Under the pieces are notes generated by a model. The model was given only the letters and a program-made list of their open reading frames with translations. It did not search any database and was not told the origin of the DNA. This document shows, one piece after another, positions 1-64,000 of a DNA stretch of 64,000 nucleotides. This DNA is from Octopus vulgaris (taxonomy: Eukaryota), in contig OX597815.1 of assembly GCA_951406725.2 (NCBI GenBank), positions 96,162,001 through 96,226,000 of the forward strand. The letters are read 5' to 3'. Numbering within the stretch: position 1 is the stretch's first letter; each line of letters starts with the position of its first letter. Position numbers and translations under genes: made by a program.

Positions 1-910
1 AATGGCAAACAGTCCTACACCTCCAAACAAAAGAGGGACTCATGAAAACCAAAGACATCCCCATTAGAAGAGGAATATTCCAGGGAGACACGCTCTCTCC
101 ACTCCTTTTCTGCTTGGCACTGTCACCTCTATCTGATATGCTAAATAGAACTGGATGCAGATATAATTGTTACGGCAAAACGATCAGCCACCTTCTATGG
201 ATGACCTAAAACTATACGCTGCAAATGACAAAGAGCTGGAAACACTATTAAAGACAGTTCATGGATTTACCAAAGAAATAGATATGAAATTTGGATTAGA
301 AAAATGCGCCAAAGTAACCATGAAAAGAGGAAAACTAGTTAAGAGTAACAACATCACACTATATAAAACCAATGAAATAAAAGAATTAGACCAAAACCAA
401 ACTTACAAATACTTAGGAATCCATGAACTAGATAAGACACAACACACACTCTATGAATAAATGGCAAACAGTCCTACACCTCCAAACAAAAGAGGGACTC
501 ATGAAAACCAAAGACATCCCCATTAGGAGAGGAATATTCCAGGGAGACACGCTCTCTCCACTCCTTTCTGCTTGGCACTGTCACCTCTATCTGATATGCT
601 AAACAGAACTGGATGCGGATATAAATGTTACGGCAAAACGATCAGCCACCATTTATATATGGATGACCTAAAACTATAAGCTGGAAATGACAAACAGCTG
701 GAAACACTATTAAAGACAGTTCATGGATTTACCAAAGAAATAGATATGAAAATTGGATTAGAAAAATGCGCCAAAGTAACCATGAAAAGAAGAAAACTAG
801 TTAATAGTAACAACATTACACTAGATAAAACCAATGAAATAAAAGAATTAGACCAAAGCCAAACTTACAAAGACTTAGGATCCATGAACTAGACAAGACA
901 CAACACACAC
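1..910 (+). repeat. ~459-bp internal tandem duplication inside the family A RT region
   Basis: aatggcaaacagtcctacacctcc occurs at 1 and 460; both units end in acaacacacac (about 449 and 910). Confidence 0.9.
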
Positions 911-2313
911 AAATGAAAGAGAAAATAAAAAAAGAATATTATTGACGAGTTAGATCAATACTAAACACAGAGCTCAATGCTAAAAACAAGATAATGGGTA
1001 TCAACACTTTAGCTGTCCCAGTTATAAGTTACAGCTACAATATCCTTAACTGGACACGAAACGAACTGTCCAAAATAGATAGGAAAACAAGAAAATTACT
1101 GACAGGATCTAGGATGCATCACCCAAAATCTGACATAGAAAGACTATATATACAACGTATAGAAGGTGGTAGAGGCCTTATACAGCTGGAAAACTACTAT
1201 AAAATAACCACCATAAGACTGCAAAAATATCTACTTTAGAAGGAAGGAAAACTGATCCAGATAGCAGCAAAACACGAGCAAAACAAAAAACTGTTCTCAG
1301 TATTTAAGGAAGCTGACAAATACAAACAAGAAATCATACCACCTAATAAACATGAAGAAGAAGAAGAAGATGATGAAGAAACAACAAAAGCTATAAAACA
1401 AATGAAATCCAAACTAAAAATAGAACAGCAACGAACCATGATAAAACGATGGCAGGAAAAGCCCCTTCATGGTAAATACTGCACTAAACTAAACGCAAAA
1501 GAAATAGACAAAGAAAAATCCCAGCAATTGTTGAGAAGCTCAGGACTATAAGCAGAAACAGAGGGATTTTTAATTGCAGCACAAGACCAAAGCCTCCCCA
1601 CCAGAAACTACCAAAATTATGTAATGAAAAGAAATATTACAAGTAACTGCAGAATATGTGGAGATGGACAAGAAACAATAAATCATATTATCTCTAGCTG
1701 CCCAGTCCTGCCTAAGAAGGAATATATTCACAGACATGACAGAGTTGGAACCTACATACATTGGAAGCTATGCCAACATTATGGAATAGCAACAGAAAAA
1801 AGATGGTATAGACACACACCAGAAAAGGTCACAGAAAACGAGAAAGAAACCATACTCTGGGATATGCCGATACACACAGATAGAGAAATTAAGGCCAACA
1901 GACCAGATATAGTTGTCAGAGATCATGAAGAAAAAAATGCTTTCTAATTGATGTATCAATACCGGCAGATGACAACGTGTCTCTAAAAGAAATGGAGAAA
2001 CTCTCAAAATACAAAGACCTGGAAATAGAGGTAACTAGAATGTGGAATCTGAAAACAGAAACAATTCCTATCATAGTAGGTGCATTAGGCATGATAAAAA
2101 AATATTCAGATAAATACATAACAAAAACACCAGGACTTACAAACACATATAACATACAGAAAATTGCACTACTAGGCACTGCACACATCCTACGCAGAAC
2201 AGTTTCCATACAATAACCATCAGAGCATCACAACAAATCACAGCACATACCCAAGGCACACAGAGCTGCGCTCGGTAGTGAAGTGAAAGCACGCTATAAA
2301 AATAAAACTACTG
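1..2313 (+). mobile_element. Degenerate Dong/R4-clade RLE non-LTR retrotransposon (family A), 3' part; runs off the window start
   Basis: Fragmented frames give GIFQGDTLSPL, MDDLKL, GGRGL, zinc knuckle CRICGDGQETINHIISSC, RHD, NRPDIV and KLSKYKDL. Several stops and frameshifts. The 3'UTR ends in CTACTG followed by (AAT)n. Confidence 0.92.
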
Positions 2314-2365
2314 AATAATAATAATAATAATAATATTAACAATAATAATAATAAAAATAATAATG

Positions 2366-2460
<95 letters not shown>
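2314..2460. repeat. (AAT)n tract: tail of family A and 5' flank of family B copy
   Basis: Direct reading of the sequence. Confidence 0.97.
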
Positions 2461-2461
<1 letters not shown>

Positions 2462-5400
2462 CCATATATTTCCCCACAGATAAGTCTAGCACTGTACAAG
2501 CATACTTAAACTGGAGACAGAAACACCCTGAAGTAAGACCCTACATAGACAGTAACAAGCTTGCCAATGTTAGAAGAAACATTATAAAAAAGAAATTACT
2601 GACTGAAGTAGAGATTGATCAGGTTAGACAAGCAATATCGGATAAAATGAACGAAGCTGCAGCTAGAGAAGATAATACAGAGGAAATGATTATAGACCAG
2701 CCCAGGGCGGATAAAAACGAAGAGAGGATTGAAAGAGTTAGTATAAGTGATAGGCAAAGTGAAATACGCCCTGAACCAATCATAAACACTAAGACAGATG
2801 AGCATCAAATAGATAAAGAAAGTCACACAAATATTGACCCAACAGAACTACATGAGCTAAAAAATCAAATCATGATTGAATGGCTGAAAATTAAAGAAAC
2901 CAGCATGGATGAGCGTGATACACTTCCTAAAATCCGCAACTCTAACCAAAACATGAAAATAATTGGTAAAATCCGGCTTGCACTTAAGGATATAATTTCA
3001 GTTAATGATGTTGATATCACAAACCTCAACCACCTATACTATGCATCCGCGAAAATCTCAACGATCCTATGTGGTGTAAAGATTAGAAAACGGCAACAGT
3101 CCCACAAAAAGCCTTCTTGGCAAGAGCGTCTGCAACAACAAATTAAAATATTTAGATCTGACATTGAATATTTGAAAAACCTTAAGGCTCACAAGATTAC
3201 CAAACCTACAAAAACCCAAAAATTACTGAAAAAATACAATATGAAAACTATACTTGATATTGATGCCACCATAGAAACCATCAAACAAAAGGTATCTGCC
3301 AAAGCTGCCCGCATAGCGAGGTATGAAAAGCGTGCTAGATTTTTCAAGGACAACAACATGTTCAAAAATAACACCAAGAATTTTTACAGGAAGATAGGAA
3401 AAACAGCGTTTACTGCAGGGTCTGTACCATCAAAAGAAGAAGTGCAGAGATTTTGGAATAAAATCTGGGCAGAAGAAAAAACACACAACGAAAAGGCCCC
3501 CTGGATTGACAGAATATCTACAGAACTGGACCCCTTAGAAGAGCAAAAGTGGGAGGGTGTCAAGGTAGAAGATATAAGATCTGCTCTCAGGAGGTCAAGC
3601 AAATGGAAGTCTCCAGGAAAGGATAAAATTCCTAACTTCTGGCTGAATGCCTTCCCAGAGAGCCATGAACTGCTAACAGAACTGTACAATGATGTTTTGC
3701 AACACCCTAGTAGGATGCCTCCTTGGCTAGTTAATGGGTTAACATTCCTGCTTCCAAAAAGTGAAGAAACAAATGAACCAAAAAACTATAGACCCATAAC
3801 TTGCTTAACAACTATGTACAAAACACTAACATCTGTCCTGACGGAATATACCTATAGTTTTTTAACAGACAGCAGCATATTCCCTAATGAACAGAAAGGA
3901 TGTAAACGTGGATCCTACGGCTGTAAAGACCAACTACTCATCAATAAGATGATCTTAGAAGATTGTCACAAACGACACAAAAACTTATCAATAGCCTGGA
4001 TAGACTATAAAAAGGCTTTTGATAGCCTACCACATAGCTGGATTAGGAAATGCCTTGAAATGTATAAGATAGCACCAACTCTGCGAAACTTCTTGACTGT
4101 AAGTATGAGATCATGGAGAACCACACTAACTCTGAACAGTGACAGTGAATTCCTAAATGCTGGTGATGTAAAAATTTCGTGTGGCATTTTCCAGGGTGAC
4201 TCACTGTCACCACTCCTCTTTTGTTTATCCTTAATACCTCTCTCAAAGCTGCTCAATGACGCGCAGTACGGGTATAAAATGTTTGATAAAAATATAAATC
4301 ATCTCGTTTACATGGATGATTTAAAGCTTTTTGCAAAAAATGATCAACAACTCAAGGGCTTACTAGCGATAGTCAAACAATTCAGTGACGACATCAGAAT
4401 GCAATTCGGCCTCGATAAATGTGCAAAGGCTACCTTTATCAAAGGAAAAATGACAGAAACATCTAACGTTAACCTTGACCAACAGAATGTCATAAAAGAA
4501 CTAGACCCAGCGGAGAGCTACAAGTACCTAGGGATAATTGAAGGGAACGGAATAAGGCATTCAGAGATGAAGGAAAGGATCAGGAGAGAATGCTATCGAA
4601 GAGTGAGAGCAATACTCAAGACAGAGCTGAATGCAAGAAACAGGATGGAAGCAATCAATGCATTAGCTATACCAGTCGTGACTTACAGTTTCAATATTGT
4701 TAACTGGTCAATTACTGAAATATGTCAGCTCGACAGAAAAATAAGGAAACTGTTGACAATGCATAGAATGCACCACCCTAAGGCAGATACAGAACGACTC
4801 TATCTGCCAAGAAAAGAGGGAGGCCGTGGTCTTTTGCAACTGGCAATAACAATGAAGATTGCTACAATTGGCCTAGACACCTACCTGAAAAACTCTGAGG
4901 ACTGGATGCTAAAACTTGTCTCAAAACATGAAAACAAGAAAGCATCATACTCAGTCACAAAACAGGCAAAGGAATATCTAAGTGAATTCCGAATACAACC
5001 AATTTCGGAGATAGATATACAAGAAACAAGCACAGAAAAAGCTAGGCGCATGAAAACCCGTGCCAAAACTGCGGCCTTAGATATTCTGAATAATAAATGG
5101 CAAGAAAAACCTCTCTATGGCAAATACCCAAAGAGAGCGAATAATGCAGATATCGACAAAGCCCTGACCCATCAATGGCTAATGGCCTCTGGCTTAAAAT
5201 CTGAAACAGAGGGGTTTATCATAGCAGCTCAAGATCAATGCCTACCAACAAGAAACTACCAGGCCAACATATTAAAGATCAGAAGCAGTCCAACGTGTCG
5301 TGTATGCAAGCAACAAAATGAAACCATTGACCATGTGGTCTCCAAGTGCAGTCTTCTAGCGCCTACAGAGTATCTCAACAGGCACGATAGAGCTGCACAA

Positions 5401-6085
5401 TATATTCACTGGGTAATCTGTAAAAACCTGGATTTGCCCCATGAAAAAAACTGGTGGGAACACAAACCACCCCCAGTGCTTGAAAATGACCACATCTCAC
5501 TCCTCTGGAACTTCACCATTCAAACTGACAGGAAGATAGATGCAAATAGGCCAGACATCATATTGAAAAACTTCAAACAAAGAACATGCCTCCTCATTGA
5601 TATGACTGTCCCAATCGATATAAACGTATCTGTCAAGACCTACCAAAAACTGAGCAAATATAAAGATCTTGAAATAGAAATCAGCAAAATGTGGAAGCTG
5701 AAGACTAAAACAATACCTGTTGTCATAGGTGCCCTGGGAATGATAGCAAAAGGGGCTGATAGCTACCTAACTCAGATACCAGGAAACCCAAAAATGGCAG
5801 AAGTTCAAAAGATAGTGCTCATGGGAACTGCTCATATCCTACGCAAAATACTCTCTATGTAATCTCAAGGTTTAAAACAAACATAATTTTCGGTTTAAAA
5901 AAAAAAAAAAAAAAAAAAACTTTTTTTTTTCTTTTTAGACATTCATTAGTACAACATCCCCACCCCCCAAATATATGGCACACTAGGCATAACAACAACA
6001 TGAACTTCCAACCCTGTTGTCTCTTGAGGTCTCTGGGTGAGACTTGGAGCCAACTTGTACAAATATAAAGCAAAAGTCAAACATA

Positions 6086-6086
<1 letters not shown>
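2461..6086 (+). mobile_element. Dong/R4-clade RLE non-LTR retrotransposon (family B, copy 1), slightly 5'-truncated, intact reading frame
   Basis: Flanked by (AAT)n on both sides. Single long ORF. 3'UTR 5863-6086 ends CATAG then (AAT)n, the same end as the copy at 29175. Confidence 0.95.
2647..5862 (+). CDS. Reverse transcriptase + CCHC zinc knuckle + restriction-like endonuclease polyprotein (1071 aa from first ATG; frame is open from 2461)
   Basis: RT motifs NYRPITCL, EQKGC, WIDYKKAFDS, GIFQGDSLSPLLF, YMDDLKL, GGRGL. Zinc knuckle CRVCKQQNETIDHVVSKC. RLE motifs RHD, RPDII, IDMTVP, KLSKY. No stop codons. Confidence 0.96.
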   Translation: MNEAAAREDNTEEMIIDQPRADKNEERIERVSISDRQSEIRPEPIINTKTDEHQIDKESHTNIDPTELHELKNQIMIEWLKIKETSMDERDTLPKIRNSNQNMKIIGKIRLALKDIISVNDVDITNLNHLYYASAKISTILCGVKIRKRQQSHKKPSWQERLQQQIKIFRSDIEYLKNLKAHKITKPTKTQKLLKKYNMKTILDIDATIETIKQKVSAKAARIARYEKRARFFKDNNMFKNNTKNFYRKIGKTAFTAGSVPSKEEVQRFWNKIWAEEKTHNEKAPWIDRISTELDPLEEQKWEGVKVEDIRSALRRSSKWKSPGKDKIPNFWLNAFPESHELLTELYNDVLQHPSRMPPWLVNGLTFLLPKSEETNEPKNYRPITCLTTMYKTLTSVLTEYTYSFLTDSSIFPNEQKGCKRGSYGCKDQLLINKMILEDCHKRHKNLSIAWIDYKKAFDSLPHSWIRKCLEMYKIAPTLRNFLTVSMRSWRTTLTLNSDSEFLNAGDVKISCGIFQGDSLSPLLFCLSLIPLSKLLNDAQYGYKMFDKNINHLVYMDDLKLFAKNDQQLKGLLAIVKQFSDDIRMQFGLDKCAKATFIKGKMTETSNVNLDQQNVIKELDPAESYKYLGIIEGNGIRHSEMKERIRRECYRRVRAILKTELNARNRMEAINALAIPVVTYSFNIVNWSITEICQLDRKIRKLLTMHRMHHPKADTERLYLPRKEGGRGLLQLAITMKIATIGLDTYLKNSEDWMLKLVSKHENKKASYSVTKQAKEYLSEFRIQPISEIDIQETSTEKARRMKTRAKTAALDILNNKWQEKPLYGKYPKRANNADIDKALTHQWLMASGLKSETEGFIIAAQDQCLPTRNYQANILKIRSSPTCRVCKQQNETIDHVVSKCSLLAPTEYLNRHDRAAQYIHWVICKNLDLPHEKNWWEHKPPPVLENDHISLLWNFTIQTDRKIDANRPDIILKNFKQRTCLLIDMTVPIDINVSVKTYQKLSKYKDLEIEISKMWKLKTKTIPVVIGALGMIAKGADSYLTQIPGNPKMAEVQKIVLMGTAHILRKILSM

Positions 6087-6120
<34 letters not shown>

Positions 6121-6169
6121 TTAATAACAACAACAATAATAATAATGATATTAGCAACAACAACAACAC
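6087..6169. repeat. (AAT)n/(AAC)n tail
   Basis: Direct reading of the sequence. Confidence 0.95.
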
Positions 6170-6330
6170 CATCGAAAAATACCTTAGGAATGAGAACCCA
6201 GATTCGAAATTTCCACAAGTCACCTGAAGATGGGTGGAGTGTATACCAGCCGAAATGTTTTGTTAACAACAAACACGATGAGGATAAATATCCGTCGAAT
6301 TTAAATAATGTAAATAATGTAAATAACGTA
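6170..6330 (+). mobile_element. Body of a non-coding hammerhead-bearing repeat (second copy at ~61900-62066)
   Basis: Shares cctgaNga..gccgaaa..aacaaNaaacaNgatgag..atatccg..taaataatgtaaataa with 61936-62035. Confidence 0.75.
6221..6262 (+). ncRNA. Degenerate minimal hammerhead ribozyme motif
   Basis: cac-CTGAAGA-t-gggtgg..ccagcc-GAAA-tgtt. Stem III and stem I are mutated relative to the 61936 copy. Confidence 0.45.
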
Positions 6331-6486
6331 CAATTCTTTTATTAGTAACTCTAATAATACAAATGTTCAAGGAAATACTCAACCAAATGTTCAAATGTAA
6401 TAAATTTATCTCAAAAATCATAGTAAAAATGAAATTAATTAAAAATAACATCCACCCTAAATGCAACATCCGACTCAAATTATTAT

Positions 6487-6647
6487 ATTCCTAAGGTATT
6501 TTTCGATGCTGTTGTTATTATTATTATTATTGTTATTATTATTCAGGCCACTGTCTGGAATCGAACTCGGAATCTTGGGGTTGTTATCCCACGCTCTTAA
6601 CCACTACGCCATATGCACATGGGCATATGGCGTAGTGGTTTGAGCGT
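6487..6647 (-). mobile_element. tRNA-like Pol III head + (TAA)n linker + start of the hammerhead-repeat body, ending in a fold-back
   Basis: Minus strand reads A box TGGCGTAGTGG (6601-6611), B box GAGTTCGATTCC (6557-6568), (AAT)n, then catcgaaaaataccttaggaat (6487-6508), identical to 6170-6191. An 18-bp perfect hairpin pairs 6599-6616 with 6623-6640. Confidence 0.75.
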
Positions 6648-9600
6648 TTGATGGAGTGTATGATCGGCTGTTATATATAGTTTGTAATATGGTATGATTT
6701 AATCATTCTTTGCGTAATATACAAATGCTTCGTTTATTCTAATTTATGAAATCTTACTGGAAATCTATATATATGTGCGCGTGTGTGTGTGTATGTGTGT
6801 GTGTGTATGTGTGTGTGAGTGTGTGTGCACGCGTGAGTGTGTTTGAATGCTTTTGTGTGCGCACGCTGCTTATGTGTGCTTGAGTGTAAAACCAGCGCTT
6901 TTCGGATAACTTCCGTTAATTTTCATGTATTTTGTTAGACATACCATTTTCACAAATGCTCTTAAGGAATCATCCCACTGTTGGAGGCCTGTAAATAAGG
7001 ACATTGTTATTTGTAGATTTTAAAAAATTTTACCATAAATTATAGCAGATTATACGGGAAGCTTTTCAGTAATTTTCACATGAAAATTCTATATATCTTT
7101 AATATTGTCTCTGGTTTATTATTCTTTCTTTAGAACTTTCGAAAATATTCAGGTAAATATGCTTTTGAGAGAGGGTTGTTATAAATATTTAATTTGATTG
7201 TCATTGAGATATATTTTGATCTATTATTTATTCATTATGTTCTTTTCTTCAAGCCATATCATTTACTTTCAATTTACACTTATTTGTTTCTGATAATTAA
7301 CAATTATTATTATTCCTTCCACTTTCTCTCCATTAATACCACAACTAATTTTATTCATCTCTCAAATCTGGTGCTTTTTAACACCAGTGTGTCTACGCGC
7401 AATGTCGTACCACACATATTTACGAATTGCACCATACAAAAAGCTATCATTTGATGACATATTTTGAGAAGCGATGATATGAAATTTGCACAAAGTTGTT
7501 GACAATTCTGTCATTTCAGAAGACATAGATAACGAAGTAACATAGACCAATGAATATATTTAACTTATCCTGATTTCAGACGATATTCTCTCATCTCATA
7601 CGGTGGCAAGATAACTGGTTATCTAACACCAGTAATGAACTATTTGGAGAATGTGCTGTTATATTATAAATATAAAGCTATTTCCTTCCAGTGTCTACAT
7701 TTCTGTTACAAAAATATTGGACCTTTAAAACCATCAACCTCATTGTCGATAGAATGCCATCCACAATATATGTGCTAATTTCGTTATTATGGAGAAGGTA
7801 TTTGAGATGTTTTAAAGCCGTGTGTGTATTCCTAATTTTGCTTTTCCTTTTAAAAATTCATATGATCAAAAACATAAAATATTTCAATGTTATATATTTC
7901 AGAAACTGAATGCAATATACATCTAATATTATGTAGTGGCATGACAAGCTAGAAACAATAGCCGAATCTTTCTGAAAATGTTCCGTAGCATATACAAAAT
8001 TCACGGACACATTAGTTATATTAACTGAATATCAGTGACGATGCAAGGGAGCAACATTTATTAGAGTTGTCTTCAAGGAAAACAACAAGAAAAACATAGC
8101 GGGAAACATGACGTGGTTTTGTATAATTGCGTTTAATGTTTTAAAGGTGATGCTCAGAAGGAAAAAAAGAAAGTCTGAATGATTCTGATAATAAGAGTAT
8201 CTATCGTCGGTTTATAAAAACGCATTTTTAAACATAGAAAATGGGGTTTGTTTCGAACATAATTGAATAGTTTATGAAAAGTTATTTTGAAGTTATCAAC
8301 AATTTACTTTAATATGTCAGACTTACTGCTTACAGCTTACTGCTATGTAGGAGAAATGTACTTTATTAGCGCTAAGCAGCTGAGAGTAATATATGCAAAT
8401 AATATAGGATGCACATTGTAATACTGAATAATAAATATTTTATTGCATTATTCAGAATTAACTAAAAGACACACAATAAAAATTGAAACAATATTTGTGC
8501 AGCTAAAATATAAAAGAATAGAATATTGACAACACTCCAAATGGTCCATTAATTCTTTTATTCACGATATTCTTTTAGGGCATATCTAGTTTACCCTATT
8601 TAGAACTTTTTGCCCAAGTATGATTAAACACACACACATTCATGTGTGTTTGTGACTAAACAACGTAACTAAAAGTGCTCTCATGTATGTGCAGGTGTGC
8701 ATATAAAATTCTTTAAATATAATGTGTGTGTGAGTGTGCGTGTTTAGTTGGGTATGTATGATTATGATAAGACAAGCTTAGAAGATTTGTTCTCTCGGTA
8801 GATTTTTATGTCCTCAGCAACTGATTTCTTAAAAAAAAGTTGCGGTTATAAATACCCATTTCTAGCGTGTTACTAAAAATCTTTCTATTAATCTATGAAG
8901 TGTGACTTCGGTGGCTTAATGACTTAGAATAGGATTTCGGTATACATTATTGAAATTTTTATTATAGTTCGGGTTTCAGCAAACAGAATTATGAGTCGGA
9001 TGGATTTTACGTCGCTTATTAGCAATCAATTTTACAATAGTATATAATCACCTCACAAATAATGAAAGATAAATTGAAGATTAACTTGACCGTGAAAATA
9101 TTACAATTCATCCTTTCTATAAATAATGTAAGTTGAGTAGTCTCCCATAAAGCTCTAGAAATCTGACAATTTTCTTTACTTGATACTCAGAAAGCCCAAA
9201 CAGCCTTATGTCCTATAAAGCCCTGCCAACAATAATGTTTTCTACAACGTATGCCAGAAATTTTAATTATACTCTGAGCACTCGGTGTAAATAACAATCA
9301 CTAGAAAAGGTGAACATGGGAGTCGGTGGACAAATAACACATGCACATATGAGTTGGTATACAAATTAAACTAAAGTAACAACGTATTGACTTAGAGCAT
9401 CCTAGTCTTCCACTTCGATATTTGCTACTTTTTCCCGTCTGAAACTTGCCAAAAGGCTTATACTAAGTAAATCTATATATTGAATATTTATGCAATATTT
9501 TAAACCTTACACATCTCCTGTGTTTTTAAAAGATCAGTCAGAAATGTTATTAATGATGCAATTAATATGGAATAAACACAGCTAAGCTTACGTAAAAATA

Positions 9601-10687
9601 AGCCTGAGATCACATGAATGAAGATTACATTGTCACACCGGATTTTTAAGTCCGCCGCAACAAAATGCCGTGTTCAACTGAAAAGAAAAACTACAACAAA
9701 ATAAAAACATAAAAAAACAAATTTAGAAGGCCAATGTTTCATACAGAAAATTGTGAGGCACAAAAGATGCAAGAGTCGGTGTGGTTTAGATTTGAGGAGT
9801 AGGAAGGAAAGAAAACAGAGAAGGTAAGAAAGAAGATTTAGCGCTAGACTTACACTTAGCGAACTACTCGTAATCAGTCTAGGGATCAGGTAACGCTGAT
9901 TACCCTATAGTGAATTACATCCAATGGATAGCTTCCTCACTAATAATATCACCTCACTGAGTAACTCTACAGCTTGTCACCCATGTAATACCCGATTAAC
10001 TTCAGCTATGGAACTTTAGGCACTCTTTCTTCTGTCCTTTATATAATAGATGCCTCACCAAAAATATCGCGTACGTCGGCGCGTACAACACGAATTTCTA
10101 GGCGAGACTGAAATACCACTACTCTAGTCTAATGGTGAAAGCGAAAGTTAAAGGTACAAAATTTAGTAGAGTAAAATATAAAATGGTCAACTGTAAAACA
10201 TTCCAAACTGTATAGCAGGAATAGGAAAACGTGCGCACTTTACATTGCAAAAATCATAATTATGATGCAAAGCAGCGAAAGATATAAACAGAATAGGCAG
10301 CCTTCTTATCAATCGTAAATATCGATTATCTAACACGTTCTTAAAGTACAAAAATCTGTCACCCATGTTGCCAATCTATTTAAATATCCTAACTTTCCAC
10401 TTGTTAGATATACCGAAACTAACAGTATAACTTTACCTTAAAACCTCACATGTACACCGATTTGAGCACGGTGGGATAGTTGTTAGTTGTATGCAGGCAA
10501 GTGGAAGCGTATAATTATGTATATATTGGAATGTAATTGTAATCCTGGTGCTTCCTGTTATTTCCTGCGTGTTAGCTCTTATTTGATATTTATATATCTC
10601 TTTTAAACTTTTAGTGTTCCCTTGCGTGCTGACTGTAACATCCCTATGTTTCACTATGCACAGAGATACATGTGTACGCGGGGCATG

Positions 10688-10736
<49 letters not shown>

Positions 10737-11002
10737 ACACGTGTAAATAATTAAGGTGGCTAGCGGAAATTTAAATCCCAAAACGAAAGAATTCAACGTG
10801 ACTAAAAAGTAACCAATGGACGGGGAGCATTGTTGTTGCTAGAAATAAGAGTTAGAGATATCTCAGTCACAGAAAGCACTTTCTATCTAATTAACAGAGG
10901 AGACAACCTTCCCACCTCAGGTGAGGTGCAATATCTCCCCAGTCAGTTACATAGAACAAATTACCTTGTGTGACTAAGGAGTTTCGGATTTTTCTTTCTA
11001 GC

Positions 11003-11047
11003 AATGCCGGTTTTCCCTGCACCCTTGGTTACATTTTATTGCTGGTG

Positions 11048-11095
<48 letters not shown>

Positions 11096-11140
11096 CACCG
11101 GCAATAAAGTGTAACCCCGGGTGCAGGGAACACCGGTATT
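11003..11140. repeat. Inverted repeat (~50-bp arms) centred on (TA)n
   Basis: aatgccggttttccctgcacccttggttacattttattgctggtg versus caccggcaataaagtgtaaccccgggtgcagggaacaccggtatt. Confidence 0.9.
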
Positions 11141-11264
11141 ATATATGAACCGACGAAAATATTTTGACAAATTAAATTTAAATGTTGAAGTGAATCTAAC
11201 GGTTTTGTGTGTTTCTTAAATGACTTATAAACACCTTCCGGTCACTCGCTATGCAAGTACATCT

Positions 11265-11342
<78 letters not shown>

Positions 11343-13107
11343 GTGTGTGTGTGTGTGTATTACATCCTAGAGATAGTCACCACTATGAAGAGAACATGCA
11401 CAAGCTCGCGTTCAGGCACACTGTAGTTTAGATTATGAAGTGGAATGGCTGCAATATCCTGTCTCTTGGAAGGTTTTCATAGAACGCAGGATCAACTTTC
11501 AGGGTGATGCCGGTCACTTTACAGCACGTTGTACGAATTTTCTTTGGGATGCAACGATGGATCTTTGGCTGGTGAAATATTCTTCGACCGGGTATGTAAT
11601 TTCTTTGGCATCCACGACATTATTAGGTCACGAACGCCAACTACAGGTAACGGAATAGATAATATGCAAAACCCTTGTATATCCCTTATTTAATAAATAT
11701 ATTTGGTACTCTATGTTACTTTTTATAATTCAAGAGACTAGCATTTAAAGTGTGTCTCATCATTATAAATCACCCTGTTTATGTATATAGACACATATGT
11801 GTATGTGTGTGTGCGCGTGTATGTGTGTGTACGTGCGTGCGTACGTGTATGTGTATGTGTGTGTGGGTGCCAGCTTGATTATAAATATACTAGCTCGTCC
11901 TGTGCTGTCAAAAATGACGTCTAATTGCAGTATTTTTTATATAAATAAGATACATAATAATCACACGCACAAACATTGGCAGACTTCTCCAGTACACACA
12001 CACACATACACACAAATACTCATTCAGAGTTGAAACGCTATTTGATTTTTCTTTTCAGCGTTCAATGTTCACCAACACATAAAAAACCATTTACATTTTG
12101 CTATCACTCCTTCCTTATTCCTCTATCACGCCTTCCTTTCTCATTCATATGTTCCATTGCACACACACATACACAAACATTCACGTACATCCTTTTTGCA
12201 TATACACCCCTTCCTTCCTTGACGGAGAAAGATACAAGAGTATTATGGTAGTAGATATAGGGTTTATATACCTTAAGTAAAGTAAAGTGTGCCTGTATGT
12301 GTGTATGTGTGGGGGGCATATGCTTGCCTGAAGGCATGCTTGTGTGTATTTGTGTGTGTTTGTGTTTATGTATTTCGTGCGTAAGTTAGCATAACTATAT
12401 ACTGGCATCTTCTGTTCAATGGACTCTCAACTCTAACCACACTTTACCTTTATAAATATCACAATCCGTTAAAATCTATGTTTACATCTCTTGAAAAGAT
12501 AATTATGACCACAATACATTCCCTATAACGATAACAATAATTTTCATCGTTTTGTCTTCCTTCTCTCCTTCTGTTTCTCATTGTCTTCATTATCCTGAAC
12601 TCCAATCCACACCGATTCTTGTACATATTTGGATTCGCCTTTTCTTGTATCACCCATTGTTCCTTTAAACTGACTTTCACCATATTTGTTACTTTTATAG
12701 TATATTTTTTCAATTATTTTTACTTCTAGCATTTCTATTCTGATGTATCACCATTGTGTTGTGAATAATTTAAAAATTCCGTGCGACAATGTAATTTGCA
12801 TTAACGCAATCTCAGCCTGACGATTGGTTATGTTGAATAGATTTCATTGGATAACAATTGCGTCATGAGATTCAGCTAGTTAAGAAGCAGCTGTTCCTTT
12901 CCCTGAAACTGGATGAGTGTATTTGTGTGTGTGCGCGCGCACACACACACACATACATAAGAATAACACATGGTTGTTTCTACGCAGGGAAATATATAGG
13001 CAATTTTTTTGTTGAAAATTCACCTAAACAATTAGAAGTTTTCTAATTTTAGGGGCATTTTCAACAACAAATTTGCATACATCTATATCTATATCTATCT
13101 ATCAATA

Positions 13108-13150
<43 letters not shown>

Positions 13151-13364
13151 ATATATATATATAAAACATAGTAAATAGGGTAATAAAAATAAATTATTAT
13201 TACCAGTGACCTAGCACAAAAGACGGATTAGTCATTAGACTATACGTTATTCATATATAAATACATTAAAAGGCTTCCAAATACAGAAGCAAGTGCTAGA
13301 TACACAAAGAGGGGATAATTCATGAAATGGAATGAAAATCAAAAACGTTTACCATCTCAGCTAA

Positions 13365-13441
13365 TCCTGTACTGCAGTTTCGTCTCTTTTTTTTAGCAAA
13401 TGAATAGAATTCATCTGCCAAGGCCAGACTCGTCAGCAGGA
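13365..13441 (-). ncRNA. Type I hammerhead ribozyme with intact core
   Basis: Minus strand: tcctg-CTGACGA-gtct..agac-GAAACtgcaGTA-cagga. Stem I 5 bp, stem II gtct/agac with an internal 10-bp hairpin, palindromic stem III ACTGCAGT, GUA triplet. Confidence 0.85.
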
Positions 13442-13616
13442 AGCCTTTATAATCCAAGCTGTACATATCGCTAGAAGCACGTGCAAATCTAACGATCTGT
13501 ATACTCTAACTTTTCAGACCCTATTTACTGTTTTAAATATTACTCGATAAATTTGCTCGTAAATTTTTACCGACATCATCCGGGTATGGTTTGCGTCTGC
13601 GCACTGGTCTGAAAAG

Positions 13617-13653
<37 letters not shown>

Positions 13654-13872
13654 CGTGTGTGTGTGTGGTGTGTGTGTGTGTGTATAATTGAAACCGCAGA
13701 TGATTGGTGTTTAAACTTTTGGAGGTAGTTTCGATAGAACTCATTATTTTCATGTAGTCAAGATAGATTGCAACATACGTTATGTAGTTTTCCTGGCTCA
13801 TCAGGCCAATTTAAATTTAATCAAGCACAACTAGCTAGTATTCCGTTGAGTGTACGCAACTGCTAATATATA

Positions 13873-14106
13873 TTTCTTTACTACCCTCAAGGGGCTAAAC
13901 ACAGAGTGAACAAACAAGGACATACAAACGGATTAAGTCGATTACATCGACCCCAGTGCATAACTAGTACTTAATTTATTGACCCCCGAAAGGATGAAAC
14001 GCAAAGTCGATCTCGGCGGAATTTGAACTCAGAACGTAACGGCAGACGAAATACGCCTACGCATTTCGCCCGGGGTGCTAACTTTTCTGCCAGCTCGCCG
14101 CCTTCC
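13873..14106 (-). mobile_element. SINE family 1, full length, 20-bp TSD
   Basis: Head ggcggcgagctggcaga..gagttcaaattcc. TSD tacgcaRctgctaatatata at 13853-13872 and 14107-14126. Confidence 0.9.
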
Positions 14107-14312
14107 TACGCAGCTGCTAATATATAAATACAGAATTATATTTGTTCAAGTTATGACAAGTAGTCGTTGTACAGCTTAAAGAGGAGAAGATATACTTTAT
14201 AATTGTAGGTCATGAAATAAGAGAAAAATATGTGTTAATACTGGCCAGACAAATATGTCGTTTCATATAAATGTGTATGTGTGTGTAGTTTCCTTTTATT
14301 TTTTTAATTTTA

Positions 14313-14598
14313 TTTGTTTCAGTCGTTTTGAATTAGGCCATCCTTGAGCATCGTCTTTATTTGAACAAATCGTCAGGATGACTTGTTTTTTGTAATCCTA
14401 GTAATAATCTCTCGGTCCCTTTTACCGCTAGGTTTACCAGAATATAAACACATCAATATCGGTTGCAAAGCGATACGGGGGATACAAACACAGACACACA
14501 AGCATACACACACATGTATACGACGGGCTTCTTTCAGTTTCCATGTACCAAATCCACTCACAAGTCTTTGGTCGGCCCGAGACTATGGTAGAAGACAA
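14313..14598 (-). mobile_element. SINE family 2, degenerate partial copy
   Basis: Reverse-complement similarity to 15770-16070 (cttctttcagtttcc..accaaatccactcacaag). Confidence 0.75.
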
Positions 14599-14738
14599 AA
14601 CAGCAGTTAGCCTCAGGCAAAACACATATCAATTGACTGACAAGGGAGACGACTTCGCGTATTTATGAAAATAAAATCATGTAAGTATATTTTGGTACAG
14701 ACATAGACATATGTATTTACACACACACGCACGCACAC

Positions 14739-14807
<69 letters not shown>

Positions 14808-15024
14808 TGTATATGTATATGGTTGTGCGGTAAGTAGCTTGCTTACAAACCACATAGTCCGGGGTTGAGTGCCACTACGTTCACCTGTATCTTCTACTAT
14901 AGCCTATATGTTTCAAGGTCATCCACCTAACATATCACATCTCGTCGAACATTTAATCACATATAATGCTTTTGAGCGCTTCTATTGCAGTCCTATTTAC
15001 CTTCTTGTTCATAATAAGACACAA

Positions 15025-15167
<143 letters not shown>

Positions 15168-15384
15168 GTATTATTTTAGTCTCTTCTCTGTTTCAGTCAT
15201 TTGATTGTGGCCATGCTCCAGTACCATATAATAAGTTTTATATTTAAAGAAATCAATCTCAAAACTTATCATTTCTAAGCCTAGTAGTTATATCATTCCT
15301 TTTGCCCAACCGCTAAGTTATGAGGACGTAGACTCATCAGGATCGGTTGTCAAGCGAGTAGTAGATACAAACAGAGACACAGAT

Positions 15385-16422
<1,038 letters not shown>

Positions 16423-16846
16423 ACACACACACACGCACAGATACATATATTAACAATTTATAATTATAGCCACACAAGTTCGAAGACTAGCACCTGTAAA
16501 TTGTAATAAATGTCAAATGAATACGAAGTATTGATTCCCAAATATTGTATTTTGGTATTCTTTTTTTTATTATTAATACAGCTGAAACGAGATATATCTC
16601 AAACATGGATGCAAACATTTATAGTTTATTTTGTAAATTTTTATTTTGAGAAAAATAATAGTTTCGGAGGTAACTAGGTGCATTTGTACATTATCTTTTG
16701 TTTAGGATTTTAAACATAATCTATAATATTATCAAAATAAACTATATGTAAATATTGCAGCAAATATAGATAACCAGAAGAAATTACATGTTTTGAATTA
16801 TAGATATATTTTCCTTCCGTATGTCTTTTGTTTCATAGATGTTGTA

Positions 16847-17062
16847 TGAGAGGGAAGCTGATACGCTCCTGGATTAAAGGGTGTCGCGGAAGGCCTGGCT
16901 GGAGTCCCCAAAGTTGAGTTCTTTTACAGGGTTTTGGAAAACTGAAGGACCGTTACAATAATTGTGTGAATTTGGGAGGGAAATATGTTGAATAAAATCA
17001 TAATTAACTGATTCTCCTGTATGTTCTGTTACTCAAGCAAGGAACATTTAAACACCTACACG
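16847..17062 (+). mobile_element. Internally deleted mariner-like element
   Basis: TA flanks and decayed TIRs (tgagagggaagctg / aacacctacacg). C-terminal remnant LLQGFGKLKDRYNNCVNLGGKYVE*. Confidence 0.65.
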
Positions 17063-18757
17063 TAGGGTAGGTGATAAAGATGTTCAGTCACGTATTTTTA
17101 AAAATCAATTTCCATCGGTTTACTTCGTTTTATCATTTTAAATTTCAAATAGTGTTAATTCAGATTTCCTTATATTTCGTTCAATCCTTTATAATTGTTA
17201 TTTTTGAGGTTGGTAAAGGTGCAAGGATAATATTCTGAGGACAATTATAGCTCTCCTTCTGAAAATGTTACACATTTTAAGATGTTAGACGCTCACCGAT
17301 CTTATTTCTATTTAGATATTTCCTACAATAACACTTCTTCAATTCATTAACACTTCACCAATTAGCGTTTTACAAAAAACAACTAGAAATTATGTGCGAC
17401 GTGTATATTTGTACATTCAATAAATCACTGCCCTCGATAATTCTATATTTTCTGATAATATTAATCGGCAATGTAGCTAAAGTCATTAACATCTCCTATC
17501 TTTTATTTACAAAACAACTTACCTTTCTTGATGCACTGAAATAATTTATCTCACAAATATGATGAAATAGTCCGCTTTGCAAATACTTCTATTTCATAAC
17601 GGTGTTAGGGCTCTTTATATATCTTGGAAAACCATTCATTTCTTGGGTTTGTTGGATAGAAAATTACCGTATATAGGCTGTGAACAAGACAGCACATTAG
17701 ATCATATGAGTTTTAACATAAAAACTAAATTGAATGATGCGTTTCTGAAACGGTGTGTCATTTTCACTTATTAATTTGGAGAATGTGATATATGGACACT
17801 ATTTATCCATAAGCCGCTTTGAGAAACGACTGTATGTGAGTGTGTGTGTGTGCGTGTGTGTGCATGTTTGAGTATTTGTGTGTATATGAACATTTTATTT
17901 TATGTTTACTAACGTTGGTAGGAGCCTACAAATATAACTTTCTCGAAATGTATTATATATCTTATTACTATTACAGACTTCTGGCAATATTTTCTCGTTA
18001 CGCTATCAGGGAAACATCAGTACATCCTTTGTTTTAGTTTATTATACATGACAGGCTGGATATTTTAAGATCTTTGACTGTAAGTAACCTTTATATAAAC
18101 GTAAATTTCCTAAACAAATAAAGCAATATATTTTCTGTTTTTGTAATATATATATATATATACAGACGCATTGCACCTATTTCACCCTATTTATCTGTCT
18201 ATCTATCTCATGTATTTACCATTTTTGGACAATGTTAACGGTCTCTGAATTAAAATATCTACGAAGGACAAAAACATGGTATTTAAACAATTAATCAGCA
18301 ACGTAAAATGACATATGAAGATTATACTGAGCAATACATTAATCACAACAGAATCTGTTCCATTATTTTCTCTTCTCACTAAATAGATTTATCATTCTGA
18401 CTCGTTTTATTTTTCTATTTTTTATCTCACAGCATCAACACATGTAGCATACGCCTAATATCCCCATTGCCCGAGGCATAATAGACTGTTAGATTAACTC
18501 GATTGTTATCAGTATTCTATTTTTTAAATTTATAACTAATAATTGAAATCCATTTTGAATTCAGATGGCTATAAACACTAACACTCTTCCAATGAACTAG
18601 ACGTATACGATTATATAATAAATGTGATATTTACTTAATTACCGGCAGCAAGTTTGTATAAAGTGTTACTGGAAGATAAACCGTGCCAGTGCCCACAGCA
18701 TACAAACACCGGCAGTAAATTGTGTGTTCGATATGGTCATTATATAGCATGGAATGA

Positions 18758-19074
18758 AGGTGCCTGGCCAAGCGGCTACAGTACTCATTTCACGATTGTT
18801 AGATCGTGAGTTGGATTACTGGTGGCTTGTTGTCTCCTTGGTCAAATTTATTTCTCGTTGCTGCAGTCCACCGAGCTAGCAAATGCGATTGGCACCGTTA
18901 TTGGAAGGGCCAGTCTTGTCACACACTCTGTCACGCTGTAATCTCCCTAAGAATGACGTTAAGGACACGCTTGTCTGTGGAGTGCTTAACCACTTGTCAC
19001 ATTAATTTCACGAGCAGACTATTCTGTTGATCGGATCAAATAGAGCCATTGTTGTTGTAACAGAGTGAGTGCCA
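18758..19074 (+). mobile_element. SINE family 3, older copy
   Basis: Shares the gggccag..gtcacgctg..gttaagg..tgtggagtgct..attaatttcacgag..gttgatcggatcaa block with 58642 and 62664. Confidence 0.8.
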
Positions 19075-19344
19075 GTATAGCAAGGAATTTCAGTTTCGCA
19101 GATCAGAATTTCATAGTAATTATGCGATTGTAGAACTCACTGCAGAGAGGATATTTTCTGTTGAGAAAAATCTTCACGTGGATGAATTTTCGAAACTGAA
19201 CAGTAAACTGCATTATTTGTAGAGGGCGAGTGGGAATAACATTTGTTTAAGCAATATAATTTCATTTGTATTTAAATATCCTCACTTATGTTTAATGATG
19301 GCTCTATGCTATGTACATAGATGATACAATATCGTTGCTATATT

Positions 19345-19742
19345 AAGTCGGCGGGCTGGCAGAATCGTTAGTACGCCGGGCGAAATGCTTAGCGGTTTTT
19401 CGTCTGCCGTTACGTTCTGAGTTCTAATTCCGCTGAGGTCGAATTTGCCTTTCATCCTTCGGGGTCGATTAAATAAGTAACAGTTATGCACTGGGGTAGA
19501 TATAATCGACTTAATCCGTTTGTCTGTCCTTGTTTGTCCCCTCTGTGTGTAGCCCCTTGTGAGCAGTAAACAAATAAGTATTTCGTCTGCCGCTACGCTC
19601 TGATTTCAAATTCTACCGAGGTCGACTTTGCCTTTCATCCTTTTGGGATCCATAAATTATGTACCAGTTGCGTAGTGGAGTTGATCTAATCGACTATCCC
19701 CCCTCTCCCAAAATTTCGGGCATTGTACCTAGAGTATAAAAA
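19345..19742 (+). mobile_element. Dimeric SINE family 1 with 15-bp TSD
   Basis: Monomer 1 runs to ~19576, then a headless second monomer with a different tail. TSD aatatcgttgctata at 19328-19342 and 19743-19757. Confidence 0.88.
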
Positions 19743-20070
19743 AATATCGTTGCTATAATGATTTCTTAGGTACCTCATATCTTATTGTAGAACATGTATT
19801 CATTTCAATAGAAAAGAAAATTTCGAGTTACGTTAAACATACCTAAATTCTTCCATTAACCATGAAAAATCACTGTGACCTACCGATGTTCTTGCTTTTG
19901 AATGTTTTGAATATTGATTCAGAAATAGATCAACTTACATATTGTTTAGCATTGGCTTTCATCTAAAATACGAAATATGATACATATGCATATAAATGCA
20001 GTGCAGGTTTCAATTAGTAATGAAAATAAAACAATTCTATAAAGCTGGAATGAAGAAAAGTATTATTTAA

Positions 20071-21149
20071 TCTAGAATATATAAATCACAGTATGTGTGT
20101 ATATATTGACTAGCGCATACATTTCTACAATTCTCAACCGATTTTCGCCCAACTTTACTCACACATTTCTTATGTCTCATGGAAGGTCATGCACTATACC
20201 ATTTTGCCTAGAGCTCCCGTATAAATGGACAAACCGGAAAAAATATTGGTTTACATGATTTTTGCTCTAATTCGTTGTATGCACATAGATTTTTGTCTGT
20301 AGGGCCCTCCACTCTTTTAAAATCTATAATATAGATTGTATATAGTCGTATATTGACATTACAGAACATTTTTGAGAGGTTTTCGTACTTTCTTTTATTT
20401 ATTATTTATTTATATCTTGTAATTATGTATTATTACTTTCTATATCTTTTTACATGCGCATTGCTGTGAATTTTGTGTTTAAATGTTTTGGTTAGAGAAT
20501 ATCATAAAAGTTAAATGACTTTGTCTATTTATGTATTTCGATTGTTTTCTATACTTTTTAATCTATATGTTCGTATATGTGGATTACAGAATATTCTTTA
20601 GTTATTTTAGCTTTTTTAGTTATTATTTATCTGTCTTACTACGCAACACATTTTCACTGTGAACTGCTAAAGATTCAAAGCGGTATTCGTGAACTGACAT
20701 CAAACTCTTCACTTTAATTCTACTTTTTAAAGTAGATATTTTATTGCCTCTTTTGGACGTACCGATCATACTTCTCACCGTGAAAATAGCCCTTTTGCTG
20801 TTGAATAAAGTAAACTCGCAGCAGGAAAGTTTCAACGTCTTCCTTCAATTTCCTTACACCATTTATGTGGCTGTTTCTAACGAGGAATTTTGTTTACATG
20901 TAAAACAACTTTATTGTGTAGTCAGTATCCGAAATCCACACTCAAAACATTTCAGTAGCTCTACTTAGCATCGCTTGCAAACTTATATCTTCTATGATCA
21001 TTAAAGCGAAAAGACCTCTAGAATAACCAACTTTCAACTTGGTTTTTCCGTTTATCTAGGTTAATGGAAAACCTTCGGTATCTCAAGCATTTGGTGAAAC
21101 ATATCGCCATAGCAATTTATACCGCCCAAAGGAAGGCTGCGTTTGCTAG
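20071..21149 (+). mobile_element. Possible non-autonomous Helitron
   Basis: 5' A|TCTAGAATATATAAA..gtatgtgtgt. 3' imperfect GC hairpin followed by CTAG|T at 21146-21150. Confidence 0.45.
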
Positions 21150-22601
21150 TAGAACGTATAACTTTACTGTGAAGAATAGGAATATTGAAAGATTTCTTAA
21201 AAATAAGCGACATAGAATTGTTTTTCTAAGTAACATTTTAAAACGTTATATTGCATTAAATATGTAACCCGAGGGCTCCAAATTTTATTATAAGTCAAGG
21301 AAGTTTTCAGAAAATTTTCTGTGCAAAAGTGAAACAACACATGGTATAACGATAAAGAGATTTGGAAGAACCAAGGTTATTATATCGGATTTTGGTAACT
21401 TTCAATTTAGATATATAGTTATGAAATGAAACTTGTACATGTCATGGCTATCGTGCTAACATACCTAACATGTTTTCTATTAACTATTTATTCTTAAAGA
21501 CTTTCTCAAATCCACATCACGACGTGACAGTGTGTGTCAGACATGTCAGCTGGAGTTATTTTAGACGAACGACAATAATAAGTGGCAGAAAAATATACTA
21601 TAGATAAACAGCACTTATATCAACAACAATCATGCAGAGGGTCCAACAGCGTTAGAAATGAATATGAGTGTGAGGAAACGGCGTTTGGATATAACAAGAT
21701 ATGATTGGCGTAAACACATCAAGCCATTTATTAGGTCACCAATGCCAACGGAAAAGTCTGACAAACCAAATGATTTTTTCTATTTTTGGTTGATCAAACG
21801 ATTCATCGAAACAATCAGTCACTTAATGGTTAATTAATTAGATAACTAAATAATATCAATAAAACGACAAGTGTAAGAGAACAAGTGCATATATCAATTA
21901 CTGGCAACATGACGCATTCCCCTACACAAACAGCTAAAGATTTCACATAATGAATCATTAAAAAATCAGCACACACTTGTGTATGTGTATGTGTGCACCC
22001 TCACACACTCGCACATAAGCACGCACACATACACATTTACAAGGGAATATTTGATACTTATATATATATTTTTTTTCATACGCACACGTATAGACACACG
22101 TTAAAGGGGTATATATAAATATATATAAATATATGAAAATAATTATCAACGGTTTTATTGTAAAGAAGCGTCATCCTATAAATAATGCTATAAACTGCCT
22201 CGCTTGTACATAGAAGTATATGTGTATTTGTATATACATACATATTCCTAACTATTAACGCAATAACACAATTCGTTTGTTCTTTAATTTTGTGACAACT
22301 TACGTGGCTCTTCAGTAATACCGCGCACGCATCAGAATAATATTCAAAAATACTTTGTACAATGAATTAACTCTTTGCAATATATTTCTCTCGTGTTCAA
22401 ATTATACCACGAATTTTGCCTCCCATTATCTATGGAATTTTAAATTTCGCCAGTTTCATAAGTTACTATGGCATTATTACAAGAAATTGATAGTACAGGG
22501 ACAATTCTATCTTTTCATCGTTAATATGCTTTGAAACTTCTGTACACGATTTTGTTTGCCACTTCCTTTCTATGAAAAACAAAATAATAACTATAAATGA
22601 G

Positions 22602-22683
<82 letters not shown>

Positions 22684-23363
22684 CGGATAAAGTGTTACGA
22701 GTAAGATAATTAGAAATGTGAGTCTGCCAGTACAGTTTTGTAGAATGAACAGAGTTCTATGGCCTAGTAAAAAGCGGTAATTTTGCTTGACAGTTTGGTA
22801 AAAACTTTTCTTTGCTATTGATATGTACAAGCTACTTCGAAAAGCAACAAGGTCAATGGGGGTAAACATGTTGAATGATAATAATACCAGCCTGTCAAAT
22901 TTTATTTCAACTGTAATGAAATTCTTGGGTTTGCATTGAATAGGGTATTATTGTGCTAGGAGAGCTGTCTTGAATTATTACCGATTTCATTCTCATCATA
23001 ATTATCAAGGAGAGTCTTATGTTCAGGAATGGGTGAAAATGTAATAATGAAGCAAGGGCATAAATCTACACTGAGATTATTTATCGCTTCTCTTTTCGCC
23101 AACTATCCTGCAAATTCTATTATCGGAGGCAGACAATAACATTATAAATATTGTGTGAAATGCAAGAGGACTTATTGTTCTCGACGACAATATTACTGTC
23201 CATATCAGTATCATGGAAACAACCTGAGCCTGCCGGAGGCAAAAATGTGCTACAGAGACAGCAGAAATAAATTCAGAACCGTTCTTGAAACCCCAAAGCA
23301 TCAATATAATACATATATGTATACATATATACATATGTGTATATATATATATGTATGTATATG

Positions 23364-23402
<39 letters not shown>

Positions 23403-23419
23403 TTATGTATATGTATATA

Positions 23420-23472
<53 letters not shown>

Positions 23473-24486
23473 CAAAATTATATATATATATATGTAATTT
23501 TGTGTTACTTTTTGGTTAATATTTTACATATACAAATCATGGGATTCTACAGAATTACAAAAATCTAGAAAGAATAAACTGATCAATATTCATGTAAATT
23601 TAGAAATGTTTTAATTAAATTAGTCCCCTCGACTTCAAATAATTTACTGTATGATATCAGATGTGATATCATACTGATGACTATTCTAGTTACACCGGAA
23701 TATTTTTATTATTTACCACAACCATATTAACTAAGTAAATCGCTAGTTATTAATTCATTGAAATTGAGCCTGCGTGATCATAAATGATTTCTTGTTTTTA
23801 AATACTTAATTTGGAAGAAAATATTATAAAATCGCTTTCACATGGTAGATATGATGTTTGCAGCAATAGACATGTATAGAAATTCAATCATGTAATTTCT
23901 GCTTATTAACTGATAGATATACGCATGTATGTCTGAAAGCAAATGAGTGTAAAATGCCGACTGCAAACCTGTTTGTATTATCGATGTCAGGAAGAAGTGG
24001 TTTTTATGGCGACAGCATTCACAAAGTTAGAACAAGTTTCGGTTTTATATTACATTTGGACATTAAGAACGACAGCTGATGATATATCATAGCAAAAGCA
24101 AATATCAATAAAGCTCGAGACAAGTAGGTATTTTAACGTCGTGACTCAACATATTTTATTGTGCATAACGCTGGTATTGTCGAATTTAGGATGAGTCTTG
24201 GCTGTCAGGTTCAGAGCAGCATCAGTCTAATGCGTTGCTAGCCCACTTTATATTAGAGCTGAGTAGATGGAGTAATGTGAAATAAAATGCTTTCAACAAG
24301 AATACACTTGCTGCCTGGTGCACGAATTTAATCCCAGGCATTGTGATTGTATCTGGTTGCTCGGGCACATAGCACACACACATACATATACATATAAATA
24401 TATATGGATATATGTATATATATGCATATGTATGTATATATATATATACATGTATATATATGTATATATATATATGTATATATATG

Positions 24487-24557
<71 letters not shown>

Positions 24558-24570
<13 letters not shown>

Positions 24571-25482
24571 TAAAAATGAGGGTTTTTGCACCAGGTTGCT
24601 ATACCACATACCGAAAGTATTAGAAATAGCAGCCAGACGACTGTTATTTCTTTTACTACAAAAATAAGTCCCACAGACAACAGAATTTATAACTCACTAT
24701 GGCAAAAAACGAAGAAAAACAACGAAATCAAACAGTGTCTGTTTAGAAATAACAGTCGACTGGCTGCCATTTCTAATACTTTCGGTATGTGTTCTAGCAA
24801 CCTGTTGCAAAGACCCTCATTATTATAATTATATATAATTTTACCGAATATGGTCCTTTTTCCATAACGAAAACTACTTGGTGAAATTTGTTGATTTTAA
24901 TAAATTAATTATATTTCCCCCTTTGTCTGTATTGATTATTTTATTCCCCTACGACGGAACTACGAGTTCATTTTCGGCATAATTTTTTTGACTCACGTGG
25001 TAGAAATTCTGGAGGGAGATACGAATTCACTTGTCTATATAAATGTGGATATACTGGTCAGTTTCTATATGTCCGATGTCGCCTGTTCGGAATATGGTGG
25101 TAAGATTTCCTAGCATTTTCAAATTTATTTATCGGAATATTATGTTGATGAAGGAAATGAATCTGTGATTTTAATCCAGAAACGTATGCGTCCATAATAG
25201 ACCGGACACTGTTTGATTTCGTTGTTTTTCTTCGTTTTTTTTGCCATAGTGAGTTACAAATACTGTTGTCTGTGGGACATATTTTTGTAGTAAAAGAAAT
25301 AACAGTCGTCTGGCTGCTATTTCTAATACTTTCGGTATGTGGTCTAGCAACCTGGTGCAAAGACCCTCATTGTTCTAATTATATATAATTTTACCGAATA
25401 TGGTCCTTTTCCATACAGAAAAAACTACTTGGTGAAATTTGTTGATTTTATTGAATTAATTATATTTCACCCTTTATCTGTA
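24558..25482 (+). mobile_element. Retrozyme-like / non-autonomous Penelope-type element: 550-bp monomer + partial tandem repeat + 5' inverted segment
   Basis: Direct repeat 24745-24931 = 25295-25482 (period 550). 24558-24739 is the reverse complement of 25205-25387. HHR at 25138-25199. (TA)n on both sides. Confidence 0.75.
25138..25199 (+). ncRNA. Type I hammerhead ribozyme (C3>U variant)
   Basis: tattatg-TTGATGA-a-gga..tcc-a-GAAACgtatgcGTC-cataata. 7-bp stem I, GUC triplet. Confidence 0.75.
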
Positions 25483-25494
25483 TATATATATATG

Positions 25495-25597
<103 letters not shown>

Positions 25598-25852
25598 ATA
25601 TATATATGGAAAAAATATCAAGGTAGAAAATGCTAAAATAATTTTATAAAAAACATTTTATTACGGTTTCAGTCATTGAGACTTTTTCAACTGTATGGAA
25701 AAGAATTAAAGTTTGGAAAAATTAAAAGAAAATTTTTTCAAAAGAATATTTGCATAGTAATCAAATACAAGGGGCATATTTCTTCATCCGCCTGTCTCTG
25801 TCCCTCTTGTTTACTCATGTGAGTTAGAGGTCATTGTGAATTCTTGGCAGCG

Positions 25853-25985
25853 ATGAAGAAGGAGAAGAAGAAGAAGAAGAAGAAGAAGAAGAGGAGGAGG
25901 AAGAAGAAGAAGAAGAAAAAGAAGAAGAGGAAGAAAAAGAAGAAGAAGAAGAAGAAAAGAAGAAGAAGAAGAAGAAGAAGAAGGA
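25853..25985. repeat. (GAA)n-rich microsatellite
   Basis: Direct reading of the sequence. Confidence 0.95.
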
Positions 25986-26584
25986 GAATGCGGTAGTGCC
26001 TTGATAGCAGTTGGATATTAAATGGTCAAGTGCTCTGACCGTGATGTGTTTTGGATGGTAGTAGTGATTTAATTCTTGAGACATCTCGTTTGAATGTATT
26101 GTTTATAAAATTTGCGCAAGTGTTATTCAAAGCAGCAATAGTGGTAAAGTTAGGAAAGAGGTGGCGAAGAGGAAGAAGACGAAGAAGAAGAAGGAGAAAG
26201 AGAAGTGAGAATAAGAAGGAAATGCAGCTTGTATGATAGTAGTAGGATGTTAATTGGTCAAGTGACATAAAAGTGGTTCGTTATTGATTCTTGTAGTGAT
26301 TGGGACTGTTTTTTAATGAATTCTTGGGAATCTCTTGAGTGTATCGTTTTAAAAATATATTGCTCTTGACATTGCATAGGCCAAACAAAAAACAGTCTAC
26401 GTAAAAGGATGGCTCTGCACACATCCCAGATCAAATTTCCCCAAAACAGAAAAATTGCATTCAGCCAATACATCGATATTTGCGCCAATAAGAAAATTCC
26501 AAGCTTCAGAATTTACCCCTCTACCAATTCAGGGACGATACAACCTGCAGCCAACGATTCTTTTTATTACAAAATACAGACACC

Positions 26585-26865
26585 TTTTGAAGCCACTTCT
26601 TCACTATATTTTCACTTCATCGTCACTGGAATAATGTTTGTCTCTCAAACCCTCTTTCATGGCGCCGAAGAGATGATAGTCCAGTGACAATGATAGTCCA
26701 GTCACGAGGAAGTGAGAACTGTGGTGATGAAGTGGCTTAAAGAACATTCAACAGAATTTTACGGGGCAGGGATGCATGGTTTCCTTCGAAGGTAGAATAT
26801 TGCTGTTGAGAGAAAAGGGGAGTATGTTGAGAAGTAGGGATGTGATTAACAGAGGACCAGCTTCA
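26585..26865. mobile_element. Two opposed mariner transposase C-terminal fragments
   Basis: Minus strand 26585-26688: LDYHLFGAMKEGLRDKHYSSDDEVK. Plus strand 26695-26837: SHEEVRTVVMKWLKEHSTEFYGAG..KGEYVEK*. Confidence 0.75.
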
Positions 26866-28902
26866 GGAATCCGCATCTTCTTAATGTCCATTGAGAATGG
26901 TTACAACCAAATGAATTTCACCTGCTCTACTTGAACCTATTTCAGGAAAATGTCTACACTACAGTCTCTTTATCGGTTCTACTCCTAAAATTAAATAATA
27001 CCATCGAAGAAATCTATCTATTATATCAGTTGAATACTTTTTTTGTAAATCTACTACAAACTTTTGCTTGATTAAAATACTTCTGTATAATTTTCTAATA
27101 ATGTTTGCTGAGTGGCAAGTAGTAGTAATGCACACTTCTTTCACAGACTGGGATACTTAGCCTTGATGTGCCAACTGGTAGGGAAAATTGACAACTTAAA
27201 TATATTATTTCCCTACTTGTGTTATTACCATCATGCACCTTTGCCAGCGAAAGCTGGTTTCTTCTGACCTTTTGCGCGGTTACTATTGATTGATACAGTA
27301 GAATTCTTTTGAAACCAAACTATATTAAAATAAGAATGTTTTGAAAAGACAATGTTGCTGAAATATCACGTCGACTCTTCAGATATGTACATATACAATG
27401 TGTATACATATTGTACGTACATTTAAAGTAAAAGAATACATTTTTCCTTGATCAATATCGAAGAACAGCAGTGTTGAATAGCGTGAATACAAATGTAGAT
27501 AGTAATTTTGTGCATAAGGAAGCATAAGATAACATATATCGGTAGGGTTTGGCTGTTTATTTTGTAAAGTTTAAAATATATTTTTAGATCATCTGTTCCG
27601 AGATAATGACTAATTGTATTTTATAGATATGTTGCCAATAATATTGCAGACAGTCTTCAGTATATTAAATAATTTTCGATTCTAAAATCTATCCATATCT
27701 CTGTAAATATAGATGTGTGCACTATATAGAAATCGTTATATAGACCTTGGGACTTAGGTATAGAAACAAAAAGAAAAGTAGAATGTTCAATAATTTATGC
27801 TATTCTCTACTTACAGCCATAACTAAGACTCTGAATTTAGGCCTAATAATCTTGCAGTCTTTTACTGATCCACTTGGCTGATCTGCGCCTCTATATGAGA
27901 GGCTTTACATTTAATTCCCTTACGCTAACCGAATAAAGTTGTCTCGTAGTTATTCACCCTGTTATGCCTACAACTTTATAGCCTGGGTGGATAGAATTGA
28001 AATTATATTCTGCATATTCTCTGTTTATTGTATGGTTTATTTGTCTTGTGTTTATTTTGTGGGTTTTTTGTGTCCTTATACCGAACAGGGATTGTGACGG
28101 TTGCACTTGGAGAGTTGTGCAGGTTGTGCTAGACAATTAGGCGCCATGTATGTACAATGTGCATTGTTTTATTGGTCCACGTATAGGTTCTACTATATTA
28201 TCAAACATAACACATTTAAGAACACATATTACTTTATTGGCTTGTGGCATTAGAAAATATATACTACTTGACTTGTTTTAAATGTTGGGGATATTTTTCT
28301 GCAGAATGTTTAATGAATTTAGTTATTTTATTGACAATTCATTAGGTTGGGTATGTTCCAAAGTTTGTAATATATCACCTGTCATATAAAATTTACAGTG
28401 TCTTGATTAGAAAGCGATATCTAAAATATTCATTTGCTTTATTCCAGTATGTCTTTTATGTGCGTTTCGCTTCTCTATTGTATATAGCTAGCCAATTAAT
28501 ATTGGTTTTCATATAACATATATATTTAAGTTCATCTGTAATTTAAGTTACCTATTTACCTCAACCTAACTTAGGTTAGAACAGAGAGAAATATAAATAA
28601 GGTTACATAAATTTCTTCTCTGAAATATTTTCTCCAGACCCATTGCGACTTTTAGTATATGCAATCTTTTCTTCTATAATTTTTCCCACCCAGTGTATTT
28701 GAATTGTTTTCTGCATTTGATATTAGAATTTGGAAAATTTCCTTAGATTGCTTCTAAAGTGGTTATAACATATATAAATGCGTTCTATATGATGATATTA
28801 TTGCCAGCCTTCACATTTATTATGTCTATAATGGCCAGGAGGGAATTAATTATAGTTGCTGAATTCACCGAGAATTTCCCCCTAAGCATGGTAAGTCAAT
28901 TA

Positions 28903-29060
28903 TATTGACCCCAGTGTTCAGCAAGAACTTATTTTATCGATCCCAAAAGGATGAAAATCAAAGTCGACTTCGGCGTAATTTAAACTCAGTAGGTAAAAAC
29001 AAAGGATATGATGTTAAACATCTCACCCGGTGTACTAAAGATTCTGATCGTTCGCCGCAT
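28903..29060 (-). mobile_element. SINE family 1, degenerate
   Basis: gaccccagtg..aaaggatgaaa..aaagtcgacttcggcg..aactcag matches the 13873 copy. Confidence 0.7.
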
Positions 29061-29076
29061 TTCATATAGTTTATCG

Positions 29077-29083
29077 TTATTAA

Positions 29084-29174
<91 letters not shown>
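29077..29174. repeat. (ATT)n, 3' tail of family B copy 2
   Basis: Direct reading of the sequence. Confidence 0.95.
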
Positions 29175-32320
<3,146 letters not shown>

Positions 32321-32322
32321 CT

Positions 32323-32495
32323 GAGGCACCGAACTGGCAGAATCGTTAGCACATTGTCCTGTATAATTGAAAGCTTTTCGTCGGTGTTTAAGTTTCAAGT
32401 TCAAAATCTCCACGAGCTCGAATTTTGCCCTTTCATGTTTTCCCTTCCGAGAAAATACGTAGGAGCTGAGGAGTGGAGGCGATGTAATCGACCTC
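32323..32495 (+). mobile_element. SINE family 1, degenerate
   Basis: ggcaccgaactggcagaatcgttagc..agttcaaa..tttgccctttcat..gatgtaatcgac. Confidence 0.7.
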
Positions 32496-33826
32496 TGAAG
32501 TTGCTTGCGTTGAGCTGAAATTGGAAAGTAACACATTTATTATTGCTGCTTTTTTTTTGTTATGTATTTTTGTTTGAACAACTGTTGATCTTCGAAGATC
32601 TTGTTATTGTTTATTTCATTGTTCTTACTTTTTAATGCATATTGAAGCTAATTTACTTAAATTGTATGTAAGTGTCTTGTTGTCACTCTTCGTATTTTTA
32701 TTTACAACCGCAGAGAGTAGTTTCATGCTACTTTATTTTTCTGCCTTTCTTCTGTCGGTCTAGCTGTTAGTCTCTCAATGTAGAAAGAACAAAGTATTAA
32801 CGGTGAAACAAGTACAGTTGTAAATTCCTGTCAGCTGTTCCCTCGAGAGGCCTGAGTGATAATAACTCAGGTTACTAGAACAATCTGAGGCTAGAATTAT
32901 ATTTCTTATATAAATACATGGAAGTTCTTCAATATTTCTTCATATTGATCGCCTTTTTATTATCTGGTTAGTATGGCACGTGTTTGTGCGTACGCATTTT
33001 TACCTGTACAATTAATATATGTTGCACATATACGCCAAGAAACAAGAGAAAAAAGCTCTAATGTGGAAACAAACTCTACAATTATATCGGAAATAAACAC
33101 ATCTTTATATTTTTAGCAAATTAAATTTTTTCCGTCTCACTGAAAAGAAACTTAAAAGTGCTTGAAATTAAACTTTAGATCGGATTTTCACTCAAAATAC
33201 AACACATGCTTATGAAAAATAATAAAAAGAGATTCCCATATGATGATTATGATTAAGCAAAAGAAACTATTTTCTTCTTTGATGCACTTTTTTCTTTTTA
33301 ATTTTAAAAACAAATATTTAATCTACATTATTCAAATATAGTAGACAGAAATTTTGTTGCAGTAATTCCAATCAATATTTTTTCCAAATTTTTCAGTTAT
33401 CGTGAAACAGCATCCATTACTAGCCAATATTCTGTTTTTTTTCTCTTTCTTCATTTTAGTAGTTATTGCTTATGCTGTGGTGACATAACTTTAATTAGCT
33501 TTGTGAAAATTTAGTGAAACACATACCAAAATTTATAATGTATTTTTCTCATAAAACTCTCATTCATATTTTCTAATATGATAAAAACCAAACAAAATTA
33601 ATTTTATTTTATCTCAATTAAATTATAAACAATTTTTTGGTTATTTTAATAATTTTGAAAAATCAATGCCAATACGTATTACAAGGTATCTCTAAATTAG
33701 CATTCCTTCCAATAATATTACATTCCAAATAATTCTAATTCTTAAAATATATGCGCTCCAAAACTGATGTAAATATTCCAGTTAATGTTCTGTATCCCTT
33801 TCAAAATGGAATATTTCATAAAAAAA

Positions 33827-34602
33827 ATATGTAACACTATCTCGAGATGTATAATATGCATCAGGAAAGCGTTTTAAACGACACTTAATCAGTTCAGATT
33901 TTAAAATATACAAATAGTTAAGATGCGTTATAAACGCAAAACATACATTTTGTGTATATAATAACAATTTCAGGTCAGTTAAAATGTTTATAAGTTATTT
34001 CACGTTCTAAATTTCTGAAGGCAAATATAACTATAAATATGAATATATGTATGCATGTTTGTATGTATGTATGTATGTATGTATGTATGTATGTATGTAT
34101 GTATGTATATATATATATGTACGTGTGTATATATGCACATATACACACATACACACGCACACACACACACACACACACATATATAATTAAATAAGGGTAG
34201 AAATTGATATTAATCAATTAAAACCAGTGGCCTAGCATATTTAAAAAATCCGATTAATAATTTTTTTACATACAAAATTTAAAGGATTGACCACTAAAAG
34301 TGGATTTCGGTCGAGCGCACTGTATCTAGTTCTTGAAATTGTGTTTCGTAAACGACAGACTATGCTGATGATCTTGCAGATGTTTATGTATTCATATACG
34401 TAAACTATTAACAAGTGAAACTAATTAGTACATAGGTAATGGTTTTTTTATTTCGTATATTTTCATTTGTCTTGCTTATTTTTACGCTTTGTTTTTTTGC
34501 TGAATTTTTTCTTGAGATCACATTCTCCGTGGATAATGGCGATTTTGATGTCTATATCTAGAATACAGGCTGTCCACTTTTAGTGGTCAATCCTCAAAAT
34601 TT

Positions 34603-34652
<50 letters not shown>

Positions 34653-34880
34653 GATACCCATACATACACACACAAACACACACAAACACCCCACGACATA
34701 TATATATATTTGCCTTTAGAAATTTAGAACTTGAAATAAGTCACAAAATTTTAACTAACCTAAATTGTTATTGTATAGAGAAACGCATCTTAATTATATG
34801 TATATTTTAAAATCTGGACTGATTAAGTGTCGTTTATATGCTTTCCTGGTGTAATGCATGTTATACATCTCATGGTAGAG

Positions 34881-34888
<8 letters not shown>
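33827..34888. repeat. Nested inverted repeats enclosing a hammerhead
   Basis: Outer arms 33827-34029 and 34705-34888 (diverged). Inner 22-bp exact arms 34283-34304 and 34573-34594. Confidence 0.85.
34360..34435 (+). ncRNA. Type I hammerhead ribozyme
   Basis: ctatg-CTGATGA-t-cttg..caag-t-GAAACtaattaGTA-catag. Palindromic stem III ACTAATTAGT. Confidence 0.8.
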
Positions 34889-34923
<35 letters not shown>

Positions 34924-35029
34924 TATATATATACATATATACTTACATATATACACACATGCACACACACATATATATATATATTATGCATATATGTGTG
35001 TGTGTGTGTGAGTGTGTGTGTGTATGTTT

Positions 35030-35218
35030 CTGTGTTTGTCCCCCCAGCATCGATTGACAACCGATGCTGTGTTTACGTCCTAGTAACTTACCGGTTTGAC
35101 CAAAGAGACCGTTAGAATAAGTAGTAGGCTTACAAAGCATAAGTGCTGTGGTCCATTCGCTCAACTAAAGGCGGTGGTCCAGCATGGCCGCAGTCAAATG
35201 ACTGAAGTGTATAAAAGA
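35030..35218 (+). mobile_element. SINE family 2, 3' half
   Basis: Matches 15888-16075. Confidence 0.85.
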
Positions 35219-35222
35219 TTGC

Positions 35223-35310
<88 letters not shown>

Positions 35311-36099
35311 TCTGGGGTACGAAGATAATATTAATCAACACTACACGTGTTTCTGCACTGGTGGCTTGTTTCACTAGGCCATACTTAATATATAAATCCA
35401 CCAGTGTGTCCACACGCTATTTTTTCTTTATATTAGTATTTAGTTGATTATCATTCACGGATCCTACTTAATCATACAAATTCTAAAATATTTTCATCAA
35501 AAATAAAAATATGAATAAGAACATCTATATATATAACTTCTTAACATATTTTTCCAAAATTAAAAAAGTTTTTAAATAAAAATAAATTCTAAAGATCATA
35601 AAAATTGAATAAAACTAAACTCTTAAAGATATAATAATGATATATATATTCAAAGTGCTAATCATGGAGAAACCCTCATCGACTATTTTATAGACACGTT
35701 AAATTAAACCGCCTATCTATATATACTTTACGGGAATTAATAACTTATTGTGAAATTTACCCCTATTATTACTAGTATATATTACCTTTATTATGTCAAA
35801 CGTCAGTTAATATTATTTAAAAAATAAATAATCTCTATATAAGTTATAAATTTATTTGAATAAAACTAGTAAATGAAACTATTTACCACAATTAATACAA
35901 GAAGAATAATTATCTAGAATATGTTACCTATGTTAATATCGGGCCACCTGCCAAATAACAAGCCGATTAGATGTTTCATGTAAATTTATAATCCGATAGG
36001 CTAATCCTGCCACTTCGGGTGTGTCAAATTCGTCGTCGCGTCTTTTTTCGTCCAATATAAAGTCGTCGCGCCAAGCTACGCTTTTACGGTTCGGATAAT

Positions 36100-36692
36100 G
36101 TCTCGGAGAGTGAGTATTTCCTAATGCAGAATCAGATAATTCCAATATCGAAGATGATATTCCTAGGAATCAAAGATATAAGCAAGTAGCAATGAATAGC
36201 CCTGGACAACAGAATGTCGTGTGGCGAGCGAGAGCATGGGTTTACTGGTATGACGGGCATAAAGACAAACCTTGAACGTAGAGATTCGTCATTGGAAATC
36301 TTCTACGAGTTTTTGATGGATGAAACGTTCCAATATATATATTGCGGACTAAACGAATGACTATGCGGGGACGATATCCAGGTATGGCGGTGATTGGTTT
36401 CCAACCACAGAAAACAAAATCAAAGTTCTGCTTGCCTTGTTGATACTGATGGACATCGTGAAGAAACACACCCTGGCGTCATATTCAAATCGAGATCTAG
36501 CCACGTCGACACCTTTCGTGCCTGAAACGATGCCATCTGATCGAAGTTTGGCGTTTCTTAGAAATATACATTTCAACTCTGGCGCGAACCAGCACTGTAT
36601 GCTGCACAAAATACGTCCTATTGTCGACGAAGTAGCTGAAAATTTCAGAATGGTGTATGTCCCTACGCAGGATATTTCTACGGACGAGCGTT
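36100..36692 (+). pseudogene. piggyBac (PGBD4-like) transposase remnant
   Basis: MDIVKKHTLASY..STPF..MPSDRS..LRNIHF..LHKIRPIVD..FRMVYVPTQDISTDE resembles the piggyBac region up to the first catalytic D (SIDES motif). The 5' boundary is approximate. Confidence 0.7.
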
Positions 36693-37200
36693 CCTAGAAA
36701 TCCATGGATGATGTCAGTGAGGAGCATGGTAAGAGATTTCATCAAGACATCGCAACTATGGAAAGAAGATACCAAGGACGATGGGATACTGCTATAATGG
36801 GAGATTATATATGGTCTCAAGTCAGAAGAGATGAAGGTGTACACTCCAGAAAATCTCGATCGACAAAGCACTTCTCATCTTAAGAAAAGAGTTATGAAGG
36901 CATTTACAGTGCAGCTTTATTGTTTCATTTTCTTCTAACTAAAACTAAACTTCCTAAATATCTTTCAATACATGAAAAAGTACTAAATGTTGTGTAATTA
37001 TCCTTACAACACTAAAATAGATTGAACAACAAAGTGCTGTACAGAAAAGTTACAAATATAATGAGCAAATATAAAATTAGGAATAAATAAATAACTATCG
37101 ATGTTACATCTAAACGAGTGTGAGTTCTGAATTTAGTGGCAAAAAAATGCGTATACGAACATCAAAAAACACAAATAAACAAAACATGTGTTACATTGTG
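36693..37200 (+). mobile_element. 3' end of a Chapaev3-like (CMC) DNA transposon
   Basis: 36704-36883 reads MDDVSEEHGKRFHQDIATMERRYQGRWDTAIMGDYIWS, like the SDEHGERFHQDI..RYQGRW..DYCW transposase C-terminus. Ends gttacattGTG at 37200. Superfamily assignment is from memory. Confidence 0.6.
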
Positions 37201-38799
37201 TAATCATTACACTAGAACAGAGAATGCAGATTATTTTGATACTAAATCACGGCTTATTGATGACGAGATATATTGCGAAATATAGTAAACTCGTTTTCCC
37301 TGCTAATACACTTATTTGGATTTTTGCCATACTACTGTTTTTTTCTTCTATCTTACATTTGTAATATCGTTTTTCCTGCACCCCTCTATTTCGTAATTTC
37401 ATTTTTGCATCCAGACCGCATTGCTTATTCAAATTACTGTGGAATGTGCTTTGTCAGAACACTTTCCCATCCCATAGTTAGTCTTGAAAATATAAGATAA
37501 GGAATATAAAATTTACAGTAGTAACTATATTAAAAACACCGAAGTTATAACTGACACAATCTTTTTACATGTATTTGTGCTTTAGAGAAACTAATAATAA
37601 CATGAACGTTGGGTGCAAGCGTGCCTAAGCCAGTTCTCATAGACAGCCATTTCGCGAGGCAATTGGGAAATAGATGCAATTTGTATCGTCATACTTTTCG
37701 TCAGTTCGACGTCAGGCTTATTATACTTACTTAAATGAAATGAAAATAATTTGGCTAATTTAGTTAAATATAATTTCCCAAGAGACCTGAATTTTAGACT
37801 TGTATTGAACACCTCCTCAACTATCAATATAATTTTCCCAGAAAAACAACAATCAGTTACTGTATTGCATTTTGTTATTTCGTAGCTCCATACCTAAAGT
37901 GAAACAAAAGATATATCTATTCTATAAAATAGAAAAAAATGTTAGGTTATTATTATATGTCACCTCTCATTCCAGATATATTGCAGACCTAATTGCAGAT
38001 AATCATGACGTTGCGTTGTTTGGTTCTAGATCTGCTTTCAGACAAGTAGTTTTCAGACAAGTAGAAGTCTTGCAGGGATAATAAACAAGTTAACCTTATA
38101 TGTTAATTTCATGCGCATAAATATATTTCAATGCAATCTTGTGACACGAATGGAAATTAATATTAAATTTTGAAATTTCTTACTTAGTAAATTGAAGTGA
38201 AGTAATAAAGTCACTTAAGATAAATAAAGTTTGGGATATGTTATTAAAGTAACACAGAAGAAAACATAATATCTAAAACAATATAACACTAAAGCTTCTA
38301 AAGATCGTGGAAGTATAATGCAAAAACCTTTATGAAATACTTGTACCAAACAAACAGGTTTCTTTCATTTTTGGTAATAATGTTTTGCTTTTAAAATATC
38401 TTGAGATGAAGAGTAACATATGAAAGTAGAATGTAAGATGAATAATAAGAAAAATAAGGATAAATATTGAAAAACAATTTAATTAAAAACTATATTACAT
38501 ATTCTTTACTACAACTACATTAGGAGCAAGCATACAAATAATATATTGATAAATGTGATATCAAACAGCCGGATTAAACTATATGCTAATTTGTTAAAAA
38601 TAATAGTTTCATGTATAGATTCGTGTTCAAGTTTCACGCAAGAAAATGCAAAACAAATGAGCTATGTGACAACAAATCTCATAAACTTCATCCACAATTG
38701 GTCGATAACAAAGAAATCTTGGAGATGACGATGTTTGAGTGCATATTAGTGGCGTACTAAACAATATACTCAATCTTTCACTTAGAAAATCCGGTAGGT

Positions 38800-40600
38800 T
38801 TCGACTGTAAATAGTGTGGTCTGATGAGGGAAGTGCTTTCCCTCCAGAGTGAATGGTGTCTCATGTGATAAAATATTACACGGAGGCAATGAAGGCGTTC
38901 GCCAACCCTGCCGATCGTTCAGGGACAGTTTTCTCTTGGTAACCCACATAGGCTATCTTGCTCGCGATTTCGTCCCAGATCTCCATACAGAGGTCGAGAA
39001 TGAGCCAGACCTCGAGCAACTTAACTCGTCCGTCCAGTTATCACTCCACGCTGATGTTGGACGAATGGACTTGGCTTCAAAATTCATACACGAGAAACAA
39101 GAGCAAACAACTTTGACGAAGAGGGAGCACTTGATACAGAACGGTCCTGTTAGCTCCCTAGCAGTTGTTGCTGAACATTGCGGCACTCTAACTCCGGAAA
39201 AGGGTACAAAACCATTCACCTAAGTACAGCTACCAAGAATTGGTTATCAACCGTATCGAAAGGATTTGATCTATATCATGGCACCACCTATATCTGGTTA
39301 ATTCCCCACTCTATGATAAATCGGTTCGGGATTTCTTATATATACGCATCACACTTTAGACAATCCTCCATAAGCAACATCTTGTTGATAAAATTTTGCC
39401 GAAAATATTGAACTTTGATAGACCGAACATTATGATCGTTAAACCCTCTAATGTGGGTCGAAAGTCTGTAGCGTTACTGCTCCTCCACTAATGGAAAATA
39501 AAAATCTGCCGTTCTGCTATTAGTAGCGGTTGAAGCTGCCAAGAGGATTCCAAATATATCTGACATATAAAAGTAAAACACGGATAGCCCAGCTGGCGAT
39601 TTCCCCATCATGAAGCGAACCATTGCATTCCGTTATTCCATGAATGCTTTGAGCTTTTCACAACACTCCGTGTCCGTTGTGAGTCGTGCGAGGCACTGAA
39701 GTCTTTGTTGTGTTAGCGCCTATTGTATGTTGCGAACAGTCTACACTGCTACTGAAGAAACCGTATATTCTTCTGTTTGAATAATATTTGTCACTTATGG
39801 CCTGCCTATCATCGAATTGTGGCTTTGTTGCGGAATGTGTCTCTACATTCGAGTCTATCAACTAGCTTTCATCACTTCGTTTATTAGGACATGTATTGTA
39901 CTACGGACAATGCACCGTTTGTTTACTTCGTTGAAAAATCTATTGAGGGCGAAATATGTTGGTTGCATTGCCTTTCTTGAGCGCTTTGTCTATGCATTTA
40001 ACTTGAGCTTCTCTATTCTATTTTCCTCTGTCGCTGCAATCATGTCGATTCTCCAGTACTCGCATGCTATTTTTTTGAGTGAACAAATATTTATTGTAAG
40101 TGAGTTCCCCTGTAAACTCCAGCTACCTAATTGGCTTAGCTGGTCTCTAATCATGGGGCACTATCAGTGAAACTCTTCACCTTTGACTAACTAAATATCT
40201 TCCGGCGAAGCTTGTTTATCAGGACAATGCATATCATGTAATATTGCCATCGAGAACCAGCAATTTAGCTTCAAGATCCCAAAAGAGAGTCACTATCAGG
40301 GGATCAAGAAGACAAAGTAGAAAACAGTTCCGATTTTCAATATCAGTTGACTCGCAGACACATAGATCTCCTAGCAATGTTAGGCATGAAGGCCTTGGGA
40401 TCAGGAAATCAAGTATCACTGATGGCAACTACCTATAAAACTTGACATCTGAGGTCTTTAAGCAAATCTTCCCGATTCCCCTAATTTTAACTGCCTATTC
40501 CATGTAGATCCATGTTCGATGAGAGCTAGGTGAGAAATGCTCACTTACGTAAATCCAGGGGAAGAATTGGAATTTTTCCAACGGTTGAGAGCGTGTGTTT
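38800..40600 (-). mobile_element. Highly decayed LTR-retrotransposon-like coding remnant (BEL/Pao-like)
   Basis: GC-richer block. Minus-strand fragments RVLLLYVRYIWNPLG..LQPLL (compare Pao KRxVLSxxxxIFDPLG) and AVKIRGIG. Boundaries are approximate. Confidence 0.35.
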
Positions 40601-41019
40601 CTACAAGTAGTTTCTTAAAATCGTCTTAATTCCTATCCTTTCAAAAATATCCTAAGCAATACGGGAATTTATTTGTGGTAGCGTTCTGCATACATATCGT
40701 GTTCTGTATGGTTTGAGGAGTTTGTATGATATATATGATTGTTGCTGTTTTATTTGTTGTTATGATGATATCTTCATTCGATGTGTTGTATATGTTTCAT
40801 GAACACACTACTATCTAAATTATTGGCTGTGTAATACGTTGATACATGTGGCTGTCTTTGACTTTGACGTATAATGAGATCTACGTATGTTTGCGATGAT
40901 AGTTGTTACTGTGGAGTGCTCTGAATCATCTTGAAGCATGAACAGTAAACAAGCTTCACCTTAATCTTCTAGATGAAGAGAGCTGACACTTTTCTATCAT
41001 ACTCAGCTACTTTTCTATC

Positions 41020-41020
41020 A

Positions 41021-41079
<59 letters not shown>

Positions 41080-41106
41080 TTACTACTACTACTAATAATA
41101 ATAATG

Positions 41107-41153
<47 letters not shown>

Positions 41154-41220
41154 TTATAATAGTAATAATAATAATAATAATAATAACAACAATAATAATG
41201 ATAATAATAATAACAATAAA
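41020..41220. repeat. (CTA)n grading into (TAA)n
   Basis: Direct reading of the sequence. Confidence 0.95.
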
Positions 41221-41229
41221 AATACAGTT

Positions 41230-44200
41230 CTTACCAATAAGAGTAATCTTATAGCACAGGAAAGGAGCAGAGTTAGTTTTCTTGATGAGAGACATATAGA
41301 TGGTCTAAAAGAAGACAATAAAATTAGTGGCGACATGACAGATGAACAAAAGGCAATCTACAACAGAATAAATGCAATACTACAAGCGAACGATAGCGAC
41401 GTTATTTGCAATATTATAATGGCTGATCGATGGAAATTGAAGCAAGAAACGAGAAATGTCAATACAATTCTGAAATACATGAGAACAAACATCATCAAGG
41501 CAGCAAGTATTGTTGTAGCAGATAACATGGGTGCTGATGTGAAGAAAAAGAAACATTAGAAAATATCCATGGTAGAAAAGAAGAATCCAGACAGAATTAG
41601 ACATGCTCTCTAAGGAAATCTCTGTGTTAGACTGAAAAGAGAAAGGGAGCTTAAAGGCGAACATAAATAGAGGGTGAGGAAAAGAAAGTATAATATTGAA
41701 AAAAAGGGCCCCTGAAAGTAGTATTGGAGGAATAGAAACAGCGCCTCGTTGCAAAGAAAGCAAAGATGGTAAGATACGACCAAAGAATGAAGGATTACGA
41801 ACACAATAGGTTATTCAGAGTAGATCAGAAGAGATTCTATAAAGAAATAACTGGAAAGTGTACAGATGAAAAGTTAATACCAGATAACATTGATTATCTG
41901 ACAATGGTTTTAGAGTGACATCTGGAGCAAAGACAAGGAGCATAAGAAGTATGCTGAATGGTTGCAAGAAATGAAACAAACAGTAGTCTGTCCAAAATAG
42001 CCAGAACTAGTCATTTCAGTTAGGGAAGTGTAAGAAATCAGCAAACAAATGAGCAACTGGAAGGCGCGGGACCAGATGGAAATCAAGGCTACTGGATCAA
42101 AAGATTTGGTGAATGTCATGCACGAATAGCTGCACAACTCAACACCTTGTTAAATGCCGACCAAGTAGCACCAGAGTGGTTGACTCTGGGTAGGACATTT
42201 CTGTTGCTCAAAAACATAGAAAAAGGCAATACGGTAGACAATTACAGACTGATATCCTGTTTGCCACTTATGTGGAAGTTATTGACTGGAATACTCGATG
42301 AGTCAATGTACGAACATCTGGAAAAAAATGGAGTCCTGCCACATGAGAAGAAGGGTTGCAAGCGTAAGTGCAGAGGTACCAAGGACCAATTCTTGATATA
42401 CAAAACTGTTCTTAGAGACTGTAAAAGGAGGAAAAGTAAGTTAGTCATGCCATGGATCCACTATCGTACGGCTTTCGGTATGATCTCACATTTTGAATTA
42501 TGGAATGTATGAACCTATTTGGTTTTGTATCGAATGTTGAGCGATTGCTTGGAAAAAATATAGAGAATTGGAGGACGGACTTGACAGCATACGGAAGAAG
42601 TTTAGGGAGAGTAGAAATTAGGAGGGGCTTCTTCCAAGGCGATTGCCTGTCCCCACTGATCTCTGTACTGTGCTTGATACCACTAACACTGATTCTGAGG
42701 AAAGCAAAAGCCAACAAAACATCAACTATTTGTTATTCATGGAGGAAATCAAACGTTATGGTAAAGATGAAGCCCAAGTCAGTTCGCTCGTTGATATGGT
42801 GTATAGTATCAGTGCTGATATCAGAATGGAGTTCAGAGTGAGAAAGTGTGGTGTGATAGTCTTGACTGAGGCAAAGTCAAATATATGGACGGGCTAAAGA
42901 TACCGTCGGTGGAAATTAAGAAACAGATAGAAGAGGCGGTCTATAAGTACTTGGGTATTTTCAAAATAGATAATTGATGGAGAAAGAAATGACAGAAAAA
43001 TGTAAGGTGCAGTACTTGCGCAGACTAAGACTGATACTTAAGTCGACAATAAACGGACGGTATAAGATCGAAACTACTAACGCATGGAGAAATTTAGCAG
43101 GCAACGAAGTATGCAGATACATAGACGTGAATAACTTAAGCAATGTACGTAGAATAAAATGTTAACTGACGCTGAAATTAGCCAGATTAGGACACAGATA
43201 TCTCATGGTGTACCAAATACAGATGAAATAGGTAACGGATGCATAGAACCTAGTGTACGAACAGTACATCAAAACGAGGAAGCTGTGAAAAAGAATAGCA
43301 AAGAACAGATAAGGAAAAAAGTGGAGAAAGTAGACCTATCTAAAAAACGCAACAATTGATATAGCACAGAATGTGAGATGAATAATAAAGACAAGATTAC
43401 CGAAGCAAAAGAAGATATTATGACAGGCCTCTGCACGAATGAATTTACTGACATTATCAATAGAGAACCCCTGCCAAAGCTCTCAAACAGCATAAAAATA
43501 ACAACACAAACTTCATATATAATGTTGCTTTTATATATATCTTAATAAATAAAGGAAATGAACTAACAACTTTGAATAACCTAATCTACTCCACTGCTAA
43601 TGTTTTAACTGCTCACTTAGGTACGTGGACGACACAGAAAAGGACAACTATATCAAGGGAACTCCTAAGTGTAAAGTAACACCACAAAATAGATCGAATT
43701 TTTGCGGGCGGATGTATCTATTCTGATGAACTTGTTAGAGGAACAAATGTTAGGATAAAACAGACTAGAAAAATGAAGCAAAAATATGAAGCCAAAAATT
43801 TTATATACCTCCCTGCAACGAAGGAAATAGTGAAAGCCCAACGGCTCACAATGTATGACAAAAGAATCAAATTTTATTGACAAAACAAGGTATTCAAGAC
43901 GGAAACAAAGAAATTTTATTGGGAAATTGGCAAAAGCAAGATAGAAGTACAGGAGATTGGACGTGATACCAATAATAATTGACGTGCTCAGAAGTATGAG
44001 CACTAAACAACTAACATGGCTCCAAAATAGTGGTACAAATATAAAAAAAGAACACCTCCAAAAACCAATATTCCTTGGAACAGCGAGAGTTCTCCGCAGT
44101 ATTCTTGATGCAAGATCAATGAACAAGTGTTAGCTGTAGGCAGCTGATACTTTCCATGATATTCAGCAAAACAAGCTGAAAGTTGTCATGAAAATACTAA
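41230..44200 (+). mobile_element. Decayed chimeric Dong/R4 element (family C RT part + N-terminal part of another copy + 3' end)
   Basis: [31 protein letters not shown] up to ~43087. Then WRN..YIDVNNLSNVRR / LTDAEISQIR (N-terminus). Then LQKPIFLGTARVLRSIL (C-terminus, 43966-44110). Confidence 0.85.
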
Positions 44201-44707
44201 AGGACATTTCGTTCATCTAAGAGATATAGTAAGCTATTAGGGAGTATTAGAAAAATACATAGTAAACTTAAACAATAACTTGGAGAGAAAATTTATACGA
44301 AATTATTTACACAAAATATTGAGGGGCAGAGACATTTTAAGAAGCGTGTATAATTCAAAGATGACTTTAGTTGATACGTGATATGGTAAATGAAATTTAT
44401 TATGTAGAAAATTGAAACTGAGATCGCGAGGTGTTGAGTGTAATGTTCATAAATATGCAGCCCGATTAAATTTTGATTTTTCCCATCTGTAATCTTCTGG
44501 TACGCTGAATCATACATGTTACATACATATATATGTAAATAAAAAGGGCGAGCAACAGGTTGCTTAGCCACATACCGAGAATTTAGAAATAACAGTCAAA
44601 GACAGCTTCTTTCTATTTTCTACAAATATAACTCCACATGTAACATATACATGTAACTCACATATGTATAACAGGATGAAAAATAACGAAAACAAAGTCT
44701 TAGGTTA

Positions 44708-44767
44708 GTTACGGGCGCGTCTCTGGGTCAGAATTATGAACAAATTCATTCCCTTCTTCAGCGTAAC
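44708..44767 (-). ncRNA. Type I hammerhead, core-mutated
   Basis: Minus strand: gttacg-CTGAAGA-a-ggg..ccc-a-GAGACgcGCC-cgtaac. GAAA>GAGA and GTC>GCC; the 6-bp stem I is intact. Confidence 0.65.
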
Positions 44768-45107
44768 ATTCCTTTAGATAGATGTACAAATGTTAACTTA
44801 CATACCTCTTGCTTTCCGACCTCACGCCATCAGAGATAGCATGAGACAATTAACACAAGTTAAATCCATATAGACGAATGAATTCGTATTTTCCCTCCCA
44901 AATTTTACCATGTGCGTCACAAAAATAGTTCCTCTGGAATAGCGCTATGGATTGTCATAAGGGAGTGAAAAATTCCTTTATTAATAATATAAGGGTAAAT
45001 AATTATTAATTTCAAAATCAATAATCATTTCCGGGTAGATTTCGGCATGGAAATATAACCATTATTGGTAGGAAACTTTAAAAAAAAGTTATATATATAT
45101 ATATATA

Positions 45108-45272
45108 TACAATAATATGTTACATTACACGATAGTCAAGATAAAACTCTGAGTTTCAGATGCCGAAGTGGAAATCCACAACACCATCTCTTCGGTTATC
45201 TGGCTAGATAACCGAAGATATGGTGTTGTGGACTTTTATCTTGCCTATCGAGTAATGTAACATATTATTGTA
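45108..45272. repeat. Fold-back element with a degenerate hammerhead in one arm, inserted in (TA)n
   Basis: Arms 45108-45146/45234-45272 and 45175-45201/45206-45232. Minus strand 45140-45200: gataa-CCGAAGA-gatg..catc-t-GAAActcagagTT-ttatc. Confidence 0.8.
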
Positions 45273-45343
45273 TGGATACAATTTCCTCTATTTACATAAT
45301 ATTGAGGTATCTTTCTTTCTTTTGTTATCTTACCGTTTTACCA

Positions 45344-45412
<69 letters not shown>

Positions 45413-45852
45413 AAGGGCAAGCAACAGGTTGTTATTATTAATAATGGAATTCTTTACTCCCTTATGTCAATACATACACGTATATGTATATGTGCGTGTG
45501 TGTAAATCTACCTATCTATCTGTTTCTAGCTACATACGTGCACGAGCGCACACATACAAACACACACCCGACACACACTCACACACATGAGAAATATTAT
45601 TTCGCTCAGTTATAGCGATACTATTAACCTGGTGTTATAATTTAGAACAAGGCGCCAGTTGAGTACAGGGCAGTAATATGACAAATAAAATGACAAAGTA
45701 AAAAAAACTTATGGTATAAACTAATTTGCATACTGCTGTTTCCATTATTAGTTGTAGTGTACTCACATTTTATGCTTGTATATCTTCCAATAGATTCATG
45801 GCTGCTTGAGATATGAAGTGCAATTTTACTTGGGAACGAAATTACGTTTATG

Positions 45853-45915
<63 letters not shown>

Positions 45916-45916
45916 A

Positions 45917-45949
<33 letters not shown>

Positions 45950-45989
45950 GTTTATCTATCTATCTATCTGTTTATCTACATATGTGCGC

Positions 45990-46042
<53 letters not shown>

Positions 46043-48212
46043 CGTGTGCCTGTGTGTGTGTATACGCATAAGGAGAAGTACAGGGAGAACCGTTATGAAA
46101 AGAATTAAGAATGAACACAAATAAAAATATATCTCGTGCATAGAGATAAATTCAAAGTGATCTAATAAGAGAAAGAGAAAGAGAACAAGAAAATTGAGAC
46201 AAAGCGCATAAAAGTGGAGCGGAAAAGCATTTATGAAGGTCAGTGAAATTTTTTCTATATAATCATCTTGGTTGAAAATTTACAATTGCCAGGCAGAAAG
46301 GGAGGTAGCGAGTAACGAGGGAACGTTGGACAGATAGCAATGTGTGTATAGATTCATACATAAATACATATATCCTCTTTACAAGTTGATCTTCATTTTC
46401 TGTCTCAGTATCGCTAATGTTGTCAAGTTATTTTGGGTTACAGGATATATTTTAAGATCAAACTTTCTTGGTAAGAAATGTTTACTGAAATTCATTGTGT
46501 CAGGAATGGAATCCACAGCTTACACAACTTTTCCACATAGACAAATGAACTAAAGGAATCTTATCATAGAAGTTGCATATCTGGTTTGGCGATAGAATTA
46601 CATTTCACGATGACACTGCTATACGTGTTTTAGTCACTCAAATGCTAACTTGTAGCTAATCTCTTGTAAAACATTTACAAACGTATGAAGTGTATTAGCC
46701 ATAGTAAGATATTGCGTAGAAAACTTTCGTGTAAAAACATTTGCAGACTGTAACGCCCTGCCATATGCGTTCATAATGTTTCAGATTCCATTCCTGACTC
46801 CATTATTAGCGCGTGGTAATTCCTTGGCAACAATCTGCAAATATAATCGTACTGTGAAACTATTCTTAAAATGCAACCTAGTATCTTAGAATTAGTTACA
46901 TATTCTCAAGGTATTTTCGAATGAGTAAATCATGATGAAAAGATATTGACTGGAACGTCATTTATGCTTTTCATTTACCGAGGTTTATCCCTCGGTTTAA
47001 ACACTAAGATTTTAACAAACTGACTGAAAAATCATTTCCGAGCCGAGATAACTCTGATTTCCCTTATGTTTAAAACATACATACATCGACTTATAGTTTT
47101 TTTACACTTCAATTACTTAGAAGTATATTGTTTATCATTTCATCTGAATTAAATTTTACTTCTCTCTTTGATTTTATTTCTTACTTTCGTCTCCGATCTT
47201 ATTCACATCTTTTCTCATCCAAAACCTTCCCATTATCACATTCCCCATTTAGAAGCATGCGTACATGTAATACTCATTTCCCAACAGACTAATTACCTCC
47301 AAAATTCCTCCCTCAGCTCTCTCTCTCTCTCTCTCTCTTTCACGCTCTTCCGTCATACACACACGTTTCTTCATCCATAACACGGGCCTAAAGAAATTTT
47401 CTAAATGGCCTTGTCTATAGACCAAAAAGAACTCGAGGAAACGATTCCTGTTGTCTTCGTATATTTCTCTGTTCTAACTTTTGTGATACGCTATAGATCT
47501 CCAGCCGGCCATGATACACGATTATTTAAGTATTTCTTTCTTTCTCAGGTTGATAATCACAAACGAAACCACCTTATTTTGTTCGAATACGGATTTTAAT
47601 TTGATTGAAATAGCAAGAACAACTTGAGGATCACCTGCTGGCGTTTTATATCAGATAACAACGCTAAGTACAAAGCAGCAGATGATAAACTGCAAGTTCT
47701 ATAAGCTCCACATTAATTTGGCATATATCCATAGTAACATGAAAATGTGACGTTATAGATATAATTTATTCCAACATATAAATGCAAACAAATTGTGATA
47801 CTTCAGTAAAAATTATTACCTTGTGAAAACATATGTTCTTTCCGATGGTGTCCTATCTATATAACAAAACAAACTTCGTGACGAGAAGAAGGTAGATGGA
47901 ATGTTTCTTATATTTTTTCAAGATAATTTCAGAGAACCAGTTTCTTACTTTACAAATTGAATAGACCATGTACTCAGAGACTTAGGATTGGTTGGAGACA
48001 CATGATTTATTACAAAAGCTGCGTTGACCGCTATCTTCGGAGCAATAAAGAATTAGTAGCTCGTAAGCTTATATTGTGTACATTATAAACGCACCACACA
48101 CACACACACACTACACAGTGACAAATGGTTTAACAATTACAGCTACAAGTATTGTACCTGACATCTAAAATCATGACGTAGACGTTGTTCCTTTAGGTAT
48201 GTGAAATGTGTA

Positions 48213-48410
48213 AGGCGGGCGAAATGCGTAGCCGTATTTCGTCTGTCGTTACGTTGTGAGTTCAAATTCCGCCGAGGTCGACTTTGCTTTTCATCCTTTC
48301 GGGGTCAATAAATTAAGTACCAGTTACGCACTGGGGTCGATGTAATCGACTTAATACCTATGCCTGTCCTTGTCCCCTCTATGTTTAGCCCCTTGTGGGT
48401 AATAAAGAAA
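48213..48410 (+). mobile_element. SINE family 1, 5'-truncated, 16-bp TSD
   Basis: TSD taggtatgtgaWatgt at 48194-48209 and 48411-48426. Confidence 0.88.
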
Positions 48411-49299
48411 TAGGTATGTGATATGTAAAACATCCATAAGAATATGAGACTTTACTCAACTCTCAGCCCAACAGGTTCGCGAAATATACCAGCAAGTACT
48501 ATCAAGCTGACGTATCCGTACGCCATATTTAAGTTTCTGTTCATCTTTGGATATTATTGGAGTTAGTGATTACCAAACAATCTCATTTCATCTATGCATT
48601 TCGTGCAATGTTAACAGATTGTTTAACTCTAAGATGTGAGATAATGTGTCATTGTGTCTAGGCATTAATTGATGTTTGTTTGATTTGATTTGCCTAGATC
48701 CTTAATGGATCTCCTTTAATTATATGCACGTGTTTACGTGTATATGGTCACTTATATTTAGCATCGACCAACAAAAATGTCCATCCAATATCTTCTTTCG
48801 TTTCTACCATAATATATGGCAGGTTAATTATTCTTCAAAACTAGTACTCTTCTCTTGTATAGAAGAATGCCTTGGGATGTAATTATATACCCCACACGTT
48901 ATCACATCGATGAATCCTTAAAATTGTAATGTGATTTTATGAAAGTTCATGTGAGTAATTTAATATAATTCTTTACATGCCAAAAAATTACTGGTGCATA
49001 ATATATATCATGTGGATGAAAGATACACTACAGATTTATTTAATTAATTGACTTTGGCATTGGAACCTAGTTGTGTTTTTTGAGGACAGCAAGTTTAATT
49101 GCAAACTAAGTATTCAATATCTTTCACAAATGAATCACTGTTTCATGCCAAGGACGTCTAAAACATGCACACAAGTTTGGTCTAATATATTTCCATTAAG
49201 CAGACTCCTATATAATCAAATTAGGTTCCAGGTCGATTTTTTCAAACAATTAAGTAGGAATTCAAACCACGTTTCGTGGTTCGGTACCTCAACAGCTCC

Positions 49300-50340
49300 T
49301 CTACAGAATCCAGTGACTAAAGACATCATCAGGAGGAACGACGGCCCCTCGTTTACGACGCGGCGCCCCTCTCCATTTGGAAGGTGTCTTCAGCTCTGGT
49401 GCTGAGTGTGTTTCTTTTTTGCCCCTTTTTGTTTTGCTCTTTGGCTTCTTCGATGCAGCGTCAACGAATGTCAGCGGGCGAATGACCATCCTGCCAAATT
49501 TCCCTTAATATACGCATCCGTAGGCTCCAGCAGCCAACACCAGCTAACTGTCACGTGACACTGACTAAACTTCAACTGACCAATGGAGGGGAATGGCGCG
49601 TAGTTTTAGCTCGCGCCCTCTCTAAACCTGCCTTCCAACAGTGTCGTGTTAGTTTCAGTTCCAGCAGCCAGAGACGACCAGCTGTTTGGTGGTACACGCC
49701 TTCGAACCAGGATGAGGGCGCGCTATGAACGAGTTCGCTTCCTTGGACCACCTCTCATTCAGCGATGCTGCCTAAGTGTTAGCCAGCCTCACCTAGCGAC
49801 GCTATTTCCCAGTCGCCGTGTTATGGCTTTCAAGCCATTTTGAGTTTTCTCGTTTCAGCCATAAATAGAAGCTGGCTTTGTTGACTGCCTATTTTAACCT
49901 ACATATTACGTTCGTTTCCCAGCTCTGAGCTCGAAAATTCAAACTTTCTTTTAAATAACGTCGCCAGTTTCCTTTCAGTGAATTCTCTAGTCCCCACTGA
50001 CCAGGTAGTAATACTCAACAGTCCATTCCTGTTCTCTGCATTCTTCGATTAATCTCTCATACCTCTTCTTCTGTTGCTCTGCATTATCAATTTTCTCTTC
50101 CCATAGCACTGCCAGCTCTCATGGCAGTGTCAGATCCATATGCAATAGCAAGATCTAGCCATACAATGTACAGATTATTCTTCAGTTGTTTTGCATAGCT
50201 GACAGCTTCCCAGATGGCAAAAACATGATCTATGCATGCAAGTATTTCAGGGATCCCTGCCATATGGATTGTTTCATTTTCATATCCATTATGTTGTACG
50301 ACTCTTATGGTTCACTTAGCAATTATTCGTAACAAGATTT
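49300..50340 (-). mobile_element. Internally deleted Hero/NeSL-like RLE non-LTR element with GC-rich 3'UTR
   Basis: Minus strand: GIPEILACIDHVFAIWEAV..NLYIVWLDLAIAYGS joined to ELAVLWEE..KKRYERLIEECREQEW..AVNKASFYLWLKR. Confidence 0.7.
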
Positions 50341-50988
50341 CCCATCTGGTCTAATACGTTAGCATTAAGCAGATTTCTGTATAATCAAATTTGATTCCAG
50401 GACGACTTTTTCAAACAATTAAGTATATATTAATAATTTTATTTCGAATGCTAATATCAATGTTGCTAATACGATGGTCAACATTTAGGATGATTATTAT
50501 GTTTAACCTACTACTATATCCAAGTGTTTACTTAACTTGCTATAAATAGCAGCCACATACACAAATCATTCTTATGTTATCTTGCTTTATCATCAATACA
50601 TCTAATAGAATAGCCTAAGAGGAATTACTCCCGAAGAAAAAAGAATACGAACACGTCTACAATAACTTTGACCGAAGATCGTCTCATACGAGATACTCAC
50701 TGAGGCTAAGCAAATGATATTCCCCTCTGATAATTGGCAATGTTTGATTAAGGCAGTTATTCCCATTATGAGAATATCCGGAAACATTCTAATATCAACC
50801 CGACCTAAACAGCCTAAAGTTGTGTTTTTGACCATCAGATGTTTTCAAAATAGGTATCATATATTAAAGTGAAAATAATATTATGATACAAAGAAATGAG
50901 AGTATGTCATAAACTGAAAACAGGTGTGTTTCTATACGTTTGGTGTATTGTTAACCACGGGCCGAATGTGACTTGCGTTCTTGTTGTT

Positions 50989-51110
50989 CGAAGTTATATA
51001 CATATATACATACATATACGAAGTTATATACATATATACATACATATACGAAGTTATATACATATATACATACATATACGAAGTTATATACATATATACA
51101 TACATATACA
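50989..51110. repeat. 30-bp minisatellite (cgaagttatatacatatatacatacatata) x3 plus decayed tail
   Basis: Units start at 50989, 51019 and 51049. Confidence 0.92.
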
Positions 51111-52899
51111 TATATACATATATATACGTATATACATACATATGCACGTCTATGATTGCGCGCCCACATGTGTGTGCATATACATTGGATCCGGCATTAA
51201 AAGCCAGAAGTTATAAGCAAGTTTATTTTCTATAAGTAATGTTGTACAATGCCAGAAATTGTATGCATCTATATTTTATTTTTTCTGTTTTTTTACATGA
51301 TCAGATCATATTTACAGATGGGAAAATGTATGTAAGTGGGGTATACTTTGCTTAATTCAACGTACAATAAAATGACTTATACAAAATATCAGTATTTTGA
51401 TAATGCAATAATTCTTGTTTCATATTGATTGATTGTTAGAAATTCAATGAAGCAGAGAAACAGGAATATTAGCCTTAAACCCGATTCATTGTCACTTCTT
51501 ATCTCATAACGAATTCAATAAAATGAATTCCTGTAAGAATATACAGGGCTGAAATCATCATATTATGATAGCTTCCAATAAATATGTATTTTTGCATCTA
51601 ATAAATTATTGCCAATATACTGAAAGAAAATGTTTAATTTTTATTGATTCATATTTATCTGTAGCTCAAACGAAGACGTGAGAATTAAGACTTCTCTATT
51701 TTGATTACAGATTCCAGCGACACAGAGAGGCAAAGTTGATTTAGCCAAAGCATTTCCGATTAGATATATCTCCGTAATAGGAAAGAAAAAATATTGAGTA
51801 CACTATTCACTTTAATGGAAATTGGTGATTTACAATTTATGATCAATAATGATATAAAATCGTCACCACCGAACACTTTTGCTAAGATATTTGCATAGCA
51901 ATATTTACACCTTGATATTTATTCAATATAGGATGTTACAATGTAAATTATACTTATTGACAAAATGTTTCATTACCACGGTTGTACAATTAATGGCGTT
52001 TTCCTAATCAAATAAACAAATGAATTTAAATATGTGCCTGTTAATTGGTTTGCATAGTAATATTTTTCATTGCTGCAGCAGGATCTTTTGATGAAGTGAT
52101 ATGCGGTCGCTGTTTTACCACAAAATATCTCAAAGTAAATTTTGTATAACGAAGGCAAGTAGTGACACATGTACTGATTGACGTATGCAAACAATTATGT
52201 ATTTAAACTTGTGTTTCAATACAAAAATAGTACTAATGATAATTGTTAAAGTTTTCAAAGAAAAAGAGAAATTGCAAACGAATTACAAGCTCAATGTTAG
52301 CTGTGGACATGATTCGGTAATACCATAATATACCAGCTCAGCGTAGCTGTTTCAAAGAGTTTACAGAGAAAATCTACGAGGCCCTTTCACTCTTAAACCA
52401 ATCTTACAGAATCAGGCACTGATACATATGGTACTTTCTATAAACTGACAAGGCGTGTTCAAGTAAATCTTAGGCAATATAGTAAGTGCGTCTGACGAGT
52501 ATTAATTCAATCCGAAGTCATAAATGCGCTGATATTCCTCGCTCGCTGTAGGGTGGTTGTTCTCCCTTGTCAGTCAATAGATAAGTGCTTTGCCCTTGGC
52601 TAAAAGTTGTTTTCACTCTTATTTCTAGCAATTTAACGGACGAATTTAAGTTTCCTAATGTTAGCAGGAGGAAGGCTAAATATAACCTGGAACAAAACAA
52701 CTAAACAAGATCGATATGTACTTTCTCCTCGATACCATTAACGACTTCCTATTGCACCAGTCGTTACTGTTCTAACTAGGATTAATAACTTACTCAACCT
52801 TGTCTTCACCCCAAATGCAGATTATACTCGCAATTTTCAGATTGTTCCCTCTTCAATGTTATACAATTATCTATATCAGGTTCAAGGAGGCAACATTTA

Positions 52900-54420
52900 T
52901 CAAATAACATCAAATATGATTCACCTACTCTCCATGATCTTGAATTTCAGGAAGGCAAGTTGAAGGAAATTGAAACTGAACGGGCCAAATTGGATCATCA
53001 CACGTTCTCATCACATAACCAACAAAATAGTATATAAATCAAACGAATTCCTTGATCCTCATAAATCAACTGCAGAGACACGTATAGAAATGAACGGTAT
53101 GGTGGACGATGATATATTTGGGGATATTAATGAATACGAATCGAAAAAGAAGCAAAAACATACAAAGAAGTGATTCGCCAAACTGTTAAAGATACTATTT
53201 CAGAAGTCTTTAGTTACCGGAGTATTCCCAGAACTCCTGAAAGACACTTACTCATAAAAAGGCAAACGCATTGTTCGTAAAACAAAATTGCATACACTGG
53301 GGAAAATAACCTTGCAGACAATACACAACATGGTTTTCGGACAGGACGAAAGAGCCTGTCACAACTATTACAGCGCCATAACACTATCATGAATGATGTT
53401 TTGTGCGAAATGATCCCTGACCACATATATCCTTACTTTGCTAAAGAGTTTGACATAATTGCTTATGGAATCAGCTGTCAGTGTAAGGAATATGATACCA
53501 CAAGAAAACTCGGAAAATAGTGCTTTGACTTCTAACAGGGCTGCAATCAATTTGCTGCTGCATACAGTTTCCTCTCTGCAAATTCATCAGTATCAAGTGG
53601 AATACGTCATGGCACGGTTCTAGGACCACTGTTATTTTGCATCACCATGTCGGTTATAAGTTCACAATCGTACTCGTCCAACTTGATGTGCTACAGAGAA
53701 AAAAATATCGATGTCTATCCAAACTCCAAATGCCGTTTCACTTCAAAATGAGCTAAACCTCATTTATCAACGAGAGATAAAATCAGCATGAAATTTAATA
53801 TATGAAAACATCCAGTTCTACAATACATACTAAATATTCATACATCCCATTATTTGACAAAATATAACAATGGTTCAGAGTGCTAATAACATAGTAGCAG
53901 TAATCATCCAGTTCTACAATACATACTAAATATTCATACATCCCATTATTTGACAAAATATAACAATGGTTCAGAGTGCTAATAACATAGTAGCAGTAAT
54001 CATTTCAAATTATGCATCTTTTGTCAACCACATCAAACAGGCATGTCATAGGATGGATCCTATGCGCCTTCGTGACACCTGGAAAACCTTAGTTTTGACC
54101 AAGATTAGATTACTGCTACCAGCTTTAATTTCGAAACTCATCCGGTTTCATAGCACAAATTCAAGTGTTACAAAGAACATTCACCAATAAAATGAACTCA
54201 GTTAAAATTCTGGAAACGTTTGAAAGCTCTGTGTCTCGACCTTCTTGAACATCGAAGAGAGAGATACACTGTAATGTACGTATAGAAAATCCTGGAGGAG
54301 CATGTTCCAAATTTCAGAACCATCATATTTAACTGCAAACTTCACTAAAGATATAGAATGACGAGTTTTGTTATTCATTATGATCAAATATTTGCGTAGG
54401 TTTCTATTTATTACAAACAT
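52900..54420 (+). mobile_element. Decayed CR1/L2-like LINE RT remnant
   Basis: ENNLADNTQHGFRTGRKSLSQLL, FAKEFD, SGIRHGTVLGPLLF. Boundaries are approximate. Confidence 0.65.
53809..54000. repeat. Perfect 96-bp tandem duplication
   Basis: 53809-53904 = 53905-54000. Confidence 0.93.
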
Positions 54421-56747
54421 TTACATTCTCTGTTTAATCAGTTAGATGTAATATGTGAACATTCTTTGAAAATGAATTACAATGTAATATAAACAATTCA
54501 CATTGTTCACACAGCTTATTTAAATTGGAATAAATATTTCGGGGAATTTATTTCTTTTAGTTTATTTTTTATAGGCTTCATCTATTGACTAAAACGTTGG
54601 GGCGTTTTGATTTATTTCTTTCAACTTAAACATTTTCTGAGAAATTAAATTATTCGCCATTTTTTGTTAGTATTAACACTTCGCGTTGAAACGTTCCACA
54701 CAAATCGCCTAGCTTTACTTTCAATTAAATAGAATACTATAATTATAGGAACATGCCGTTAAAGTATTCTCAACAAACATGGCCTTTGGCTGAACAAGAT
54801 TATTTAATTTGTAAGCAAAACGAAAAGCAAGGGAAGTACATGGGTGACAGAAAGCGATTAGATATACTATACAATGTTTACACTTAAATGTAAATTTCCT
54901 GAGGAAAATGTCCTGTTTATATGTATAATTCAATTGTTACTACATTTTAAAGAGCGAAATGTGTAGACTTTATTTACATCTCCTGAAACACATGAGTCGT
55001 GAAACAGCAAATAAACGTACAATTTTGTCATAAGTACACATACAATTTTGTCTGGAAACATGAACAAAACGAAAGCAGTTTTGCATATCTAAGTACAGAA
55101 TTTATAATCTCACAAGCTGGAAAATAATGGGACAGTTCAGACGTTAGTTCTATGAATCGTGCAAGTGCAATTGACAACTAACACAATTAAGTTTGAGAGC
55201 TGAACAGTAGTTTAACTTCATCTGGGGGGTTATATGACATTTGTTTAATGAATTGGTATGTCTCTCTACAGGTAAACACGCAATACGAGTTCATCTTCAC
55301 TGCAAAATTCCCACTTTTAACGATAGATTAGAAAGAAATATTTAATATCAATTTGAACCTGAATAAAACGTCAACAAAACGTGAATCAGCATAGAATACA
55401 TATAGTATTTTGACATAAAGGCATTCGAGCATATGGATAGTAGTTACTGTTTTTAAAGCCTGGTGCTTATCGTATTTCGTGCCGGATAACGTACGTCTAC
55501 TGTGTGTATATATTGACATACTTAATAGTAATATAACTGAAAATAAAGTCGAAACTATCAGTAACAATTATATCACAAAATGCATAAAAAATATCTAGGT
55601 TAAACTAAAGAACAATAGAAGAATTATATATTAGCTGTGTCTTTTTCTATGTGAAGCTGGAACTAGTTATTTTAAACTATCTATATTTTTAGTCTACTCA
55701 TGTGCATATCGGGAACGGCAATATCCGCGATAACTCAAGTGCGGTCGCAAAGTTCGAATTAGTGGGTCTCAGTATTCCATATTGATTTACAGGATACGAG
55801 AACGAACATGTCTTGGTTACAATAACGCATCAGATATCATAAATCGCATTATGCTGGAGTCAATATTTTATTTTCAATAAATAGTGTTTTAGAATTTTAT
55901 ATTATTAATGTTTTATTTCATTATGTTCGATGCATAGATGGAATACGATTGAGAATGTAAGATGACCTCTTATGTTGTTAGAGAATTTATTTTTGGTATT
56001 TTGAGGTATATTGTTTGGATATACTATACTACCGGCAACTGCTACTTCCTGATGATTCTGACTATAAGACTTACAGGTGGTTGTAATATATTTAGTATTT
56101 AAGTTTCTTTGTGCAGGTTGTCTCCGAGCAAGCCTGTGCAATTTGTGATAAAATGAAGTACAATACCTATTTTATATTTTTATTGTAAGAAAGAATGCGA
56201 AGAACTGTTATTGTACATGAATGCTCTTTTGTCTGCAGAAATACTTACGTTGATATTTATTTGTAATGCGTTCAGCTGATTTGTATTTTTGCATACGTGA
56301 CATCGTACAATATTTATCGTACTATGCAAGTGGTGTAAAAATTATACACGTTATGTTACATTTTTGTATTTAATGCTACGTAATGGGATATTGATAGTAG
56401 AAAGGAAGTTGCATTTCGTACATCACCCTGTTTTCTCTTTTTCTCACTTGTTCATTTCTCTATACATAGATACGTACATACATTCATCCATAAATACGTT
56501 TATATACATATATGTGTGTATATATTATAACTTTGATAAACCACCCTAATACATTGAACATAGCGATTGATTGTTCACTGAAATGAAGAAGAATGTAGTG
56601 TATACGAAACCTTGAATATATGCGCCACCTAGAACACCTGGAGAAATTGGGCACTTTGTATAATTATAAAAATAACGTGCCTTCTGTAACAACAAAAATA
56701 CAGGATTTAATATGAATACGCACACGCATCACACACATAATATATAT

Positions 56748-56824
<77 letters not shown>

Positions 56825-56838
56825 TATATATATATATA

Positions 56839-57556
56839 CTAGCATTAAATACCCGTCTTTGCCGGGTCTTAGTGCTTGTGCATGTATATATGTGTATATA
56901 TATGTGTACATATTACATGTACATCTATATATATATATATACATCTACACATAAAATGCAAAATACAAAGTTATATCTTGATATCGCTAGTGATAACAAT
57001 ACTCAAAATATATAACAGACTGGAATTGTTAGCTCTTCTTTTTTCCCTACATTGTATACTTTAGAGACAATAGTCTTTTCTTTAATTTAATTTTTTATTA
57101 TGCATCTGGACTATTCCATTTCTGCACGCTAATTTTATTTTTAATTTATTCTAATTCATGTGAAACCACTTATTCAAGTTCAAATCATTGATGCAATTTT
57201 ATACCAATTGCTGTTTTTACTTTTGTTATGTTACGATTATATTATACTTTAGTTTGATTTTAATTATAATTTCCTACATATAATTCAATTGTTATTATTA
57301 TTTTTATTGTTAAAGTGAAAGCCTCTGACATAAAATAGAGAAATATTTTTGTTTCACTTTTAACACGTAATACTAAAATAGTGGAGAAGATATGATATTG
57401 CTATGGGCTCGCTCAAATTTTTGCCCATGAAATTACATGGACTCTAAGTAAGGCATGTGTAAAATTTTAATGAAATTGGTTGTGTAGTTCTCAAGTTTTA
57501 GGGAAACACACATACAGACAGACACATACACATTCTCAGTTTTATATATATAAAGA
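56839..57556 (-). mobile_element. Non-autonomous Helitron inserted in (TA)n
   Basis: Minus strand 5' A|TCTTTATATATATAAAACTG. 3' hairpin acccg-gcaaaga-cgggt 8 nt before CTAG|T. No TSD. Confidence 0.8.
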
Positions 57557-58641
57557 TATATATATATATATATAGGGTACTGGTGATCCATCATATTTCC
57601 CAGTATTCCAGTATCAAGTTGTGGTAAGAGGCATAAGTCGCTATTTCTAATTTATCCATTTTAATAGTTGATTAATTGCACCTGATGTTATTAAAAATAT
57701 CAAATGTATCTTTATTTTTAATACGGCTGCGTGTAGTTTACCAAAGTAGTTTAAGACAGGCCCGTAGAATTGCTTTTCTAAAAGATATATATGATATGCT
57801 AATGCTTGAAATGTGGGAGTCAAAGACATTAATGTGAAATAATATTCCTCTCTGTAGAGATTGTGGCAAGGCGAATTCCAAATCCATGTTTATTTTTTAT
57901 ATTTAAAAGAGTAGGAATCCTTTGAATATATAAGTATTCTCAATAAATAGCTCTCTGTGACTCCATTCTGTCAACCATTGATAAATATTTCCCATTCTTC
58001 CTGCAAATATTTTCCTAAGTGACAATATTTAATGAAATTCCGAACTCTATTCAGCAGATATATTGAGATCTACGGGGAATCTCCGCACAATGTAAAGATT
58101 ACTGTTCAATATCTGTAGGGTTTATATATTCTGACGATTTCTATTTCATGTCGAATGCAGTATGTGTAGTATTACATTATTATTTGGATGATGAAACACG
58201 TTGAAGCACGCACTTTGTTCAGATTATGTTCGACCATAACAATGGAATTGACAATATACATTCCCCCATTGAATTTTTTATAAATCGTTTCAATCTTACT
58301 ACTATAAATGTTACTTCAAATTTAGAAAATTCTATATTGTAAATTGTTTTCCTGTAACTCAAAAATTTAGGTGCTTGTTTAATGTAAAAAAGCAATATTG
58401 GTAACACAGATGCATTCTAGAAAAACTAGGATTTTCTTTTATTTGAAAATTCAGGTTCAATATTAAAATTTATAAACACCAGATGTTCCTTGAAATAATT
58501 TATGTAATTGTTTAGTAATAGTTCTAATTACCGAATGAACAGTCAGATCGTGTAGGGGAATGCAACCTCAAAGAAATACATTTTAACCGAATCTTATCAC
58601 CAGAAAGGGTGAAAGAACTTAAGCAAATCATATTTTTAATC

Positions 58642-59020
58642 GTGGCACTGAGTTGTTTACAACGACGAGGGTTCCTGTTGATCCGATCAACGGAACAGCC
58701 TGTTCGTGAAATTAACGTGTAAGTGGTTGAGCACTCCTCGGACACGTATACCCTTAATGTAGTTCTCGGGGAGATTCAGCGTGACACAGAATGTGACAAA
58801 GGTGGCCCTTTGAATTACAGGTACAACATAAACAGGTAGAAAGGTAGAAAGTTGTGGTGAAAGAGTACAGTAGAGTTCGCCACCATCCCCTGCCGGAGTC
58901 TCGTGGAGGGAGCTTTAGGTGTTTTTGCTCAATAAACACTCACAACGTTCCATCTGGGAATGAAAACCGCGATCCTGGGACCGTGAGTCTGCTGTCCTAA
59001 CCCCTGGGCTATTGCCACTG
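58642..59020 (-). mobile_element. SINE family 3, near full length
   Basis: Reverse-complement match to 62664-63043. Confidence 0.85.
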
Positions 59021-59721
59021 CACATTTTTAAATATGTACATTGAAACGAAGTCATGCTGCACTCGGGATAAAACCCGATACCAAAAATATGAAACCGGAT
59101 GGTGAAATTGGAGCGGAACAACCCATGGATTACACATAGAAATATAAATATTTGTTGCATATAATACATAATAATCTTCTAAATATTCAAAATATTAAAA
59201 ATGTCCTCAAAAAGCCGTTGCTACATAAAATATCAGCTGAAGAATTCGAAAGTATGCTACTATATCGACAATTTATATTATTAAATTCGTAATTTCTTAA
59301 ATATATGTGTGTAGTATACATCGATCTCAAAAGTCTCTTCTATTCTCTATTTGAATGCTGAAATATATTTTGTCTCAGTAGGCACTGTAACTGCCATCTA
59401 ACTTACAATTTTAACTACATAAAACACAACAAATATCGACGCTTTTCTCAACGAAATATATATATTTCTTTGACATTTTAACATCTTTTCCTTGTGATAT
59501 GGATGTTTATTTTTTATATATAATATTTTCCTTAAATACACAAATCGTTACGAATTTCTCACGAAAAAATTAGAGTGTATATATTCGAAAAATACATCCG
59601 AAGTTACGAATATTTAAGGCTCTCAGATGATCGATAATATATCATATACTGACAACTGACAAATCATTCGACAATGCTTTGTTGAAGAAAATCTTCAAAA
59701 ATAACAACCGAATATAATACG

Positions 59722-59722
<1 letters not shown>

Positions 59723-59810
<88 letters not shown>

Positions 59811-60000
59811 ATATCTATCTATCTATCTGTCTATCTATCTATCGATCGATCGATCTATGTATGTATGTATGTATGTATGTAAGTATGTATCTATCTATTT
59901 ATCTATCTATCTGTCTGTATGTCTATATGTCTGTCTATCTGTATATCTCTCTTTCTGTCTGTCTGTCTGTCTTTCTGTCTATCTGCCTGTCTGTAAATCT
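59723..60000. repeat. (CTAT)n / (GTAT)n / (CTGT)n compound microsatellite
   Basis: Direct reading of the sequence. Confidence 0.95.
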
Positions 60001-60009
60001 ATTTGAGCT

Positions 60010-61806
60010 ATATCATGGATCGACTAGCGTACGATATGTTCTGATATTCTTGGACTATGGTGTGTATGAACCTCTTTGGAATTACATCAAATGCTGAGCG
60101 ACTGCTTAGACAAATTATAGAGAATTAGAGGACGGACTTGACAGCTTACGTAAGAAGTTTAGGGACAGTAAAAATTAAGAGCGGAATCTTCCAATGGGAC
60201 TGTCTGTCCCCACTGATTGTTGTCCTGTGCTGGATACCAGTGACACTGATTCTGAGGGAAGCAAAAGCTGGGTATGCATTCAAAGCAGCCAACGATTTGG
60301 TATTCATGGATGACCTCAAACTTTATAGTAAAGATGAAGACCAAGTCAGTTCCCTGGTTGATACGATGTATATCTTCAGTGCTGATATTAGAATGGAGTT
60401 CGAACTGAGAAAGTGTGGTGTGTTAACCTTGAATAGAGTCAAAATCAAATGTATGGACGAACTAATAATAGCGTCGGGGGAGGTTAAGAAGCAGATAGAA
60501 GAGACGTGCGATAAGTACTTAGGAATTTTGGAAATGGATAAATTGGTGGAGGAAGAAATGACAGAAAAATTAAAGAGGAGTACTTGCGCAGACTGAGATT
60601 GATTCTTAAATCGAAATTCAACGGACGCAATGAGATCGAAGCTATCAACACCCGGTCGGTTTCACTCCTTAGCCATGGGGCAGGAGCAATCGCTTGGACA
60701 GTAGACGAACTAAACAGCTTAGACAGAAAGACAAGTAAATTGCTAACTAAATATGGGTCACTCCACCCCAAAAGTGAGACGGACAGACTATGTGTACCAA
60801 AAAAAAAGAGAGAGAAGAGGAAATATTGGATGCGAAGACAGCATTAGTGCAAAAGAAACCAACATAGCATGGTATGTATAAAATACCAATGAACCGCTAA
60901 TATTAGAAGTAGGAAGTCTAGGCGTGTGTAGGATGAAAGATTGCAAAGATAAAGCACTATACAAGAAATTGAAAACGAATGAAAATGAACATAGTATGGT
61001 AAAAAAAGAATGCATGGTCAATTTCATAAGGATGTCGAAGATGAGACAGAATAAAAACAACGTGGCTGTGGATTACTAAAAATGATTTGAAACCGGAAAC
61101 GGAGTCCGTAATCTATGCTGCCCGAGAGAAAGCACTAACAACAAACTACATAAAATACAGAATAGGTATCACATCAGAAACAGTGCAGAATCTGTGGACA
61201 AAACGGTGAATCCGTATGGCATATTACCAGCCAATGTACGCCTCTAGCCCAGAAGGAATATAAGAGAGGCTACGACAATATAGCCAAGCTTGTCCACTGG
61301 ACACATTGCAAAAATTATGGACTTGACAGAGTAAAACGTTGGTACGACGACAAACCTAAATGCATCGTCGAAAATAGAAATGCAAAGATCCTATGGGATT
61401 TTATGATTCGATGCAGCCTTGAGATAGAGAATTGGAAGCCGTGCATAGTCTTAATTGAGAAAGAAAACAAACTATGCTGGATCATAGACATAGCATGCCC
61501 AGCTGACAACAAGGTATGCAATAAGGAAGAAAGAAAAGTTGCGATATACGACAGGTTAGCTTGGGAAGTTAAGCTGTTGTGATCGATAAAAAATTGTAGC
61601 CCTGCAAACAGTGAGCAAAAATCTCGAGAAGCACGTGGAACAAATAAGGGCTGCAATAAGGGTGGTACAGTTGCAGAAAACAGCACTGCTTGGAACCGCT
61701 CGAATATCCGGAAGGTGCTCGAAAAATCAGATGTGACACGTTAGTTCACTGGTAGTGAACAGCTGACACTGTAGAACATCTCCAGCGTTAGAAGCTGTTC
61801 AAAGGC
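60010..61806 (+). mobile_element. Decayed, 5'-truncated Dong/R4 family C copy with (AAC/AAT)n tail
   Basis: GIFQWDCLSPL, FMDDLKL, SLHPKSETDRL, IIDIACP. Similar to 42450-43087. Tail 61807-61875. Confidence 0.88.
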
Positions 61807-61833
61807 AACAATAACAACAACAACAACAACAAC

Positions 61834-61876
<43 letters not shown>

Positions 61877-61935
61877 TAACTGTAATAATATCAGCACCCC
61901 ACCCCCTTAATGTTGGGTTGAAAATTCTACCAGGA

Positions 61936-61977
61936 TACCTGATGAAGGCTGGAGAGTAAATCTGCCGAAACGTTGTG
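61936..61977 (+). ncRNA. Minimal hammerhead motif in the second copy of the 6170 repeat
   Basis: tac-CTGATGA-a-ggc..gcc-GAAACGTT-gtg. Palindromic AACGTT stem III, 3-bp stem I. Confidence 0.6.
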
Positions 61978-62663
61978 GTAACAATAAACAGGATGAGAAC
62001 ACATATCCGACCAATGTAAATAATGTAAATAAAGTACAGAATTCCTCTTCTCTAAAATATAGAACATGAATTATACAACATATGTACTTGCAAGAAGTGT
62101 GGATAATAATGAGTCGTATGGCCTGAATGCTCACATGGATGTTCCCCAAAACAATAATGTAATGTCCAACAAGATGCGTCCATTGTTGTCACTTCTGTAC
62201 AAAAGATGGAAACACCTTAGTAAACTAAAAAGCCTTATTTGTGCTCTTATTTAAAAAAAACAAACAAACAAATGATGGTATTACACCAAATCTGAATCGC
62301 CGCCATACATGCATGCATTCGCGCATATATATTACGTATTATATTTTCGTAAGTCCCCTTTTTGTTCTCAGAGGCGAACACCTAAAGACATACTCTGCTA
62401 TGCCACTATTTATATGTACCGATATAGAAAACGTTAGGTAAAATAGTCACTGTTGATGCGAATGTTATACATGCTAAAAATTAAACCATCATTTCCATTT
62501 GAAAAAGTGTAGTTAAAAATAGCGATGTGGATGACATTTATGCAAATGGACAAGACTTGCTGTCATTTTTTGCCAAAGAATTTTCTCGAAGCCTCTTGTG
62601 TAGTAAGAAGGTGAAACCTGCTCAGAATGTCTTCGGCATATAACTGTATACAATTATGTATAG

Positions 62664-63043
62664 TGGAGGTGCAACGGTCCAGTGGTTAGAGCAGAGGACT
62701 GACAGTCGTAGGATATCGGTTTCCTTTCCCAGACCGGGCGTTGTGAGTGTTTATTGAGCGAAAACACCTATAGGTCTACGAGGTTTAGGCAGGGGCTGGT
62801 AGCGTATCCCGCTGTACTCCTTTCACCACAGATTTCGCCCACACTTTCTTCCTGCTTATGCTGTACCTGTATTTCAAAGGGCCAGCCATTTCACACTCTG
62901 TGTCACGCTGAATCCCCTCGAGAACTACGTTAAGGGTATACGTGCCTGTGGAGTGCTCAACCACATGCATGTTAATTTAACGAGCACGCTATTCCGTTGA
63001 TTGGATCAACAGGACCTCTTGTCGTTGCAACCGATAGATTGCC
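62664..63043 (+). mobile_element. SINE family 3, full length, 12-bp TSD
   Basis: tRNA-like head (ggtccagtggttagagc..cggtttcctttcc). TSD acaattWtgtat at 62650-62661 and 63050-63061. Confidence 0.85.
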
Positions 63044-63831
63044 AAGTTGACAATTTTGTATGTATATGTTGGGTCATATGCGAATAGATTTGCATACGTG
63101 TGTATGTATGTGTGAGTGTGTTTAATATTATACACCCACCCCCTCTCTCTCTCTCACACACACAAACACACAAACACACACATGTATGTATATCTATTTA
63201 TACATGTGTACATTTATGCGTATATACAAATATATATATGCGTAAGCGTGCGTATGTAAGTAGGTACATAAATCTATATATATTTTAGTTAATTGTGTGT
63301 CGGCTTGTTGGAATAATATATTGACACCGAAAATTTTTCATCATATACCACGCAAAAAATCCAACTGTGAAATCGTTGAATTATTCTGATGTAAAACTTC
63401 AAATATAAATCTACCTACATCTGTATGCATACACTTACTCTTCTGTAACATAGTGCATTATAACACGCCATAACTTCCTTTCAAATTGAGTAGGTATCAA
63501 ACGTTCCGTTGTGAGAAGAAAAAGTTCCCATTTGAAATAAATTTAGATTGCATTTAAGGATAGGTGATATATTGTAATTCACAGTTTTCAAGTCGAACGC
63601 AGTAACAACGTAATAATAATTCCTTAAAGTTTCCCAATAGTAGAAAACAATTTAATATTTTAAACATTTTAAATATTATTACCAATTCAATTCATTGATT
63701 TGACACTTCTGAAAAATGAAATTTTGAGATTCTTTTCTTTTGCGGTGGATGAAATTTAGAGTTTAGCCCCTCTCAGCGGTGTGCGAGCTAGGATGTGTGA
63801 TCAAAGACGTTCTAACAGAAACCAACCCTTC

Positions 63832-63890
<59 letters not shown>

Positions 63891-63893
<3 letters not shown>

Positions 63894-64000
63894 ACTCTTT
63901 CACCCCAAATTTCTTCACCCTTTCTTCATGTTTCTTGAGTAACGCTGCGATTGGCTGGCGTCCCGTCCAGCTGCCGGGGAACACAAACGCCACAGAAACC
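63891..64000 (+). mobile_element. SINE fragment running off the window end
   Basis: ctgcgattggctggcgtcccgtccag resembles the conserved V-SINE-type central motif (from memory). Confidence 0.4.

Follow-up and report, generated by a model that had tools for sequence, protein, structure and literature searches.

The stretch of DNA analysed here (the window; 64,000 nt of Octopus vulgaris contig OX597815.1, i.e. G000:C2:96162001-96226000 in a genome of 2.8 Gb and 227 contigs) carries two copies, A and B, of a repeat unit of some 550 bases, lying on opposite strands. Each is accompanied by a shorter inverted arm (180 bp at copy A, 44 bp at copy B) that the preliminary description of the window had not recorded. 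Positions within the unit are given as u-coordinates, with u1 the first base past the predicted hammerhead cut (window 25193); E1 and E2 designate its two 3' end sites. The features are as follows:

24559–24739, - strand: inverted arm of copy A, ~180 bp, with its 3' end at site E1 in (TA)n
24745–25483, + strand: forward arm of copy A, 1.34 units (738 bp), with its 3' end at site E2, followed by (TA)n
25133–25204, + strand: hammerhead fold of copy A; stem I with an internal loop, core TTGATGA, stem II of 3+4 bp, an unpaired A before GAAA and a self-complementary stem III, ACGTATGCGT; predicted cut between 25192 and 25193
25295–25483, + strand: conserved structured region with both 3' end sites (E1 near 25387; E2 near 25483–25490 equivalent), a putative protein-binding and priming region
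44527–45090, - strand: main body of copy B, one full turn of the unit (~555 bp), with a TA-rich tract at the 3' (site E1) end
44708–44767, - strand: hammerhead fold of copy B, type I and Penelope-type, core CTGAAGA, stem II ggg/ccc
between 44714 and 44713, - strand: predicted cut of copy B
45101–45346, no strand assigned: later insertion into the internal (TA)n of copy B, made up of two head-to-head 3' ends of an autonomous Penelope-like element with a 717-aa ORF; of its two arms, that on the - strand includes the hammerhead-like motif of the element and stops at the first site, and that on the + strand stops ~65–75 nt further, at the second
45347–45404, no strand assigned: expanded (TA)n at the internal E1 site of copy B
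45405–45431, - strand: 5' end of copy B, i.e. its terminal redundancy (unit positions ~156–195)
45433–45476, + strand: short inverted arm of the same unit (positions ~282–323), adjoining the 5' end of copy B

The two copies had been described as sharing one block order opened at different points, and this stands: the reverse complement of 44543–45110 is collinear with a doubled 24745–25294 straight through the junction of copy A. Aligned to doubled copy A, copy B gives a single local alignment with a score of 385.5 (100 shuffles: 95.2 ± 10.5, maximum 129), and blastn reports 66% over 582 columns; the terminal redundancy of copy B, previously put at 20 bp, measures ~27–35 bp. Its 888-bp span (44543–45431) includes the 245-bp foreign fragment at 45101–45346, set within expanded (TA)n, and in uninterrupted relatives, e.g. 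L039, the sequence is continuous across the site of this insertion. The stem sequences are likewise as claimed, stem I reading attatg/cataat in copy A (25139–25144/25193–25198) and gttacg/cgtaac in copy B (44767–44762/44713–44708), with stem II changing from gga/tcc in copy A to ggg/ccc in copy B. The core of copy B is damaged (GAGA replaces GAAA, CC replaces UC), and its ribozyme is probably dead.

Elsewhere in the window, an intact 1191-aa ORF (2287–5862, + strand; RVT_1, zf-RVT) belongs to a non-LTR retrotransposon, flanked by (AAT)n tracts, that we take to be R4/Dong-like; a broken copy, 94% identical to it, occupies 29095–31956 on the - strand. A decayed Penelope-like GIY-YIG fragment lies ~850 bp downstream of copy A (26328–26570, + strand), and positions 1–910 hold a 459-bp tandem duplication of 95% identity.

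The unit family and its hammerhead fold

Genome searches with copies A and B returned 2527 and 1899 first-look candidates, respectively, with 40 scored per search, and exact sequence patterns of the unit occur at 256, 780 and 295 places, against 0 for each reversed control; we infer a genomic copy number of a few thousand. Clustering of 121 rows yields eight subfamilies of at least three members, 9–26% apart, with copies A and B falling into separate subfamilies (23% apart); a further sister subfamily, Y, has a period of 556–561 bp. Units are 545–561 nt long, with a GC content of 30–34%, and are non-coding, the longest sense-strand ORF in five of them having 50 codons. In being non-coding, poor in GC and a few hundred nucleotides long they match retrozymes; no RT or GIY-YIG ORF of the kind that marks an autonomous Penelope-like element (PLE) lies within the unit. 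A pattern for a more distant relative gave 0 matches, and a looser one brought up nothing beyond a sister subfamily of this unit.

At two loci (L019:1016, and L347 on the - strand, near 1843 from its far end) the motif close to E1 is shared and the sequence on both sides is different; these relatives are possibly further retrozyme families. A 175–190 bp piece of the unit (u107/120–294) recurs, both flanks included, no fewer than 11 times close to the ends of contigs (L286–L296; end of C1, start of C2), and so has been captured by a larger repeat. Contigs from four runs presumed to be RNA match copy A piecewise, with 85–99% likeness, as contigs that cannot show expression, ends, strand or circles.

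Judged by its sequence, the hammerhead in the unit is of type I and its fold is conserved, each unit having the core and three covarying stems. Across 67 rows, 93.7% of 1339 cells are paired and 11 of 20 pairs show two-sided changes, a result reached in 0/500 shuffles (slid controls: 27–43%), where the shuffles ignore relatedness and compensatory changes are tallied by subfamily tables and allele-frequency classes, not as tree events. For 61 subfamily-balanced rows—a set that partly overlaps the first and was partly recruited by a pattern fixing stem II—the corresponding values are 96.2% and 9 of 16 pairs. More informative than these shuffle tests, six pairs, including core pair 3–8, swap Watson–Crick type among subfamilies, with splits that differ from one pair to another; pair 3–8 itself is CG in 25, UA in 21 and UG in 20 of the 67 rows, so that the C3-G8/U3-A8 core swap of Penelope ribozymes is present, and at the base of stem I subfamily Y shows one more switch, from G-C to A-U. 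Pairing is kept by 19/32 variants found in at least four copies versus 5/33 private variants (p 2e-4), and a common second allele is seen in 1/9 core columns versus 260/544 columns overall. The length of stem III ranges from 6 to 10 nt, yet 181/219 occurrences (overlapping loci included) are self-complementary, a combination that fits a putative dimeric double hammerhead. The earlier proposal that the RNA fold was under selection in the source elements, for which covariation in a larger sample had been named as the check, is thus supported on three counts: the covariation itself (61–67 copies, 94–96% paired, 0/500 shuffles), the pair switches between subfamilies and the self-complementarity of stem III.

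One detail reads differently. The A..A noted at the base of stem II is present in both copies, but does not represent a conserved pair (AA 90, CA 35, TA 6 of 135 rows): the base after A9 may be A, C, U or absent, whereas the A before GAAA is near-invariant (134/135 rows), and in 14/14 aligned copies of the sister subfamily the 5' base is missing and the 3' A kept. Such an unpaired A is foreign to the canonical core and might reduce activity.

Rfam models gave no hammerhead match in the window at gathering score, and at four loci searched at E up to 5 they returned microsatellite-driven miRNA noise only; folded in isolation, the motif gains nothing over shuffles (z -1.2 and -0.6). When entire units are folded as circles, the sense z is -3.5 to -8.8 in 4/4 cases and the antisense z -0.3 to -4.6 (20 shuffles each); as antisense folding is favourable too in 3/4 units, these z-scores alone cannot fix the strand. 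In the consensus fold, stem I brings both ends of the RNA together; the test of the non-hammerhead helices is partly circular, since these were derived from the same alignment.

Insertion ends and continuity across the cut

Among 402 distinct arms of at least 45 nt, from 338 loci and partly recruited by queries near E1, 169 end at E1 (u186–203), 124 at E2 (u280–303) and 109 elsewhere. The same preference is seen in a hammerhead-anchored sample, where 71/91 arms end at E1 or E2 (windows that make up 8.5% of the unit, the chance value), and in subfamily Y, where 53/55 do so. E1 lies ~195 nt and E2 ~290–297 nt past the cut, leaving ~100 nt between them, and a TA repeat lies no more than 20 nt from the 3' end in 121/169 arms ending at E1, 104/124 ending at E2 and 38/109 ending elsewhere.

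Arms that adjoin head-to-head mostly use a different site each. Of 112 such pairs, 63 terminate at E1/E2 sites on both sides, the remaining 49 doing so on one side at most; the 63, a count that still includes at least one duplicated locus, comprise 59 E1+E2, 4 E1+E1 and 0 E2+E2 combinations, with 31 mixed pairs expected (p 5.5e-14). Subfamily Y contributes 16 head-to-head pairs, 13 or 11 of them mixed according to which of two rulers is used, and none alike. The unit therefore displays two alternative 3' ends, an inverted, 5'-truncated arm with a tail at one end, and AT-rich/(TA)n targets, all marks of mobilisation by PLEs; a one-end tail, an inverted arm, a (TA)n bias and non-autonomous members are the traits of PLEs as presented in PMC8557442 and PMC3846280.

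These ends alter the reading of the 'variable permutation' from which a circular or multimeric template had been deduced. That the template was longer than one unit holds, junction and cut both being crossed; the 3' ends, however, are fixed and only the 5' ends vary, such that the apparent permutation amounts to a pair of fixed 3' ends combined with 5' truncation of varying extent (the Penelope 'tail' signature), and two differently opened copies are alone no proof of a circle. The same fixed 3' ends rule out a circle, of DNA or RNA, opened at random. The internal E1 site (L039, L041, L046, L032) is a short TA tract that grows into (TA)n and draws later insertions, the elements in this way seeding their own targets.

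Forty listed arms exceed 540 nt, the longest reaching 1498 nt (2.7 units), and at L337 three hammerheads follow each other ~555 nt apart; such tandem hammerheads are rare, most copies being shorter than one unit. Once eight flank-sharing duplicates have been collapsed, the 5' ends of arms fall at ~0.5–0.8 per 100 nt. In the samples from the subfamilies of A and B, 49/60 arms extending to u20 continue past the cut; stops at that place run at 0.88 versus 0.53 per 100 nt (p 0.075), with other windows higher. In subfamily Y, 24/34 arms pass and 10 stop (1.5 versus ~0.4 per 100 nt; p 0.0007, or 0.003 by the second ruler, for a stop window fixed only after the Y data had been viewed), and on the second lap 3/4 arms stop at the cut. 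Since most copies cross the predicted cut, the template was continuous there in most events, and a hard stop, as a linear cleaved monomer alone would impose, is ruled out. Rare alleles are common to the laps (25/5050) and to the arms (75/12139) of one insertion 8–10 times more often than in the baseline (85/135225), unrelated neighbours having been kept in the comparison. Only 4/30 lap pairs and 14/95 arm pairs are mutual nearest matches, and the laps of copy A are 6.4% apart with no rare allele in common. A circle, a tandem transcript and a cut monomer on which the polymerase jumps between ends could each have served as template.

Penelope-like elements in the genome

GIY-YIG matches in the genome number 6136 candidates (150 scored), and autonomous PLEs with an intact RT and GIY-YIG ORF are among them: a 781-aa family combines RVT_1 (just below the cut-off) and GIY-YIG in one intact ORF, and has a 40-nt tail and, upstream, partial copies that vary. 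At L145:981-5772 (G000:C5:1039500-1046500) this Penelope-like family, which is young, shows an ORF of 479 aa (no clear Pfam match) followed by the one of 781 aa (RT + GIY-YIG), with a U3-A8 hammerhead-like motif, the 40-nt tail and many near-identical copies; a separate upstream ORF is unusual among PLEs. A second family, very abundant and young, is the source of the 3' end piece nested in copy B; it has a 717-aa ORF (22039 candidates; L399–L404), a tail of ~65–75 nt and, here too, an extra base before GAAA in its hammerhead-like motif. The 717-aa protein has no match in Pfam or the PDB; its RT resembles that of the 781-aa family (E 9e-7), and by its look—a cysteine cluster before the endonuclease—it presumably belongs to the Neptune clade. 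Head-to-head insertions of this element, like those of the unit, pair a first with a second end, in 28/29 cases, where first ends falling 10 nt outside the preset threshold were read as the first site.

A terminus homologous to the unit was found neither among 50 GIY-YIG loci (30 + 20, the best candidates) nor among six full-length 717-aa copies, and matches to the unit inside GIY-YIG loci resemble separate insertions in TA tracts. Across loci L001–L338 and the window, tblastn with three PLE proteins found no coding sequence that enters an arm unbroken in the same sense.

The most probable template, and relation to known systems

Our preferred reading, to which we assign a probability of about 0.8, is that the unit is a non-coding hammerhead repeat, likely copied by Penelope proteins into (TA)n tracts and probably from a self-cleaved, re-joined circular RNA; it would thus act as a Penelope pseudo-LTR would if it ran independently. 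The cycle would begin with transcription of a copy longer than one unit. Two hammerheads may then pair via their self-complementary stem III to excise a unit-length RNA, a step for which fold and complementarity are seen and cleavage is presumed. The ends, held by stem I, would be ligated into a circle as in known retrozymes, a step that we judge slightly favoured. A Penelope protein would cut both strands of a (TA)n target and start RT at E1 and E2, usually one per strand; here the end pattern is observed, and the protein and mechanism are the putative part. The synthesis that followed would have stopped at ~0.5–0.8 per 100 nt, mostly crossing the cut and sometimes continuing beyond one turn, as recorded in the DNA, and by going beyond one turn would remake a two-ribozyme copy. 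Counted against this reading are the lack of a homologous partner terminus among the families sampled, the null results from Rfam and from folding of the isolated motif, the unpaired A, controls that ignore relatedness, a cut-stop excess that is clear in one subfamily only, weak matching of laps, and the uncut substrate of PMC11167929.

Tentatively, one might go further and suppose that the copies record a full Penelope cycle on a tiny circular RNA, a single protein dimer using E1 on one strand and E2 on the other of the same RNA, with the polymerase rolling through the ribozyme-ligated junction and a few nicked templates leaving the stop at the cut site. If so, the genome would provide direct evidence that retrozyme circles are mobilised by Penelope proteins in the absence of sequence homology, and the unit would offer a 550-nt substrate for the circular-template model in vitro.

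Penelope-driven insertion of the same kind might instead have drawn on an uncut, linear read-through transcript of tandem copies, with no circle and with the ribozyme kept for a different role (forming the 5' end, or late cleavage assisted by protein). Passage through the cut site is just as expected from such a template, tandem copies of up to 2.7 units exist (L337), and in PMC11167929 RNA that is unprocessed makes up the main substrate, with no reads ending at the cut in the results set out there. Copies with two complete hammerheads are, however, rare (few arms exceed 800 nt), a linear master would presumably lose sequence upstream of its start in each round unless read from outside, and the fold of the entire unit is closed and branched (circular z -3.5 to -8.8, sense, 4/4 units); we doubt this account, whilst granting it real weight. 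Less probable again is a self-cleaved but unligated linear monomer, on which the RT, having reached the 5' end, would have to jump to the 3' end beside it or onto another monomer ~70–80% of the time. Stem I does hold both ends together in the consensus fold, the single copies L090, L219, L438 and L450 start at or adjoining the cut, and in the sister subfamily 10/34 arms stop no more than 24 nt from it on the first pass and 3/4 on the second. Yet these stops lie mostly 1–17 nt short of the cut, where pausing at stem I could explain them, their excess is weak in other subfamilies, and hammerhead alignments are without gaps or extra bases at the cut.

A derivation of the copies, by 5' truncation, from the terminal repeats of an autonomous but unseen Penelope-like element would suit an end anatomy identical to that of autonomous elements, and the partner searches scored best candidates only; going upstream, though, copies either re-enter the unit or end, and the tblastn comparison (L001–L338 and window) was without coding sequence running unbroken into an arm, making this very improbable. 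To a DNA-level repeat (satellite, extrachromosomal circle or Helitron-type) with a relic hammerhead we give next to no credence: a few copies have been duplicated along with their flanks (L286–L296, L050/L051), but the 3' ends fixed by strand, the 5' truncation, the coupling of E1 with E2, RNA covariation and the spread of copies across many contigs speak against it, polarity and covariation being sufficient to refute it.

With EN+ PLEs (known by their pseudo-LTR, tail and inverted 5' arm, as portrayed in PMC8557442, PMC3846280 and PMC11167929), the unit shares two 3' end sites, a one-end tail, head-to-head arms, (TA)n targets, 5' truncation and a hammerhead upstream of the start sites; it differs in having no ORF and in a tail of ~95–100 nt, compared with 30–40 nt in those papers and 40 nt and ~65–75 nt in the two autonomous families of the octopus genome. 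According to PMC11167929, the PLE protein cuts both target strands, and the tail is delimited by two internal positions where RT starts; in vitro, uncut RNA was the chief substrate, and mutation of the ribozyme left insertion normal. Non-autonomous elements of Chlamys such as MRC1 (as given in PMC8557442) are similar in being PLE dependants with pLTRs and head-to-tail copies; their 3' end resembles that of an autonomous partner, whereas no such partner was met among the octopus families sampled.

The hammerhead itself can be set beside the minimal hammerheads of PLEs as outlined by Cervera & de la Pena 2014 (PMC4209133), where their traits are described and a dimeric double hammerhead and a circular template are proposed. 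In common are the long helix II, the palindromic helix III, the U3-A8/C3-G8 swap and, in most subfamilies of the unit (it is absent in one), the extra base after A9; particular to the unit are the near-invariant unpaired A between C11.1 and G12 and a full 6-bp stem I with a 3-bp extension.

Also among the closest systems are the animal non-LTR retrozymes, of which, by sequence-level criteria, the unit family is a new member (as non-autonomous Penelope-like elements). Circles of animal retrozymes are reported in PMC7229834, which names PLEs as likely helpers, and bioRxiv 10.64898/2026.07.22.740005 draws on data from frogs (co-occurrence and pseudo-LTR homology) to propose that animal retrozymes depend on, or originate from, PLEs; 1/9 dimers was cleaved in that preprint, which calls the mechanism of retrozyme mobilisation still open. 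As portrayed in these two sources, they share with the octopus unit a non-coding unit of a few hundred nucleotides, low GC, one type I hammerhead, head-to-tail continuity, co-occurrence with PLEs and a dimer-type stem III. The octopus unit is longer than the 170–400 nt of Cervera & de la Pena 2020 (PMC7229834) and within the 51–972 bp of Li, Clavereau & Pollet 2026; its copies, unlike theirs, are mostly dispersed, shorter than a unit and 5'-truncated, not arrays (longest 2.7 units), and its link to PLEs is an insertion footprint, not sequence homology.

Amongst titles and the opening lines of abstracts we found no publication that describes this family or counts a one-site-per-strand rule; Repbase-type libraries may already list it. 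The kind of element and the dependence of animal retrozymes on PLEs are thus known already, the latter as put forward in the 2026 preprint, and what is new is the footprint evidence that the octopus family adds: fixed twin start sites, two strands that almost always differ in the site they use, and read-through of the cut with a partial stop. The unit is, in addition, a small natural substrate with which to ask whether Penelope copies a circle, and what purpose its two start sites serve.
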